A stretch of DNA of 64,000 bases. Origin: an uncultured Bacteriovoracaceae bacterium. Lineage in GTDB: Bacteria; Desulfobacterota; Desulfomonilia; UBA1062. The stretch is taken from positions 2,234-66,233 of the forward strand of contig CAZUDI010000001.1 of the NCBI GenBank assembly GCA_964618975.1, given 5' to 3'. Numbering within the stretch: the stretch's first letter is position 1; each line of letters begins with the position of its first letter. Below are positions 1 through 64,000 of this stretch, one piece after another. Both the position numbers and the translations under genes were made by a program. The notes beneath the pieces are model-generated. The model ran no database searches and had not been told where the DNA came from. It saw only the letters and a program-made list of their open reading frames with translations.

Positions 1-197
1 ATGCCATCGACATCGAGGCCCTCGGCCAGGTCTTGGACTGGTTGGTCCCGGAATTGGTCGAGGCCCTGCGTCCCGCCCTGGAAGCGGCACTGCCGGCACT
101 GGTGCAGGGCCTGTGCGAGCTGCTGGAGCAGCATCCGGAACCCGATGTGCTGGACCCCTTGAGGACGTTCTTGGCCAGCCAGGGAGGTGCCAGATGA
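1..197 (+). CDS. 3'-terminal fragment of an upstream gene (5' end outside the window); its TGA stop overlaps the ATG of the next gene (ATGA)
   Basis: Frame 0 is open from position 3 with high GC3 and reads ...LVEALRPALEAALPALVQGLCELLEQHPEPDVLDPLRTFLASQGGAR*. The stop at 195-197 overlaps the ATG at 194. Confidence 0.4.
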   Translation, partial: AIDIEALGQVLDWLVPELVEALRPALEAALPALVQGLCELLEQHPEPDVLDPLRTFLASQGGAR

Positions 198-1324
198 AAG
201 ACATTTTCCGTAAGACCGCCAGTACCCTTGCCAATGAGGCCGTGGCGCGTTTCAAGTCCGAGGGCCGTCCGGTCATCGGCTATCCCTGCACCTATGTGCC
301 CGAGGAGATCATCCATGCCCTGGGTGGTCTGCCATTCAGGCTGCGCGGGGTGGGCATCTCGTCTCTGTCCATCGGGGACACCTATTTCGGCCCCGTCATC
401 TGCAGCTTTCCCAAATGCGTCCTGCAGCTGGCCGGGGAAGGTCAATACGCCTTCCTCGACGGGGTCATCATGTCCAATGGCTGCGACTCCATGCGCCGTC
501 TGGACGAGTGCTGGCGCAAGGCCGATGACGACATCCCGGGCACGTCCCCGGGCTTTTTCCACTACTTCGGGGTACCCCACAAGGACACCACCTACAGCCG
601 CGACTGGTTCGCCGAGGAGATCCGGGGGCTCATCGAGGCCCTCGAGGGGCACTTCGGGCTCACCCTCACCAAAGAAGCCCTGGGGGAATCCATCCGCCTC
701 TACAACGAGGGCCGCATGCTGCTCAGGCGCCTGGATGCCCTGCGAGCCCGGGAGAAGGCGCCGCTCTCGGGGGAGGAGGCCCTGAGTGTGATCATCGCGG
801 GCAGCTCTCTTCCGCGCGAGGAATACAACCGCCTGCTCACGGAGCTTCTCGTCGAGATGGAAGCTGCACCTGACGGCATCGACGGCCGCAAGCGGCTTCT
901 GCTCGTGGGCAGCATCAACGACGACCTCGATTTCGTGCGGGTGATCGAGGAGTGCGGGGCCCTGGTGGCGGCGGACACCCTGTGTTTCGGCGCACGCGCC
1001 TACCGCGATCTCGTGCCCGCAGACGGCGATCCGATCGAGGCCCTGGCCGGACGATACCTCTCACACGCCTATTGCCCGCGCATGTTCGGCCACTACCGCG
1101 AGCGTCTGGCGCTTCTTATGGACACGGTGCGCGAGTTCCGGATCGATGGAGTGATTCTGCAGAACATCCGCTTCTGCGACCTGCATGGCTCGGAAAACGG
1201 CATCTTCCAGCGGGACCTGGAGCGGGAGGGCATCCCCTGCCTGCGCATGGAGCGCGAATACGGTCCGCTGGTGGAATCCGGAAGGATCCGAATGCGCGTG
1301 GATGCCTTTCTGGAAAAGCTCTGA
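194..1324 (+). CDS. 2-hydroxyacyl-CoA dehydratase / benzoyl-CoA reductase family subunit, HgdB/BcrB-like (beta-type, 376 aa)
   Basis: Read from ORF 113..1324; the start is moved to MKDIFRK, which has an AGGGAGG SD. The YPCTYVPEEIIHALG motif and overall HgdB/BadE-family features are present. Confidence 0.8.
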   Translation: MKDIFRKTASTLANEAVARFKSEGRPVIGYPCTYVPEEIIHALGGLPFRLRGVGISSLSIGDTYFGPVICSFPKCVLQLAGEGQYAFLDGVIMSNGCDSMRRLDECWRKADDDIPGTSPGFFHYFGVPHKDTTYSRDWFAEEIRGLIEALEGHFGLTLTKEALGESIRLYNEGRMLLRRLDALRAREKAPLSGEEALSVIIAGSSLPREEYNRLLTELLVEMEAAPDGIDGRKRLLLVGSINDDLDFVRVIEECGALVAADTLCFGARAYRDLVPADGDPIEALAGRYLSHAYCPRMFGHYRERLALLMDTVREFRIDGVILQNIRFCDLHGSENGIFQRDLEREGIPCLRMEREYGPLVESGRIRMRVDAFLEKL

Positions 1325-1396
1325 TTCATGGGCATGAACCCCAGGGCAAACCCTGGATCCGCCTTGACGCCGCAAGCAGTGGTGAATGCTATGCCT
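1322..1396. repeat. MITE/REP-like dispersed repeat, copy A (TGATTCATGGGCATGAACCCCAGGGCAAACCC...)
   Basis: It shares the ATGGG..ATGAACCCCAGGGCAAGCC left arm with copies E, H and D. Its first TGA is the stop codon of the gene ending at 1324. Confidence 0.75.
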
Positions 1397-1429
1397 AGCG
1401 CTTCAAGGCAGAAATGACAAAGGGGGTAT

Positions 1430-1663
1430 GTGATGACCAACGAATCCATCGCCATCGAGGTCCTCACGGGCATGGCCCTGGACGACGCGCGGGTGCTCGC
1501 CGAGCGCCAGCGGGCTATCGACGCCCTGACGCTCTTCCACGAGGAGGCGCTCAAGGCCCTGCAGATGATCGAGAAGAAGGTGCACAACCAGGTGCTCAAG
1601 GAGCGTTCCCGCCTCTATCAGGACCGCATCCGGCAGGGGGCCAGCATCAGCATGACGCTGTAG
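1430..1663 (+). CDS. small hypothetical protein (77 aa) embedded between dehydratase subunit genes
   Basis: The ORF has an AAGGGGG SD upstream of its ATG and ends 11 nt before the next gene's SD. I recognise no family for it. Confidence 0.45.
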   Translation: MMTNESIAIEVLTGMALDDARVLAERQRAIDALTLFHEEALKALQMIEKKVHNQVLKERSRLYQDRIRQGASISMTL

Positions 1664-1674
1664 GGGAGAAACAC

Positions 1675-3150
1675 ATGAAAAAGGAAACTCGCGAATACGC
1701 CTATGACTGGAATCTCTGGACCATCATCGCCAATGCCTCCCGCAGCTACGACGGCTCGCCCAAGGAATATGCCGCCCTGCTCGAGTATGTCCCGCACTTC
1801 CGGGATTGCCTCGACGCCCTCATCCGGCACGGGCAACCGGGCATCCTGCTGCTCAAGCTGCTGGAAGGCTACCTGAGCGACTGCCTGCAGGCCCGCGACC
1901 GCGGGCAGAAGACCGCCTTCACCACCTTCTGTTTCGCGAGCCCCATCCTGTATGCCTTCGATGTGGTCCCCATCTGCACCGAGCCCATGTCGGTCCTGGG
2001 GACCTTCATCCACAAACGCGGCACGGCCGAATTCCTCGATTTCTGCTGCGAGGCGGGCTTCACCGAGACCTCCTGCTCCGCCCAGCGCGGCGCCCTGGGG
2101 GCCTACCTGGCGGGCCTCGGGGTGCGGCCGGACTTCGTGGTCTGCGATTCCCCCGGCATCTGCGATACCAACGCCAATTCCTTCGCCTTCGCCGCGGCCT
2201 GGCTCGATGTCCCCTTCTTCCAGCTCGATCACCCCCCGACCCTGACCGACGAACGCGCGCGCCGCTACTACCGACAGGATTTCCGCCGGCTGATCGCCTT
2301 CCTCGAGGAGCAGACCGGGAAAACCCTCGACCATGAGAGGCTTCGCGCCGTGATCGAGGAAATCCGGCGCCAGGACGAGCTGATCTGCGAGATTCAGGAA
2401 CTGCAGACGCTTCAACCCAATCCCGTGCCCGGGATCTACACCCTCTTTCTGTATGCCGGCAACTTTCTCCGGGGCGGCCGTCCCGAATATACCCGTCTGC
2501 TGGAGGCCATGCTCGCAGGCCTGCGCCCGGGTAGCGCCCCCCTCATCGCTTCTCCGCCGGAGCGGGCGCGGGGGATCTTTGCCTATATCGACCACTACAC
2601 CACGGACCTGCGTTTCTGGAACTGGCTGGAGACCCAGGGGGTCAGCCACCTGGGGTGCATCCTCAGTGCCTTCTGGCAGAAGGAAGCCTCCTACGCCTCC
2701 GACCGCCAGGAGGAAACCTATGATGCCATCGACTGCACGAGCCTCGATGGCATGCTGGACACCCTGGCCGACCAGATGTCGCGCATGCCCATGGTGAAAT
2801 CGATCCGAGGCCCCTACGACGCCCCCCATATGTGGCTCGAGGATACCCTGGGCATGGCGCGCCACTACCGGGCCGATTTCGTGGCCTACATCGGCACCAT
2901 GGGGTGCCGCAACACCTGGGGCATGGTCAAGCTTCTGGCGCGCGACCTCGAGCGGCAGGGCTACCCTACCCTGGTCCTCTACGGCGATGCCTTCGATGAC
3001 CGGGTGATGTCGTGGGAGTCCATCACGGACAAGCTGGAGGAATTCCTCAGCCTCAGGAACATCGGGCGACAGCCCCTCCCGGACGGCACAGCGTCTCCCT
3101 TACGAACCGGGGATCGACACCCCCTCTCCTCGCGGCCGGGAGGGGTTTAA
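1675..3150 (+). CDS. 2-hydroxyacyl-CoA dehydratase / BCR family subunit, HgdA/BcrC-like (alpha-type copy 1, 491 aa)
   Basis: This is an in-frame internal start (MKKETREY..) of ORF 1414..3150, with a GGGGAG SD. It shows strong HgdA-family features and is a paralog of the next gene. Confidence 0.8.
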   Translation: MKKETREYAYDWNLWTIIANASRSYDGSPKEYAALLEYVPHFRDCLDALIRHGQPGILLLKLLEGYLSDCLQARDRGQKTAFTTFCFASPILYAFDVVPICTEPMSVLGTFIHKRGTAEFLDFCCEAGFTETSCSAQRGALGAYLAGLGVRPDFVVCDSPGICDTNANSFAFAAAWLDVPFFQLDHPPTLTDERARRYYRQDFRRLIAFLEEQTGKTLDHERLRAVIEEIRRQDELICEIQELQTLQPNPVPGIYTLFLYAGNFLRGGRPEYTRLLEAMLAGLRPGSAPLIASPPERARGIFAYIDHYTTDLRFWNWLETQGVSHLGCILSAFWQKEASYASDRQEETYDAIDCTSLDGMLDTLADQMSRMPMVKSIRGPYDAPHMWLEDTLGMARHYRADFVAYIGTMGCRNTWGMVKLLARDLERQGYPTLVLYGDAFDDRVMSWESITDKLEEFLSLRNIGRQPLPDGTASPLRTGDRHPLSSRPGGV

Positions 3151-3240
3151 TCGCTATGGGACAAATTCCCCGTTGCTTGCAGCGGCAAGGAGGGGCAAAA
3201 GCTTGCCCCGGGGTTCACACCTATCTTTTCGCATGATCAG
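3147..3240. repeat. MITE/REP-like dispersed repeat, copy B (TTAATCGCTATGGGACAAATTCCCCG...GCTTGCCCCGGGGTTCACACC...CATGATCAGG)
   Basis: This is a full-length, inverted-orientation copy. Its initial TTAA provides the TAA stop of the alpha-1 dehydratase gene. Confidence 0.8.
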
Positions 3241-3258
3241 GGACGACAGGAGGTCAGG

Positions 3259-4662
3259 ATGAAGCGAGAGACACGTGAGTACCGTTTTGACTGGAATCTC
3301 TGGACGATCCTCGAGTGTGCCTCCAAGACCCAGGACGGATTCCGCAAGGAGTATGCGCACCTGCTCGACTATGTCCCGCACTATGCCGGGGTGCTGGAAG
3401 AATTCATGCGCCACGGTGAACCGGGACAGCGCTTTCTGAAGCTCCTGGCCGAATACATGGACATGTGCGTCCATGCCAAGCAGCGCGGCCAGACCACGGC
3501 TCTGACCACCTTCTGCCTCGCGCCGCCGATCCTGTACGCCTTCGATGTCGTGCCGCTGAGCCTGGAGGCATGGACGGTGCTCGGCACGATCGTGCTTGAA
3601 CGCGGCACGGCCGAGTTCTTGGACCACTGCTGCGAACTGGGCTTCACCGAGACCTCCTGCTCGGCCCAGCGCGGGGCGCTGGGCGCCTGGCTGGCCGGCT
3701 TGTGCACCGAGATGGATTTCATCGTCTTCGACTCCCCGGGCATCTGCGACACCAATGCCAATTCCTTTGCCTTCGCCTCGGCCTGGCTCGACAAACCCCT
3801 CTTTCAGCTCAACAGCCCCCCGACCCTCACAGACGATCGCGCGCTGCGCTATCACCGCGAGGACTTCAGGGCCCTGATCCATTTCCTCGAAGAGCAGACC
3901 GGGAGGGCCCTGAACGAGGGACGGCTCAGGGAGGTGCTCGAGGAGATCGCCCTCCAGGACGAGCTCGCCTGCGAACTCTTCGACCTGGCCGCCCTGAGGC
4001 CCTCCCCCGTGCCCCCGGTCTATGACCTGCTGCTCTACGGGGGCAAATTCATGATGGGGGGGCTGCCGACCTACACCCGCCTCCTGGAATCCATGGTGAG
4101 AACGGCCAGCGAGAACGCCCGCCGCGGGGCGGCCGGCACGACGACGGGCCGCGAAAGGGCGCGCGCCTTCTTCTGCTATATCGATCATTACACGACCGAT
4201 GCCCGCTTCTGGAACTGGTTTGACCGGCAGGAGATCAGCCTGCTGGGCTCCATGCTCTTCACCTTCTGGCAGAAGGACGCCGTCTACGCGAAGGGCAAGG
4301 AGGATCAGGGGTATAGCATCAGGACCGACAACCTGGAGGGCATGCTCGACTCCCTGACGGCCCAGATGTCCCGCATGCCCATGGTCAAGCAGATCCGGGG
4401 ACCCTACGACGCACCGGGCATGATGCTGGACGACGCCCTGGGGGCCGCCCGGGCGCTTAATGCCGATTTCGTCGTCTATTTCGGCACCATGGGGTGCCGC
4501 AACACCTGGGGCATGATCAAGCTCATCGCCCGCGACCTGGAACGCGAAGGCTACCCCACCCTGATCATGTACGCCGACGGCTTCGACGACCGGGTGATGT
4601 CCTGGGATTCGATAACGGACAAAATGACTGAATTTCTAAACTTAAGGAGGATAGTGGCATGA
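3259..4662 (+). CDS. 2-hydroxyacyl-CoA dehydratase / BCR family subunit, HgdA/BcrC-like (alpha-type copy 2, tandem paralog)
   Basis: The 467-aa protein starts MKRETREYRFDWNLW and has an AGGAGG SD. It is collinear with the preceding gene at roughly 55-60% identity. Confidence 0.85.
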   Translation: MKRETREYRFDWNLWTILECASKTQDGFRKEYAHLLDYVPHYAGVLEEFMRHGEPGQRFLKLLAEYMDMCVHAKQRGQTTALTTFCLAPPILYAFDVVPLSLEAWTVLGTIVLERGTAEFLDHCCELGFTETSCSAQRGALGAWLAGLCTEMDFIVFDSPGICDTNANSFAFASAWLDKPLFQLNSPPTLTDDRALRYHREDFRALIHFLEEQTGRALNEGRLREVLEEIALQDELACELFDLAALRPSPVPPVYDLLLYGGKFMMGGLPTYTRLLESMVRTASENARRGAAGTTTGRERARAFFCYIDHYTTDARFWNWFDRQEISLLGSMLFTFWQKDAVYAKGKEDQGYSIRTDNLEGMLDSLTAQMSRMPMVKQIRGPYDAPGMMLDDALGAARALNADFVVYFGTMGCRNTWGMIKLIARDLEREGYPTLIMYADGFDDRVMSWDSITDKMTEFLNLRRIVA

Positions 4663-5450
4663 TCACAGCCGGATGTGACGTCGGTTCCCTTACCGCCAAG
4701 GCGGTGGTCCTCAACCGCAGAACCATCCTCGGACAGGCCGTCATCAAGGCCTCCTCCCATCCCGAGGAGGCGGCCGACGAGGTGATGTCCCGGGCGCTGG
4801 CGCAGGCCGGGATCCCCCGCAGCGAGGTACGCTGCTGCGTGGGCACGGGCTACGGCCGCAACAAGATCCCCTTTCTGGACCACGCCGTCTCCGAGATCAC
4901 CTGCCACGGCAGGGGGGCCCAGTGGCTGCTGCCCAGCGCGCGCACGGTGATCGACATCGGCGGCCAGGACTGCAAGGCCCTCCGGCTCGACCGGGACGGC
5001 ACGGTGCTGAAATTCACCACCAACGACAAGTGCGCCGCCGGAACGGGGCGTTTCCTGGAGGTCATGGCACGCCTGCTGGGACTGAGCCTGGACGAACTGG
5101 GTACCATGGGTGGCACCCCCTCGGGTGAGCCCCTGTCACTCTCCTCCACCTGCACCGTGTGGGTGCAGGCCGAGGTCATCCGTCACCTCAACTGCCGCAG
5201 GCCCATCGACGAGATCAGCGACGCCATCAACCGGGCCATGGCCGGCCGCGTGGCCATCCTGGCCAACAGCGTGGGGGTGGACAAGGACGTCTGCATGACC
5301 GGCGGGGTGGCCAAGAACCAGGGTGTGGTCAGGCACCTGGAACGGCTCCTGGGGGTGAGGATCAAGCGCCTGCGGATCGACCCCCAGCTCACCGGCGCCC
5401 TGGGCGCGGCCCTCGTGGCCCGGCAGCACCTGGAAGGGGGTGCGGCATGA
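4659..5450 (+). CDS. CoA-substrate-specific enzyme activase (HgdC/BcrAD/BadFG ATPase family), copy 1
   Basis: The 263-aa ORF has GCDVGSLTAKAVV ... GTGYGR ... IDIGGQD ... TGGVAKN motifs typical of the acetate/sugar-kinase-fold [4Fe-4S] activases. Its ATG overlaps the upstream stop (ATGA). Confidence 0.85.
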   Translation: MITAGCDVGSLTAKAVVLNRRTILGQAVIKASSHPEEAADEVMSRALAQAGIPRSEVRCCVGTGYGRNKIPFLDHAVSEITCHGRGAQWLLPSARTVIDIGGQDCKALRLDRDGTVLKFTTNDKCAAGTGRFLEVMARLLGLSLDELGTMGGTPSGEPLSLSSTCTVWVQAEVIRHLNCRRPIDEISDAINRAMAGRVAILANSVGVDKDVCMTGGVAKNQGVVRHLERLLGVRIKRLRIDPQLTGALGAALVARQHLEGGAA

Positions 5451-6223
5451 TCGTGGCAGGAATCGACGTGGGCTCGCTCACCGCCAAGGCGGTGATCCTG
5501 GACGACAACCGCATCCTGGCCGCGCAGATCATCCGGGATCTGCCCGATCCGGTCGAGTCCGCCCGCCGCGTGATTGCGGCGGCCCTGGACCAGGCGGGCC
5601 TGGGCCTGGCTGATCTCGCCTGCTGTGTGGGCACGGGCTACGGCCGGGAACAGATCCCCTTCGCGCATTCCACCTGCTCCGAGATCGCCTGTCACGGCAA
5701 GGGGGCCCAGTGGCACGACCCCGATATCCGCATGGTGATCGACATCGGGGGCCAGGACGCCAAGGCCATCCGCCTCGATTCAGAGGGCAATATCGTGCGC
5801 TACGCCTACAACGACAAGTGCGCCTCGGGCACCGGGCGCTTTCTGGAGATCATGGCCGAGGCCCTGGGCGTGCCCCTGGACGAGATGGGGGCGCTGTCGC
5901 TGAGTGCGCGCGAGGTCCTTTCGATCTCGAATCAGTGTGTCATCTTCGCCGAGACGGAGATCGTCTCCCTGGTCAACGAGGGCGCCGCGCTCCCGGCGGT
6001 CGTCAAGGGCCTGCACCGGGCCCTGGCACATCGCGTGGCGGCCCTGGCCAAGGGCATCGAGCTGGAGACCGGCATCGCCTTTACCGGAGGCGTGGCCAAA
6101 AACCCGGGCATGTTCGCCGAATTGGAAAGCGCTTTAGGGATCGAACTTCGACACATCGATCCCGACCCGCAGATTACCGGCGCCCTGGGAGCGGCGCTCT
6201 TCGCCGCCCAGCAGGCGGCCTGA
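5447..6223 (+). CDS. CoA-substrate-specific enzyme activase (HgdC/BcrAD family), copy 2
   Basis: The in-frame start MIVAGIDVGSLTAKAVIL lies within ORF 5159..6223. It carries the same motif set as copy 1 and is ATGA-coupled to it. Confidence 0.85.
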   Translation: MIVAGIDVGSLTAKAVILDDNRILAAQIIRDLPDPVESARRVIAAALDQAGLGLADLACCVGTGYGREQIPFAHSTCSEIACHGKGAQWHDPDIRMVIDIGGQDAKAIRLDSEGNIVRYAYNDKCASGTGRFLEIMAEALGVPLDEMGALSLSAREVLSISNQCVIFAETEIVSLVNEGAALPAVVKGLHRALAHRVAALAKGIELETGIAFTGGVAKNPGMFAELESALGIELRHIDPDPQITGALGAALFAAQQAA

Positions 6224-6224
6224 G

Positions 6225-6980
6225 ATGGATCTCTTCGAGCCCTATATCGATGCCGTGCGCGCCTTTGCCGCACGCCGCCCGGAAAGGAGGAGCACCACGC
6301 TCCCCGAGCAGGTAGTCTGGCCCCGGGGAGGCCGCCGCAACATCGTGCTCGGCTCCGACATGGCCTTCGAACTGGGCAGCCCGCAGATGGAGTCGTTCTC
6401 CGTGCTGCTCTGGAGCGAGCAGGCGGATCGGGTGCGCGACCGCTCGCTGACCCTGATCGGGCCGGACATTTCCCGGGGTGTGCCCGGGCAGCTGCCCTTT
6501 GCCCGGGTGCTCCTGGTGGGGGTCCAGGGCTTCGACGAACAGAACACCTATGCCCGCTACCGGGAGATGGAGCAGTCCCGCTACGATCTCGATCTGAGAG
6601 GCTACATGCTGCGGGCCGTTTCCCAGTACCAGCGCGAGTGGTGCCGCCTCAGCCATGAAGCCCTCGCGGGCGGGTTCACCTTTGCCACCCTGGCCGCGCG
6701 CCACATGGACCTCCTGCACCGCCTGCCCTATGTAATCGCAACCGAGATGCTCATCGTGACCTCTGCAAGCGAAGACGTGCGCGAACTGCGTATGGTCCTC
6801 AAGGACACCGCGCGCATCATCGCCGCCATGAACACGATGTTTTCCGAGCTGGATCTCGACTGCGAGAGTTGTGAATATCAGGATGTGTGCACGGAGGCCA
6901 GTGAGCTCAGACGCATGCATACACGCATCGTGGAGTCCGCCGCGCGGGAGCGCCAGCGCGACGAGGGACCCGGCTGTTAA
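6225..6980 (+). CDS. hypothetical protein co-transcribed with the dehydratase/activase cluster (C-terminal CxxCxxxxxC motif)
   Basis: The 251-aa ORF starts 2 nt after the activase stop. I recognise no family; the C-terminal CESCEYQDVC cysteines are the only notable motif. Confidence 0.55.
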   Translation: MDLFEPYIDAVRAFAARRPERRSTTLPEQVVWPRGGRRNIVLGSDMAFELGSPQMESFSVLLWSEQADRVRDRSLTLIGPDISRGVPGQLPFARVLLVGVQGFDEQNTYARYREMEQSRYDLDLRGYMLRAVSQYQREWCRLSHEALAGGFTFATLAARHMDLLHRLPYVIATEMLIVTSASEDVRELRMVLKDTARIIAAMNTMFSELDLDCESCEYQDVCTEASELRRMHTRIVESAARERQRDEGPGC

Positions 6981-7024
6981 GGAAAGTCTTTTCTTGGCGC
7001 TGTCTTTGTTATACAGACAGGGTC

Positions 7025-7291
7025 ATGGAAGAAAACACCTCTAACTGCCCCTTAAGCGCCTGGATGGATCGTGAGAATGCCTGCCGCACCCGTCAGGGAT
7101 CCGATGGCAACACCTGGATCAAGGTCTACTTCGGCTCGGGGGCCCACTTCAGAAACTGGCACGCGCAGTACGTGGAGATCTACGGTGAGGAGAACATCGA
7201 GGTGGAACCGGTGGACATGAAGGGCCGGGCCTGCTTCGGCGAGGGCGACCACACGGCCTACCGCATCTGGGCACGCCAGCTCTCTTCCTAG
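7025..7291 (+). CDS. small hypothetical protein (88 aa)
   Basis: This ORF has a weak RBS and convergent orientation and no recognisable family. Confidence 0.3.
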   Translation: MEENTSNCPLSAWMDRENACRTRQGSDGNTWIKVYFGSGAHFRNWHAQYVEIYGEENIEVEPVDMKGRACFGEGDHTAYRIWARQLSS

Positions 7292-7310
7292 CCGCCACGC
7301 GTCCCCGGTG

Positions 7311-7955
7311 TCATCTACCGATGCGCCTTTGGTGTGAGAGGAACCAGGCGTAAAGTTCAGAGCTTGCGTAGGCCTTGGTCCAGGCGTCGTGGCCGGCATC
7401 CGGATAGACGGTGAAACGCACCTCGCCCCCCAGAGCCCGCAGCGAGAGCACCATGGCCTGTGATTCCTTAAGGGGCACCACCTCGTCTTGAGCCCCGTGG
7501 AAACACCACACCGGCAGCCTCTCGAGGGTTCCGGGCCTGAAGGGGACCCGCAGCCCGCATATCGGGGCGATGGCAGCAAAGCGTTCCGGAAAGGCCGCTG
7601 CCAACTGCCAGGTGCCCCACCCGCCCAGGGAGAGGCCCGTCAGATAGATACGTCCCCCATCGACAGGCTTATCTGCGATAATCGCATCGAGCAGCTCCAT
7701 GAGCGGGGCGTTTTCCCAGCGGTACCCCGCCGGGCACTGGGGGGCCAGAATGACGAAGGGCAGCTCCTCCCCCTGCAGCACCCGCTGGAGCGGTCCATGG
7801 CGTGTGACAAGCTCGAGGTCATCCCCACACTCGCCCGTCCCGTGCAGGAAGAGCATCAGCGGCCGGGGTCCGGGTCCGGCTACCTCGGGCAGATAGAGCA
7901 CATGGCCATAGCCCTGCGGGGAGCCGGTGGGCAGGCGGCGACGGTATTCGAGCAT
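7311..7955 (-). CDS. alpha/beta-hydrolase fold esterase (phospholipase/carboxylesterase family)
   Basis: The 214-aa protein carries the GLSLGG nucleophile-elbow motif and a conserved His near the C-terminus. Confidence 0.75.
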   Translation of the reverse strand: MLEYRRRLPTGSPQGYGHVLYLPEVAGPGPRPLMLFLHGTGECGDDLELVTRHGPLQRVLQGEELPFVILAPQCPAGYRWENAPLMELLDAIIADKPVDGGRIYLTGLSLGGWGTWQLAAAFPERFAAIAPICGLRVPFRPGTLERLPVWCFHGAQDEVVPLKESQAMVLSLRALGGEVRFTVYPDAGHDAWTKAYASSELYAWFLSHQRRIGR

Positions 7956-7964
7956 GCCGCCCCC

Positions 7965-8477
7965 TCACTCCTCGGCAGGGTGCGTCCATCGGACACTCTC
8001 CCCCCTGTCGCGGGGTGCCTCCGGCACCGGACCGAGCAGGCCCAGCACCTCCCGGGGGGAGATACTGCACCCCCGCGCCCGCAGGAGGGTCTGCATGCGG
8101 GCGCAGGCCACCAGCCGGCCCTGCCGCTCGAAGAACTGCTCCATGATGAACCAGCGTTCGTCCCAGGTGACGAGCTGGGTCTTCAGCTCGAAGGTCTCTC
8201 CCAGCCGGAGTCCCCGGTGATACTCGATCGAAAGGCCCTTCATGACCGGGAACCACCTGCGCCGCAGGGCCGGAACCAGCACGCCGATGGATCCCATGAA
8301 ATGCAGGCGCCCCAGGTCCATGAAGGACAGGTAGCGCCCGTTGTTCATGTGCCCGTTGAGATCGATGTCGGTGGGCCCCACCCTGAAATGCAGGCACGCC
8401 TCGTCCAGGGGCCGCAGGCACGAGCCCTCAAGGCCCATGCGCACAATCAAGCCCAGCAGTCTGAGGTACATGTTCAC
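7965..8477 (-). CDS. hotdog-fold acyl-CoA thioesterase family protein
   Basis: The 170-aa protein has a DIDLNGHMNNGRYLSFMDLGR motif typical of thioesterase-superfamily (YbgC/4HBT-like) proteins. Confidence 0.65.
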   Translation of the reverse strand: MNMYLRLLGLIVRMGLEGSCLRPLDEACLHFRVGPTDIDLNGHMNNGRYLSFMDLGRLHFMGSIGVLVPALRRRWFPVMKGLSIEYHRGLRLGETFELKTQLVTWDERWFIMEQFFERQGRLVACARMQTLLRARGCSISPREVLGLLGPVPEAPRDRGESVRWTHPAEE

Positions 8478-8584
8478 TGTATGGCTCCCATCTTCTCCAG
8501 GAAGGCAGCTTTATTCATTCGCACCCTGAATACGGCGAGGGCACGTCCCGCCATGTGGTTAGACATCCTGGCCTCCGCGGGGAC

Positions 8585-9481
8585 TCACCTGCCCCGGGGC
8601 GCCGAATCCAGGGGCTCCCGGGCCGCCAGCCACGCCGCGGGTATGCCCTCGAGCCCCGTGGAAAGGGCCACGATGCCTCCGACGATGGCGCAGGTGGTGT
8701 CCCGGTCACCCAGGCCCGCCACCGTGGTCCAGAGTGCCTCCTCATAGTTTCCCAGATGACGTGCCGCACACCACAGACAGAAGGGTACCGTATCGACCGT
8801 GGTGACCCGACTCCCGTTGCCCAGCCGGTGCACGGCTTCTTCCACCGGGGCACTCAGGGGCAATTCGAGCGCCTGCTGGATGCCGCGGCGCGTCTCTCCT
8901 GGCGGGGTATATGTAAGCGCGGCCTCGATGATCGTGCGCCCCTCGTCCATCTGCCCCCGCAGGCGACAGGCGCTGGCGGCGGCCACGGCCACGGCCATCG
9001 CCCCGCTGATGCCCTCGGGATGGGCATGGGTTACCGCGGCCGACAAGCCGGCCTGAGCGGCGGCCAGACTCAGATCGTGGCAGAAGAAGGCGCCGAGTGG
9101 CGCCACCCGCATGGCGCTCCCGTTGCCCAAGGAGCCCGCCCCCTCAAAGGCGGCACCGGAGACCTCGCGCCAGTCCTGCCCGCTGGCGATCTGGGACAGG
9201 ATGCGCTCGGCCATTGCGCCGTAGCCGCGCCAGGGCTCGCGCATGAACTTGCCAGCAAAGCTCTTAGCCAGTTCGTCCTGGTCGATGGTGCAGAAACGCT
9301 CCAGCACCTCCACGATGGAGCACGCCATGGCGGTATCGTCGGTATAGGGCCAGGGGGCTGGCGGCAGACGCCGCACAGCGATGTCGTCCGCGTGCCGGAA
9401 GAACTTTTCGCCGAAGGCGTCCCCCACGGAGAGGCCCGCGAGGGCCAGCCGGGCACGTTCCTGGGGGGTGGGCGCCGCCAT
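8585..9481 (-). CDS. ADP-ribosylglycohydrolase family protein
   Basis: The 298-aa protein has an N-terminal GDAFGEKFF motif, a YTDDTAMA motif and an overall DraG-like pattern. Confidence 0.75.
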   Translation of the reverse strand: MAAPTPQERARLALAGLSVGDAFGEKFFRHADDIAVRRLPPAPWPYTDDTAMACSIVEVLERFCTIDQDELAKSFAGKFMREPWRGYGAMAERILSQIASGQDWREVSGAAFEGAGSLGNGSAMRVAPLGAFFCHDLSLAAAQAGLSAAVTHAHPEGISGAMAVAVAAASACRLRGQMDEGRTIIEAALTYTPPGETRRGIQQALELPLSAPVEEAVHRLGNGSRVTTVDTVPFCLWCAARHLGNYEEALWTTVAGLGDRDTTCAIVGGIVALSTGLEGIPAAWLAAREPLDSAPRGR

Positions 9482-9501
9482 GCCTGATCCTCTTCAGGGG
9501 T

Positions 9502-10023
9502 TCATAGCGACCCGTCGAGGTCGTCGGACACATCCCGCTTGCAGACCCGGCAGCGCTGTGCGCCCCGGAAAAGCGGGCTGCCGCAGTCCGGGCAGTGGTA
9601 GCGTTCGCACTCCGCCCGGGCCCACTCCACGCTGCCCTCCTCATCGCCGTAGCGGGCGACCATCTCGCGCCAGAGCGGGATGGTGCGCTGCATCACCCGC
9701 AGCCCTGTGGCCAGTCCGAAATTCTCGACCATGGAGCAGGGCCATTCCTCGCACTGGTGGCAGGAGTAGAAGCCTTTTGTTCTGACACAGTCCCGGATGG
9801 CACACTGGGAACAGTAACCGTAGAGCATCTCGGGCGGATCGGGTTGCATGCACCCCCGGCAGCGCGTCTCATCCGGGCGGGTCCCGTAGAGGTTACCCAT
9901 GACCGCTTTGAACTTGTCGTTGTCATCGCGCGTGGCGATATACACCCCGCATACCCCGCAATACAGTCCGCAGGGTGCCATCAGGTCCCTGTCTCTGAGC
10001 TCTTCCTCCGACCATCCCTTCAT
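9502..10023 (-). CDS. DUF3795 domain-containing cysteine-rich protein
   Basis: The internal start MKGWSEE has a GGAGG SD. The protein has a CGLYCGVCGVY motif plus several further C-x2-C motifs. Confidence 0.65.
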   Translation of the reverse strand: MKGWSEEELRDRDLMAPCGLYCGVCGVYIATRDDNDKFKAVMGNLYGTRPDETRCRGCMQPDPPEMLYGYCSQCAIRDCVRTKGFYSCHQCEEWPCSMVENFGLATGLRVMQRTIPLWREMVARYGDEEGSVEWARAECERYHCPDCGSPLFRGAQRCRVCKRDVSDDLDGSL

Positions 10024-10298
10024 GCTCGGCCTCCTGTAATCGCTGAGGGTCGTATTCCCCGCCGCTGCCGTCTTCAACCTCAATCCAGGGCCGGCCCCTA
10101 ATTTCATACCCCGGGCTTGCCCCAGCTCGCCTGTCAAAATTTAGCGTTCAGGGCATGGGCACGGGTTGTCCCGATAATCTGTCATGCCGGGAAAAATGTC
10201 AAGCCGGGCACTTCCCCAAGTCAGACGCCCGCAAAGATAAGACACAAGTCCCGATCGGCACCGTGCAGCGGATCCAGGCCTCAAGGCCGCAATGTCTC

Positions 10299-10673
10299 CT
10301 AATCGTAGCCGAGCTCGGCCAGCTTCTCCTCGCTGATTCCGAAAAAGTGCGCGATCTCATGCACGACGGTGATCTCGATCTCTTCGGTGAGCTCCTCGGG
10401 GCTCTGACAGACCTCCTCGAGACAGGTCTGAAAGAGGATGATGGCATCGGGGTACAGGGGCGGCTCGGTCAGGGAGCGCTCCGTCAGGCTCACACCCTCG
10501 TAGACCCCCAGGAGAGGTTCCCCCGGAGGCAGGCCCATCTCCAGGAGCAGTCCGCGCGTGGGTCGGTCTTCGACCGAGATGACCACGTTTTTCAGGTGGC
10601 GTCGGATCTCCTCTGGGATGCGGGCGATGGATCGATCGACGATCTGCTCGAAGGCCCTGCGGCTCAGCCTCAT
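10299..10673 (-). CDS. zincin-like minimal metallopeptidase family protein (DUF1025/COG3824-like)
   Basis: The 124-aa protein has an HEIAHFFG (HExxH) motif near the C-terminus. Confidence 0.65.
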   Translation of the reverse strand: MRLSRRAFEQIVDRSIARIPEEIRRHLKNVVISVEDRPTRGLLLEMGLPPGEPLLGVYEGVSLTERSLTEPPLYPDAIILFQTCLEEVCQSPEELTEEIEITVVHEIAHFFGISEEKLAELGYD

Positions 10674-10709
10674 GGGCGCCCCCTTCTCGCCGCCATCGGG
10701 AGGACGCTC

Positions 10710-10973
10710 CTACCCCTGATCAAACCGGAAGCCTCCTGCCGTATCCGGGAAGAGCCCCCCGGCACAGGCATCGAAGCGCTCGCAGAAGAACGTCTGGCAT
10801 TGGGGGGGGCGCTGTGCATAGACCGTGCACCTCCCGGAGGCGTCCAGGTACTCGCAGGCCTGAAGCGTGCAGGTCTCATCCACCTGCAGACTCACCGAGG
10901 CCCCGGTGGGGGGGTATCGCCCGCAGCACTGATAGATCTTGTCGTAGAGGGAGCATTCGTCGCAGGGGTTCAT
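10710..10973 (-). CDS. putative YkgJ-like cysteine-cluster protein (CxxCx..CC)
   Basis: Start taken at internal MNPCDECSLYDKIYQCC; the start codon is uncertain (the ORF extends to 11033) and the SD is weak. Confidence 0.4.
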   Translation of the reverse strand: MNPCDECSLYDKIYQCCGRYPPTGASVSLQVDETCTLQACEYLDASGRCTVYAQRPPQCQTFFCERFDACAGGLFPDTAGGFRFDQG

Positions 10974-11213
10974 AGGGATGCCTGGCCCGGCTGATCCGAG
11001 CCTGAATCGGCCTTGAGAATGATGAACCTGCACATGACGGCAAAGAGCTGGGCCACCAAGCCAAAACCCGGGGTGAGGCAGGTGCTGCGGATGGCCCAGC
11101 GTCTGGGCAGAACATCCTTAAGGTACCAGTGACTGAAACCGCATCTCTTTTCCCGTTCCGGGTCGCCCATCATTTATCTCCCCGCGCAGCGGCAACCACA
11201 GCTTGGACGCGCC

Positions 11214-11606
11214 CTATTTCTTGTCCTTGAAAAGATCCGCGAGTGCGGCGAACGGCTGGTGCGTTGTCGTCGGCCTCCGCTCACGGCCCGTCGCCATTTC
11301 GTCCAGGCCCTGGGCGTCCGTATAGCGTGCGTGCTCATTGTCGTGGCAGTAGACGCACAGCAGTTCCCAGTTGCTGCCGTCCGGCGGATTGTTGTCGTGG
11401 TTGTGATCCCTGTGATGGACCGTGAGCTCACGCAGCTTCCTGCCGGAGAATTCCCGCCCGCAGCGCGCGCAGACCCATGGGAACATCCGCAGGGCCCGCT
11501 CGCGGTAGGTCTGCTCCTTCAATTCACGCTCGCGCCGCACCGTGGCCTTGAACTGCTCCAGTCCGTCGCTGTCCGGGGGTGTCTTTCCGTCCACCATCAT
11601 GCACAC
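11214..11606 (-). CDS. yajD: HNH nuclease YajD
   Basis: The 130-aa protein reads FPWVCARCGREF..LTVHHRDHNHDNNPPDGSNWELLCVYCHDNEH, which is highly similar to E. coli YajD. Confidence 0.8.
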   Translation of the reverse strand: MCMMVDGKTPPDSDGLEQFKATVRRERELKEQTYRERALRMFPWVCARCGREFSGRKLRELTVHHRDHNHDNNPPDGSNWELLCVYCHDNEHARYTDAQGLDEMATGRERRPTTTHQPFAALADLFKDKK

Positions 11607-11818
11607 TCCTTTAAGTGACGTTATACCAATCTCACCGATATGCTTTCAACCCCTATTCCGGCCGGACCTTGCGCGTTTATCCATCCTCCATGCCCCCTGG
11701 GGCCCTCGGATAACCGGCGCAAGCGGGCGTCAACGGTCCTCTGGTTCCACGCGACACCAGACGTCGGCAATGCACCCTCAAACATCCGCGCCTGTCGATC
11801 CCTTCTCCCACCTGTCAT

Positions 11819-12172
11819 TCAACCCATCAGTCTTGCCCGGAAAAGAAAAAAGACCGCTCCCAGCAGGCACAGCCCGGCCCACAGATAGTCATAAGTGAGT
11901 CTTTCCTTGAGAAAGAAGACCGAGAACGGCACGAAAACACTCAGGGTGATCACCTCCTGCAGGATCTTGAGCTGGCCGACATTCATCACCTGGTACCCGA
12001 TACGATTGGCCGGGACCTGAAGCAGGTATTCAAAAAGGGCGATCCCCCAGCTCACCAGGGCGGCGATGACCCACACCTGTTGCGAGAGGTTCTTCAGATG
12101 ACCATACCAGGCAAAGGTCATGAAGATGTTACTGCAGCACAGGAGGAGGACGGTAAAGGCGAATTGTTTCAT
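11819..12172 (-). CDS. DMT-superfamily small membrane protein (DUF486)
   Basis: The 117-aa protein has 4 predicted TM helices and a pattern typical of the DUF486 family. Confidence 0.6.
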   Translation of the reverse strand: MKQFAFTVLLLCCSNIFMTFAWYGHLKNLSQQVWVIAALVSWGIALFEYLLQVPANRIGYQVMNVGQLKILQEVITLSVFVPFSVFFLKERLTYDYLWAGLCLLGAVFFLFRARLMG

Positions 12173-12256
12173 ATAGGCATCATACTGTTACCCAGAAATC
12201 ATGGCTCTCCTGCTGAGACTCCTTCTTCACCTTTTGCAGGCCACAGTCAAGGGTAT

Positions 12257-12345
12257 TTTAATGGCCTGCGGGTCGAACTCCCCGTCGCCTGCAGCGGTAT
12301 AGAGGGTCCTTGGGCTTGCCCTGGTGTTCTTGCCCATGAGGTTCT
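12257..12345. repeat. MITE/REP-like repeat, copy K (degenerate)
   Basis: GGGTCGAACTCCCCGTCGCCTGCAGCGG...GGGCTTGCCCTGGTGTTCTTGCCCATGAGG aligns to copies I and B. Confidence 0.55.
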
Positions 12346-12472
12346 ACAGGGGGGAGCTTTGAGGGGCACAAGGCTCGGGTCCGTCACGATCCGGATGGCT
12401 TAAAGAGCGGCCCGCATCACGAGGCTCCGCGTCCATGAGCTTGCGGGGTTGCTCAGACCGGGCCTTCCGAGA

Positions 12473-13288
12473 CTACGGCCACTGAACGGGTCGGATACCC
12501 ACACATGCCGGCCGTGATTGCAGGATATCCTTCAAGCTGATCTCGGGGTGGTGATAGCGCGCATATCTTGCGGTCTTCCGGCCGTACTGGATCGCTTCCT
12601 TAGGGCACCACTGCAGGCAGGCAAAGCATTGCTGACAGCCGTGCATCCAGACCGGCCGCCCCTGATCGAGTACAATGTTGGAGGTCGGGCACACCTTCTG
12701 GCAGATCCCGCAGTGGTTGCAGCGCTCATCGGCCCAGAACCCCTTGTCCATCCCGGATACCTTCTCGAAGCTCAGCCGATAGATCGCGCTGAAGACGATC
12801 CTCTGCCAGAGGGGGCCCTTCTCGAGCGGCACAACCTGCCTGTCCCTGATCACGGGTACGATGGATGCAATCCTCTCCCGGGCGAGACCAAAACGACGCT
12901 CCTGCTCCTCCCGGGGCCCCGGACCACCCCAGGGGATATAGTTGGAGGGCATGGTGATGGCAAATCCCGCGCCCAGGTTCACACCACGGGTACGCATGAT
13001 CTCTCCCAGCTGCACCAGCGTGTTGGAAACCTGACCGGCATTGACCGCCACCGCGAAGACGTACGCCGGATGAGGCCCCTCCAGGGTTTCGACAAAGCGC
13101 ACAACCGCACCCGGCACCCCCCAGATATGGACCGGGAAGACCAGGCCGATCGTCTCAGCCGTCAGGTCCTGTGCCCCTGTACCTGCCGAGATCGAGACCG
13201 GACTCTCGGCCTCCAGGGCTGCGGCCAGTTCTCTGGCCACCCAGAACGAATTGCCAGTGCCCGTATAGTAGTAAATGCATGTGCCCAT
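12473..13288 (-). CDS. EFR1-family ferredoxin (flavodoxin-like domain + 2x[4Fe-4S] ferredoxin domain)
   Basis: Start MGTCIYYYTGTGNS follows a strong AAGGAGG SD. The C-terminal CNHCGICQKVCP and CQQCFACLQWCP motifs are present. Confidence 0.75.
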   Translation of the reverse strand: MGTCIYYYTGTGNSFWVARELAAALEAESPVSISAGTGAQDLTAETIGLVFPVHIWGVPGAVVRFVETLEGPHPAYVFAVAVNAGQVSNTLVQLGEIMRTRGVNLGAGFAITMPSNYIPWGGPGPREEQERRFGLARERIASIVPVIRDRQVVPLEKGPLWQRIVFSAIYRLSFEKVSGMDKGFWADERCNHCGICQKVCPTSNIVLDQGRPVWMHGCQQCFACLQWCPKEAIQYGRKTARYARYHHPEISLKDILQSRPACVGIRPVQWP

Positions 13289-13475
13289 GATCCCCTCCTT
13301 CATGCGATCCCCCACAAGGAGGACACTTCACCTCTCGTGAAGACCACGATCATAGCCCGTATCTCCTGAATAATACGACCGCGTTATCCCCCGCCACTCT
13401 CATGGTGAGCGATATGGAGAAGAAGGCGCTTGTTACCCCTTTATACACCAGACTCATCCCTCACGCCTACCTCGT

Positions 13476-15158
13476 TTAAAGGCGGGCCCCCTCCGTACAG
13501 GGGCTCACCTGACCTGATGGCGCACCGCCAATGCACACATGCAGGGAAGCCCCCGGCGGCACCATGGGCAGCGCCATGGCACCCTCGTCGACCGGGAGAA
13601 CGAAAATGAAGGGCCCGCGCGTCTGCAGGCAGGTGGCCAGGTCGTCATTCCGAGGCAGGGATCCGGCCGGCAGCCCGAAACTGCGTGCGATGGCCAGGTA
13701 GTCGGTGGGCTTCTCAAAGCGCGCGGCCGTGATGCGGCCGTGATGGAAGAGCGCCTGCTGCTGGCGCACGAGACCCAGATGACCGTTGTCTAGGATGAAG
13801 ACCTTGACGTTGCACCCAAGCTCGGCCAGCGTGGCGAGTTCCTGAATATTCATGAGCAGTGAGCCATCGCCGGTGAAACACAGGACGGTCTTGTCCGGGT
13901 GCATGAGGGCACAGCCGATGGCCGCCGGCAGGCCAAAACCCATGGTGCCGAAACCGCCCGAGGTGATCAGCTGGCCGGCATGCTGGAAGGGAAAGGCCTG
14001 GGTCGTCCACAGCTGATGCTGGCCCACATCGGTGGTCACGAGCGTATCCGTCCCGGCCGCCTCCCCGATGGCGGCGATGACACCCAGCGGCGCACGTTCG
14101 TCTAGCTGCGGGGGATGGGCCTGGCGGATGGTGGCGATCTCGCCTTGCCAGGAGGAGCGGCTGCGGGCAGAGACGCGCGGCACAAGCATGGCGAGCGCCG
14201 CGCGGGCGTCGGCCGTGATCGGGCAGCTCGATGGCCGAACCTTGTTGATCTCGGCCGGATCGATATCGATGTGGATCAGCTTGGCCTGGGGAGAGATCAG
14301 ATCGCTCGGGCTGGTAGCGCGATCATCGAAACGGGTGCCGATGGCAATGATGCAATCGGACCTGCCCAGGATCAGGTTGGTGGCATATTCCCCATGCATC
14401 CCGGGCAGACCGAGACAGGACCTGTCCGAGGACGGAAAGACCCCCTGGGCCATGAGGGTCACAACGGCCGGGATGCAGGCCTTGTGTGCAAGATCCCGTG
14501 CGAAGGCGGCGGCGCCTGCATGCCGAACCCCGCCGCCCACATAGAGCACCGGCCGGCGGGCGGCATCGATCATGGCCGCGGCCCGCGCAATACTCCCGGC
14601 ATGGGGCCTGGGGGGTGCGCCTCTTTCCCCGGGAGATGGCCACCGCTCAATGACTGTCGTCTCGAGCTGCACATCCCGGGGCACATCGATCAGCACCGGA
14701 CCCTGGCGGCCGGAGGCCGCCAGGGCAAAGGCATGCGGGATCAGGTCCGTCAGCTCACGGGCCTGGCGCACGCGCACGGCGTGTTTGGTGAAACCGGACA
14801 CCACCCCGCAGATATCGATCTCTTGGAAGGCATCCGTGCCGATGAGGGGGCGGGAGACCTGACCGGTGATGGCGATCAGGGGCACCGAGTCCCTGGAGGC
14901 GTCGGCAATGGCGGTCACGAGATTGGTGGCGCCCGGGCCCGAGGAGGCCAGGCAGACTGCCGGACACCCCGTCGAGCGTGCCATGCCCTGGGCGATAAAG
15001 GCCGCTCCCTGCTCATGGCGGGCCAGGATATGGCGGATGCCCCCCCGTGAGAGGGCGTCGTAGAGCGGCAGATTGGCCCCGCCGGGGATGCCGGCCACGA
15101 TGTGGATGCCCTGCCGCTCGAGGAGTTTCACAATAATTTCCGCGCCCGTCATTCGCAT
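13476..15158 (-). CDS. ilvB: thiamine-diphosphate enzyme, acetolactate synthase large-subunit type (IlvB/IlvG-like)
   Basis: The 560-aa protein begins MTGAEIIVKLLERQG and shows ALS-family conservation throughout. No ilvN follows, so the exact TPP-enzyme subfamily is uncertain. Confidence 0.7.
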   Translation of the reverse strand: MRMTGAEIIVKLLERQGIHIVAGIPGGANLPLYDALSRGGIRHILARHEQGAAFIAQGMARSTGCPAVCLASSGPGATNLVTAIADASRDSVPLIAITGQVSRPLIGTDAFQEIDICGVVSGFTKHAVRVRQARELTDLIPHAFALAASGRQGPVLIDVPRDVQLETTVIERWPSPGERGAPPRPHAGSIARAAAMIDAARRPVLYVGGGVRHAGAAAFARDLAHKACIPAVVTLMAQGVFPSSDRSCLGLPGMHGEYATNLILGRSDCIIAIGTRFDDRATSPSDLISPQAKLIHIDIDPAEINKVRPSSCPITADARAALAMLVPRVSARSRSSWQGEIATIRQAHPPQLDERAPLGVIAAIGEAAGTDTLVTTDVGQHQLWTTQAFPFQHAGQLITSGGFGTMGFGLPAAIGCALMHPDKTVLCFTGDGSLLMNIQELATLAELGCNVKVFILDNGHLGLVRQQQALFHHGRITAARFEKPTDYLAIARSFGLPAGSLPRNDDLATCLQTRGPFIFVLPVDEGAMALPMVPPGASLHVCIGGAPSGQVSPCTEGARL

Positions 15159-15184
15159 ACGATGCTCCTTCTTTAGGTACGAAA

Positions 15185-15226
15185 TAAAAAGGCCCCCGCC
15201 GGACTTGCCGGCGGGGGCCTTTTTGT
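15185..15226 (-). terminator. rho-independent terminator-like hairpin (GGCCCCCGCCGG-acttg-CCGGCGGGGGCC), A-run one side/T-run other (bidirectional); sits 27 nt upstream of ilvB
   Basis: This is a perfect 12-bp GC stem with flanking AAAAA and TTTTTG. It is a candidate attenuator for ilvB. Confidence 0.6.
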
Positions 15227-15242
15227 CTGTTTGACCCGGGCT

Positions 15243-15323
15243 TCAGCCGGCAGTCCGCATCCCCCTGAGAACGACCAGAAGCAGTGCTGCGCCAAGCTGA
15301 AGGTTGGGTACGTAATTATTCAT
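15243..15323 (-). CDS. putative leader peptide MNNYVPNLQLGAALLLVVLRGMRTAG (Leu/Val-rich) upstream of ilvB
   Basis: This 26-codon ORF is not in the track (under 60 aa). It is preceded by TTGACA-17-TATGGT and followed by the terminator hairpin. Confidence 0.25.
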   Translation of the reverse strand: MNNYVPNLQLGAALLLVVLRGMRTAG

Positions 15324-15330
15324 GCAATGC

Positions 15331-15359
15331 ACCATACGCAACGGTAGCGGATTTGTCAA
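15331..15359 (-). promoter_or_regulatory. sigma70-like promoter TTGACA-N17-TATGGT for putative ilv leader
   Basis: The -35 and -10 hexamers are spaced exactly 17 nt apart, 8 nt upstream of the leader ATG. Confidence 0.3.
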
Positions 15360-15372
15360 AGGTTTTGATTCT

Positions 15373-15527
15373 CAATCGCTTGCGGGGCAAATTCCCTTAG
15401 CACTTGCTGCGGCGGGGAGGGCCCGGCCTCTGTGTGGGTTCTTACCCATGATTCACCGGGGGTCGCCCCTGCTCCTTGCGATCTTAGGGGGTGCCAGGGC
15501 TTGCACCGGGGTTCATCCTCATGATTG
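15373..15527. repeat. MITE/REP-like repeat, copy C (composite, two tandem units)
   Basis: It reads AATCGCTTGCGGGGCAAATTCCC...CCCATGATTCA followed by GCCAGGGCTTGCACCGGGGTTCATCCTCATGATTGAAGG. Confidence 0.75.
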
Positions 15528-15552
15528 AAGGCCCTCTCGTTGAGCTTCCCCT

Positions 15553-16347
15553 TCAGACGGGCTCCCGCAGGTCCCTGGTGGTGAGTGTGCCCTGTTTGTA
15601 CGTAAGCTCCATCAGATCATGCGCCACGATGACGGGACCCCCGTACTCCATCGCACACAGGGAGCGCATATCATGCCCCTCGCAGTCCGGGTAGAGATGG
15701 GTCAGCACCACGGCCCGCACCCCGGCCAACGCGGCCACGCGCCCGGCCTCGGCGGCGCTGAGGTGTCCTGGAATTTCGCCCTGAGGAAATGAGGCCTCGA
15801 TTATGAGCAGTGAGGCCTCTCGGGCAACCTGCACGAGACCCTCGCAAAAGGCGGTGTCACCGGAAAAAACGTATGTCTTTCCCTCTGAAGCCAGTCGGTA
15901 GGCCACGGCAGGCAGATCGCGATGCTCCACGCCTGCCGCCTCGATCGTGAAGGCGCCCAGGGATAAGGTCTCCCGGGAAACTTCGGTGATCTCGAGAGGG
16001 TAACCCCGGGGTTCGATCCAGCGGTATACCTGTCCGAGCGCGGAAACAAAACGCTTAAGTCCGGCCGGTCCGACGATCACCAGAGGGGCCGTTCGCTGCC
16101 AGCCCGGGGTGTAGTTCAGGGCGAAGAGCAGGGCCACCAGGTCCAGGGAGTGATCGGGATGGATATGGGTGAGCAGCACGGCGTCGATCGCACGGTAGTC
16201 CACCCCGGCCATGGCCATGCGCTGCAGGGTGCCGCTGCCGCAGTCCACGAGGATGCGGGTCTCCCGGGCCTCGACAACGGCCCCAGAGGCTCCCCGTTCC
16301 TTTACCGGCACACAGGTACCCGTTCCCAGCAGAATGATCCTCGGCAT
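15553..16347 (-). CDS. MBL-fold metallo-hydrolase
   Basis: The 264-aa protein has an HIHPDH motif (HxHxDH) and a pattern like RNase Z or a beta-lactamase-like hydrolase. Confidence 0.75.
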   Translation of the reverse strand: MPRIILLGTGTCVPVKERGASGAVVEARETRILVDCGSGTLQRMAMAGVDYRAIDAVLLTHIHPDHSLDLVALLFALNYTPGWQRTAPLVIVGPAGLKRFVSALGQVYRWIEPRGYPLEITEVSRETLSLGAFTIEAAGVEHRDLPAVAYRLASEGKTYVFSGDTAFCEGLVQVAREASLLIIEASFPQGEIPGHLSAAEAGRVAALAGVRAVVLTHLYPDCEGHDMRSLCAMEYGGPVIVAHDLMELTYKQGTLTTRDLREPV

Positions 16348-16710
16348 ATGCGTCTTCCTCCCCGGAGTTCAAATATGCAACCACCTGAAGATGGTGCTCG
16401 CAGTATATGCGCCGGCCCGACGGTGCGCAACCGGGGGAATCGTCGCCCGGGGAAATACCACTTTCAGACCATTGATTTCACCATGCTTGTATCCCGGGGC
16501 TCCCACACGACAACGCTTATGGAAGATGCTTGGGCGTTACAGCGGCGACTTGACTTTCAGTGGACGAAACTTACATTCTTCTCTACCATACCGAGCTAAC
16601 GTCTCCGTCAGGGGACCCTGTTATGGAATGCAGCCTTCAGAGCCACATACCTCAGTGACACCGAATAAGCACATATTATTTATGGAATACATACAGATAG
16701 GGAGTGGGTT

Positions 16711-17295
16711 GTGATCAAGTCGTATATGCTGTTTCTGCTGGGCATGACATATTTCGTTGTAACCTTGCCCCCCCCGGGGGCTGCCTGTGTGATGCGGATG
16801 GTGCCGGGCATGCCAGTAGAAGCATCCCTTAAGCCTGGCCGGGCCGACACTGATCCCGCTAAGCAGGCTGTGGAGATCACTCCATCAATCCCATGGGCCT
16901 ACGACATCTCGCGGGATCATGGCGGATGTCTGTCCCAGGCATCAGTGTATCCCCGGCAGGTCCATCCCGACCTGTTTGCCCCTTCTACGTCCGGGAACCC
17001 GGCGCCGGCCTCGCACCCCCATCTCTACCCGGCTGCCCAATCGGCGGCCATCGTTCTGCTCGGTTCGGGTCTCATCGGTCTGTCGGGATTCATCCGGCGC
17101 CCGGTGCCATCCCCCTTGAACAACAGGGATCTCAAACGGTCGGCAGACGGCATCCTGACCCGTGCGAACACCGCCGGCGACCAAAGTCCCGTATATGTCG
17201 CAAGCGGGGAGGAGTGCACCCTCAACCACTTAGGGCCGCATCTCCGGCCGCTGGCGACCGAGAGGGAATTTATGGGGCGTCCCCGGGGAATATAA
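16711..17295 (+). CDS. hypothetical protein with N-terminal hydrophobic segment and internal PEP-CTERM-like segment (uncertain/possibly non-coding or degraded)
   Basis: The ORF is 194 aa and has no SD, and the flanking DNA is lower in GC. The internal segment PAAQSAAIVLLGSGLIGLSGFIRRP resembles a PEP-CTERM anchor but is not C-terminal. Confidence 0.2.
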   Translation: MIKSYMLFLLGMTYFVVTLPPPGAACVMRMVPGMPVEASLKPGRADTDPAKQAVEITPSIPWAYDISRDHGGCLSQASVYPRQVHPDLFAPSTSGNPAPASHPHLYPAAQSAAIVLLGSGLIGLSGFIRRPVPSPLNNRDLKRSADGILTRANTAGDQSPVYVASGEECTLNHLGPHLRPLATEREFMGRPRGI

Positions 17296-17390
17296 TCCTC
17301 ATTCCAACGCTTCCTGCTCACACAAAGGGAGGACCGGGACGGCACCCTGCAGGGTGCCGTCCCGGTCCTTAGGCAGTGGTGACTTCCTGT

Positions 17391-17831
17391 TTAGAGATAG
17401 CGACAATTACCGCCACGCCCCCCGCGATTGTTGTACACCTGCCGCGGCTGCCATTCGGGGGATACCTTCTTGGCCTTGAGGTCATGCTCGATCCTGGCCT
17501 CATCCATGCGGGCTCTGAGCTGGCTGATCTCCCTCTGCAGGGCCCTGGCCTGTTGGGCATCGGGCTCGGCGGAACGCATGACCTCGGCCAGGGCTCCGCG
17601 TTTCTCCCACAGCTGGTCCCTCAGGGCCGCGATTTCTTGCCGGAAGCTGGCGCTCAGTTCCCTGAGCTGACTTAGCTGCTCGTCCGTCAGGTTGCTGTCA
17701 GTAAGGGCCTGACAGCCCTGGCAGTACGTATACCCGGCCCTTTGCTCCCATCTTGGACCGTGGGCAAACAGCGGAACCGACATCAGCCCTACCATCAGCA
17801 GTATCCCGATCATCGCTCCTGTCTTCTTCAT
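17391..17831 (-). CDS. periplasmic Spy/CpxP/ZraP-family protein (LTxxQ-motif chaperone/stress protein)
   Basis: The protein has a signal peptide and LTDEQLSQLREL plus repeated LxxxQ-type motifs, preceded by an AAAGGAGAG SD. Confidence 0.65.
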   Translation of the reverse strand: MKKTGAMIGILLMVGLMSVPLFAHGPRWEQRAGYTYCQGCQALTDSNLTDEQLSQLRELSASFRQEIAALRDQLWEKRGALAEVMRSAEPDAQQARALQREISQLRARMDEARIEHDLKAKKVSPEWQPRQVYNNRGGRGGNCRYL

Positions 17832-18194
17832 GAATCTCTCCTTTCTCGCGTATTTTCATTTAGCATGGGAACGATCCCCCGCACCCGGCCCCGAAAACTC
17901 TTGAGACCTCAAGCGGCGGGGAAGGCATCCCTCTAAGCCTTTAGAGCAACCGGCATGCCATCATGGGCCATCAAGCCCCAGACTTGTCCATCAAATCGTT
18001 TTTCAAGAGGTTATTGTCTGAGATCCCTCACTGCCGCCCCTGGCCGTTACGGGCGCATGTACAGAATATATGCAGAGGTGCTGCCCAGGCTGTATGAATA
18101 ATAGCCAGGCGAGGTGCACCCGATGCCGGTTACAACCACGGATCCAAACATCCTCGGCGGGGGGGTGTCTGCCGCACAGGCTTAACGTCCTGCG

Positions 18195-18380
18195 GAATCA
18201 TCGACCCACAGGTCACGCTGCATGGGAATGAATCCCGGGGACAGCCCGCCCCCCTCCTGAAGGGCTTGATCGCTTGGAAACGTGGCATCAAACAAATCAT
18301 GGTATGAATCCCAAGGCAAGCCTAAGGCCCCGGCTTTTAGCTGCAAGTAGCGGGAAATTCTCCCCTCAGGTCATTAATGA
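18195..18380. repeat. MITE/REP-like repeat, copy D (composite, two units)
   Basis: It reads CATGGGAATGAATCCCGGGG... and AATCATGGTATGAATCCCAAGGCAAGCCTAAGGCCCCGGC...GCAAGTAGCGGGAAATTCTCCCC..CATTAATGATT. The second unit is about 85% identical to copy H. Confidence 0.8.
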
Positions 18381-18523
18381 TTCCAAGGTGTGCGGCCGAT
18401 AGCGAACATATATATAAACATGAAGCTATATGAAATCATTGATAAGCCCGACACTGAGCTGGCGGGGAAGGCCTCTTCCTCCCGGATGCCTCCCGTGCAG
18501 GCATCCCCGCCACGGGGGGGCGC

Positions 18524-19924
18524 ATGAACAACCTCGCCGTGCCGGTGGCGATGATGGCCAGTGTCACGGGCTTCGTGGGCACCTACCACCTGCTCATCTA
18601 CCTGCAGCGACCCCAGTTCCGCATACACCTGAGCTTCGCCCTGACCTGCCTCGGCATGCTCTGCTATGACATCTTCTGCGTGGGTCTGTACAACTCCACC
18701 TCGACCCTCCAGGGGGCCTTCTGGCAGCGCCTGCAGGTATCCTCCCTCTCTCTGACCGGGATTCTCTTCGTGTGGTTCATGTGCGAATACATCGCATTGA
18801 AATCTCGTAAATTCCTCATCCTGATCTCGATCTTTCTGGCCATCACGGCGGTCTTCGGGATCATCGACCGCAGCGGCCTGGCCTGGCGGGTCGATCTGCC
18901 GGCGGTCAAGCAGGTCAACCTGCCTTATGCGGGGTCAATCACCTACCATGAGGTATCGGCCGGCATCATCACGGAGCTGCAACATTTCGTCGGGGTGGCG
19001 CTCATCATCTATATGCTCCTTATCACCGTTAGATATTACCGGTCAGGCAACCGCAGGAGGGCCCGCCCTCTCTTCATCGCCCTGATCATCCTCTTTGCCG
19101 GCATAGTAAACGACGCCTGCGTCAACGGCCAGATGCTGCAGTCCGTGTACGCCGTCGAATACGCCTATCTGGGCATCATGCTTGTCATGACCCATACCCT
19201 CTCCCAGGAGGTGGTGGAGGCCGCCCTCATGAAGGAGACCCTCAGCGAGCGGGAGGAAGAAATCCGTGCCCTCAACGCGCGGCTCGAACTGCGTGTCAAG
19301 GAACGCACCGACGAGCTCCAGCAGACCCTGGAAAAACTCTTCGAGGCCAATCAGGTGCTTGAAACCCTCAGTACGGTGGATGGACTTACCGGCGTCAAGA
19401 ACCGTCGCTATTTCGACGAGAAGTATGCCGTGGAATGGAAACGTGCCCGGAGGGATCGCCAAAGCCTGTCGATTGTCATGATCGATATCGATCATTTCAA
19501 GAAGATCAACGACCGCTACGGACATCTGGCCGGAGACGACTATCTGCGGGCCATGGCCCGGACCATCAAGGGCATTGTGAAGCGGCCGGCGGATGCCGTC
19601 GCACGCTATGGGGGTGAGGAATTTTCCGTAATCCTGCCCAACACCGCATCCGAGGGCGCCACCCATGTGGCCGAATCCCTGCGCCAGGCGATCGAGAAAA
19701 TGCACATCTCACACGAGGGACACTCCGTGCAGGCCACCGTGAGCATCGGCGTGGCGGCCCTTGTCCCCACCGTGAACCTTCCGCCCGACATCATCATCTC
19801 CTGTGCCGACCACGCCATGTACGAGGCCAAACGCAAGGGTCGCAACCGTGTGTGCACCTATGCGGACCAGACCACCCGGCAGGCCTCCGGCCACCCCGGG
19901 CATGATCGCACCCCCCGGAAATGA
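18524..19924 (+). CDS. diguanylate cyclase (GGDEF) with N-terminal multi-pass membrane sensor domain
   Basis: The C-terminal domain carries the GGEEF active-site motif, an RxxD I-site-like KRPAD, and a coiled-coil linker. Confidence 0.8.
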   Translation: MNNLAVPVAMMASVTGFVGTYHLLIYLQRPQFRIHLSFALTCLGMLCYDIFCVGLYNSTSTLQGAFWQRLQVSSLSLTGILFVWFMCEYIALKSRKFLILISIFLAITAVFGIIDRSGLAWRVDLPAVKQVNLPYAGSITYHEVSAGIITELQHFVGVALIIYMLLITVRYYRSGNRRRARPLFIALIILFAGIVNDACVNGQMLQSVYAVEYAYLGIMLVMTHTLSQEVVEAALMKETLSEREEEIRALNARLELRVKERTDELQQTLEKLFEANQVLETLSTVDGLTGVKNRRYFDEKYAVEWKRARRDRQSLSIVMIDIDHFKKINDRYGHLAGDDYLRAMARTIKGIVKRPADAVARYGGEEFSVILPNTASEGATHVAESLRQAIEKMHISHEGHSVQATVSIGVAALVPTVNLPPDIIISCADHAMYEAKRKGRNRVCTYADQTTRQASGHPGHDRTPRK

Positions 19925-20289
19925 GACCGTGCACGCCCCCCCTCGGGCACCAGGCCAAGGCAGGGTCCCCGCAGACAGTCAGGCCCCAGATGGGAAACGT
20001 GCGCCTTAGGGGCTGAGGCCCACCGCATGAAGGGTGCCCCGGCCTTCGACATTCCAAGAAGCGCGCACCTTGGCGTCTTGATGAACCTCAACATTCCTGC
20101 AGCATAATTTAAAATGTCCTGGATACCCGTTGGGTGGCTCTTGATGCAGACCAGCGGTCACTTGTTCCTGATGTGCCTGGATTTGACGGGGTGCAGCCAC
20201 TTGTCCTTGTTGCTTCAGCGTGTACTTGGACGGCTGATCATGCAGACGGATTCCTGAAAACTGTCTGCCCCCGTTGAAGATCGGGCCAT

Positions 20290-20688
20290 TCAGTGAAAGG
20301 TGGGCTGCTTGTCATCCTTCAGGGAGCGGGTCCCGATCCGGGTGCGTTGAACGGTCCGGGGGGTTTGCACCAGGGGGAAGAGTCCCACCGGGTCGAATCC
20401 CAGGGCGGTCATGAAATTCGCCAGTTTGAATTGGCAGGCAAGACAAAGCGCTGTCTTGTAGTTGAATTCGGTGCTGTTGGGGTCGATGTTTCCATCACAG
20501 AAGTAGCACCCCCGGCGCGCCTCATCGAACAGGGCCGCGATCTTTTCAAATACCGTCAACTCGGTGTCGTGGTCCATCTGCTCGGGCATCTCTTCCAGCA
20601 TGAGGCCCCAGCGGATCTCCTGCAGGATGGCTTCCAGTTGTTCCTCGCCTATAACCAGAGGGTTGGGTTGGGTTCCTTTGCTACACAT
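20290..20688 (-). CDS. hypothetical protein (132 aa)
   Basis: The internal start MCSKGTQ has a GGAGG SD, and the protein contains CYFCDGN and CLAC motifs. I recognise no family. Confidence 0.45.
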   Translation of the reverse strand: MCSKGTQPNPLVIGEEQLEAILQEIRWGLMLEEMPEQMDHDTELTVFEKIAALFDEARRGCYFCDGNIDPNSTEFNYKTALCLACQFKLANFMTALGFDPVGLFPLVQTPRTVQRTRIGTRSLKDDKQPTFH

Positions 20689-20850
20689 GTCATGACCTCC
20701 TCTCCCATCTGCATGCATGGCAATCGACGTCCGTTCCTGCCACAGGCCCATGAGCGTCACAGTTATTGTTTATAATACATTGCATTCTCACAATGCCAAT
20801 ATGTGACGCTGCACTTTCTTGTCTCCAGCCCACATAATGACCCGTCAGGC

Positions 20851-21924
20851 TTAACGACACTCGGGTGGATGCAGCAGCACCACATGCGAGATACCCCAGA
20901 TGCTGCGATCGACGAAGAAGTCGTCCAGACAGGCCAGCATGAACCCGCCCCGTGGCGACTGCCCGTCCATCTCGGTCAGGATGAGCATGTTGTCACCGCC
21001 TTTGGTCCCAAAGATCTCGCGGGCCGAAAACAGGCTGCGATAGCCGTCGCAGGACACGAAGAGCACATAGTCGTCGAGGCCTACCTGCGGAAAATTTTTG
21101 CGGATGAAGGGGCCCAGCCCGTAGCCCTTTACCTTTGAGATGCTGTCGAATCCGTGACCGTGCCCCAGGCGCACCCAGTCGTTGGAGGTCCGCAGCGCAA
21201 TCCCCTCCAGATTCAGTTCCCGTTCGCGGTCGCCTTCGATCCCGATGAGCCTGTCTGCAGAACAGTCGAGACCCTTCTGGCGCTGCGGCAGGAGGGTCTC
21301 CGGGATGGACGGGATCCACAGCGTCATGCACACCACGTCGTCCAGGAAGCGCCCGGTATCCGCATCGCGCGGGGCGATCAGCTTCAGACCGCGCACCTCC
21401 CCCGTGCGGAGATTCTTGCGGTACGCATCGGGCCGCGTGCTGGGCAGCAGCGGTGACCCACTGTAGGCCAGGGTGACCGGGAGGCAGTCGTCGGTGTAGA
21501 TGAGCTCGTTGTAGGTGAAATGACTCTGAGCCCCGGATGTGTTGGTGAAGGTTACCATGAAGTCCGTGGGGTTGTTCATCTGGCGGCCCTCGGGATAGGC
21601 CGGGGCGATCCCTTCCAGGATATTGAAGACCGGGATGCCCACATAGATATAGGCCCCCTCGTAGCCACCCTCGGGGGCGAGTTCCCGCGTGCGGATCCTT
21701 GTGGTGGCAAAGGCGCGCAGGGCCGAACTTCCCAGATCACAGGACTTTTGCACCTGCCCGTCGATCGAGAGTTGGCAGCCCCGCGGGACCATCTGGGCCA
21801 GGGCAATGGGTGTGGCGCCGGTGACGGTTACGGCATTGTAGTAGTCCCGGTGGGCGGTGCGGTAACAGAGGAACAGCGCCACGGCCAGGGCCACAAGGTA
21901 GATGAGCACGGCTCGAAGCTTCAT
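20851..21924 (-). CDS. hypothetical exported/membrane-anchored protein (357 aa)
   Basis: The start MKLRAVLIYLVALAVALFL (signal/anchor) has an AAGGAG SD. I cannot assign a family from sequence alone. Confidence 0.55.
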   Translation of the reverse strand: MKLRAVLIYLVALAVALFLCYRTAHRDYYNAVTVTGATPIALAQMVPRGCQLSIDGQVQKSCDLGSSALRAFATTRIRTRELAPEGGYEGAYIYVGIPVFNILEGIAPAYPEGRQMNNPTDFMVTFTNTSGAQSHFTYNELIYTDDCLPVTLAYSGSPLLPSTRPDAYRKNLRTGEVRGLKLIAPRDADTGRFLDDVVCMTLWIPSIPETLLPQRQKGLDCSADRLIGIEGDRERELNLEGIALRTSNDWVRLGHGHGFDSISKVKGYGLGPFIRKNFPQVGLDDYVLFVSCDGYRSLFSAREIFGTKGGDNMLILTEMDGQSPRGGFMLACLDDFFVDRSIWGISHVVLLHPPECR

Positions 21925-22353
21925 GGTGATCTCCTTTCCGGTATCGGGGGCCTTCCGGCTTGTGCACCTCGATGCCCCAACGAGATTGTGTATAATCGTG
22001 TATATTATTCCCCTTGACGCACGCAACCGCAAAAGACCTGATCGCAGAAGGGTGCCGGCCGGACACCTTCTGTGCAAGCAGTCGTTTTCTGTGATTGCCT
22101 CGATTGCCAATGAGATGGCCATTCCCTCGGCAATTGAGGACTCAAGGAGGGTCCCGCGCCCTTCAGGTACATCCCCCTGATCCGGCAGGTAAATGTCTCC
22201 AGGTTGTTTCTGGCTTTGTGAACTTGGATGGAGCAACTGCACGTCTTGCCGACTCACAAGAAGCCTCTTTGTGGCGCCCGATACACATCCGATTGATATG
22301 TGCACTGCGATACATATCAAGCTTGCAATTCAGGCTGTGGATGTATTAGATGT

Positions 22354-22450
22354 TTAATCGTTATGGCTCGAATTCCCTCACAATGTGTACTGAATGCGCC
22401 GCCAAGGAAACACCGGGGTCTGTCCTTTAGCCTCATTCCCATACTAATGC
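22354..22450. repeat. MITE/REP-like repeat, copy J
   Basis: TTAATCGTTATGGCTCGAATTCCCTCAC... is similar to copy I unit 1 and to copies B and G. Confidence 0.6.
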
Positions 22451-22468
22451 ATCAAGGAGAACACCACG

Positions 22469-23521
22469 ATGGATAACAGCCGCATGTATTCGATGTATGC
22501 CAAGGCCCGGGAGTGGATTCAGGAAGGTCGCGAGGTGGCACTGGCCACCGTTATCGCGACCTGGGGATCATCCCCGCGCCAGGCGGGCAGCCAGTTGGTT
22601 ATCGATGCACAGGGCGCCTTCGAAGGCTCGGTTTCAGGCGGGTGCATCGAGGGCGCGGTGATCACCGAGGCCCTCGAGGTCATCGCCGACGGAATACCCA
22701 GGCGCCTCTTTTTCGGGGTCAGCACCGAGCAGGCCTGGGATGTAGGGCTGGCCTGCGGCGGTGAAGTCGAGATCTATCTCGAGAAGGTAAGCGGGGTGAG
22801 TCTCCTCGACGAGTTGGCCCTGCTGGACGGGGCCAGTCGCAGCGCCTGCGTGCTGACCGAGCTCTCAAGCGGATCCAAAACGATCGTTGCGCTGGACGAC
22901 AGCGGCGCCCTCGCGCAGCTCGATCCCGCCCTGAGCGAGGTTGTGACCAGGGCGGCGCTCAGCGAACGCAGCATGATTTCCCCGTTTCAGGGCACGGATA
23001 CTTTCGTGCACATCATCCACCCCCCGCTGACCATCATCATTATCGGGGCAGTGCACATCGCCCAGCCGCTGGTTAAGATGGCCCATATCGCCGGCTACCG
23101 GGTCATAGTGATCGACCCCCGCGCCTCCTTCGCTACAAACGAGCGCTTCCCGCAGACCGAACTCGTCTGCGGATGGCCCGATGAGGAACTCTCGCGCCTG
23201 CCTATCCATGCCCGTACGGCCATCGTAACCCTGGCACACGATCCCAAGCTGGACGATGCCGCCCTCAAGGTAGCTCTGCGCTCGCGGGCCTTCTACATCG
23301 GGGCCCTGGGGAGCACCATCACCCACGGCAAGCGTCTGGCGCGGCTTAAAGAGGCCGGCTTCACCGCGGACGAACGCGCGCGCATCCAGGCCCCGGTGGG
23401 GCTCGATATCGGGGCGCTTACCCCGGCCGAGATCGCCATCGCCACCATCGCCCAGGTGACCCTCTTCCGCCGCAAGCCGGACCTGGCCCTGCCGGCCAGG
23501 CACCGGCCCGACAGCGAGTGA
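22469..23521 (+). CDS. xdhC: XdhC/CoxI-family molybdenum cofactor insertion/sulfuration accessory protein
   Basis: The 350-aa protein has an N-terminal XdhC_CoxI domain (VIATWGSSPRQAGSQLVIDAQG...SGGCIEG) and a C-terminal Rossmann domain (IIIGAVHIAQPL). An AAGGAGA SD precedes it. Confidence 0.8.
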   Translation: MDNSRMYSMYAKAREWIQEGREVALATVIATWGSSPRQAGSQLVIDAQGAFEGSVSGGCIEGAVITEALEVIADGIPRRLFFGVSTEQAWDVGLACGGEVEIYLEKVSGVSLLDELALLDGASRSACVLTELSSGSKTIVALDDSGALAQLDPALSEVVTRAALSERSMISPFQGTDTFVHIIHPPLTIIIIGAVHIAQPLVKMAHIAGYRVIVIDPRASFATNERFPQTELVCGWPDEELSRLPIHARTAIVTLAHDPKLDDAALKVALRSRAFYIGALGSTITHGKRLARLKEAGFTADERARIQAPVGLDIGALTPAEIAIATIAQVTLFRRKPDLALPARHRPDSE

Positions 23522-23654
23522 GGAGCCAGCCAACAATAGCAACGCCGATGACGGGAAGACAATAAAACGGGTCAATCTCACGCAAGGCTCACCCGCCAGT
23601 CTTTGAGGGCTGGAGGTCACGCGGAGGAGGATGTCTGCATGCCCGGAGCAAACC

Positions 23655-24896
23655 ATGACCTATGATGTTTACGCCATAAGGCGCCAGTTTCCCATCCTCG
23701 AGCGCACCGTCGGTGATAAGGGCCTGCATTACCTTGACAACGCCGCCATGACGCAGACGCCCCGCAGGGTTACCCAGGCCATGGCCGATTTCGAGACCCA
23801 CTCCCGCGCCAACGCCAAGCGCTCCCTGCACACCCTGGCCGAGGAGAGCACCGCCTCCCTCGAGCTTTCACGCCAGACGGCCGCGAACTACCTGAATGCC
23901 GAGCCCGCGGAGATCATCTTCACCGGCAGCACCACCATGGGACTCAACATGCTCGCCTGGAGCCTTGGCAGCCGCCTCGGCCCGGGCGACGAAATCCTGC
24001 TGAGCCAGCTGGAACACCACAGCAATCTCGTCCCCTGGCAGATGCTATGCGCCCGTAGCGGGGCGCGTCTGGTCTTCCTGCCCATCGACGGTCACGGCCG
24101 CATCGAACTGGACCGCCTCGGGGACTACCTCTCCTTGCGCACGCGCATCGTTTCGCTCAGCCATGCCTCCAACGTGACGGCGGCCCTGACCGACATCGCC
24201 CCGGTATCCCAGGCGATCCATGCCGCCGGGGCACTCCTGGTGCTCGACGGCGCCCAGGCCGCCTCCCAAGGCCCCCTCGACCCGCGAGGCCTGGGGGCCG
24301 ACTTCTATGTCTTTTCGGCCCACAAGGTCTACGGACCCACCGGCATCGGGGTCCTCTGGGGCCGGCGGGAGATCTTGGAGGAGCTGCCCCCCGCCCTGGG
24401 CGGGGGCGAGATGATCGCCGAGGTCTCTCTTAAACGCTCCACCTATGCCGCCCTGCCCCATCGCTTCGAGGCCGGCACTCCGCCTCTGACCCAGGCCGTG
24501 GGCCTCGCAGCGGCCCTGACCTGGCTGACGTCCCAGGAGATGGCCGGGGTGCGCTCCCACCTGTGTGCCCTCACCACCGACATCATGTCGGGGCTCGAGG
24601 ATCTGGGCGTAAAAGACGAGCGTATCCGGATCCTGGGTCCGCCGCCAGCCGAGGTACGCCTGCCCCTGGTGTGCTTCGTGATCGAAGGCGCGCATCCCCA
24701 CGACATCTGTCAGGTGATGAACGACCGCCACGGGGTGGCGCTCAGGGGCGGACACCACTGTGCCCAGCCCCTGCACGACCTGTGGGGGCTCGACGGGAGC
24801 ACGCGGGTCAGTCTGGCGGCCTACAGCAGCGCCGAGGACATCGCGGCCTTCCTGGAAGGCATCGGGGACTGTCTGGGGCTGCTGTGCCGGTCGTGA
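23655..24896 (+). CDS. cysteine desulfurase / class-V aminotransferase-fold PLP enzyme (SufS/CsdA-like)
   Basis: It has an SAHKVYGPTG PLP-lysine motif and RGGHHCAQP near the C-terminus. The start is chosen at MTYDVYAIRRQFPIL (GGAG SD), with an alternative ATG at 23631. Confidence 0.8.
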   Translation: MTYDVYAIRRQFPILERTVGDKGLHYLDNAAMTQTPRRVTQAMADFETHSRANAKRSLHTLAEESTASLELSRQTAANYLNAEPAEIIFTGSTTMGLNMLAWSLGSRLGPGDEILLSQLEHHSNLVPWQMLCARSGARLVFLPIDGHGRIELDRLGDYLSLRTRIVSLSHASNVTAALTDIAPVSQAIHAAGALLVLDGAQAASQGPLDPRGLGADFYVFSAHKVYGPTGIGVLWGRREILEELPPALGGGEMIAEVSLKRSTYAALPHRFEAGTPPLTQAVGLAAALTWLTSQEMAGVRSHLCALTTDIMSGLEDLGVKDERIRILGPPPAEVRLPLVCFVIEGAHPHDICQVMNDRHGVALRGGHHCAQPLHDLWGLDGSTRVSLAAYSSAEDIAAFLEGIGDCLGLLCRS

Positions 24897-24984
24897 CCGG
24901 CACGCTGAGAGTCAAGGGGGCATGCGGTCTGGCGCCTGCCCCCGAGCCGGGAGGCGTCGTGCGGCCCGTCTTGAGGCCGCCGGG

Positions 24985-25013
24985 TTGACTTGTCACCTAA
25001 CTGCCTTTATCTT
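24985..25013 (+). promoter_or_regulatory. sigma70-like promoter TTGACT-N17-TATCTT upstream of rubredoxin gene
   Basis: The hexamers and 17-nt spacing are seen directly in the sequence. Confidence 0.4.
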
Positions 25014-25041
25014 GTGTACATTATGATGAGGAGGTAAGGGT

Positions 25042-25338
25042 ATGCCTCGGAAAGGTGCATCAGACCATCCCCTGAGCCGCCGGGAAGTTCTGGCCGGATC
25101 CCTGGGACTGGCCCTGGCCATAGCGGTCTTTCCCAAAAAACTGCGGGCAGCGCACCCGCGGGTGATGGCGGCCTCCAGCATGCGGATGTACGTGTGCACC
25201 ATGTGCGGCTACATCTACGACCCCCGTCAGGGCGATCCCTCCTCCCAGATCCGGTCGGGAACCCCTTTCGAGCGCCTCCCCACATCCTGGGTCTGCCCGG
25301 TGTGCGGGGCCGACAAATCGGCCTTCGAGGCCCTGTGA
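25042..25338 (+). CDS. rubredoxin with N-terminal twin-arginine (Tat) signal peptide
   Basis: The protein has an [18 protein letters not shown] Tat motif, then [10 protein letters not shown] and [12 protein letters not shown] rubredoxin knuckles, with a GAGGAGG SD. Confidence 0.8.
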
Positions 25339-25449
25339 CCCTCCGGCGGCCGGGCTGCAACCATTCAATGTCCTTGCATTATATGTATATATTCGATACA
25401 GGGAAATATATTATCGAGATACCATCCTATGATCGTGAGGGAGGTTAGG

Positions 25450-26250
25450 ATGCAGAAAACCGTAATCGCCATCATCCTGGTGATGCTGTTGGCCATACCT
25501 CTGTATGCGGGCCAGGCCGCCCCCAACAGCTGCGAGATCGGCCCCATCCTCGAATACTTCGATTACGACGAGGACCTCCAGCCCCCCCACAAGAGCTCGG
25601 AAAGTGGTCCCTTGGGCGGCGTTCATGCCGGGTATACCTATCAGGCCCCCCAGGATCTCTATGTACGGGTGTTTCTCGACCTGCTCGGGGGGCGCACCGA
25701 CTACGACGGCAGCACCCAGTCCGGACTGCCGGCCAGCGCCACCACGGACAACTTCCTGTCGCGCTTCGAGGTTGACTTCGGCTATACCTTCGGCGCCCCC
25801 GGGCTGTGGCTCACCCCTTATCTCGGCATCGGTTCGCGGGGGTGGCGGCGGGAGCTGGGCGGATATCTGCCCTTCGATGAGACCTATGCCTGGGGCTATA
25901 TTCCGCTCGGGCTCAGGGCCGGCTATGAAATCAATCCCTCCCTGCGAATCGAGGCGCATATGGCATTGCACCGGGCCTTCGGCGGCAGCCTATGCATTGA
26001 AGGCTCCTGGCTGACGGCCGACGACTCGGATCTCGAGGTTTCTGACGGACATCTTTTGGAGATCCCGGTCTGTTACGCCCTCAGCCCTGGCCTGGAGTTG
26101 AGCCTCGTTCCCTACTATCTCTTCAGCAGCATCCGCCTGAGCGACCCCTTCCTCATGTACATGTACACCGGCAGCACTACGCTCGCCTACGAGCCGGGCA
26201 GCACCACCCACCAGAGCGGAGTGCAGCTACGCCTGGTCTATTACTTCTAG
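25450..26250 (+). CDS. outer-membrane beta-barrel protein (porin-like)
   Basis: The protein has a signal peptide (MQKTVIAIILVMLLAIPLYAGQA), alternating amphipathic strands and a C-terminal ...LVYYF aromatic terminus, with a GGGAGG SD. Confidence 0.65.
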   Translation: MQKTVIAIILVMLLAIPLYAGQAAPNSCEIGPILEYFDYDEDLQPPHKSSESGPLGGVHAGYTYQAPQDLYVRVFLDLLGGRTDYDGSTQSGLPASATTDNFLSRFEVDFGYTFGAPGLWLTPYLGIGSRGWRRELGGYLPFDETYAWGYIPLGLRAGYEINPSLRIEAHMALHRAFGGSLCIEGSWLTADDSDLEVSDGHLLEIPVCYALSPGLELSLVPYYLFSSIRLSDPFLMYMYTGSTTLAYEPGSTTHQSGVQLRLVYYF

Positions 26251-26765
26251 CCCTGATCGCTTCCCTGTTCCCGCAAGGACTTGCGGGAAGGGTCGCTCTC
26301 GATACGGTAGCGGTGGATGAAGAAGATCACCACCAGGGAAAAGGGCAGCAGGAGCACGGCCGGGGTATACGGCGGCCGGAAGGCGTTCACGAACCCTTCC
26401 CAGGTATTGAGCCAGCCCCCCTCTTCCCCGCCCGGGATGGAGGCCATCAGCAGTGCGAACAGATCCGTGGCGGCCACGATCCATTCGAGAATGCAGCCCA
26501 TCACCACCTTGGCAAACTGATGGATTTCGCCTGCATCGCGGATGCCTGCCAGGCACATGACCCCGGCGCCTGTCATGACCAGTCCGCCCCAGCCGCCCCG
26601 GAAGGCACCGGCGGGCAGCACGAGAGGCCCGGCCGCGAAGGGAGATCCGGCCAGGGCGAGGATCAGCTCGGCCATCCCGGAAGAGAGGAACATCGTCCCC
26701 AGCAGGGAAAAATATACCCCATACACCACCCCGGTCTCCTGGAAGGCCCGCGGCGTCTCCATCAC
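26247..26765 (-). CDS. small integral membrane protein, last gene of feo operon (unknown function)
   Basis: The 172-aa protein has 4-5 TM helices, and its start overlaps the stop of the FeoB permease gene. Confidence 0.5.
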   Translation of the reverse strand: MMETPRAFQETGVVYGVYFSLLGTMFLSSGMAELILALAGSPFAAGPLVLPAGAFRGGWGGLVMTGAGVMCLAGIRDAGEIHQFAKVVMGCILEWIVAATDLFALLMASIPGGEEGGWLNTWEGFVNAFRPPYTPAVLLLPFSLVVIFFIHRYRIESDPSRKSLREQGSDQG

Positions 26766-28000
26766 TGCACCCCCATCAGGATCCAGATCAGGTGCAGCAG
26801 TCCGCCATAGCTGAAGACCACGACGAGAAGCGCCGCCAGGCTGCCGAAGAACACCCTCCCGCCCTCGCGCAGCATCATCAGGAAGGTCGCCACACAGGGG
26901 AAATAGATGCTCACCAGCACCACGGCCGAGATCATCTGGTAATCACTCATCTCGATGGCGCTGAGCTGGGCGATGGCGAGATCCTTGCGCAGAAAGGCGG
27001 CCAGCAGGGGGCCGGCCGTCTCCCGGGGTACCCCGAACCAGCCCTCGAACACCGGGGCCATGAGCGTGGCCAGGCTATCGATTATACCGAGGCAATACAG
27101 AAAATTGACCAGCAGCACCCCGAGCATCACCAGCGGGATGGCCTCCTTGAGGAAGGAATTGGTGCGCATCCACACCTTCTTGGCGATGCTGCCCACGAGG
27201 GGTCGCTGGTAGGTGGGCACGTCCATCAGAATCTCGGGCGCCTTGCCCGGCACGAGCTTGTTGAGCAGAAATCCGTAGATGAAGTATCCGGCAAAGAGGT
27301 AGAGCATCACGAATCCGATGTATTCGGGGATCACGTCCTGCATGATCCCGATCTGCGCCCCGCACGGGATGAAGACCGCCAGCAGGGTCATCATCATAAA
27401 GCGCTGTTTTCTGGTCTCCAGGATGCGGGTCGCCTCCACCCCGGGAACATTGCAGCCCAGGCTGAGGATCGTGGGCACGATCGCGTATCCATGCAGTCCG
27501 ATCTTGTGGAGAAACGTGTCCATGAGCACCGCCAACCGGGGCATGTAGCCGATATCCTCGAGCAGGGCCAGCATGATGTAGAAGACGAACAGGGCGGGCA
27601 ACACGACGCCGATGGGTAGAAACAGACCCGAGGTGAGCACACCGAAGGACTCGAGACAGCTGGTGTTGGGCGTGTAGACCCCGTCTATGACCTGACCACC
27701 GTCAACCATAAGGGCGTAGAACCAGCTGCCCGGACCCCCGGGGAAGGCCGCCTGCAGCCAGGGCAGCCAGTGCTGGTCGAAGATCTTCACCATGAAACCG
27801 TCGGTGATGAACCCGGCAAAGGCGGTGAAGATGCTCCAGAAGGCATACAGGACGGCGATGGCAAAGGGGATGCCCGTGGCCGGTTTGACCGTGAAATCGC
27901 CGATGGCATCCTTGAGCGTATGCCGATAGAGTCCAAAACTCACGGTGCGGCCAGTGATGTCCTCGACCAGTTGCCATCTCTCTTCGGGCGTCAGCGTCAT
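26762..28000 (-). CDS. feoB: ferrous iron transporter FeoB, membrane (permease) domain encoded as separate gene
   Basis: The 412-aa protein is polytopic with a Gate/nucleoside-recognition-like pattern and matches the C-terminal two-thirds of FeoB. Confidence 0.8.
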   Translation of the reverse strand: MTLTPEERWQLVEDITGRTVSFGLYRHTLKDAIGDFTVKPATGIPFAIAVLYAFWSIFTAFAGFITDGFMVKIFDQHWLPWLQAAFPGGPGSWFYALMVDGGQVIDGVYTPNTSCLESFGVLTSGLFLPIGVVLPALFVFYIMLALLEDIGYMPRLAVLMDTFLHKIGLHGYAIVPTILSLGCNVPGVEATRILETRKQRFMMMTLLAVFIPCGAQIGIMQDVIPEYIGFVMLYLFAGYFIYGFLLNKLVPGKAPEILMDVPTYQRPLVGSIAKKVWMRTNSFLKEAIPLVMLGVLLVNFLYCLGIIDSLATLMAPVFEGWFGVPRETAGPLLAAFLRKDLAIAQLSAIEMSDYQMISAVVLVSIYFPCVATFLMMLREGGRVFFGSLAALLVVVFSYGGLLHLIWILMGVQ

Positions 28001-28031
28001 GTCTTCTCCCTGAGGCTCTTGAGGTCCGGGT

Positions 28032-28607
28032 CTAGTGCGCCAGGCACCGCCCGCAGCCGGAACACTCGGGGTGGGTCATGAGATCTCCGACCTTGAGACG
28101 CGTGAGGATCTCCGTCGGCGAGGCCGGCCCTGTCTCCATGAGGCGGGCCATGAGGGTGGAGACGCCCTCGCCGCTGATGGCCACCGTGGGCACCACGGGG
28201 ATACCGAGGATGTGCTCCAGTTTGCGGGCGTCGATGACCATGTTCTTGTCCTGGGCGATGTCCCACTGGTTGAGTGCCAGCACCATGGGAAAGCCCTGTT
28301 CCATGATCTCGAGCGCCAGGTAGAGGCCCCGCTCGAGCTTGGAGGCGTCGATGACGCAGATCACCCGCGCATCACGGTTTTCGCGCAGCATCTTCACCGC
28401 CACCTCTTCCGCCTTGTCCCGAGGCTCCAGCGAGAAGGTGCCCGGCACATCCACCAGCTGGATGTCCTGTCCGGACTGCCGCATATAGCCCTGAGTATAG
28501 TCCACGGTTGTCCCGGGATAGTTGGATGAGATGACATTGGCCCCGGTCAGCCGGTTGAAGATCACACTCTTGCCCACATTGGGGTGACCCATCAGCAGGA
28601 CCTTCAT
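28032..28607 (-). CDS. feoB: ferrous iron transporter FeoB, N-terminal GTPase (G-protein) domain encoded as separate gene
   Basis: It has G1 GHPNVGKS, G2 PGTT, G3 DVPG and NQWD motifs, and a C-terminal CSGCGRC motif. Confidence 0.8.
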   Translation of the reverse strand: MKVLLMGHPNVGKSVIFNRLTGANVISSNYPGTTVDYTQGYMRQSGQDIQLVDVPGTFSLEPRDKAEEVAVKMLRENRDARVICVIDASKLERGLYLALEIMEQGFPMVLALNQWDIAQDKNMVIDARKLEHILGIPVVPTVAISGEGVSTLMARLMETGPASPTEILTRLKVGDLMTHPECSGCGRCLAH

Positions 28608-28831
28608 TCGTCCACCTCCACACAGATCCTGTCGGCGATTCCGATCCCCAGCGAAACGCTGGCATGTTCCACCAGCACAACGACAGGGCCCCTGAGGGGT
28701 TCGCGGGTGATCATCCTGACCCGTTTGCCCACGCGTAGCCCAAGGGCGGCCAGCCGGGACCTGAGGTCTAAGGGGATATCCACCACCTCGCCCTCCTGCT
28801 CAAAGGCCATACGATCCAGGGGCTGCCGCAT
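28604..28831 (-). CDS. feoA: FeoA family protein
   Basis: The 75-aa SH3-like FeoA has a LRLAALGLRVGKRVRM pattern and is ATGA-coupled to feoB. Confidence 0.75.
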   Translation of the reverse strand: MRQPLDRMAFEQEGEVVDIPLDLRSRLAALGLRVGKRVRMITREPLRGPVVVLVEHASVSLGIGIADRICVEVDE

Positions 28832-28834
28832 CCC

Positions 28835-29059
28835 TCAACCCCTGACCGCGCTCACGCGGACCTTGGCCGCCATGCCCCTCCCGAGGGCAATGGTCGATCC
28901 GTTCAGCTCCAGGACCACCGGTCCGTTGCCGTTGCTTACGACCCTGAGCGTGCTGCCCTCGGATATGCCGCGCAGCATCAGGTTCTGCCGCAGCCCCTGT
29001 CCGCCCTCGATGGCCGTGATGCGTAGGCTCTGACCCTCCAGGCCCTCACTCAGTGTCAT
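28835..29059 (-). CDS. feoA: FeoA family protein (second copy)
   Basis: The internal start MTLSEGLEGQSLRITAI has a GAGGA SD, and the protein has the FeoA pattern. Confidence 0.65.
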   Translation of the reverse strand: MTLSEGLEGQSLRITAIEGGQGLRQNLMLRGISEGSTLRVVSNGNGPVVLELNGSTIALGRGMAAKVRVSAVRG

Positions 29060-29552
29060 ATGCATATTCCTCGCTTTCTGGTTGAGCTGCGTCCCGGGGG
29101 GGCTGCGATGTAGCAGTGAACCCCCTGGCAACGCAGTCCCGGCAGTATCCGCGCACGCCCAGACGGTGTTCTATGGCCACGAATCCGCTCTCAGCCGTGA
29201 TCTGTCGGATAAGCGCCTCCAGGCGCCCCTCGGCAAACTCGATCACCGCGCCACATGCGATACATACCATGTGATCGTGCCGGGAGCCTTCCTGCAGGCA
29301 TTCGTAGCTCACACGGCCCTGGCACCTGAGGGTCTCGGTAATGAGGCCCGCTTCCACCAGCAGCGGGATCACCCGGTAGATGGTTGCACGCGAGACCTTC
29401 TTGTTGTAGCGCTGGACGCGTTCGAAGAGTTGGTCGGCATCGAAGTGCCCCTCGGCCGCAAGCGCCTCGCCGAGCACCGCGAAACGCTCGGGGGTGAGCT
29501 TGAGCCCCTTACCCTTCAAAAACTCCTGAAACCTGGTTTTGCGCTCCTGCAT
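29046..29552 (-). CDS. fur: Fur-family transcriptional regulator
   Basis: The 168-aa protein has winged-helix YRVIPLL and HDHMVCIACGAVIEF / HRLGVRGYCRDC metal-site motifs. Confidence 0.8.
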   Translation of the reverse strand: MQERKTRFQEFLKGKGLKLTPERFAVLGEALAAEGHFDADQLFERVQRYNKKVSRATIYRVIPLLVEAGLITETLRCQGRVSYECLQEGSRHDHMVCIACGAVIEFAEGRLEALIRQITAESGFVAIEHRLGVRGYCRDCVARGFTATSQPPRDAAQPESEEYAYDTE

Positions 29553-29566
29553 CCCGCCTTCTTATT

Positions 29567-29585
29567 GAGATTGATTCTCAATCTC
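29567..29585. promoter_or_regulatory. Fur-box-like inverted repeat GAGATTGA-ttc-TCAATCTC upstream of fur-feo operon
   Basis: This is a perfect 8-bp inverted repeat 15-33 nt upstream of the fur start codon, with a GATTGATTCTCAATC core resembling Fur boxes. Confidence 0.5.
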
Positions 29586-29907
29586 ATCCGCTTCTATCCT
29601 ACTCGCTTGTCCCTGTCAACCGAAATCTCCTTCGACATACAGGGATTGTATCGGGGAGGCGGGCTCGGATGGACAGTTCCCGGCGGTGCCGTCAGGGCCT
29701 GATCGGTCTCCAGGACCGTTTCGTGGCATACAGCCAGCCGCTTGAAGGCAATCATTTTCCCTGCGGTTGGAAAACGGTTATCCCTTCAGCAGGTCTTCAC
29801 GACCATTCGTCCACATTTTACATGCTTTTTCAGCATATTGAAAACATTCTTTACGGGTATGCTTGTTGCATACTACCTCTTCGAGTATCTATCGAGCGGG
29901 AGGCCCC

Positions 29908-30303
29908 ATGGACAAACTGGTTGTACACTACCGCAAAGGCTACCTCACGAAAGGGCATGCCCTTGATTTCTCGGCCACCAAACCGAGCTTCCATTTCCTG
30001 CCCCTTAAGGGTGAACTCATCGAGGTCCACCTCAGCGAACTCAAGGCCGTCTTCTTCGTGCGGGACTTCAGAGGCGATCCATCCTGCCGGGAGTGCGCCG
30101 AATATCCGGCCGCCGCGCGAGCAGGCGAGGTGGCGGTCACCTTCAGCGATGGCGAGGTCATCCGGGGCGAGATCCCCGCTCCGCGTGCAAAAAAGCCCGG
30201 CTTCTTCCTCTTCCCCGCTGACCCTCGCAGCAACAACGTGGCCCTCTATGGGATCTATACCGCGGTACGTTCCATCGACCCCTTACGGCCCTCCCCGGTC
30301 TGA
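29908..30303 (+). CDS. hypothetical protein (131 aa), divergent from fur
   Basis: The start MDKLVVHYRKG has a GGGAGG SD. I recognise no family. Confidence 0.5.
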   Translation: MDKLVVHYRKGYLTKGHALDFSATKPSFHFLPLKGELIEVHLSELKAVFFVRDFRGDPSCRECAEYPAAARAGEVAVTFSDGEVIRGEIPAPRAKKPGFFLFPADPRSNNVALYGIYTAVRSIDPLRPSPV

Positions 30304-30389
30304 GACCACCGCATCCCCTGGGCCCCGAGCGTCACGGACAGGTAAGGGCACCGTTGCGTCCTGGTGCCCGCTCAGGGCAGCGAACAGCC

Positions 30390-30458
30390 TTAATCATGGG
30401 GATGAGAACCCCAGGGCAAGCCCTGTACCCTCCTTGACACCACCCGGGACGGGGCGTC
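30390..30458. repeat. MITE/REP-like repeat, copy E
   Basis: TTAATCATGGGGATGAGAACCCCAGGGCAAGCCCTG...CCTCCTTGACACCACCCGGGACGGGG is seen; the first 32 nt are the reverse complement of the end of copy I. Confidence 0.75.
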
Positions 30459-30487
30459 TATCCAGAGAGATTCAGCACAATCCGGAC

Positions 30488-31381
30488 TCAATGCGCATCG
30501 GGTGCAGAAGGCAACACCCGCACCCGGGACAGGGTACCGGCGTGCAGGACGACGAAGCTGCCCAGAGCCACACCGATCTCCCGGGATATCACCGGACACT
30601 TGGCTATGAGCAGGAAGAAGATGTCGCGGTCGGCCTGTGAGAGGGTCTCGAAATTGCCCTGCCCCTTCGAGATGACGAGATCCGCGCTGTGGTAGAGAGC
30701 GAGAAATTCCTCCGTACAGTGCTGTAGCGGCGTGCCTGGCGCGGGCGAGCCGCTGGAAATCACCCGACACAGGGTGTCCAGCCCGGCCTTATGGGCATCC
30801 GCAAGCGTGGCGTCATTGATCACCGGCTTGTCGCGTACGGCACAGATCACCTTCTCGGGCCCGATCACCTCGATAAAGATACGGTCGAGGACGATCTCGC
30901 CCGCATTGTCACAAAGGTACAGGACGCTGCGGGCCCGCTCGAGCCGCTCCCTTAAGGCATGGGTGTGATCGATGGACAGCTGCGCCTCAAGGGCCCTCCT
31001 GATCGTGGCCTCCACATCGAGACCGTCGCGCCCCCCGGCTCCGAAGTCGATGATGTTACCGGCCAGGGCGATGCGTAGGGCCGTATCAAAGGCATCCCCG
31101 GATTCCCGGGTGAGGGTCTTCAACTGCGGCAAGAACTGCACGGCCAGTTCGGTATAGTGGCGCTTGATCTCGGCATAGGGATCGAGGATCCCGCTGCGTT
31201 CACGGATCTGGGCATACATCTCCATGGCCATCAGCGGAGGGGCATGGCCGTAGTCGAAACGCGAGAGGTTCTCCAGCGTCTCCCGCACAAACCCCTCCTG
31301 TGCCTGGAGGGGAAGGTTCGATCTTGCGATATCCACGGCCTGTCGTACGAGACAGGCCACACATTCGAGACTGGTGTGCAC
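30488..31381 (-). CDS. DUF89 / ARMT1-like damage-control phosphatase family protein
   Basis: The 297-aa protein has an N-terminal CVACLVRQ motif and a pattern typical of DUF89 metal-dependent phosphatases. Confidence 0.65.
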   Translation of the reverse strand: MHTSLECVACLVRQAVDIARSNLPLQAQEGFVRETLENLSRFDYGHAPPLMAMEMYAQIRERSGILDPYAEIKRHYTELAVQFLPQLKTLTRESGDAFDTALRIALAGNIIDFGAGGRDGLDVEATIRRALEAQLSIDHTHALRERLERARSVLYLCDNAGEIVLDRIFIEVIGPEKVICAVRDKPVINDATLADAHKAGLDTLCRVISSGSPAPGTPLQHCTEEFLALYHSADLVISKGQGNFETLSQADRDIFFLLIAKCPVISREIGVALGSFVVLHAGTLSRVRVLPSAPDAH

Positions 31382-31383
31382 GC

Positions 31384-32247
31384 CTATAGGACCTTGAGCA
31401 CGTTTTCCACGATCATGTGAAAGGCCTTATTGGCAGCGGTGCGCTCGTCACCGGTGACAAAGGGCTTTCCGGCATCCGTCTGGAGAACGATATCCGCATC
31501 CAGGGGTACGGCACCGAGGAAGGGGACCTGCAACTCTAAGGCGGCCCTTTCCCCGCCGCCGATCTTGAAGAGATCGATCTTCTCTCCGCAATGGGGGCAG
31601 GCAAAACCGCTCATATTTTCGATGATTCCGAGCAGGTTCAACTCGAGGGCCTTGGCGAACTCCACACTCTTGCGCGAATCGAGCAGGGCCACATCCTGGG
31701 GTGTGGTAACCACGATGGCGTACGGGGCCTCGATGCCTTCGGCGCCCTTTATGATCTGGGCAATGGAGAGGGGCTCGTCGCCGGTTCCCGGAGGCAAATC
31801 CACCACCAGGTAATCCAGCTCGCCCCAGTTCACGTCCTTGATGAACTGGTTCATCACCGTGTGTTTCATGGGACCGCGCCAGATAACGGGCGTATCCTGG
31901 TTGTCCAGCAGGTAGCCCACCGAGATCACCTTGAGGTTTGCATGAGCCGCAACCGGTACGATGCTCCCCTCCTCGTCGGCGAAAAGCTTGCGGTTCTCCA
32001 CCCCGAGAATCTTGGGGATGTTCGGACCATGAATATCGCCGTCCAGGATGCCGACGCTGTAGCCCTCACGGGCAAGGCTCATGGCCAGATTGGCGGCCAC
32101 CGTGGATTTGCCCACCCCGCCCTTGCCGCTCATGACCATGATGGTGCGCTTGATGCGCTCCAGCCTCCGCCTTAGCTGCATTTCTTCCTTCTGCTTGCAC
32201 TGCGATTCGCAAGCCTCGCATGTTGTATTGCATGTCGGGTCAGCCAT
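31384..32247 (-). CDS. Mrp/NBP35/ApbC-family iron-sulfur cluster carrier ATPase
   Basis: It has a Walker A GKGGVGKST, a CPHCG motif and N-terminal extra cysteines (CNTTCEACESQC). Confidence 0.85.
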   Translation of the reverse strand: MADPTCNTTCEACESQCKQKEEMQLRRRLERIKRTIMVMSGKGGVGKSTVAANLAMSLAREGYSVGILDGDIHGPNIPKILGVENRKLFADEEGSIVPVAAHANLKVISVGYLLDNQDTPVIWRGPMKHTVMNQFIKDVNWGELDYLVVDLPPGTGDEPLSIAQIIKGAEGIEAPYAIVVTTPQDVALLDSRKSVEFAKALELNLLGIIENMSGFACPHCGEKIDLFKIGGGERAALELQVPFLGAVPLDADIVLQTDAGKPFVTGDERTAANKAFHMIVENVLKVL

Positions 32248-32507
32248 GAAAAACTCCTTAATGTCTGTGATCTACGCCTCAGTCTTGGCCATGAGAGGCC
32301 CCGTATGTCTGTGATCTGCTTCTTAGTCAGGGTGCCTAACACAGATTGGCACATAATTCAACTTACCTCCCCCGCAATCCACGAGACCACCGCAGAAAAT
32401 TTGCTCACAATTCCCGATCCGAGGAGACCCTGCCCCCCTGATTGACCTTGACAAACGCCAGCACACCCGTTAGTGAGTGAGTAATTACTCGCTAATGGGG
32501 CGCATGC

Positions 32508-33143
32508 ATGGCTAAGGCAACCTTTCACCGTATTTCGAAGGAAAAGCAGCGCAGAATCCTCGATGTCGCCGCCAGGGAATTCGCCACCCACGGCTTCCAC
32601 AAATCCAACATCAATACCATCGCCGAGAACGCGGGCATCTCCATTGGTGCCATGTACAAGTATTTCAGGAGCAAGGAAGAGCTCTTCAATGAGACTGTGG
32701 ACGACGGTATCCGCATGCTCGACGACTACTACACCGAGATCGTAAACCGCAGGGGCGACCCCCTGGAGAAGATCCGCAGTATCTTTACCGAGGTCATCTG
32801 TTCCATGGAGGATATGCACTTCTTTCCCCACCTCTATCTGGCGCTCATCTCTACCGGCATGGACGCCTTTGCCGATGAATACGCGGAGAAGATCGAGCAG
32901 GTGGGGAGACAGTACCTCACGCGCCTGATCCGGGAGGGCATCGAGGACGGCTACATCCGCAGGGACATCGACATCGAGATGGCCGTCTATTTCATCGACA
33001 ACCATCTCATGATGCTCCTTTTCGCGCGCGTTTCCCCCTTTCTGAAGATCCGCCAGCAGACCTTCCTGGGGGGAGAGACCGCCCCCGCACGCATCGTGGA
33101 AGAGACCGTGAACATCTGCCGCAGGATGTTCGTGCCCGATTGA
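32508..33143 (+). CDS. TetR/AcrR-family transcriptional regulator
   Basis: The 211-aa protein has an N-terminal HTH (RILDVAAREFATHGFHKSNINTIAENAGISIGAMYKYF). Confidence 0.8.
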   Translation: MAKATFHRISKEKQRRILDVAAREFATHGFHKSNINTIAENAGISIGAMYKYFRSKEELFNETVDDGIRMLDDYYTEIVNRRGDPLEKIRSIFTEVICSMEDMHFFPHLYLALISTGMDAFADEYAEKIEQVGRQYLTRLIREGIEDGYIRRDIDIEMAVYFIDNHLMMLLFARVSPFLKIRQQTFLGGETAPARIVEETVNICRRMFVPD

Positions 33144-33189
33144 GGCTGTACCCCCGCAAGGGGAGACCATAGTGGAGGAGGTTTGATCT

Positions 33190-34038
33190 ATGCCGCTTAC
33201 GCCTGAAGAAAACAGGGAGTTGATTGGCAAGGCGTGTGAGATCCGCAAGGAAATCGTCACGATCGCCTTTACCGCGGGTGGCGGGCACGTGGGGGGCTCG
33301 CTCTCCCAGACGGATGTCCTGGTGGCGCTGTACTACCGCTTTATGAACATCGATCCCACGCGCCCTGACTGGGAGGACCGCGACCGTTTCATCCTCTCCA
33401 AGGGCCACGGGGGGCTCGGATGGGCCGCCGTCCTGGGAGACAAGGGCTATTTCGACAAGAAGCTCCTGAAAAATTTCAACAAGACCGGCTCGCCCTTCGG
33501 CATGCACCTCGACAGCCTCAAGGTGCCCGGCTGCGACGCCTCCACCGGATCGCTGGGGCACGGCTTGGCGATCGCGGTGGGCATGGCCAAGGGCGCCCGG
33601 CTGCTAGGCAAGTCGTACCGCACCTATGTCATGATGGGCGACGGTGAGCTGTGTGAGGGCTCGGTGTGGGAGGCCGCTATCCTGGCCGGTCACCACAAGC
33701 TGGACAACCTCATCGCCTTTATCGACCGCAACCAGCTCATGATCGACGGCCCCACCGAGGAGATCACCACCCTCGAGCCACTGGTCGACAAATTCGTGGC
33801 CTTTGGCTGGGACACCCAGAGGATCGACGGCCACGACTTCGAACAGATCGTGGCCGCTATCGAAAAGGCCCACTCTGTCAAGGACAAGCCCTCGATAATC
33901 ATCTGCGACACGATCAAGGGTAAGGGGGTCTGCCAGTTCGAGGGCAACGCCCAGTGGCACTACGGGGGCATCGATTCCGACATCCGGGATCAGGCCTTCT
34001 CAGACATCGACAAGCTCCGCAAAGAGCTCTGCGGATAA
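33190..34038 (+). CDS. transketolase, N-terminal (TPP-binding) subunit of split transketolase
   Basis: The 282-aa protein has GGHVGGSLS and GDGELCEGSVWEA TPP motifs. Confidence 0.85.
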   Translation: MPLTPEENRELIGKACEIRKEIVTIAFTAGGGHVGGSLSQTDVLVALYYRFMNIDPTRPDWEDRDRFILSKGHGGLGWAAVLGDKGYFDKKLLKNFNKTGSPFGMHLDSLKVPGCDASTGSLGHGLAIAVGMAKGARLLGKSYRTYVMMGDGELCEGSVWEAAILAGHHKLDNLIAFIDRNQLMIDGPTEEITTLEPLVDKFVAFGWDTQRIDGHDFEQIVAAIEKAHSVKDKPSIIICDTIKGKGVCQFEGNAQWHYGGIDSDIRDQAFSDIDKLRKELCG

Positions 34039-34050
34039 AGGAGGCGCAAG

Positions 34051-35058
34051 ATGGCTGAAGGTATGACATGGTCGGTTACCGACGGTGACAAGCTGACCCA
34101 GGCGGAAATCTATGGCGAGGTCCTCTCGCAGATGGGCGAGAAATACCCCAACCTCGTCGCCATGACGGCCGACCTGGCCAAATCCACCAAGATCGGCCGG
34201 TTTGAAAAGAGGTATCCCGAGCGCTTCATCAATGTCGGCATCGCCGAGAACTCCCTCTTCGGCATGGCGGCAGGACTCGCCCAGTCGGGGCTCCTGCCGG
34301 TGGTCTCCACCTTTGCCGTGTTCGCTTCTCTTCGGTGCGCCGAACAGGTGCGCACCGACATCTGCTACCAGAACCTGAACGTGAAGATCATCGCCACCCA
34401 CGCCGGCATCTCGTTCGGCCAGGCCGGCTCCACCCATCACTGCACCGAGGACATCGCCGTGATGCGCTCTTTCGCCAACATGACCGTCATCGTGCCCGCC
34501 GACGGCATCGAGACCGGCAACGCCGTGAGCCAGGCCCTGGAATGGCCCGGCCCGGTCTATATCCGTATCGGCCGTGGTTTCGAGCCCCACGTGCACACCA
34601 CGCAGGACTATGGCTTCACCATCGGCAAGGCCGTGACCCTCAAAGACGGCCACGACGTCACCCTCATCGCCTGTGGCGTGGGTGTGCTCCAGGCCATGCG
34701 CGCCGCCGCGGTGCTTGGGGCCCAGGGCCTCTCCGTACGCGTCATCGATATGCACACCATCAAGCCCATCGACGCCGACATCATCATCAAGGCCGTGCGC
34801 GAGACGCGCCGTATCGTGACCATCGAGGAACACAACATCTTCGGGGGCCTGGGCTCGGCCGTGGCCGACGTGATTACCGCCAGCGGCAAGGCCTGCGCCT
34901 TCCGCAAACTCGGTGTGCCGGACGCATTCTCGATCGTGGGCTATCCCGAGGACCTCTACCACCACTACGGCTTCGATGCCGACGGCATCGTCGAGGCCGT
35001 GGGCGCGCTCATGAAGATGGAGATCGAAGAGGACGAAGACTGGGAAGACGAGGTGTAG
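34051..35058 (+). CDS. transketolase, C-terminal (pyrimidine-binding + C-terminal domain) subunit
   Basis: The 335-aa protein shows a typical split-TK C subunit pattern (FINVGIAENSLFGMAAGLA...). Confidence 0.85.
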   Translation: MAEGMTWSVTDGDKLTQAEIYGEVLSQMGEKYPNLVAMTADLAKSTKIGRFEKRYPERFINVGIAENSLFGMAAGLAQSGLLPVVSTFAVFASLRCAEQVRTDICYQNLNVKIIATHAGISFGQAGSTHHCTEDIAVMRSFANMTVIVPADGIETGNAVSQALEWPGPVYIRIGRGFEPHVHTTQDYGFTIGKAVTLKDGHDVTLIACGVGVLQAMRAAAVLGAQGLSVRVIDMHTIKPIDADIIIKAVRETRRIVTIEEHNIFGGLGSAVADVITASGKACAFRKLGVPDAFSIVGYPEDLYHHYGFDADGIVEAVGALMKMEIEEDEDWEDEV

Positions 35059-35061
35059 GCC

Positions 35062-35844
35062 ATGGCTGACACGGTTAAGCTTACCAACCGGATAATCCTG
35101 CGGTCGATCTTTCCGCTCTTCAAGGTCATCTACGAGGCCGACTGCAGTAAGGCCAAGGACATCTTGGGGCGCTTCGACGGTGTGATCCAGTTTGCCGTCC
35201 ACCATAGTGACACCGGCGCCTACCTCGAGTTCAAAGACGGGGGGCTCGAGGTGCTCCAGGGCATCCACCCGCGGCCGGATATCTATATCGGCTTTCGCGA
35301 CATGGCCGCCATGAACGCCATGTTCACCGGCGGCAAGCCCTCCGAGATCGGCCTGCCCCGCCTCAGGGGCCTCTGGCGCCTGGGGCTGCTCGTGCGCCTG
35401 GGCCTGCTCTTCCCGGGCCTGCTGATGCTCATGCCCGACAACCACCCCAGTGACCCCTCCAAGCGTGCCCTCAAGGTGCGTATGACCATGTACATGGTCA
35501 CCAACGCGCTCAGCCAGCTCAACAAGGGCGGCGACGAGGACATGCAGACCTGGACGGCCAAACAGCCCGACCGCATCTACCAGCTCTCGGTGGACCCCGA
35601 CGGCGACGCGGCCTACCTGCGCGTCAAGGCCGGCAAGACCAAGGCCGGCCGGGGGCGCTACGCCCGCAAGGCCCCCTTCATTCACATGCGCTTCAATTCG
35701 CTGGATTCAGCCTATGCCGTGCTCTGTGAAGGCAAGGACACCCTCACGGCCATCTCCGATGGCGACCTCAATCTCGAGGGTTCCCCGGAGTACGGCGGCG
35801 CCTTCGGCGGCTTCATGCTCAAGATCCAGGACCTCGTTACCTGA
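35062..35844 (+). CDS. hypothetical protein co-transcribed with split transketolase (260 aa)
   Basis: It starts 4 nt after the TK-C stop and is followed by a rho-independent terminator. I recognise no family. Confidence 0.5.
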   Translation: MADTVKLTNRIILRSIFPLFKVIYEADCSKAKDILGRFDGVIQFAVHHSDTGAYLEFKDGGLEVLQGIHPRPDIYIGFRDMAAMNAMFTGGKPSEIGLPRLRGLWRLGLLVRLGLLFPGLLMLMPDNHPSDPSKRALKVRMTMYMVTNALSQLNKGGDEDMQTWTAKQPDRIYQLSVDPDGDAAYLRVKAGKTKAGRGRYARKAPFIHMRFNSLDSAYAVLCEGKDTLTAISDGDLNLEGSPEYGGAFGGFMLKIQDLVT

Positions 35845-35849
35845 ATCCC

Positions 35850-35888
35850 AGCCGGGCCCCCTGTTCCCTGAAGGGGGCCCGGCTTTTA
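35850..35888 (+). terminator. rho-independent terminator (AGCCGGGCCCCCT..AGGGGGCCCGGCT + TTTT)
   Basis: A GC-rich hairpin followed by a T-run lies immediately after the stop at 35844. Confidence 0.7.
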
Positions 35889-35906
35889 AGAGAAAAGAAC
35901 AAACCT

Positions 35907-35957
35907 GACCGACCTCCCCATCCCCCTCATGGAAGGCGGGGGATGGGGAGGTCGGTC
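35907..35957. terminator. long perfect 20-bp stem hairpin (GACCGACCTCCCCATCCCCC/GGGGGATGGGGAGGTCGGTC), probable terminator for convergent minus-strand gene
   Basis: This is a perfect 20-bp inverted repeat with an 11-nt loop. The minus-strand gene ends at 36101. Confidence 0.5.
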
Positions 35958-36100
35958 TTCAGCTCCCGGGCTGGGCACATGAAACAATCCCTTGAGCTTG
36001 ACTATCCTCGACTTAAGCGTCGGGGAGTTATGGTGATTGAATTCGACACCGGTGCGCAGGGTCGTGCGGTGCCTGCCCGGGATGGCGGCCGAGAAGCCGG

Positions 36101-37564
36101 CTAGTCCCAGACCACCTTGGATTCCGGTTGGATCCTGCCGAGGGCGCGGTAGGCGTACTCCCTGACATACCAGCAGTCATCGTCGTGCACGACACCTGTG
36201 AGGGCAGCCAGGGCCTCACCTCCCCCGATCCTACCCAGTGCCCAGCAGGCCTTGGTGCGCACATTCATGTTCGCATCCTCGAGGGCGTCCAGCAGAAGGG
36301 GCACCAGTGAGGCCTCTCCCCGCTGGCCGGCCACGATCAGGGCATTCAGACGCACCCGCGGGCTCTGATCCCGGGCATAGCGCTCCAGTTCGCGTGCGCT
36401 GAGCTCGTCGGGGGCGCTCAGGAGGGTCACGTAGCGTTGGGCCTCGTGTTCGGAAAGCACGTAGGCGTGGACCTTCTCCGGATGTGTCTGAAGTTGGTGT
36501 ATGAGGAAGACCTGGTAGCCGGCGGGCAGCCAGCCCGCAAGATAGATACCCAGCAGGAGTGTTGTCAGGGTCAGGCCTCTCCCGGCCAGCGCAAATCCGA
36601 GCCAGACAAGCGCCAGCAGGCCTACCAGCGGCAGGGCCTTGAGCGCGGTGCCGATACCGCGTCGCATCGGGCGGTTGCGGTCGAAGAGCCGAGATCCCGC
36701 GGTGATGATGCGATTCTGGGCATTCAGCGGCGAGGCATCCTCCACGCGCAGGGCCGTGCATGGCAGGTCCTGTGTGCCGGCCACCAGGCTGCTGCTGCCT
36801 GCAAGCCTGCAGGGGTCAACGCTGCGGATCCACAGCGTCCCGTGTGGCCGCGGACCGATCCTGGCCCGGCTGTGCGCCAGGGCGATCACGTTCTGCGAGC
36901 GCTGGGCAAGGGGCTTGATCACATCGGCCGCGATCAGGGTGTGCTGATAGTAGAAGGTGCTCACCTCTCTCAAACCGGGCAGCATCAGCATGCCATCCCG
37001 GATCTGGATAAAGGAGGAGGAAGAAAGCGTGAGCACCGGCAGCACGAGCACGAGCACGCAGAAACCCCATCTCTTCAGGGAGGGGCAGACCCTCTCGCGG
37101 CGCCGGCGCATCACCCCGGCAAAGGGGAGGAAAAAGGCACCCGGGGTCAGGGCGGCACAGCTTAACGCCAGAGCTGGCATCTCGCGGCTGTAGCACAGAC
37201 ACAGGCACACCGCGCCGTAGGGGACCAGCCAGATAAGATCCCCGCGCCTGAAGCGCCCCCTGAACCAGGGCCTCAGTGCGAGCAGGGACCCCATAAGGGC
37301 GAACAGGACTCCCAGGGTGCAGCCGAACAAGAGTGCGTTACCCAGTTGGTGGCGCGCGGCGGTGAGGTAGGCGTCATCGGGCCGGATCACCGTGGTCATG
37401 CCGTGGGCGGCGAAAAGCTGCATCTCCTGCTGAAGCTTGAGGGCATGGCTGCGCACGAAAAGGTAGCCATAGAGGCTCAAGAGGCTGGTGGTGCCGACCA
37501 TACCCAGGGTGCAGGCCTGAAAGAACCGCGACACGTCACGGGAGGCATCAGGGGCAGGCGGCAT
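36101..37564 (-). CDS. polytopic membrane protein with C-terminal HEAT/PBS-lyase repeats
   Basis: The 487-aa protein has about 8 TM segments, then LLDALEDANMNVRTKACWALGRIG and VVHDDDCWYVREYAYRALGRI HEAT-like repeats. Confidence 0.6.
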   Translation of the reverse strand: MPPAPDASRDVSRFFQACTLGMVGTTSLLSLYGYLFVRSHALKLQQEMQLFAAHGMTTVIRPDDAYLTAARHQLGNALLFGCTLGVLFALMGSLLALRPWFRGRFRRGDLIWLVPYGAVCLCLCYSREMPALALSCAALTPGAFFLPFAGVMRRRRERVCPSLKRWGFCVLVLVLPVLTLSSSSFIQIRDGMLMLPGLREVSTFYYQHTLIAADVIKPLAQRSQNVIALAHSRARIGPRPHGTLWIRSVDPCRLAGSSSLVAGTQDLPCTALRVEDASPLNAQNRIITAGSRLFDRNRPMRRGIGTALKALPLVGLLALVWLGFALAGRGLTLTTLLLGIYLAGWLPAGYQVFLIHQLQTHPEKVHAYVLSEHEAQRYVTLLSAPDELSARELERYARDQSPRVRLNALIVAGQRGEASLVPLLLDALEDANMNVRTKACWALGRIGGGEALAALTGVVHDDDCWYVREYAYRALGRIQPESKVVWD

Positions 37565-37569
37565 GGAGG

Positions 37570-38157
37570 TTACCGGGATCGGTTCTTGGTCTTCTTGGGC
37601 GCAACCTTCCTGGCGCTGACTTTTTTGGCAGGATCGGATCCCTGCCTGTGCTGGCCCTGTTTCTTGCCAAGGGTTTCGGCGCTCTTGTAGCCTTCGAGCA
37701 GGGAAAAGACTACCTGCCGCGTACCGGCGCTCTTCCTTCCCCGGACCGCCTCAACATCGGAGCGGGAAATCCACACGTTGCGCAGCTTCTTGACCTCCTT
37801 GGTGTACCTGATGAAATCGGCGAGGGCCTCGTCACAGACCTGGGTGAAGCGACGGGAATCGAGGAAGGCGATGTCACGCATGGTTTCCACGGTCTGTTTT
37901 TCGAGCTTCATGACATAGCGGATGCGTTTTTCCGTACAGGCGCTACGCGGACCGACATAGCGCTCGACGCTCCTGGCCGGCACCGGGCTACCGAGTTCCT
38001 GTTCGCGGGCAAAGATATAGGCCTTCATGGCGGCCTCGACAAAATCAACCATAGCCACGTTCAGCATGCGTGACAGGACCCTGAGTTCATTCAGGGTGGC
38101 GGACTTGAAATACATCATGAATCGAGCGGTTTCGTTTGTGATCTGTGCGGCACTCAT
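37570..38157 (-). CDS. hypothetical protein with Lys/Arg-rich C-terminal tail (possible nucleic-acid binding)
   Basis: The internal start MSAAQITNETARF has an AGGAGG SD, and the tail reads KKVSARKVAPKKTKNRSR. Confidence 0.45.
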   Translation of the reverse strand: MSAAQITNETARFMMYFKSATLNELRVLSRMLNVAMVDFVEAAMKAYIFAREQELGSPVPARSVERYVGPRSACTEKRIRYVMKLEKQTVETMRDIAFLDSRRFTQVCDEALADFIRYTKEVKKLRNVWISRSDVEAVRGRKSAGTRQVVFSLLEGYKSAETLGKKQGQHRQGSDPAKKVSARKVAPKKTKNRSR

Positions 38158-38289
38158 GCATGTTCCTCCTAGGCTGTTCTGGCCGTTTCCCTCATCATTG
38201 TCCTGTCTGTGCCCGGCCACCGCATACAGACTGTGACCACACACCTGCGCTTCCCCCATATCAACAAGCGCTCAATCACCCGGCCTTCT

Positions 38290-38372
38290 ATCGTGGCTAT
38301 GAAAACCCTCCGGCAAGCCCGGGCCACTCCTTGACGCCAGAAGCGGCGGGGAACCCGACCCATACCGATTAA
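38290..38372. repeat. MITE/REP-like repeat, copy F
   Basis: It reads ATCGTGGCTATGAAAACCCTCCGGCAAGCCCGGG..CCTTGACGCCAGAAGCGGCGGGGAACCCGACCCATACCGATTAA. Its terminal TTAA overlaps the frr stop codon. Confidence 0.7.
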
Positions 38373-38926
38373 ACTTCCAGAATCTCTTTTTCCTTTACGG
38401 ACAGGAGTTCATCCACCTTCTTGATACTCTCGTCCGTGACGGTCTGCACTTTGTCGAGCCCCTTCTGCATCTCATCCTTGTTGATCTCCTTGTCCTTCTC
38501 GAGATCCTTGAGCAGGGCATTGGCGTCCCGGCGATGGTTGCGCATCTCGATCTTATAGTCCTCCGCCATCTTCTTGACCATACGGACCAGTTCCTTGCGG
38601 CGTTCCTCGTTCAACGGGGGGATAGGCACCCGGATGATGTTCCCGTCATTATTGGGGGTCAGACCGAGCTCCGATTTCATAATGGCCTTTTCGATCGGCC
38701 CCAGGGCACCCTTATCCCAGGGCTGAATGGAAATCAGCCGAGCTTCGGGTACGGACAGGGTGGCCAGCTGGTTCAGCGGTGTCGGGCTGCCGTAGTAATC
38801 CACCAGGATCCCGTCCATAATGCCGATGGAGGCCCTGCCCGTGCGCACCTTGGCCAGGGCCTGCTTCATGGCCTCGAGGCTCTTGACCATGTCCTGCTTC
38901 ATTTCATTGAGTACATCATCAACCAT
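38369..38926 (-). CDS. frr: ribosome recycling factor
   Basis: The start MVDDVLNEMKQDM has a GGGAGGA SD, and the protein shows RRF-family conservation. Confidence 0.9.
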   Translation of the reverse strand: MVDDVLNEMKQDMVKSLEAMKQALAKVRTGRASIGIMDGILVDYYGSPTPLNQLATLSVPEARLISIQPWDKGALGPIEKAIMKSELGLTPNNDGNIIRVPIPPLNEERRKELVRMVKKMAEDYKIEMRNHRRDANALLKDLEKDKEINKDEMQKGLDKVQTVTDESIKKVDELLSVKEKEILEV

Positions 38927-38930
38927 AGGT

Positions 38931-39650
38931 TCATCCTCCCCCTGCCCATACACGGGATCCGATATCCTCGCCCATCAGGAGCCCCCGCAGCTTCTCCGGC
39001 ACATTGATGTTCATGACGCGGATTTCCAGGCCGTTATCACGGCACAACGCGATGGCTGAGGCATCCATCACCTTCAGGTTTCTGCTGAGCACCTCGTCAT
39101 AATCGAGTTCGGCAAAGAAGACGGCCTCCGGATACCGCACAGGGTCCCTGTCGTAGACACCGTCGACCTTGGTGGCCTTGATCAGGACGTCGGCCCCGAT
39201 CTCCAGCGCGCGCAGCGCGGCCGTAGTGTCGGTGGTGAAATACGGGCACCCCGTGCCCCCGGCAAAGAGTACCACCCGGTTGTGATCGAGGTGTTTGAGT
39301 GCCCGGGCCCGAACAAAGGTCTCGACCACCCGGGGAACCTCCAAGGCACTCATGATGCGGCTCTCCAGGCCCTGGCGGCCCATCTCTTCCGACAGCGCCA
39401 AGGCGTTCATGAGCGTCGCCAACATGCCCATGTGATCCGAACGCACACGGTCCGTGAAGATCCCGGTCTGGGCGCCGCGGTGAATGTTGCCACCGCCGAT
39501 GACGATGCCCACCTGCGCCCCGGTCTCCACGGCTACCCGCACACATGCGGTGATGCGGGCCAGGGCCTCGGGCTCGATCCCGAAGCCCTGCGCGCCGGCC
39601 AGGGCCTCACCGCTGAGTTTCAAGAGAATGCGGGAATACCGGATCGTCAC
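38931..39650 (-). CDS. pyrH: UMP kinase
   Basis: It has a YSRILLKLSGEAL motif and a GGGNIHRG motif. A GTG start is proposed (VTIRYSRILLK aligns to the E. coli PyrH N-terminus); the 5' end is uncertain (the ORF is open to 39710). Confidence 0.8.
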   Translation of the reverse strand: MTIRYSRILLKLSGEALAGAQGFGIEPEALARITACVRVAVETGAQVGIVIGGGNIHRGAQTGIFTDRVRSDHMGMLATLMNALALSEEMGRQGLESRIMSALEVPRVVETFVRARALKHLDHNRVVLFAGGTGCPYFTTDTTAALRALEIGADVLIKATKVDGVYDRDPVRYPEAVFFAELDYDEVLSRNLKVMDASAIALCRDNGLEIRVMNINVPEKLRGLLMGEDIGSRVWAGGG

Positions 39651-39654
39651 GGTT

Positions 39655-40254
39655 CTACAGCTCTTCTCCCAACTGATACCTGGCAAAACGCCGGATGAGA
39701 CATTTTTCACCGGTCTTGCCCATCAGCTGTTCCAGTAGCTGCCCCACGCTCACGTCCGAGTCCTTGACAAAGGGCTGCTCGAGCAGACAGCGCTCGGAAT
39801 AGAACTTCTTGAGTTTGCCCTCGACGATCTTGTCCAGGATCTTTTCGGGTTTGCCGGATTTGAGGGCCTGCTCCTTGAGGATCTCCTTTTCCTTGTCCAG
39901 CACCTCACCGGGCACCTCGTCGCAGCTGACCCATTCCGGGCCGGCGGCGGCGATATGCATAGCGACATCCTTGGCGAAACTGGTGAAATCATCCGACTTG
40001 GCCACGAAGTCACTCTCGCAGTTCACCTCGAGGAGCACGCCGATCTTGCCGCCCATATGGATGTAGGAGATCACGGTTCCCTGTAAGGTCGCCCGCCCCG
40101 AGCGCTTGCTGGCCACCTCCATGCCCTTCTTGCGAAGCAACTCGACGGCCTTATCGAAGTTACCCCCGGCCTCGGTGAGGGCCTTCTTGCAATCCATCAT
40201 GCCCACGCCGGTCTTATCTCTCAGTTTCTTGACGTCTTCTGCTGTTATCTGCAC
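39655..40254 (-). CDS. tsf: elongation factor Ts (short form)
   Basis: The 199-aa protein has the N-terminal UBA-like motif ITAEDVKKLRDKTGVGMMDCKKAL. Confidence 0.9.
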   Translation of the reverse strand: MQITAEDVKKLRDKTGVGMMDCKKALTEAGGNFDKAVELLRKKGMEVASKRSGRATLQGTVISYIHMGGKIGVLLEVNCESDFVAKSDDFTSFAKDVAMHIAAAGPEWVSCDEVPGEVLDKEKEILKEQALKSGKPEKILDKIVEGKLKKFYSERCLLEQPFVKDSDVSVGQLLEQLMGKTGEKCLIRRFARYQLGEEL

Positions 40255-40274
40255 GCTCTCCCTCCCCTCATGCT

Positions 40275-41150
40275 CTAGGCTGTTTCTTCATCCTCGAATT
40301 CATCGACCGTGCCGCTAGGGAGTTCATCATCACCGCCCTTGACGATGATCTCGATTTCACCCTCGAGTCCCTGACCGATCTGCTCCCTGGGACGACCCTC
40401 GGCCGCCGAAGGTGCACCTTCGACCTCTGAAGAGGCCTCCTTTATCTCGCTTTGCAGCTTTTCCTCGTAGAGGGAACGCCCCTCTATGACCGCCTCGGCG
40501 ATCTTCGAGGTGAAAAGCCGGATGGCCCGGATGGCGTCGTCATTGCCGGGAATGACATAATCGATAAGGGTAGGATCACAATTCGAATCCACGATGGCCA
40601 CAATGGGGATGCCCAGTTTGCGCGCCTCCTTGACAGCGATGTTCTCCCGTGTAGGATCGACCACATAGACGATATCCGGCAGGTGATCCATATCCTTGAT
40701 CCCGTTCAGGGCGCGATCGAGCTTCATCTTGTGGCGCTTCATGCTGAGCTGTTCCTTCTTGGGATAGTCCTCGATCGTGCCGTTATCGATGATATTCTCG
40801 AGCCACTTGAGCTTTTCGACGCTCAGCTTGATGGTCTCATAGTTGGTGAGCATGCCGCCCAGCCAGCGGTGATTGATATAGAAGGCCCCGGAGCGCTGCG
40901 CCTCTTCCTCGATGGCGTCCTGGGCCTGCTTCTTGGTCCCCACGAATAGAATGCGCCCCCCGCTGGCCGTGGTTTCCCTTATGAAATCACACGCCTGATC
41001 AAAGAGTTTCTCGGTCTTCTGCAGATCGATGATGTGGATACCGTTTCTGGCCCCGAAGATATAGGGTTTCATCTTGGGATTCCAACGCGGGGTTTGATGG
41101 CCGAAATGGACGCCTGCCTCCAGAAGCTGCTTCATGCTAACTACCGACAT
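40275..41150 (-). CDS. rpsB: 30S ribosomal protein S2
   Basis: The protein starts [27 protein letters not shown] and has an acidic C-terminal extension. Confidence 0.9.
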
Positions 41151-41338
41151 ACTTCCTCCTTCTCTGGGTTTTTATCCTCCGCCCCCTGCAGGCATCATCC
41201 TCCCATAGGACACCCGAAGCCTGCGTAAAAAAAGGGACGTGTGTATTGGTCAGCCCTTCTATCACACCCGGAACCGGCTTTCAAGGGGTAAGGCATGAAA
41301 TTTATCAGGGGAACAGTGCCATGTATGCCCGGGGACGC

Positions 41339-41902
41339 TCATGCCCCTTTGAACAGCGGTGCGACCTTCTTGAAGAGAGGCGTCCCCGCCCGCTCCAGGA
41401 GCATGAAGGCAATGGTCTCGGTGGTATACACGAGGGCTCCCGCATCCCGCAGGGTCTCGATGGCCGCTGTGCGGTCCTCGGCGTAACGCGAACAGACCGC
41501 ATCTGCGGCCACCACCACCTTGAAACCGGCCCGCAGGAGGTCGAGGGCGCTCTGCAGCACACACACATGCGTTTCGATCCCGGTAATTATCACGGACCTG
41601 CGGCCCGTCTCCACCAGTACCTGCTTCAGGTCCGGGTCTCTGAAGCAGCTGAAGGTCATCTTGGCATAGCGGGGGATGCCCTCGGTCAGGCGCCCGACCT
41701 CCAGCATGGTCTCTCCGAGGCCTTGCGGGTACTGCTCAGAGATCACAAGCGGCAGAGAGCACGCCTTGGCGCACTCGATCAGGATCAGACTGTTGTCGAG
41801 GAACGCCTGCCTGAATGGCACCTCCATGGCCTGATAGAGCCGCGGCTGAATATCGATCACCAGCAGGAGCGTCTCATTACTATAAATCATAAAATCCTTC
41901 AT
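41339..41902 (-). CDS. isochorismatase-family cysteine hydrolase
   Basis: The start MKDFMIYSN has a GAGGAAG SD, and the protein has a VVAADAVCS catalytic-Cys region. Confidence 0.7.
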   Translation of the reverse strand: MKDFMIYSNETLLLVIDIQPRLYQAMEVPFRQAFLDNSLILIECAKACSLPLVISEQYPQGLGETMLEVGRLTEGIPRYAKMTFSCFRDPDLKQVLVETGRRSVIITGIETHVCVLQSALDLLRAGFKVVVAADAVCSRYAEDRTAAIETLRDAGALVYTTETIAFMLLERAGTPLFKKVAPLFKGA

Positions 41903-41927
41903 CGTCTTCCTCATTCATTAATCGCTA

Positions 41928-41990
41928 TGGGGCGAATTCCCCCACCGTTTGCGTCGTCAAGGGCTTGCGCCGAGGTTCATGCCCCTGATG
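41928..41990. repeat. MITE/REP-like repeat, copy G (short)
   Basis: TTAATCGCTATGGGGCGAATTCCCCC...GGGCTTGCGCCGAGGTTCATGCCCCTGATG aligns to copy B. Confidence 0.7.
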
Positions 41991-42039
41991 TCAGATCCAT
42001 CGCTATCGCTCTGGCCGTCCCTTTGATGTGCGGTGCCGC

Positions 42040-42717
42040 TCAGAGGATCAGAGGATAGATCATGGCATACACGATGGCGGGGATCATATTGCCGACCTTG
42101 ATCTGCTTGAGCCCCAGCAGGTTAACACCGATCCCCACGATGATGATACCGCCGGTGGCCTCCACCGAACTCAGGACTAAGGGGTCCTGGAGGAAGGCCA
42201 GGGCGGATGCCAGCAGGGTGAACCCGCCCTGAACCACCAGCACGGACAGCGCCGAGAAGGCCACACCGATGCCCAGGGAGGAGGCCAGCGCCGTGGCAGC
42301 CACCCCGTCGAGCAGGGATTTCACGAAAAGCGTGCTGGAATCACCCACGGTTCCGTCCTGGATACAGCCCACGATCATCATGGCCCCCGTAAGGTAGAGC
42401 ACGGAGGCCGCTACAAACCCCTGCACAAAGGTCGACGACTCGGAGCGGAAGCGCCGTTTTAGTCGCTCGCCCAGAAGCTCGACCCCACGTTCGATGCGTA
42501 AAAGCTCACCGGTCACTGAGCCCAGCAGCAAACAGCTGATGGTGGCCACGGGGGTGTTCCCGACGAGCGCCATCTTGATCCCGATGAGTATCACGGCCAA
42601 TCCCAGGGCCTCCATGAGGATGGACTTGATCCCCGGAGAGATATGTCGTCCGGCGAACAGGCCCACCGCACTCCCCACCAGAATCGCCCCGGTATTCACG
42701 ATTGTTCCGGTCACGCC
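42040..42717 (-). CDS. DUF554-family membrane protein (YqgA-like)
   Basis: A GTG start (VTGTIVNTGAILVG) with an AAGGAG SD is proposed, but the ORF is open upstream to 42744, where an ATG lies inside a repeat element. Confidence 0.6.
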   Translation of the reverse strand, partial: GVTGTIVNTGAILVGSAVGLFAGRHISPGIKSILMEALGLAVILIGIKMALVGNTPVATISCLLLGSVTGELLRIERGVELLGERLKRRFRSESSTFVQGFVAASVLYLTGAMMIVGCIQDGTVGDSSTLFVKSLLDGVAATALASSLGIGVAFSALSVLVVQGGFTLLASALAFLQDPLVLSSVEATGGIIIVGIGVNLLGLKQIKVGNMIPAIVYAMIYPLIL

Positions 42718-42733
42718 CGGCTCCTTTGTCCCA

Positions 42734-42824
42734 CGTTCAATCATGGGTATGGACCCCAGGGCAAGCCTAAGGCCCCTGCTTGCCGCCGCAAGCGGCGGGG
42801 AATTTGACCCTCAGGCCATTAAAG
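42734..42824. repeat. MITE/REP-like repeat, copy H (full-length, near-consensus)
   Basis: It reads AATCATGGGTATGGACCCCAGGGCAAGCCTAAGGCCCCTGCTTGCCGCCGCAAGCGGCGGGGAATTTGACCCTCAGGCCATTAAAG, with a central GCTTGC-CGCC-GCAAGC hairpin. Confidence 0.85.
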
Positions 42825-42898
42825 ACTCCCTATCCAATGTTCACGGCCCCGGTCAATCAAATAATGGGGCCTTGGCCTGTGGGGCAGGAGGGATACCA

Positions 42899-42938
42899 TT
42901 GACAATTTGAACATGTGAACATATATTCATATGAATAT
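42899..42938 (+). promoter_or_regulatory. sigma70 promoter TTGACA-N17-TATATT overlapped by perfect 16-bp palindrome ATATTCATATGAATAT (ArsR/SmtB-type operator)
   Basis: The hexamers and palindrome are seen directly. Additional TGAACA direct repeats sit in the spacer. Confidence 0.6.
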
Positions 42939-42993
42939 GGAGCACACCTGTACGGTCATCCATGCGGAAGTAGTCGCCCGGGTAGGACAACGT

Positions 42994-43281
42994 ATGCCCC
43001 AGGACGAGGCCATGCTCAATGAACTGGCGGAGTTCTTCAAGGTTTTTGGAGATGCCACCCGGATCAGGATCCTCTTCGCCCTGGCTGCCGCCGAGATGTG
43101 CGTTTGCGACATCGCCGCCCTCCTGGGGATGAACCACTCGGCCATATCCCATCAGTTGAAGATCCTCAGTCGGTCGAAGCTCGTCCGGCAGCGCCGGGAA
43201 GGCAAACTCGTCTACTATTCCCTGAGCGATGCCCACGTCAAGAGGGTCCTGGCCCAGGGTTTCGAACACATCAGCGAATGA
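42994..43281 (+). CDS. ArsR/SmtB-family metalloregulatory transcriptional repressor
   Basis: It has an FKVFGDATRIRILFAL HTH region and the ELCVCDI alpha3 metal site. The start is chosen downstream of the promoter (MPQDEAML); the ORF is open from 42931. Confidence 0.75.
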   Translation: MPQDEAMLNELAEFFKVFGDATRIRILFALAAAEMCVCDIAALLGMNHSAISHQLKILSRSKLVRQRREGKLVYYSLSDAHVKRVLAQGFEHISE

Positions 43282-43316
43282 GCGCACCAAGTGTAACGCA
43301 CGATGAGGAGCTGAAA

Positions 43317-44252
43317 ATGCCGACACACCACCATCACCACCACAACGGCCAGCATCCCTCCCCGAGGGGTTCCCTCGGGCTCGTGATCCTCTTCAATGTC
43401 ATGATCACCGTGGTGGAGTATATCGGCGGCTTCCTCTCCGGCAGCCTGGCGCTTGTCTCGGATGCCACCCACAACCTCTCGGATGTCTTGGCGCTGATTC
43501 TCGGCTTCGTCGGGGAGCGGCTCATGCGGCGTGAGCCGGACCTGGATTTCTCCTTCGGCCTGCGGAGGATCGAGGTGGCCACGGCCCTTATCAACGCCCT
43601 GACCCTGGTCGCCATCGCCGCCTTCATCCTCATCGAGGCCCTCGATCGCTATCAGAATCCGCACCCGATCGCCATCGAGGTCATGCTGCCGGTGGCACTC
43701 GTGGGTCTTTTGGGCAACGTCTTCTCAATCGTGGCACTCAGGGGACAGCGCGACAGAAACCTGAACCTCAGGGCCGCCTTCCTCCATCTCTTCTACGATG
43801 CCCTTTCGTCAGGAGCCGTGATCGCCGTGGCCTTGATCCTCCTCTTCTGGCCCGCCTTCTGGCTCGATCCCCTCATAAGCCTCGTAATCGTCGTCATGAT
43901 CGCGTCCAGCGCGGTGGGCATTATCCGGGAGTCTCTGCGCATCTTCCTGCAGGTGGCGCCCGCCCATCTCGACACCGCCGCCATCCAGCGTTCCCTGGAG
44001 TCCGCCTCCGGCGGCGGCGTTCACGGGCTGCACATCTGGTCGGTGAATTCCACCGAGGTCTTTCTGTCCTGCCATATCTGCCTGGGAGAGGAGGCGGTCG
44101 TGAATACGGACCAGGTACTGCGCTCGGTGAATGCCGAGCTCGAGCGCCGCTACGGCATCACCCATACGGCCATTCAGGTGGAGCGCTCCGCGCACTGCCG
44201 TGATGGAGGGGGCCCCTGCTGCTCTCAGGAGAACCCTTCCGGGAGGTCTTGA
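43317..44252 (+). CDS. cation diffusion facilitator (CDF) family divalent-metal efflux transporter (CzcD/ZitB-like) with N-terminal His-rich tract
   Basis: The start MPTHHHHHHNGQHP has a GAGGAG SD, and the protein has 6 TM segments and HxxxD motifs (ATHNLSDV). The C-terminal domain ends HCRDGGGPCCSQ. Confidence 0.8.
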   Translation: MPTHHHHHHNGQHPSPRGSLGLVILFNVMITVVEYIGGFLSGSLALVSDATHNLSDVLALILGFVGERLMRREPDLDFSFGLRRIEVATALINALTLVAIAAFILIEALDRYQNPHPIAIEVMLPVALVGLLGNVFSIVALRGQRDRNLNLRAAFLHLFYDALSSGAVIAVALILLFWPAFWLDPLISLVIVVMIASSAVGIIRESLRIFLQVAPAHLDTAAIQRSLESASGGGVHGLHIWSVNSTEVFLSCHICLGEEAVVNTDQVLRSVNAELERRYGITHTAIQVERSAHCRDGGGPCCSQENPSGRS

Positions 44253-44253
44253 G

Positions 44254-46578
44254 ATGGACAATCCGCACCTCGGTCTGCTGATCAGTGTCGGTGAACTGGG
44301 CGCCATGATGGCGGGCAGCCCGGATATCCAGTCCTTTCTCGAGCAGGGCGTGCGCCTGGTGGCGCACCACATGCGCGCCCAGGTCAGCTCCATCTACCTG
44401 TACGACGAGGCCACCGAAGAGCTGGTGCTCCAGGCCACGCAGGGACTGAATCCCGCTTCCGTCGGCCGCGTGCGCCTGCACCGGGGCGAGGGGCTGGTGG
44501 GGCTGTGCCATGAGGAACGCCGACCCATCCATGTGGACCGAGCCAGTGAAAATCCGCATTACCGCTACTTTGCCGAGACCGGTGAGGCTGCCTTCGAGGC
44601 CTTTCTCGCGGTTCCCATCCTGCTGGGAACCGCGAGTATCGGTGTGCTCACCGTTCAGCGCCCGCTGAGCCAGGTGTTCCATGAACACGACATCCTGACC
44701 TTGAGGGCGGTGGCCTCCCAGCTGGCGAGTTCGATCGAACACGCCCGGGTGCTGATGCATCTGAGATCCGTCCCGGAGCGGGGCACGCCCCGCCCCCTGC
44801 CCCTGAGGCAGGGAGAGGAGGACCGGGACAGCCGGGTGCTTTCCCCCGGCAAAGACGTCCGGAGTCCCCGGTCCATCCTCGTCAAGGGCATACCGGCCTC
44901 GCCAGGCATCGCCTCCGGGCCGGCCCATATCTTTGCCCCCCACACACAGACACGCGCCCTTCTGCCCGAGCACCCCCGCGAGGACCTGGGGCCCTCAGAC
45001 CTCACCCGGGCGCTGGAGGCCACCCGCGCTCAGCTGGCCGAACTGCAGCGGCGCATGGAAAAGCGCCTGCCCGAGATGGTCTCGCTGATCTTCACCGCCC
45101 AGCAGATCATGCTCAAGGACAGCACCTTCATCGACAGAATCACGGAGCGCATCGAGAAGGGCTTGAATCCCCCGGAGGCACTCTATGAGGTGTGCACCTT
45201 CTACATGGATACCTTTGCCTCCAGCTCCCAGGCCTACCTCCGCGAGAAAGCCCACGATGTGGAAGACCTCATGCGGCGGGTCATGGGCAATCTGCTGCAG
45301 GATCAGTCGGATGGTCCCTGCGGGTGTCAAGGTGCGGTTGTGATCGCCAGTAACCTCTACCCCTCCGACATCATCAGCCTGGCCTTAGAAGGCATCGCCG
45401 GGATCGTACTGGTAAGCGGCGGGGTTACCTCGCATGTGTCCATCCTGGTGCGGAGCCTGGAGATCCCCCTGATCATCAGCACCGATGCCTGGCTCATGAA
45501 TCTGGCGCCGGGGACAGAGGTCCTGCTGGATGCCACGCAGGGCAATATCTATCTGGACCCCACGCCTAAAGTCCGGGAGCGCTTCCAGGAACGGGAGGAA
45601 ACCCATACCATGACCTCTTCCGCGGCTATGAACGAGGAAACCCGCACGCGGGATGGCATTCGCGTGAGCCTGCAGGCCAACATCAACCTGCTCAGCGAAC
45701 TGCCACTGGCCCGGCGGCTTAAGGCACAGGGCGTGGGGCTGTACCGTACGGAATTCCCCTTCATGATCCGCGCCACGCCGCCGTCGGAAGAGGAACAACT
45801 CGTCGTCTACCGCACGCTTGTACGCGAGATGGCCGCGCTCCCGGTCACCTTCAGGACCCTGGACGTGGGCGGCGACAAGCTCCTGGCATACTTTGACCAC
45901 GCAAGCGAACCCAATCCCGCCCTGGGGCTACGCTCGATCCGCTTCTCCCTGAAGCACACTGACCTCTTCGCGCAACAGCTACGGGCGATCCTGCGCGCCG
46001 GCGCAGGGGCGCCCGAACTGAGGATCATGTTTCCCCTGATCTCCTCCACCGAGGAATTCCTGCAGGCCGCTTCCATCGTCCATCAGGCCCGAGAGGACCT
46101 CACCCGGGAGGGGCTCGCGCACCACCCTTCCCCCGCCATCGGGATGATGATCGAGCTGCCTGCCGTAGTCGAAATCATGGACGAGCTCGTGCAGGTGGTC
46201 GATTTCTTCAGCATCGGCACCAATGACTTCATCCAGTACCTGCTGGGCGTGGATCGGACCAACGAACTGGTGGCGGATTTCTACCTGCCACACCACCCAG
46301 CCGTACTCCGATCACTCGCACGGGTGGTCGGTGTCGCCCGGGATGCGGGCAAGGAGATCAGCGTCTGCGGCGAGATGGCCCACGAGCCGGACCTGGTCGC
46401 CTTCCTCCTCGGCATCGGGGTACGCACCTTCAGCCTCGACCCCCGCTATCTGCCCCAGATTCAACGCACCATCCAGTCCCTGAGCCTGGACGAGGCCCAG
46501 GAGAGCGCCGGGAAGCTTTTGCGGTCCAGAACGGGCATCGGTTCTCATTGGGCAGACAAAGGGGCACCCGTCCTCTGA
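44254..46578 (+). CDS. ptsP: phosphoenolpyruvate-protein phosphotransferase PtsP (GAF domain + Enzyme I)
   Basis: It has an N-terminal GAF domain, then an EI pattern (GGVTSHVSILVRSLEIP with the phospho-His, and a PEP-utilizing C-terminus). A GGGAGG SD precedes it. Confidence 0.85.
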   Translation: MDNPHLGLLISVGELGAMMAGSPDIQSFLEQGVRLVAHHMRAQVSSIYLYDEATEELVLQATQGLNPASVGRVRLHRGEGLVGLCHEERRPIHVDRASENPHYRYFAETGEAAFEAFLAVPILLGTASIGVLTVQRPLSQVFHEHDILTLRAVASQLASSIEHARVLMHLRSVPERGTPRPLPLRQGEEDRDSRVLSPGKDVRSPRSILVKGIPASPGIASGPAHIFAPHTQTRALLPEHPREDLGPSDLTRALEATRAQLAELQRRMEKRLPEMVSLIFTAQQIMLKDSTFIDRITERIEKGLNPPEALYEVCTFYMDTFASSSQAYLREKAHDVEDLMRRVMGNLLQDQSDGPCGCQGAVVIASNLYPSDIISLALEGIAGIVLVSGGVTSHVSILVRSLEIPLIISTDAWLMNLAPGTEVLLDATQGNIYLDPTPKVRERFQEREETHTMTSSAAMNEETRTRDGIRVSLQANINLLSELPLARRLKAQGVGLYRTEFPFMIRATPPSEEEQLVVYRTLVREMAALPVTFRTLDVGGDKLLAYFDHASEPNPALGLRSIRFSLKHTDLFAQQLRAILRAGAGAPELRIMFPLISSTEEFLQAASIVHQAREDLTREGLAHHPSPAIGMMIELPAVVEIMDELVQVVDFFSIGTNDFIQYLLGVDRTNELVADFYLPHHPAVLRSLARVVGVARDAGKEISVCGEMAHEPDLVAFLLGIGVRTFSLDPRYLPQIQRTIQSLSLDEAQESAGKLLRSRTGIGSHWADKGAPVL

Positions 46579-46613
46579 AGCCCGGAGAAGGCCGGCGGGC
46601 AGAGAGGGCGCCC

Positions 46614-47267
46614 TCACCCGAAAAGTGCAAGCAGGTCCGCGGGGCAGCCCACAAGCAGGCGCGCCCCGCTGCCTACGAGCTCCTCCCTGCCCCGGAAGCC
46701 CCACAGCACGCCTACCGGCAGCATACCGGCATTCACGGCGGTGCACATGTCCACGTTCGTGTCCCCCACAAAGACCACCCGCCCCGGCTTGACCCCGAGG
46801 GCACGCGCGATCTGGAGGGCCCCGATCGGATCGGGCTTGCGCGGAAAACCGGGCCTGAGCCCGCAGACCCGCGTGAAACTCCAGCGACCCAGGAAGGCCT
46901 TCACCATCTCCTGCGTGAAGTCATGGGGCTTATTGGAGAGTACCGCCAGAGGCAGGCCGCGGGAGGTGAGTGCATCGAGCAGTTCCGGGATCCCTTTATA
47001 GGGTCTGGACTTGTGGGCCCAGCCCCTCCCGTATTCCGAGCGCATGGCCTCCATGAGGCCTTCGATCGTAGCCTCGTTGCGCTCATCCTCCGGCAGCACG
47101 CGCTCGCAGAGCACACGCATACCCTCCCCCACGAGCAAGCGATAGTCCGAGGAGGCACGGGGCGCAAAGCCCTGTCTGGCAAGGGCCGCATTCATGCTGT
47201 CGGCCAGATCTTCCAGGGTATCGAGAAGGGTCCCGTCGAGGTCAAAGATGACCGCATCCCAGGTCAT
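46614..47267 (-). CDS. HAD-superfamily hydrolase (phosphoglycolate phosphatase-like)
   Basis: The start MTWDAVIFDLDGTLLDT is HAD motif I, and SNK and GDTNVD motifs are also present. Confidence 0.7.
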   Translation of the reverse strand: MTWDAVIFDLDGTLLDTLEDLADSMNAALARQGFAPRASSDYRLLVGEGMRVLCERVLPEDERNEATIEGLMEAMRSEYGRGWAHKSRPYKGIPELLDALTSRGLPLAVLSNKPHDFTQEMVKAFLGRWSFTRVCGLRPGFPRKPDPIGALQIARALGVKPGRVVFVGDTNVDMCTAVNAGMLPVGVLWGFRGREELVGSGARLLVGCPADLLALFG

Positions 47268-47336
47268 GGTCGTGCTTGTCCTTTTCCCCGTGCACTCATG
47301 AAGGGCCAATCCCATCGGGGAACGGCGGTTAGCAAT

Positions 47337-47702
47337 CTAGTGGTCGTGGCCGTCACACCCGTCGTGAGCGTGGCACTCGATTCGGGAATCCTCAAGCGCC
47401 CCGCCCAGCCAAGCCTCCAGGACCACCTGAACCTCGCCACTGCACCCGCGTACCACCTCGATCCCGTGAGAGGACAGCACGTTGACCGCACCCGCCCCCA
47501 TGTTCCCGGCCAGCATCACCGTGACGCCCATGGCCGAGAGGGTATCCACGATCCCGGTCTTGCACCCGCATCCCGCAGGGGGTTGCACAACCTCCCTGCC
47601 CGTGATCCGTTTCTGGTCATCGACCTCGAAGACCGTAAAGTGCTCGCAATGTCCGAAATGCTCATCAACCCTGTTTCCCGTCGACGGAAGTGCAATCTTC
47701 AT
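47337..47702 (-). CDS. NifB/NifX-family (dinitrogenase FeMo-cofactor-binding domain) protein
   Basis: The 121-aa protein begins MKIALPSTGNRVDEHFGHCEHFTVFEV and has a His/Cys-rich C-terminus. Confidence 0.7.
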   Translation of the reverse strand: MKIALPSTGNRVDEHFGHCEHFTVFEVDDQKRITGREVVQPPAGCGCKTGIVDTLSAMGVTVMLAGNMGAGAVNVLSSHGIEVVRGCSGEVQVVLEAWLGGALEDSRIECHAHDGCDGHDH

Positions 47703-48007
47703 TTCATCCTCCCTGTAGCGCTGTTTTCTGAACCTTCCTTGCTGTCGGTCCTCCGCCGGATCGTGCCGGGGGAAACCCTGCCAATGCGGGAATGCAGCTT
47801 AAATCGGGTATGTGTCATCTTTCCTCCCCATATCCTTAAATCGTACGCTCATCAAGCCTCAATTCCCTTTGTGGGGGGGCTGCCGGCCACGGTTGCAGGC
47901 CTGCCTTTGGCGCACAAGCCTGCTCTCCCCTATGGGTGATCTTATCTACGGGAAGGTTGTCTGCTTCCCGGGCAGGAAGCTACTGGGCCTTACCGCCCGG
48001 TAAGTGC

Positions 48008-49405
48008 CTAGGTCGGGATACTGGCCGATGCCACCGCGGTGCCCTTACGATACAGTTTGAGCGCCTGAGCCATATGCACGGCCCCTTCGATGCTGTGGGC
48101 CACGGGAACGCCGTTGATCTCGAAGCCCTCGATGAGCATGCGGTATTTCTCGAGGCGCGGGATATAGGCCACCATCGGTTTGCCGACTTTGGTCTGGACA
48201 CGGGCGAGCATGCCGCCAAGGTCCGGGGAAATGCCCGGAAAATAAGGCAGGAGCAGCATGATGAGGCAGTCGATATCCTCCATCATGGCGAGTTCGGTGG
48301 CGGCCTGGATGAAATCCTCGTCGGTGGAGCTGCCGGTGAGGTCGATGGGATTGGAACAGGTGGCGATCGATTTCACGGTGGGCGAGAGCTGACTGCGTAC
48401 CCTTTCCTGGTCGCTGCTGCCCAGATCAGGCACGCTGAGGCCATACAGGCTGCAAAGGTCCGTGGCCAGGGCCCCGTGACCGCCGCTGCCGGTGATGATA
48501 CCTACCCGGCCGGGAATGGAGCGGGGGTGATTGCTGAGGGCCTCGCTGAAATAGAGCAGTTCGGCCAGACTCCTGGCCTCGACGATGCCGTACTGGGAAA
48601 GCACGGAGGAGAAGACCTTGTAATCGCCGGCCAACGAGGCGGTATGACTGGATACCGCCCGGCTCCCCCCGGGCGTCTTGCCCGATTTGAGGACGATGAT
48701 AGGCTTGTTGCAGCGGCGCGAGGCCTCGAGGAACTCACGGCCCTCTTTCTCGGTGAAGCCCTCCACATAGAAGGAGATCACCCGCGTCTCGGGATCGTGT
48801 TCCAGGTAGTCGAGGAGATGGATCTCGCGAATCAGGGCCTTGTTTCCGATGCTGAGCCCCAGCGACATCCCCACCCCCTCGCCCAGGAAGCGGATCATCT
48901 GGTCCACGAGCACACCACCGGATTGGGAGATGAGGGCCACATTACCCTTCTGGGGAGTGACCATGCGTTCGGTGGGGAAGAAGAAGGTATCCACATGTCC
49001 CGGGGAGTAGATCCCCAGACAGTTGGGGCCGATGAAGGGGAAATCCGCCTCACGGGCCATGGCCACGATGCGTTCCTGAAGCCCGGTCGCCCCCACCTCG
49101 GCAAAACCGCCCGATATGATCGCCGCGCCGCCTACCCCGACCCGGATGCATTCCTCAAGGATACTGGGTACGCGCTCGGCCCGCGACGCGATCACGGCCA
49201 GATCTACCTTGTGCGGGAGATCAAGGATGCTCGCATACGCCATCTGCCCCTTGAACAGGCCGGCCTTGGGATTCACCGCATAGGTTTCAACGGGATAGCG
49301 CAACAGGTTCTTATAGTAGATCACGTTTGCGGGGTGAAGCTCGTTGTGGGAGGAAACGCCGACAACGGCCAAGGATTCCGGTTCAAACAAGGCCTTGAGA
49401 TTCAT
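48008..49405 (-). CDS. acyl-CoA synthetase (NDP/ADP-forming) alpha-domain protein; CoA-binding + succinyl-CoA-synthetase-like
   Basis: The start MNLKALFEPESLAVVGVS has an AAAGGAG SD, and the protein has a phospho-His loop region. There is no ATP-grasp domain in this gene. Confidence 0.7.
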   Translation of the reverse strand: MNLKALFEPESLAVVGVSSHNELHPANVIYYKNLLRYPVETYAVNPKAGLFKGQMAYASILDLPHKVDLAVIASRAERVPSILEECIRVGVGGAAIISGGFAEVGATGLQERIVAMAREADFPFIGPNCLGIYSPGHVDTFFFPTERMVTPQKGNVALISQSGGVLVDQMIRFLGEGVGMSLGLSIGNKALIREIHLLDYLEHDPETRVISFYVEGFTEKEGREFLEASRRCNKPIIVLKSGKTPGGSRAVSSHTASLAGDYKVFSSVLSQYGIVEARSLAELLYFSEALSNHPRSIPGRVGIITGSGGHGALATDLCSLYGLSVPDLGSSDQERVRSQLSPTVKSIATCSNPIDLTGSSTDEDFIQAATELAMMEDIDCLIMLLLPYFPGISPDLGGMLARVQTKVGKPMVAYIPRLEKYRMLIEGFEINGVPVAHSIEGAVHMAQALKLYRKGTAVASASIPT

Positions 49406-49683
49406 ACATGCTCCTTTCTGCCGTGCTTCTTCTAGGTGAATATAATGGAGGTCTGTAAAAAGACAACCGGGCCGGGCTAGAGGCAACTATCCTGTTTTTG
49501 CGAACGTTTCAATCCAGAAATACTGCTTATGGCATCCCTGCTCGTAACGCTGCAGGGCCTGTCTGGCCCCCTTTTCATCCCTGCAGGTGCCAACAAGGAA
49601 GCGGTGTCCATTATCGTCCTGGCGCCACAGGAGCCACACCTGTCTGCGCGGGGTGTCACCTGCCATGGCCGGGCCCTCCCTGA

Positions 49684-50175
49684 TCAGCGCGATGGATCGA
49701 AGCGCGTGTCGGAGCGCAGGCTACCGGCAGCGCGGACACCACCCTCGAGCCAGCCGATAAGGGCGCCGGGGCGATGATCGAAATCGGGTATATAGGGCTT
49801 GATATCCAGCAGCGGTGTGCCGTCGAGAATGTCCACGTCTTCGATGGTAAGGGTGGGGCCATCGATACCCAAAAGACGTACTACGGACAGCCCGATCGCA
49901 TTGGGTCTCCGCGGTGCGCGGGTGGCCAACACCCCGTGGGAGACCGTATCCAGAAAGGGTACCACATGCAGCTCATATCCGACCGAGCGATGGAAATGGT
50001 AGATCAGGATGATATGTGAGAAGCCTTCCAGGTCCTTGAGTCCCGGGGCATACTCATGTGCGAGGTGAACCCTGCCCTTGACACCGCGCGCTCCGGCCGG
50101 CTGGATGGGCATGCCCTCGAGTTCTATAAAGGGGCTGTGGATAACACCGATGGGGGTATACTGCAGCGACTCCAT
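49684..50175 (-). CDS. trmO: tRNA (N6-threonylcarbamoyladenosine(37)-N6)-methyltransferase TrmO / TsaA-family
   Basis: The 163-aa protein begins IGVIHSPF...GFSHIILIY and has the YaeB/TsaA-family pattern. Confidence 0.75.
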   Translation of the reverse strand: MESLQYTPIGVIHSPFIELEGMPIQPAGARGVKGRVHLAHEYAPGLKDLEGFSHIILIYHFHRSVGYELHVVPFLDTVSHGVLATRAPRRPNAIGLSVVRLLGIDGPTLTIEDVDILDGTPLLDIKPYIPDFDHRPGALIGWLEGGVRAAGSLRSDTRFDPSR

Positions 50176-50181
50176 TAGGTC

Positions 50182-50655
50182 CTATCCCTTTTCGAGGATC
50201 TGGTTGATTGCCCGCAGGTACCCGTGAAAACTCGCATCCATGGCCTCGAAGATCTCCTCCCTGGTGTACAGGCGCCCTTTGCCGATCCCCGGACACCCCA
50301 GGCAGACCTCGTCCCAGGCTTCCATCGTGCCGAGATTCTGGAACCAGAAGGGAAAGGTCCGACACTGCACCGGCCTGACGGGGTAGATAGCGCATCCGTT
50401 CTCATAGAAGATGCATCGTCCGTCCTCATCCTCACGGATGCTGAAGCCGTCCTGGAACGGGTACAGACAGTGCTCGATCATGACCTGGCGTGGGATGGTG
50501 AGATAACGGGCGATGGGCTCGAGCTCTTCGACGCTCACGAAGACAATACCGGGTTCGCCCGTACAGCAGGAACCACACTGCGTACATTCGAAACGCAGTC
50601 CCCCGTCGAAAAAGTAGGACCGGTCCTTCAGGGCCATCACCATCTCTTTCAGCAT
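50182..50655 (-). CDS. YkgJ-family cysteine-cluster protein (UPF0153)
   Basis: It has a CTQCGSCC motif plus downstream C..C pairs. Confidence 0.7.
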   Translation of the reverse strand: MLKEMVMALKDRSYFFDGGLRFECTQCGSCCTGEPGIVFVSVEELEPIARYLTIPRQVMIEHCLYPFQDGFSIREDEDGRCIFYENGCAIYPVRPVQCRTFPFWFQNLGTMEAWDEVCLGCPGIGKGRLYTREEIFEAMDASFHGYLRAINQILEKG

Positions 50656-50972
50656 ATGTAATCATCCCGCTGCGGGCAAAAGACATCAATGATCACGCAA
50701 TCTTCAAGCGAGCGCCCCGCATGTACGGTATCCGGTGGTATCAGGACCACCGCCCCGGGACCGAGTATCTGCGCATGGCCATCCACAAGCATCTCGAAGC
50801 GCCCTGTGATGATGTTAGTCACCTGCTCGTGTGGATGGGCATGTTCAGGCAAGACCTTCCCGGCTGAAACCTCCCAGTAGGCCACGGTCATGTTCCCGGT
50901 GTGCAGAAATCGGCCCCGGTAGCCAGGTACCATTTCGCGAGGTTCGATTTCCGTCCACCAGAGGGCTCTCAT
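50649..50972 (-). CDS. cupin-domain protein
   Basis: The start MRALWW has an AAGGA SD, and the protein has a HAHPHEQ metal-binding cupin motif. The ORF is open to 50996 via GTG. Confidence 0.6.
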   Translation of the reverse strand: MRALWWTEIEPREMVPGYRGRFLHTGNMTVAYWEVSAGKVLPEHAHPHEQVTNIITGRFEMLVDGHAQILGPGAVVLIPPDTVHAGRSLEDCVIIDVFCPQRDDYIC

Positions 50973-51388
50973 GCCTGATCCTTCAGTTTCAATCACGATG
51001 ATTTAGAATTCCCCATCGCTGGCAGCGCCAAGGGGGGCCCAGGGTTTTTCATACCTGTTATGACGAGGTCCCCTTTCGTACAACCAGTCATTCCGAGGAC
51101 TGAAGATCCCCCCCGAAAAGCAGGTCCCTTCAGCTCAGATAAGGGTCCCTTTTCATACATCTTGGTCCCCGACAGGTCAAGCCCTCATTCGGCGCCCCCG
51201 ACGGGAACGACGCAGCCCCCCCACATGCCACACCGCCAGCAAAGAGCTGCCGGTTCGATACGCGCCCCCCCATGAAACTATGGTTGTCCTTGCCGGGGCA
51301 GACGTCTTTCTGATCTATCAAGATTGGTCTTTCATTATAAATCATATGATAGTCTTGGGTTGCGTAGGCGTCTTTTCAATGGTGCATT

Positions 51389-51470
51389 AAAACTTGCCAT
51401 TTCAGTGCAAATATCGTCAAGCAATCAATTGAGAAGGAGGATTCAATCGTTAAAAAAAACTTGCCATTTC
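51389..51470 (+). promoter_or_regulatory. two direct repeats AAAACTTGCCATTTC (67 bp apart) in AT-rich region upstream of ferredoxin gene; candidate regulator binding sites
   Basis: Exact 15-mer copies start at 51389 and 51456. Confidence 0.3.
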
Positions 51471-51526
51471 GATATGATTCCTATACCACCCTGTTATAAA
51501 AACCACATACAGTAAGGAGAGCGGTT

Positions 51527-51700
51527 ATGGCATATGTTATCAATGACGAATGCATCTGCTGTGGGACCTGCATCGACGAGTGTCCCGTGAGTGCTATCAG
51601 TGAGGGAGACGAGAAATACAGCATCGATCCGGACACCTGCACCGATTGCGGGGCCTGTGCCGATGTGTGCCCCACGGACGCAATCGAACCCGGCGACTGA
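51527..51700 (+). CDS. 2x[4Fe-4S] ferredoxin (57 aa), not in ORF track (<60 aa)
   Basis: The gene (MAYVINDECICCGTCIDECPVSAISEGDEKYSIDPDTCTDCGACADVCPTDAIEPGD) has two CxxCxxCxxxCP motifs and an AAGGAG SD. Confidence 0.8.
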   Translation: MAYVINDECICCGTCIDECPVSAISEGDEKYSIDPDTCTDCGACADVCPTDAIEPGD

Positions 51701-51722
51701 TTGCCCCAGGTTAGACCAATCA

Positions 51723-51751
51723 CGGCATCACCGCCAAAGGTGGTGATGCCG
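51723..51751 (+). terminator. hairpin CGGCATCACC-gccaaa-GGTGGTGATGCCG downstream of ferredoxin (no T-tract; weak terminator or structured element)
   Basis: An inverted repeat is seen, with no U-run following. Confidence 0.25.
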
Positions 51752-51853
51752 GACACCCTGTTCCCCCCGATATCCTGAACCGTGAGTGCTTCTTTAAATC
51801 AAAGATTGTGCGGAACCGGGGTACGGGGTCGTTCTATGAGCCTGCATGCTTAC

Positions 51854-51892
51854 AAAAAAACACGCCCCTGGCCGGGAAACTTCCCGGCCAGG
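51854..51892 (-). terminator. rho-independent terminator for HU/IHF gene (CCTGGCCGGGAA-gtt-TCCCGGCCAGG + U7 on minus strand)
   Basis: A hairpin plus an AAAAAAA run (U-run on the minus strand) sits 55 nt downstream of the stop. Confidence 0.7.
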
Positions 51893-51945
51893 ATGTGTTT
51901 GCCTGGTCTTGATACCTTGTCTGACAGTGGGCTGGGTGAGGTGCG

Positions 51946-52233
51946 CTAGCCGTTACTGAGCTTGGACCTCAGGACATTCGACAAGGAAAAGGTCACCACC
52001 CGGCGCGGGGTGATGGTGATCTCCTCGCCGCTCTGGGGATTGCGCCCCCGACGGGCGGCTTTGTCCCTCACCTTCCACTTGCCGAAGCCGGAAATGCTCA
52101 CCGGATCACCCTTCTCCAGGGTCGCCTTGATGATCTCAATGAAAAGCTCGACGGAATCGCTGGCCTCTTTGCGGGACAAACCGGAGTTCAGCACTATCTC
52201 GTCAATGATACCACTCTTTGTCAGCGTGCCCAT
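51946..52233 (-). CDS. HU/IHF-family DNA-binding protein
   Basis: The 95-aa protein begins MGTLTKSGIIDEIV and has a GFGKWKVRDKAARRGRNPQSGEEITI beta-arm. Confidence 0.85.
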   Translation of the reverse strand: MGTLTKSGIIDEIVLNSGLSRKEASDSVELFIEIIKATLEKGDPVSISGFGKWKVRDKAARRGRNPQSGEEITITPRRVVTFSLSNVLRSKLSNG

Positions 52234-52288
52234 ACATTCCTCCTTACTTATAACTACATAGAATTATTAATTCCGCATCCTGCGTATG

Positions 52289-52636
52289 TCAATAGCCGAA
52301 TGGTTTTAAAGTGTTTTTTGCCAGGTGGGTGAATCCCAGATCACGGGCCATGATGGCCCGCAGGCCTGCAATCGAGAGGATGCGCACATCATGATTGACG
52401 CCGCAGGTGAAGGAAAAAACGTGCATTTTACCAAAAATATCTTCATATTCTATCGGTTCTATCTTCACCTTCCATCCCTGCTTGCGTGCGAAGGGCAGCA
52501 CCTTTTTCAGGTCCTCCCAGGCAAAGCATTCGGCCCAGTAATCTTCCCGCTGGATCCCGGTTGGACGTGAATGATCCTTGATGAGCTCATAGCGTCCCGA
52601 CAGGGGAATGGATAGATAGATGTTGTATTTATGCAT
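52289..52636 (-). CDS. hypothetical protein (115 aa) in AT-rich island
   Basis: The local GC is roughly 50% against roughly 65% in flanking DNA. I recognise no family. Confidence 0.45.
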   Translation of the reverse strand: MHKYNIYLSIPLSGRYELIKDHSRPTGIQREDYWAECFAWEDLKKVLPFARKQGWKVKIEPIEYEDIFGKMHVFSFTCGVNHDVRILSIAGLRAIMARDLGFTHLAKNTLKPFGY

Positions 52637-52724
52637 GGTCCTCTCTTATGCACTCTATCGTCAACGACCGCACACAACTTGAGAGACTCCGCTCCATCAT
52701 CCCGGAATACATAACCTTTATTCT

Positions 52725-52964
52725 CTATGGCTCGAATTCTATGCCGTTTCAGGACTTGCCGCGGGTTTTCATGCCCCAGCTTCGCTCTGGGCCACATTTA
52801 CCGCCATTTGTGGTAAAGGGGAGGTCAAGACCTGCCCCGGGATTAAGACATGATTCCCCCGCCCGTCCCGCCTTTCCTTTTAGTGGACAGAGGGTCAAAT
52901 TCCCCGCCGCTTACGGTGGCCAGGAGGGTCAGAAGCTTGCCCTGGGGTTCATCCCCCTGATTAA
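52725..52964. repeat. MITE/REP-like repeat, copy I (cluster of 2-3 units)
   Basis: It reads TCTATGGCTCGAATTC...GGACTTGCCGCGGGTTTTCATGCCCCAGC, then CCCCGGGATTAAGACATGATTCCCCCG, then GTCAAATTCCCCGCCGC...GAAGCTTGCCCTGGGGTTCATCCCCCTGATTAA. Confidence 0.8.
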
Positions 52965-52991
52965 CGGGTCCTCCCCTGCCCCCTTGTCGCT

Positions 52992-54350
52992 TCAGGCCAG
53001 CACACTCAGGGCATTACCGATCAGCACGAACGGCCTCAGGGTGAAATCCCTCCGGGGCGGGGCCAGGGATTCGGATCCCGCCTTGGGGATCACGGCCTGT
53101 GTGAAACCCATGCGGGAGGCCTCCCTGAGTCGGGCCTCCATGTTTCCCACAGGCCGCAACTCACCCGCCAGACCGATCTCGCCGATGCACACCGTGCCCC
53201 GGGGCACGACCCGATCCAGGGTCCCGGAGGCCACGGCCATAGCCACGGCCAGATCGCAGGCAGGCTCGATCACCTTCATCCCACCGGCCACATTCACGAC
53301 CACATCCGAGGCGGACAAGAAAACCCCGGCGCGCTTCTCCAATACCGCGAGCAGCACGTTCAGACGGGAGGTGTCGATCCCCATGGCAATACGGCGGGGT
53401 TGACTGAAGGCGGTAGAACTCACCAGCGACTGCACCTCGGCCACGATCGCTCGACTTCCCTCGAGGGTGGCCATCACGGCCGAGCCCGGCACATCCCCGC
53501 CCAGCCCGTGCACGAAGATGCTGGAGGGGTCTTGCACCTCTCTCAGTCCGGTGTCCTGCATCTCGAATACACCGATCTCGCCTGTGGGGCCGAAGCGGTT
53601 CTTGACGGCGCGCAGGATGCGGAAGGCACCGCTGTGCTCGCCCTCGAAATAGAGCACGGTATCCACCATGTGTTCGAGCATCTTGGGGCCTGCGATCCAG
53701 CCGTCCTTGGTGACGTGACCTATAACGAAAATCGTGACGCCCTCGCCCTTGGCGATCTCCATGCATACGCCCGCCGTGTGCCGGATCTGGGACATGCTTC
53801 CCGGGGGGGAATCCTGTACCGCGGAAAAGACCGCCTGGATGGAATCGATGATCACGAGGTCCGGCCTTATCAGGCCGATCTGGCGGCGGATGGACTCGAT
53901 CGTCACCTCGGAATAGACCAGGATATTATCCGACTTCACCCCCAGACGCTCGCCGCGCAACTTCAGCTGGGTAGGCGACTCTTCGCCGCTCACGTAGAGG
54001 ATGCGCTGGCCCCTGGCGGCGAGGCTCTGGGACACCTGAAGCATGAGCGTCGATTTGCCCACGCCAGGATCGCCGCCGATGAGCACCAGCGAACCCGGCA
54101 CCACGCCTCCGCCCAGGACCCGATCGACCTCGGGCAGTCCGCATTCACACCGGGCCAGGCCAGCAGTGGCAATAGCCGTGATGGGAACGGGGGCCTCACG
54201 TTCGGGCCTGATCCCGGTGTGGACCCTGGCCGAAGGGGCCCGGTCCTCCTCCAGGGTGTTCCATTCCCCGCAACGGGGACAGCGTCCCATCCACTGGGCG
54301 AAGTCGGCGCCGCAGGCCGAGCAGCTAAAGACCTTGCGGGGCTTTGACAT
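52992..54350 (-). CDS. radA: DNA repair protein RadA/Sms
   Basis: It has an N-terminal C4 zinc finger CSACGADFAQWMGRCPRCGEW, a Walker A GDPGVGKST, a KNRFG motif and a Lon-like C-terminus. Confidence 0.9.
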   Translation of the reverse strand: MSKPRKVFSCSACGADFAQWMGRCPRCGEWNTLEEDRAPSARVHTGIRPEREAPVPITAIATAGLARCECGLPEVDRVLGGGVVPGSLVLIGGDPGVGKSTLMLQVSQSLAARGQRILYVSGEESPTQLKLRGERLGVKSDNILVYSEVTIESIRRQIGLIRPDLVIIDSIQAVFSAVQDSPPGSMSQIRHTAGVCMEIAKGEGVTIFVIGHVTKDGWIAGPKMLEHMVDTVLYFEGEHSGAFRILRAVKNRFGPTGEIGVFEMQDTGLREVQDPSSIFVHGLGGDVPGSAVMATLEGSRAIVAEVQSLVSSTAFSQPRRIAMGIDTSRLNVLLAVLEKRAGVFLSASDVVVNVAGGMKVIEPACDLAVAMAVASGTLDRVVPRGTVCIGEIGLAGELRPVGNMEARLREASRMGFTQAVIPKAGSESLAPPRRDFTLRPFVLIGNALSVLA

Positions 54351-56047
54351 TACTGCTGGGTCACCCTGAGTACCTCCTCAATGGTGGTGATGCCGGCCTC
54401 CACCTTGCGGGCCCCATCCTCACGCAGGGTATGCAGGCCTTCGCGGATGCCCTGCTGCTTGATCTGATTGGAGTCCGAGGTCTTCAGGATGGTGGACTTG
54501 ATCGTATCCGTCATGGTGAGGATCTCGTAGATGCCGGTGCGTCCCTTGTATCCGGTGTCCAGACACTCGGGACAGCCGGCGCCACGGTAGAGGAAGCCGT
54601 CCTTGTCGAGCATCTCCTTGGACAGCCCGATCTCCAGCAGGCTCTCATCCTCGGGGAAGTAGGCCTGCCGGCACTTGTTGCAGATACGGCGCACCAACCG
54701 CTGCGCCATGATGGCGTTCACCGAGGAGGTCACCAGGAAGGGCTCGATACCCATGTCGATCAGCCGTGTGATGGCGCTGGAGGCATCGTTGGTATGCAGG
54801 GTGGAGAAGACCAGGTGGCCGGTGAGCGCCGCCTGGATGGCGATCTCGGCCGTCTCCAGATCACGTATCTCGCCCACCAGGATGACATCCGGGTCCTGAC
54901 GCACGATGGAGCGCAGGCCCGAGGCAAAGGTCAGGCCCACCTTGGCATTCACCGGAATCTGGCCTATTCCCTTGAGCTGGTATTCGATGGGGTCTTCAAT
55001 GGTGAGGATGTTCTTATCCGGCGAATTGATGCGATTGAGCATGGAATAGAGCGAGGTGGTCTTACCCGAACCGGTAGGGCCGGTGACAAGGACGATGCCG
55101 TGCTCCTGCCGGCTGAGCCGCTCCACGATGGCCAGGTCGTCGGGGTAGAAACCGAGCTCCTCGAGCCCGAGCAGCACCGAGGACTTGTCAAGGATACGCA
55201 TGACCACCCGCTCGCCGTTGACCGTGGGCACCACCGAGATCCGCAGATCCACGGAGTGGTCGCCGAGCTTGATGCCGATTCTCCCGTCCTGGGGCAGGCG
55301 CTTCTCCGCGATGTTCAGCGTGGCCATAACCTTGACGCGCGAGACCACCGCCGATTGCACCCGTTTGGGCAGGCTGAGCACGTCGTGCAGGATGCCATCC
55401 ACGCGAAAGCGTACCTTGACGTCGGTCTCGTAGGGTTCCACGTGGATATCGCTGGCACGTTCACGAAAGGCCTGCACCATGATGCGGTTCACGAGGCGAA
55501 TTATGGGCGCCTCGGTCTCCATCACGGTGATATCCTGGATGTTCTCGAGGTCCTTCAGGAGGGCATCCTCTTCCTCCTCGATGTCCGCCATGATCTCCTT
55601 GGCGCTTTCGTCCTTGAGTTCGTTGAGCCGGTTGATGGCGGCATATATCTCCTGCCGGGAGGCGAGCACGCGCCGCACGTGCTTGACACCGAGGGCACGC
55701 GAGATATCGAAGAGGGGTTCCTGCTCGTGGGGGTCGTGCACCGCCACCACCATATCATCCCCCTTCCACTTCAGGGGCACCATGGTGTAGCGCCTCAAAA
55801 AGCTCACCGGAAGCTTGTCCAGCAGCGCCGGGTCCACCTCGGGTTCACCGATCAGGGGCAGATATTCGATGTTCCACTGCAAGGAAAGGGCCTGCAGCAG
55901 GTCATGATCGCCGAGTTCACCGCTGGAAAGCAGGGCCTCTGCAAGACTCAGCCCCCTTTCCTGCTGCAGGGAGCGGGCCCGCTCCAGGGCATCCTCGTCG
56001 AGGATCTTCCCGGCGCGCAGCACATCTTCAAGGCTCTGGATTCGCAT
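54350..56047 (-). CDS. gspE: type II secretion / type IV pilus assembly ATPase GspE(PulE)-family
   Basis: It has an N-terminal T2SSE_N-like domain, a Walker A GPTGSGKT, a tetracysteine CNKC...CPEC motif and Asp/His boxes. Confidence 0.85.
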   Translation of the reverse strand: MRIQSLEDVLRAGKILDEDALERARSLQQERGLSLAEALLSSGELGDHDLLQALSLQWNIEYLPLIGEPEVDPALLDKLPVSFLRRYTMVPLKWKGDDMVVAVHDPHEQEPLFDISRALGVKHVRRVLASRQEIYAAINRLNELKDESAKEIMADIEEEEDALLKDLENIQDITVMETEAPIIRLVNRIMVQAFRERASDIHVEPYETDVKVRFRVDGILHDVLSLPKRVQSAVVSRVKVMATLNIAEKRLPQDGRIGIKLGDHSVDLRISVVPTVNGERVVMRILDKSSVLLGLEELGFYPDDLAIVERLSRQEHGIVLVTGPTGSGKTTSLYSMLNRINSPDKNILTIEDPIEYQLKGIGQIPVNAKVGLTFASGLRSIVRQDPDVILVGEIRDLETAEIAIQAALTGHLVFSTLHTNDASSAITRLIDMGIEPFLVTSSVNAIMAQRLVRRICNKCRQAYFPEDESLLEIGLSKEMLDKDGFLYRGAGCPECLDTGYKGRTGIYEILTMTDTIKSTILKTSDSNQIKQQGIREGLHTLREDGARKVEAGITTIEEVLRVTQQ

Positions 56048-58298
56048 CTTGCTTTTCCTTCTTCCCCTGTTGGAAAATCCCCTCCAGGGACTTGACCTCC
56101 CCGTATTTCTGCCGGTAGAGTTCGTCGACCTTCTCGTCCGAGTCGATGATGGCCGGGGTTACAAATATGAAGAGATTGGTCTTCTCGCTCGTGCGCGTCT
56201 TGGACTTGAAAAGCCAACCGAGCACCGGGATCCTCCCCAGAAGCGGCACGCGCGTCTCGCCCAGGGTGAGGGTATCCCCGATCAGCCCACCGATAACCAG
56301 GGTGGTGCCGTCCTTCACGGTCACCGTGGTGGTGGCCGAGCGTTTCAGGGTGGTGGGGGCGTACTCCTGCTCGCCGGTGCCCTCCACCAACGTGGTGATC
56401 TCCTGGAAGATGTCCATGCGGATGGTGCCCTGCTGGTTGATCTGGGGCGTCATGCGCAGGGTCACCCCCACGTCGCGATAATCAAAGGTGCGCACCGTGT
56501 TGGAGATGTTGGTGGAATCGGTCGTCTCGCGGGTGACATAGGGCACATTGGCGCCGACCACGATCTCGGCCTCCTTGTTGTCCATGGTGATGATCTGTGG
56601 GGTGGAGATGATGTTGACGTCCGTGTCCTCGGCCATGGCGTTGATGAAGGAGGTCAAGTTGGGGAAGGTGATGGCACTGTCCCCGCTACCGATGGTGATG
56701 GCCTCGCCCACCACGCCCAGCAGCGCCCCGGCGGGCAGATTGGAGGCGCTCGTGAAGCTGGAGCCGGTCCTGGCAATCACGCCACCCAGGCGATTCGTCG
56801 GACCCCAGGTGTCCGAATCGCTGTCGTAGCTCCAGCTGTGACGGTCGTACTCGAAATCCTCGAAGGCGGTCCACTCTACGCCCACCTTGAAGTCCTTGTC
56901 GGTCTTGACCTCCATGATAAGCGCCTTCACATAGACCTGTTTGCGCGGGATGTCGAGGTACTTGATGGTCTCGACGATACTGCGGTAGGTGTGCGGGTCG
57001 GCATAGATGATCAGCGAGTTGGTTTCCTTGTCGGGCGAAATCTTGAACGACTGCTTACCGCTGCTGGTGGTGGACTTGGCCTTGGCGGCCGCCGTGGCCT
57101 CCGGGCTCTCCGGGGTGGGGATGTCGCTCAGGACCGTGGACAGATCCTCGGCGTTGGCATACTGCAGATAGTAGACATGGACGTCTTCCTTGCCGGTAGG
57201 GGTGGGGATGTCGATGCGTTCGATGAGACCTTCGATCTCCTTCATGTCCAGGGCCGAGGCCAGGACGATAAGGGCGTTGGTCCGCTCGTCCGGGATGATC
57301 TTGGCCTCGGCCCGCCCGGCGAGCGTTCCGGGCTGGACACGCGTGCGCACGGTGCGCTGGGCCGTGCCGGTTTCCTGGGCCAGGATCTGTGTGAGCTTGG
57401 CGCTCAGGTCCGTGGCCGTGGCATAGCTGAGCGGAAAGATCCGGACCTCCTGGGCGAATCCGGGTACGTCCACCACCTTGAGGATGTCGAGGATCTTCTT
57501 GATATTGGAGAGTACATCGGTGACGATGAGCACGTTGCTCTGCGGGTAGGCCAACATCTGTGAGGTTCCCTTGGACATGAGCGGCGAGAGCAGCGTGCGC
57601 ATGTCGTTGGAGTCGGCATAGGTCAGCGGGATGATCTGGGTCACCATGCGGTCCTGATGGGAGGAAGGCACCGACTGGGTGGTCTCCAGACTCTTGGTGA
57701 TCGCGTCCGCGGATTTAACCACCTTGATGACGCTGCCCGCCGGCACGGTGCCGTAGCCGTTGACCTCGAGCACACTCAGAAAGACCTGATAGGCCTCGTC
57801 CAGGGTCATCTTGCGCGGGGAGATCACGGTGACCTTGCCGGTCACCTTGTCGTCGATGATGAAGTTTCTGGCCGTGATATCGGCGATGAATTTGATGAAA
57901 ACCTTAATATCAACGCCGTCAAAATCCATAGTGACATACTGGTCTTCTTCCGCACCCTGCTCCGGAGGCGCCGCCGTCCGGGCAGGCGTGGCCTGTGTGG
58001 GCAGGGCACCCGGGGCCGCGGGCCCTCGTCTGGTCTCGCGCGGCTCCGCCTGAGTTGTGCGCCCGGAAGGTGCCACCTGGATCTCCGGACTGGCCACGCG
58101 CGGCGGAGCGTTCTCGGGCTCCGGTGTTTTCCCTGGTGCGGTGTCTGTCCCCTTCTGTGCCGCTTCCTGTTTCACGGGCGCACCCTGTTCCTGCATGAGC
58201 TTGACCGCCCACACCGGGCCTGAGCCCAGGGACATGATCATAATCACCATCAGGAACACCCTGCATCTATTCACCATCTCTCCCCCTTCATCCTTCAT
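56028..58298 (-). CDS. gspD: secretin GspD/PulD-family outer-membrane channel
   Basis: The 756-aa protein has a signal peptide, a low-complexity Pro/Ala linker, N domains and a C-terminal secretin domain (NALIVLAS...VPLLGRIPVLGWLF). Confidence 0.85.
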   Translation of the reverse strand: MKDEGGEMVNRCRVFLMVIMIMSLGSGPVWAVKLMQEQGAPVKQEAAQKGTDTAPGKTPEPENAPPRVASPEIQVAPSGRTTQAEPRETRRGPAAPGALPTQATPARTAAPPEQGAEEDQYVTMDFDGVDIKVFIKFIADITARNFIIDDKVTGKVTVISPRKMTLDEAYQVFLSVLEVNGYGTVPAGSVIKVVKSADAITKSLETTQSVPSSHQDRMVTQIIPLTYADSNDMRTLLSPLMSKGTSQMLAYPQSNVLIVTDVLSNIKKILDILKVVDVPGFAQEVRIFPLSYATATDLSAKLTQILAQETGTAQRTVRTRVQPGTLAGRAEAKIIPDERTNALIVLASALDMKEIEGLIERIDIPTPTGKEDVHVYYLQYANAEDLSTVLSDIPTPESPEATAAAKAKSTTSSGKQSFKISPDKETNSLIIYADPHTYRSIVETIKYLDIPRKQVYVKALIMEVKTDKDFKVGVEWTAFEDFEYDRHSWSYDSDSDTWGPTNRLGGVIARTGSSFTSASNLPAGALLGVVGEAITIGSGDSAITFPNLTSFINAMAEDTDVNIISTPQIITMDNKEAEIVVGANVPYVTRETTDSTNISNTVRTFDYRDVGVTLRMTPQINQQGTIRMDIFQEITTLVEGTGEQEYAPTTLKRSATTTVTVKDGTTLVIGGLIGDTLTLGETRVPLLGRIPVLGWLFKSKTRTSEKTNLFIFVTPAIIDSDEKVDELYRQKYGEVKSLEGIFQQGKKEKQDANPEP

Positions 58299-59020
58299 TC
58301 CCGGCCGATCAGGGCCCGGTACGCCGCCTCATCCTCGAGAGACTCGAGGTCGGGATCCCCGGCGGCCCACTGTCTGACTGCGTCATGCATGGCAGATGCC
58401 CGTTCCAGATAGGCGAGGGCCTGCGGCCGGTCACCCTTCTGGGCATACGCACACGCCAGATTATATATCGGTTCGACAAAATCTGCGTTGTCCCTTAAGG
58501 CCTTGTGAAAATAGTCGATGGCGCGCTCCGTCTCCCCCATGGCGAGCAGGACGCTACCCGTGTTGTTGAGCACCCGGGCGTCATGACGGAAATATTTCAG
58601 GGCTCGGGTGTAGGTGATGAGCGCCTGATTGTATTCCCCGTGGCTGAAATAGAGACCTCCCAGCTGGAGATAGGCCTCCACCCTGTCAGGGGTGAGTTTC
58701 AATACATCCTCATATGCCCTGATGGCCTCGTAGGCCTGTCCGGATTTACGCAGGGCCTCGGCCTCAAGGAACATCTCGGGCGCGCTTAAGGGGGCGGCCT
58801 GCGGGAGGGACTCTTCGGCCTGCACGGCAAGGCCCTCCCGACCCTTGTCGCCGCCAAGGGTCAGAAATACCAGGGAGGTCACGGCAAAGGTGATCAGTAC
58901 GGCGGCCAGCACAAACCCCATCCGGGGCACCCTGCCCCCCCCCGTGGCGATCTCAGCGCCCTGAGACATACCCGTGTCTGTCGCCTGGGCCTTGTTGAGG
59001 GCATCATAGATCGAGCTCAC
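58295..59020 (-). CDS. membrane-anchored TPR-repeat protein
   Basis: It has an N-terminal TM (FVLAAVLITFAVTSLVFLTL) and at least 4 TPR repeats, and is ATGA-coupled to gspD. Confidence 0.65.
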   Translation of the reverse strand: MSSIYDALNKAQATDTGMSQGAEIATGGGRVPRMGFVLAAVLITFAVTSLVFLTLGGDKGREGLAVQAEESLPQAAPLSAPEMFLEAEALRKSGQAYEAIRAYEDVLKLTPDRVEAYLQLGGLYFSHGEYNQALITYTRALKYFRHDARVLNNTGSVLLAMGETERAIDYFHKALRDNADFVEPIYNLACAYAQKGDRPQALAYLERASAMHDAVRQWAAGDPDLESLEDEAAYRALIGRE

Positions 59021-60558
59021 GGCCTTTCCCTCCCGAGCATGCCCATGAGGGCCAGGGTCTCGGGTCCGACGATGCCATCCCGGCGCAGGCCGTAGTCCTC
59101 CTGCAGCCTTTCCACCCCGGCCGCGGTTTCCACGCCATAGACCCCGTCCGGCTCGATCGTGAGGTAGCCCTTCTTGGCGAGTACGACCTGGATCAGACGC
59201 ACCTCATCGCCCTCATCGGCCAGACGCAAAATTCTCGTCTCAAGGGAGCGGGTATAGCTCACCATGATATTCCACTTGTAGAGCTGGACAAACACATCCA
59301 TGGGGATTTCGAAAACGCCCCGGGAGGGTCCCACCACGCGCACGTAATCGCCCTCGCAGACCGAGACCACGCCGTAGCCTCCGGCCACCGAGGCGATGAA
59401 GGGCCGGTCCATGTGACGGAGGCTCTCGGGTGTGGGGTGCAGATTCAGATCGTCCGGACCCCGAAGCCCCTCAGGAATCTGGTACAGCAGTTCCAGGGCC
59501 GTCTGGTATCCGGGAACGATCCAGTCGCGCCTGATAGGGACGTTCTCCCCTTGCGCCGCAGGGGAGACACCACCCGTGGTGGTCGCCGTCTGCGTGAGGA
59601 TCGCGGCAGGGGATATCGTTTCCGCAACCGGGGTCACCCTTGAGGGGATGATACCTGTCGGCAGCATAGGCCACAGGAAGGCCACGGCGATCATGGCCAC
59701 TGCCAGGACCCCGGCGGGCATGAGAATGGCGCGCCAGAAGGCCGGGGACGCATATTCGCCCCTGAGCTCGCGCACGGCCGTCTGGATGATGGGGGCATCG
59801 ATTTTACGGGTTCCCTTGAGGTAGGCGATCAGCAGCGCCCTCTCGCATACGGCGTTGATCCGTCGCGGGAGTCCCGAGGAAAAGCCCATGATGCGCCTCA
59901 GGGCGCTACGGGTGAAGCGGATGTCGCCATGCGAGCCCGAAACCATGAGCCGATGCGCGATGTAGTCCCGGGTCTCGTCTCTGCTCAGCGGCCCGATGGC
60001 ATATCGCAGCACGATACGATCATTGATCTGTTTGAGGGAGGAGGACGCAAGCATCCCGGCAAGTTCGGGTTGTCCCACCATGATGATCTGCAGCAGTTTT
60101 TCCTTCTCCGTCTCCAGATTCGAGAGCATGCGCACCTGCTCGAGGACGTGCGCGTCCATGTTCTGGCATTCGTCGATGATCAGCACAGCGTTGCCGCCTG
60201 TGAATTTGACCTCGAGCAGGAAGGCATTGAGCTCGTCGAGCAGGGCCTTCTTCGAGCTCAGTTCGGCCTGCAGGCCGAACTCCTGGTTGATGGACTGGAG
60301 CAGTTCCAGGTCAGACAGGGAGGGGTTCAGGATCAGGGCTGTCTTGGTGTTGCTCCCCAGCATGCCGAGAAGCGCCCGGCACAGGGTGGTCTTCCCGGTG
60401 CCCACCTCTCCGGTGACGAGCACGAAGCCCTTCTTCTGCTCGATCCCGTAGCGCAGATGTGAAAGGGCCTCCTTGTGCACGTCGGAGAGGAAGAGGTACT
60501 GCGGATCCGGCGTCAGATTGAAGGGGTTTTCCTTGAGCCCGAAGTATCTCTCAAACAC
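59017..60558 (-). CDS. ExeA/GspA-family AAA ATPase with C-terminal peptidoglycan-binding domain
   Basis: It has a Walker A GEVGTGKTT and a C-terminal PG_binding_1-like LAKKGYLTIEPDGVYGVETAAGVERLQEDYGLRRDGIVGPETL. Confidence 0.75.
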   Translation of the reverse strand: MFERYFGLKENPFNLTPDPQYLFLSDVHKEALSHLRYGIEQKKGFVLVTGEVGTGKTTLCRALLGMLGSNTKTALILNPSLSDLELLQSINQEFGLQAELSSKKALLDELNAFLLEVKFTGGNAVLIIDECQNMDAHVLEQVRMLSNLETEKEKLLQIIMVGQPELAGMLASSSLKQINDRIVLRYAIGPLSRDETRDYIAHRLMVSGSHGDIRFTRSALRRIMGFSSGLPRRINAVCERALLIAYLKGTRKIDAPIIQTAVRELRGEYASPAFWRAILMPAGVLAVAMIAVAFLWPMLPTGIIPSRVTPVAETISPAAILTQTATTTGGVSPAAQGENVPIRRDWIVPGYQTALELLYQIPEGLRGPDDLNLHPTPESLRHMDRPFIASVAGGYGVVSVCEGDYVRVVGPSRGVFEIPMDVFVQLYKWNIMVSYTRSLETRILRLADEGDEVRLIQVVLAKKGYLTIEPDGVYGVETAAGVERLQEDYGLRRDGIVGPETLALMGMLGRERP

Positions 60559-60584
60559 GGCGACTCGTCCTCAAATTCACCTAG

Positions 60585-61433
60585 CTATTGCAGCGGAACC
60601 GTGAGATTGATGGATGAACCCCTGCGTTCCAGCTCCACCTCAACCGCGGTCTCGTTCTGCATCTCCTGGTACAGCTTGAAGGCGTCCTCGGGCGTTCGGA
60701 TGGGCTGCCCGTTGACCGCGCGGATGACATCCCCGGAGCGCACCCCGAGATCATAGATCATGGACTCCCTCTCCACATTGCTCACCCTGAATCCATAGGC
60801 CTCGCCACCCTTGAAATACGGTACCACCCGCGCCTTGCCGATATATTCGTCGAGGTTCTGCATGATATTGCTCAACCCGGAAAGGTCCCCGGGCTCCGGA
60901 CCGGACAGGGTCGGCGCACCGGGTGCGGCGGCCCTGGGTCGTGCAGCACTCGGGGTGGATCCCTTGGCCTCCTCCACGACGAGCATCTGCTCTTGCCCCC
61001 CTACATCCATGATGACCTTGTTGCGGTATATGGCCAGAAGTTCGGCCCCCTTGATGCGGTCGCCCACCTGGTAGATCTCCTGCTGGCGCTTCTCCTCGAT
61101 AATGGCCCGGGCGATCTCCTTGGAACCGGTAATGGTGCCCTTCAGGGTCAGGCCCATCTCGGCCAGCGGCCTGACGATGTCCTCCTCCACGGGGGCCCTG
61201 TCGCTCTTGGGTCCGCTGCGGGCCACCTTCAGAAGGTCGCGCTGCATGATCACGTCGTAGTAGCCCCTGGTCTTGGAGGCCTGTTTCTGGGTAGGGAGCG
61301 CCTGGGGGGCCGCGGCGGGCCGCGGCGGCTCGTAGAGTAGATGCCCGGCGATGGTTGTGATGATACCGGAAAGCACCCAGAGGGTCAGGGTCAGGATCCC
61401 GAGGTCGATCAACCACCTATACCGCCTGGGCAC
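60585..61433 (-). CDS. gspC: type II secretion system protein GspC-like (N-terminal TM + C-terminal PDZ domain)
   Basis: It has a TM anchor (IDLGILTLTLWVLSGIITTIAG) and a PDZ domain (GFRVSNVERESMIYDLGVRSGDVIRAVNGQPI). Confidence 0.65.
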   Translation of the reverse strand: MPRRYRWLIDLGILTLTLWVLSGIITTIAGHLLYEPPRPAAAPQALPTQKQASKTRGYYDVIMQRDLLKVARSGPKSDRAPVEEDIVRPLAEMGLTLKGTITGSKEIARAIIEEKRQQEIYQVGDRIKGAELLAIYRNKVIMDVGGQEQMLVVEEAKGSTPSAARPRAAAPGAPTLSGPEPGDLSGLSNIMQNLDEYIGKARVVPYFKGGEAYGFRVSNVERESMIYDLGVRSGDVIRAVNGQPIRTPEDAFKLYQEMQNETAVEVELERRGSSINLTVPLQ

Positions 61434-61576
61434 GCTTCACCTCACCCTTCTTGTACATATGCATCTGACGGACGCTTCCCTGTTCATAACCGCACCCTGC
61501 CGGTCAGCCGGTTGTCCGCTCGGGTCCTGCTCGGCACCTCTGACCTGCGCCCTTTTCTTCACTTGGCAGCCCCCCT

Positions 61577-63595
61577 TCATCGATTGTCGAACCCCGCAAA
61601 ACGCATATTGAAGCTCCCCCTGCCCCTGGTCAGAGACCTGAGCTGCGTGGAATAGCCGAAGGTCTGTGACAGGGGTATAAAGGCCTTGACCGAGTGGTAC
61701 TTACCCTTGATGGTCACACCCTCCACACTGGACTTGCGGGCACTCAGGTCCCCCACCACGTCGCCGACGTGCTCCTCCGGCACAAGCGCATCCAGTTCCA
61801 TGATGGGTTCAAGCCTGACCATCTCGGCCCGGCGCAGGGCATCATGCAGCGCCATCTGAGATGCGATCTTGATTCCCTGCGGGGTGGTCTTGTCGTTGAC
61901 GAGCAGCTTGCTCACCCGCACCGCGGTATCCACCACCTCGAATCCGAAGACCGGGTCGGCCAGGCAGGCCTCTTTCAGCCCCGCCAGCAGATTCTCACGC
62001 AACTCATCGACATTCCCGTCCGGCAATTCAAATACATTGCCCTCGCCGCGCTTGACGGGGGCCACATTCACCACCACATGGCCGTGGTGCTCAACCTCGC
62101 CGATCTTTTTATCGAAAACCACCTCGGCCTGGGAGGCGTTTGAAACCGTGCTGCAGTAGAGGACCTGGGGTTTACCCACATTGATATCCACCCCATAGGT
62201 GGTACGAAAACGGTCCAGGGCGATCTCCAGATGCAGTTCGCCCATACCCTCGAGGATGACCTGACCCGTATCCGGGTCCTCCTCCACCTTGATGGTGGGG
62301 TCCTCCTCCATCATCTTGCGCATGGAGAGGGAGAGCCTTTCGGCCGCATCCGAGCTCTTGGGCTCGATGGCCACCGCGATCACGGGCTTGAGCACGTCGA
62401 TGGGTTCCAGGACGAGCTGCGCACCGTCCGTGGACAGGGTATCACCGGTAATGGCATCCTTCAGTCCCATCACAGCCACGAGGTCGCCGGCCGAGGCGCT
62501 CTCGATACGCTGCTTGTGGTGGGCGTGCATCTGGAAGATGCGCGAGATCTTCTCCTTGCTATCGCGGGTTGTATTGAAGACCTCCTGACCCACCGCGAGG
62601 GTTCCCGCGTAGATCCGCAGGTACACCAGCCGGCGGCCTTCGTCCATATAGACCTTGAATACATAGGCCACCAGGGGAGGCTCCGGGTTAGCCTCGATCA
62701 TGACCTTCTCACCGGTGAGCTTGTCATGGCCGATCACGGGGTGCACCTCGTGGGGGGAGGGCAGGTAATCGATGACGGCATCGATGAGTGGCTGAATGCC
62801 CTTGTTCTTGAGCGCCGAGCCGCAGAGCACCGGCACCACCTGATTGGCGATCGTGGCTCGCCGGATGGCGGTCCTGATATCCTCGGGGGCAATCTCCTCG
62901 GCCGCCAGATAACGCTCCATGATGGCGTCATCGTAATCCGCGAGGATCTCCAGCATGCGCTCCCTGGCCCGGTGTGCCTCTTCGCGGATGTCTTCCGGGA
63001 GGGGATGCACCTCGTATTCCATGCCCTGGCTGTCCCGTGACCATACCAGCAGTCGCATGCCGATCAGGTCCGCCACGGCCCTGAATTCGTCTCCCGCATA
63101 ATACGGTATCTGCAGGGGCAGGGAGCGGACCTCGAGACGCTCGTCCATCTGGCTGAGCACGGAGGTGAAATCGGCCCCTATGCGGTCAAGTTTGTTAACG
63201 AAGGCCATCAGCGGAACCCTGTTCTTGCGCGCCTGGAGGCAAACGGTCTCGGTCTGGGCCTCAACCCCACCCACTGCACACAGGATCATAACCGCCCCGT
63301 CCAGGACCTTGAGACTGCGCTCCACCTCGATGGTGAAATCCACATGCCCCGGGGTATCGATGATATGAATCTCGTGATCGTTCCACTGGCAGGTAGTCAC
63401 GGCCGAGGTGATGGTGATGCCCCGCTGCTGTTCCTGGGGCATCCAGTCCATGGTGGCCTGTCCATCATGCACCTCGCCCATACGGTGGATCTTGCCGGTA
63501 TAGAAGAGCACGCGTTCGGTGACCGTGGTCTTGCCCGCATCGATGTGCGCAACAAATCCGATATTCCGTACTCGTGAAAGTTTGCCTGGTTTCAT
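61577..63595 (-). CDS. fusA: elongation factor G (EF-G2-type paralog, 672 aa)
   Basis: It has G motifs AHIDAGKTT, DTPGHVDF and NKLD, and five-domain EF-G architecture. Confidence 0.85.
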   Translation of the reverse strand: MKPGKLSRVRNIGFVAHIDAGKTTVTERVLFYTGKIHRMGEVHDGQATMDWMPQEQQRGITITSAVTTCQWNDHEIHIIDTPGHVDFTIEVERSLKVLDGAVMILCAVGGVEAQTETVCLQARKNRVPLMAFVNKLDRIGADFTSVLSQMDERLEVRSLPLQIPYYAGDEFRAVADLIGMRLLVWSRDSQGMEYEVHPLPEDIREEAHRARERMLEILADYDDAIMERYLAAEEIAPEDIRTAIRRATIANQVVPVLCGSALKNKGIQPLIDAVIDYLPSPHEVHPVIGHDKLTGEKVMIEANPEPPLVAYVFKVYMDEGRRLVYLRIYAGTLAVGQEVFNTTRDSKEKISRIFQMHAHHKQRIESASAGDLVAVMGLKDAITGDTLSTDGAQLVLEPIDVLKPVIAVAIEPKSSDAAERLSLSMRKMMEEDPTIKVEEDPDTGQVILEGMGELHLEIALDRFRTTYGVDINVGKPQVLYCSTVSNASQAEVVFDKKIGEVEHHGHVVVNVAPVKRGEGNVFELPDGNVDELRENLLAGLKEACLADPVFGFEVVDTAVRVSKLLVNDKTTPQGIKIASQMALHDALRRAEMVRLEPIMELDALVPEEHVGDVVGDLSARKSSVEGVTIKGKYHSVKAFIPLSQTFGYSTQLRSLTRGRGSFNMRFAGFDNR

Positions 63596-63617
63596 GCATT
63601 CTTACCCGTTCGTGGCA

Positions 63618-64000
63618 TTATATCTCAAGATCGACCTCATATACATACTTCATTTCATGCCCGAGAAACAGCTCCCCGAGCTCGATGAAGCGCGGTGCGG
63701 TGTCCGTCAGGTAATATAGCACATCCCCTTTCCCGGTGCATGCCCGATCTTGGCCGAACAACTGTGTAACCTCCAAGGCGGTTGACAGGGCCGAGTCCAC
63801 GATCTCGACCTTCGGCCCCAGGACCGTGGACAGGGTGTCTTTCAGCAGAGGGTAGTGGGTGCAGCCCAGAAGCAGGGTATCGATTCCCACCTCCCTCAGG
63901 CCGGCCAGATAGCGCCGGGCAACCTCCTGCGTGATGGCATCCTCGCACCAGCCCTCTTCCACCAGGGGCACAAAGAGCGGACAGGCCTGCACAAAGACGT
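63618..64000 (-). CDS. murI: glutamate racemase, C-terminal part (gene continues beyond window end)
   Basis: It has a LLLGCTHYPLL motif, and the ORF is open at the window edge. Confidence 0.7.
   Translation of the reverse strand, partial: VFVQACPLFVPLVEEGWCEDAITQEVARRYLAGLREVGIDTLLLGCTHYPLLKDTLSTVLGPKVEIVDSALSTALEVTQLFGQDRACTGKGDVLYYLTDTAPRFIELGELFLGHEMKYVYEVDLEI

Follow-up and report, generated by a model that had tools for sequence, protein, structure and literature searches.

The closest described counterpart of the element reported here precedes ilvBN in Escherichia coli, where a short Val/Leu-rich ORF (annotated IvbL, MTTSMLNAKLLPTAPSAAVVVVRVVVVVGNAP) and a GC-rich terminator with a U-run lie just before the gene. 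Similar arrangements are known from the high-GC genomes of Corynebacterium, Mycobacterium and Streptomyces, in which short ORFs with Ile/Val/Leu runs and a terminator precede ilvB (PMC1262725, PMC10272879, PMC11857589), and a three-hairpin model has been proposed for the C. glutamicum leader (actinobacterial set PMC1262725, PMC10272879, PMC11857589). In Streptomyces coelicolor, mutation of the candidate regulatory codons of the ilvB leader left regulation unaffected (PMC1262725), and therefore such anatomy does not guarantee classical attenuation. Two further systems are relevant for their architecture: in Deinococcus deserti, fourteen leaderless leader peptides were predicted for amino acid biosynthesis and tRNA synthetase genes (PMC4007540), and in Salmonella the mgtCBR leader carries two short ORFs, each governing a stem-loop choice (PMC3641672). 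In the literature searched, the coverage of which was incomplete, we found no description of ilvB-type leader attenuation in Deltaproteobacteria.

The window (the whole 64-kb stretch of DNA that was analyzed, with a GC content of 61.6%) encodes a monocistronic, biosynthetic-type acetolactate synthase (ALS) large subunit of 560 amino acids, which scores 577.7 bits against TIGR00118 (cutoff 538.35) and shares 50.5% identity with E. coli IlvB. The gene upstream of it encodes an MBL-fold/RNase Z-like hydrolase (15553-16347, minus strand), and the next gene downstream encodes an EFR1-family ferredoxin. In contrast to E. coli ilvBN, the window ALS gene is not followed by ilvN. The initial annotation was correct on this point: neither an ilvN nor an ACT-domain gene adjoins the ALS gene, and tblastn searches gave no match to ilvN (two query proteins) or to a second ALS within the 64-kb window. 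For a SufS neighbor in the window, the closest named homologs come from Desulfomonilia and Deltaproteobacteria MAGs (58-59% identity).

An exact-protein look-up showed that the window ALS is not on record. A search of 5.8 billion proteins for its relatives returned one truncated fragment identical to it, then five clusters at 69-72% identity, and otherwise matches at 58% identity or less, while a scan of GTDB genomes with the ALS protein gave none closer than 52% identity among the matches listed. Some of the relatives' proteins are labelled 'Deltaproteobacteria bacterium'. Five further distinct leaders were obtained from these relatives (L088 and L103 are the same as L083, and L089 is nearly the same), which together with the window form a family of six sequences. 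In each of the five relatives, the region directly upstream of ALS comprises a promoter (TTGACAAA-N17 followed by a -10 box), an ATG that opens a homologous ORF of 27 codons with the pattern …NLQ…LLVVVV…AG and stop, and the same terminator as in the window. Their predicted leader peptides are:

L081: MEHYSTNLQSVVLQLLVVVVNRMPSAG
L083: MSKIMTNLQPDVLQLLVVVVLRMPSAG
L084: MNNTMTNLQSEILQLLVVVVLCLHAAG
L086: MKENMTNLQLNDLLGLVVVVLRMPSAG
L087: MIKNMTKFQLYVLHLLVVVVLRMRSAG

A DNA-pattern scan of metagenomes used the -35 box and the Val codons as anchors, chosen so that the pairing segments stayed free; only one of its 16 matches was a true member, namely L103, identical to the L083 group, and the scan added no sequence to the covariation analysis. 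Judged from these searches, the leader family is rare.

The initial annotation had placed a promoter, a 26-codon ORF, a 12-bp GC hairpin with a U-run, an AAGGAG motif and the ALS start (15158) on the minus strand, and every one of them was found where it had been put. The features of the window leader and of the gene that it would regulate are as follows.

15354..15359, minus strand: -35 box TTGACA; TTGACAAA is invariant in 6/6 family members
15331..15336, minus strand: -10 box TATGGT, 17 nt after the -35 box, a spacing kept in 6/6
15243..15323, minus strand: putative leader-peptide ORF MNNYVPNLQLGAALLLVVLRGMRTAG, 26 codons, with the ATG at 15323 and the stop codon TGA at 15245-15243; codons ATG AAT AAT TAC GTA CCC AAC CTT CAG CTT GGC GCA GCA CTG CTT CTG GTC GTT CTC AGG GGG ATG CGG ACT GCC GGC TGA
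15267..15284, minus strand: candidate regulatory codons 14-19, CTG CTT CTG GTC GTT CTC (LLLVVL), the presumed ribosome stall site
15233..15311, minus strand: long hairpin P1 of the minimum free energy (MFE) fold, the predicted anti-antiterminator (classical '1:2' pairing), present in 6/6
15239..15252, minus strand: region 2, UGCCGGCUGAAGCC, comprising codons 24-26, the stop codon and 4 nt, invariant in 6/6
15206..15219, minus strand: region 3, GGCCCCCGCCGGCA, the 5' arm of the terminator and the 3' strand of the predicted antiterminator
15182..15219, minus strand: predicted intrinsic terminator, a perfect 12-bp GC stem with a 5-nt loop, then UUUUUAUUU; 98.6% of cells are paired over the six sequences
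15165..15170, minus strand: Shine-Dalgarno sequence AAGGAG of the ALS gene, as read from the sequence
13476..15158, minus strand: ALS large subunit gene (TIGR00118), the regulated gene in the proposed model

In a 6-kb scan that found 3 sites versus 1.9 expected by chance, the TTGACA-N17-TATGGT element ranked first among the sigma-70-like matches, agreeing at 10 of 12 positions. The -10 box takes the forms TATGGT, TAGGTA, TATTTT and TATCTA in the six-member family. Across the six sequences, the distance from the -10 hexamer to the ATG is 7, 8, 9, 9, 7, and 9 nt (7 nt in the window), and therefore transcription would be expected to start at the A of the ATG or a few nucleotides away. None of the six sequences has a Shine-Dalgarno sequence before the leader ORF. 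Given this spacing of 7-9 nt and the lack of a Shine-Dalgarno sequence, the leader ORF of the window is probably leaderless, and its translation would hinge on a leaderless start that itself depends on the predicted promoter. In this respect it differs from E. coli ivbL, which has an upstream AAGG ribosome-binding site, and also from the leaders of D. deserti, which belong to another lineage and whose starts were mapped by differential RNA-seq (PMC4007540), whereas the start in the window is deduced from the conserved promoter-to-ATG distance. A second in-frame ATG is absent in the window and in L081, so that the first ATG is the common start. An in-frame ATG at 15335 and a TTG at 15359 were also considered as leader starts and rejected, as both fall within promoter boxes (-10 and -35, respectively) and neither is conserved.

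The initial annotation had counted five Leu and three Val in the leader peptide; the valine count holds, while the leucines are in fact six, such that Leu and Val account for 9 of the 26 codons, including the LLLVVL run. A run of six Leu/Val/Ile residues is exceptional, being present in only one of 695 small ORFs (ATG-started, 15-45 codons, both strands of the window), and this one is the leader ORF itself, in two nested versions. Codon choice is also unusual. CTT makes up three of the six Leu codons of the leader, versus 7% of the Leu codons in ten window genes, and the Val codons are GTA, GTC and GTT, with none being GTG, which accounts for 51% of the Val codons in the same ten genes. The use of rare codons is a familiar trait of some classical attenuators. 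Some of the Leu and Val codon choices in the leader are also constrained by the pairing in P1. We considered separately whether the ORF might encode a small hydrophobic membrane peptide or toxin, and rejected this because its hydrophobic core spans 6-9 residues only and the residues outside the Leu/Val run are, by inspection, poorly conserved.

The leader alignment of the six sequences has 85% column identity, and the ALS proteins are 68-88% identical. Within the ORF there is a single indel, of 3 nt, the Leu codons show synonymous changes among CTC, CTT and CTG, and the Leu/Val run is kept across the family while other residues vary. Thus, orthologous regions, where the initial annotation had advised looking, retain the ORF together with its reading frame and the Leu/Val run. 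By contrast, the flanking genes differ between loci, with an MBL-fold hydrolase, a TetR regulator, an MFS transporter or a phospholipase A1 upstream, and a ferredoxin, a flavin oxidoreductase, a hydrolase, a GGDEF protein or an MFS transporter downstream. The conserved unit is therefore the leader plus ALS, and, since this unit is kept amid differing neighbors, the hairpin is not merely the terminator of an upstream gene.

The 175-nt leader RNA folds with a z-score of -4.1 versus dinucleotide shuffles, and in every sequence folded the MFE structure consists of P1 and the terminator. P1 extends from about codon 5 to just beyond the stop codon and is formed by CUUCAGCU pairing with GGCUGAAG, with a basal helix of ACCC and GGGU, and it encloses the Leu/Val codons. 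The terminator consists, on the minus strand, of GGCCCCCGCCGG (15219-15208), the loop CAAGT, CCGGCGGGGGCC (15202-15191) and TTTTTATTT (15190-15182), and its U-run is separated from the ALS ATG by 25 nt. The output of a program terminator scan did not include this 12-bp hairpin, probably because AAAAA and UUUUU lengthen the stem and thereby consume the T-run, to judge from the criteria of the scan.

Region 2 has two alternative partners, namely region 1 within P1 or the 5' arm of the terminator, and the latter pairing would constitute the antiterminator. In this predicted structure, UGCCGGCUGAAGCC pairs with GGCCCCCGCCGGCA through 7 bp, 1 bp and 3 bp plus a small inner hairpin (UGCCGGC.G..GCC with GGC..C.GCCGGCA), and its energy ranges from -21 to -25 kcal/mol in 6/6 family members. 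Among dinucleotide shuffles of the same segment, 5, 16, 4, 0, 1, and 9 per 1000 were as stable as the antiterminator of the respective six sequences. An antiterminator exclusive of the terminator, for which the initial annotation had proposed a folding check, is therefore available to all six members. No further copies of region 2 were found in the window.

The position of a translating ribosome was modelled by keeping all nucleotides through 11 nt past the A-site codon unpaired and ending the RNA before the 3' arm of the terminator. In this ribosome-mask model, the antiterminator stayed intact for A-site positions up to codon 20-21 and was lost from codon 22 onward in 4/4 sequences modelled. 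This limit corresponds to the end of the Leu/Val run, and from codon 22 the ribosome covers UGCCGGC, such that LLLVVL is the last stretch in the model where a stalled ribosome keeps the antiterminator strand free. With the ribosome at the stop codon the terminator is free to form, and when no ribosome is present, region 2 is retained in P1, so that the terminator forms as well. In silico, the logic of the classical four-segment attenuator is thus reproduced by three mutually exclusive structures.

Taken together, we consider it likely that the leader is a ribosome-mediated (leader-peptide) attenuator that ties the expression of a stand-alone ilvB-type ALS to the supply of charged Leu- and Val-tRNA. 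The organization typical of branched-chain amino acid attenuation, which the initial annotation had recognized, is supported by the conserved unit and by the mutually exclusive folds. According to this model, transcription would start at the leader ATG or a few nucleotides away, and a ribosome would enter the 26-codon ORF. With Leu and Val in ample supply, the ribosome would reach the UGA and cover UGCCGGCUGAAGCC, so that the 12-bp terminator forms and transcription ends about 25 nt short of the ALS start codon. Under a shortage of Leu or Val, it would stall in LLLVVL (codons 14-19), blocking the 5' arm of P1 and leaving region 2 free to pair with the newly made 5' arm of the terminator; the terminator would then not form, and the polymerase would read into ALS. 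Without translation, P1 would sequester region 2 and the terminator would form, and therefore the default state would be OFF. The translation of the ORF, the stalling and the regulated read-through are steps that we infer.

Covariation was evaluated separately for the two states. In the OFF structure, 96% of the alignment cells pair, versus 29-56% when the partners were slid by 1-3 columns, and the central helix of P1 is paired in 100% of the cells over the six sequences. One basal P1 pair has changed on both sides (A-U in four sequences and C-G in two), and eight OFF pairs have changed on one side to G-U, including C-to-U changes in the 5' arm of P1 (L087, L081, and L084). The covariation score, computed on six sequences, was reached by 38 of 500 shuffles, and this control is not decisive. 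The basal P1 helix of the window (ACCC/GGGU) is one register off that of the relatives (GACAAA/UUUGUC), and this shift lowers its column-based score even though it still pairs. In the antiterminator, 11/11 pairs form and are invariant in 6/6 sequences; therefore, they provide no covariation support, and conservation cannot discriminate here. Such invariance fits a triple constraint imposed by coding and by two alternative pairings. Conservation, energetics, geometry and analogy, rather than covariation, are thus the basis of the case for an attenuator.

This leaves room for the view that the leader acts on ALS without codon-specific attenuation, for example if translation of the ORF modulates termination or Rho access irrespective of the Leu/Val supply, or if a protein is involved, as suspected in S. 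coelicolor. The lack of effect of the codon mutations in the S. coelicolor ilvB leader (PMC1262725) is a precedent for it, and the antiterminator without covariation support is compatible with it as well. However, we regard it as unlikely, because the Leu/Val run occupies exactly the last antiterminator-compatible positions and is conserved while other residues vary. The enrichment of the leader in rare codons also speaks against it, and the same Leu/Val logic is repeated both in a second tandem unit of the relatives (see below) and in the leaders of distant ALS genes.

Somewhat less probable still is that the leader functions as a structured RNA, for instance a riboswitch or a leader that binds a protein or a tRNA, in which the small ORF is not translated. 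The strong fold (z = -4.1), the inclusion of much of the ORF in a conserved hairpin and the missing Shine-Dalgarno sequence speak for such an RNA. However, the reading frame is kept, with one 3-nt indel, and the conserved CTGGTCGTCGTTGTC maps to the apical portion of the hairpin, in which pairing is not conserved. In addition, the ATG is constantly 7-9 nt from the -10 box, as a leaderless start predicts, a Leu/Val bias is common to sequence-unrelated leaders of homologous ALS genes, and no Rfam family is matched. The best Rfam hits of the window are His_leader (RF00514, 30.3 bits, threshold 49) and Thr_leader (RF00506, 29.5 bits, threshold 55), and both of these sub-threshold scores are driven by the terminator alone. 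At gathering level, neither the window nor the relatives' leaders match Leu_leader, His_leader, Thr_leader, Phe_leader (RF01859) or other families.

Finally, it is very improbable that the hairpin is an ordinary (or bidirectional) terminator of the MBL-fold gene, a possibility that the initial annotation had raised, and that the small ORF and the promoter match arose by chance. In favor of this view, the hairpin resembles a strong intrinsic terminator of a generic kind, it drives the best Rfam near-matches, and the promoter scan exceeds chance by little (3 sites versus 1.9). However, 334 nt separate the end of the MBL-fold gene from the hairpin, and the conserved promoter lies within this interval. 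The unit of promoter, ORF and terminator also precedes ALS where the upstream gene is TetR, MFS or PLA1, and the 25 nt from the U-run to the ALS ATG are too short for another promoter. On grounds of synteny, this candidate was rejected.

Returning to ribosome-mediated attenuation as the preferred reading, the element in the window is, by analogy, an ivbL-like attenuator. The window terminator has a 10-nt core, CCCCGCCGGC, in common with the E. coli ivbL terminator (CCCCGCCGGCGCAAACCGGGCGGGG), and in both leaders the last codons complement the 5' arm of the terminator. In E. coli (GCG CCG) and in L001, L002 and L106 this complementarity is GCGCCG/CGGCGC, and in the window it is UGCCGGC/GCCGGCA. 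L001-L003 (about 52% identity) and L106 and L107 (57%) are more distant ALS genes that also have a Val/Leu-rich ORF and then a terminator upstream, and in L106 and L107 the ALS gene is followed by an ilvN (ACT_AHAS_ss) gene. However, the window peptide is unrelated to IvbL except in composition, is richer in Leu and cannot be aligned with it, and a blastn search of E. coli genomes with the window leader gave no match. The window leader may be a diverged homolog of ivbL, of which a GC-rich core of 10 nt cannot prove descent. The actinobacterial ilvB leaders differ further, as they belong to another phylum, are unrelated in sequence and precede an ilvBNC operon (PMC1262725, PMC10272879, PMC11857589).

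All five relatives have a second unit between the terminator of the first unit and the ALS gene. It consists of a Shine-Dalgarno sequence, an ORF encoding MKQ(I/L)LVLVLTVVLVVVVPPGRECRWD and a stop codon, and a terminator of its own, GGCCCCCGGCGG…CCGCCGGGGGCC, which differs from that of the first unit by a compensatory C-G to G-C swap. In the ribosome-mask model, this unit behaves in the same three-state manner as the first one. The window has no second unit, and its terminator is of the first-unit type. The relatives' leaders, not the single unit of the window, are thus comparable to the two-unit leader of Salmonella mgtCBR, although the latter responds to ATP and proline rather than to Leu and Val, and regulates other genes (PMC3641672). 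With 68-71% identity to the five relatives, versus 76-88% among these, the window ALS is their outgroup, and the more distant ALS genes examined all have a single leader. Therefore, the single leader is probably ancestral, and the second unit was probably gained in the sister clade, a reading favored by the single leaders of the outgroups rather than by the alignments.

A more far-reaching scenario can be entertained tentatively, although we would not bet on it. In this deltaproteobacterial lineage, the leader would be truly leaderless, with the AUG at the 5' end of the RNA, and ribosome loading would be tied to the first nucleotides made by the polymerase. The sister clade would have added a Shine-Dalgarno-dependent Leu/Val leader ending in Pro-Pro-Gly, giving a two-stage serial attenuator ahead of an orphan ALS large subunit devoid of a regulatory subunit. 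Attenuation would have replaced feedback through ilvN, and the attenuator-ALS cassette would move between genomic contexts as a module.

The initial annotation had regarded this organization as undescribed in such organisms. This stands insofar as no Rfam family was matched and no description from Deltaproteobacteria was found in the literature searched, but the novelty that it implied was overstated, since the mechanism is textbook knowledge and common across the ALS clade. What is new is a small lineage-specific leader family that matches no Rfam family. For annotation, the small ORF and the hairpin would be assigned to the ALS gene, as its cis-regulatory leader, rather than to the upstream gene as a terminator. 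Beyond routine annotation, two features deserve attention, namely that the ORF appears to start without a leader and that close relatives differ in having a single or a tandem arrangement, the tandem form bearing on how serial attenuators may sharpen a response. The locus is also a compact natural case, as no more than 26 codons accommodate the putative regulatory codons, the stop codon and the predicted antiterminator strand. That ilvN is not found nearby is relevant to the control of a stand-alone ALS large subunit, and the leader would extend classical Leu/Val attenuation of ilvB-type ALS to an uncultured deltaproteobacterial (Desulfobacterota) lineage.

In each of the five relatives of the window's acetolactate synthase (ALS) large-subunit locus (L081, L083, L084, L086 and L087), a second predicted attenuator lies in tandem with the first, downstream of the first terminator and ahead of the ALS gene. 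This unit 2 comprises a Shine-Dalgarno sequence, a small ORF encoding MKQ(I/L)LVLVLTVVLVVVVPPGRECRWD* and a terminator of its own, and the relevant features, together with the unit-1 terminator of the window, are located as follows.

L081:2816-2960, unit 2
L083:2826-2965, unit 2
L084:2828-2970, unit 2
L086 and L087, corresponding stretch ahead of the gene start (1501), unit 2
Window 15191-15219, minus strand, unit-1 terminator, arms GGCCCCCGCCGG/CCGGCGGGGGCC
L081:2919-2947, unit-2 terminator, arms GGCCCCCGGCGG/CCGCCGGGGGCC
Window 15360-15552, GC-rich spacer of 193 nt from the MBL-fold gene stop to the leader promoter

The terminators of the two units (window 15191-15219 vs. L081:2919-2947) differ by a compensatory swap, from C-G to G-C, and the antiterminator strand of each unit is matched by that unit's own terminator version. 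The unit-2 ORF has a Pro-Pro-Gly motif at the last codons for which the predicted antiterminator is still free. The leader of the enterobacterial ilvGMEDA operon carries the motif IIIPPCG, which the Pro-Pro-Gly motif of the relatives resembles.

The ALS gene is monocistronic and without an adjoining ilvN in the window (region 12473-15158) and at the five relatives' loci, whereas L106 and L107, homologs at 57% identity, have kept ilvN directly downstream. Its neighbors in the window encode GGDEF, XdhC-like, SufS, FeoB and ferredoxin proteins, none related to branched-chain amino acid synthesis. On the other side of the leader, the spacer at 15360-15552 gave no Rfam match and has no counterpart in the relatives, and the folding signal around it is weak (z = −2.2, for the entire intergenic region). 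Elsewhere in the window, the terminator scan returned a perfect 40-nt palindrome (17330-17369; 18-bp stem, 4-nt loop, AGGACCGGGACGGCACCCTGCAGGGTGCCGTCCCGGTCCT) flanked by convergent ORFs, which may be a bidirectional terminator.

Among distant ALS loci, L002 (2775-2950) is labeled as a Bacteroidota MAG, yet its ilvB leader peptide and its terminator hardly differ from those of L001 (2780-2950), from a Gammaproteobacteria MAG, and are close to the E. coli version (ivbL). Such near-identity despite the Bacteroidota label suggests that L002 may be a mis-binned contig or reflect recent transfer. An unrelated metagenome contig that was picked up by chance (L095, minus strand, around 1533-1635) has another small ORF rich in Val (…ILVVVVVVVVVQAGTAARTL*), with a terminator-like hairpin after it, and is a putative independent example of the regulatory theme of the window leader.

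In the window leader ORF itself (15243-15323, minus strand), CTT accounts for three of the six Leu codons, compared with a CTT usage of 7% in ten window genes, and GTG, the dominant Val codon, is absent. This rare-codon bias could confer sharper sensitivity to tRNA charging.
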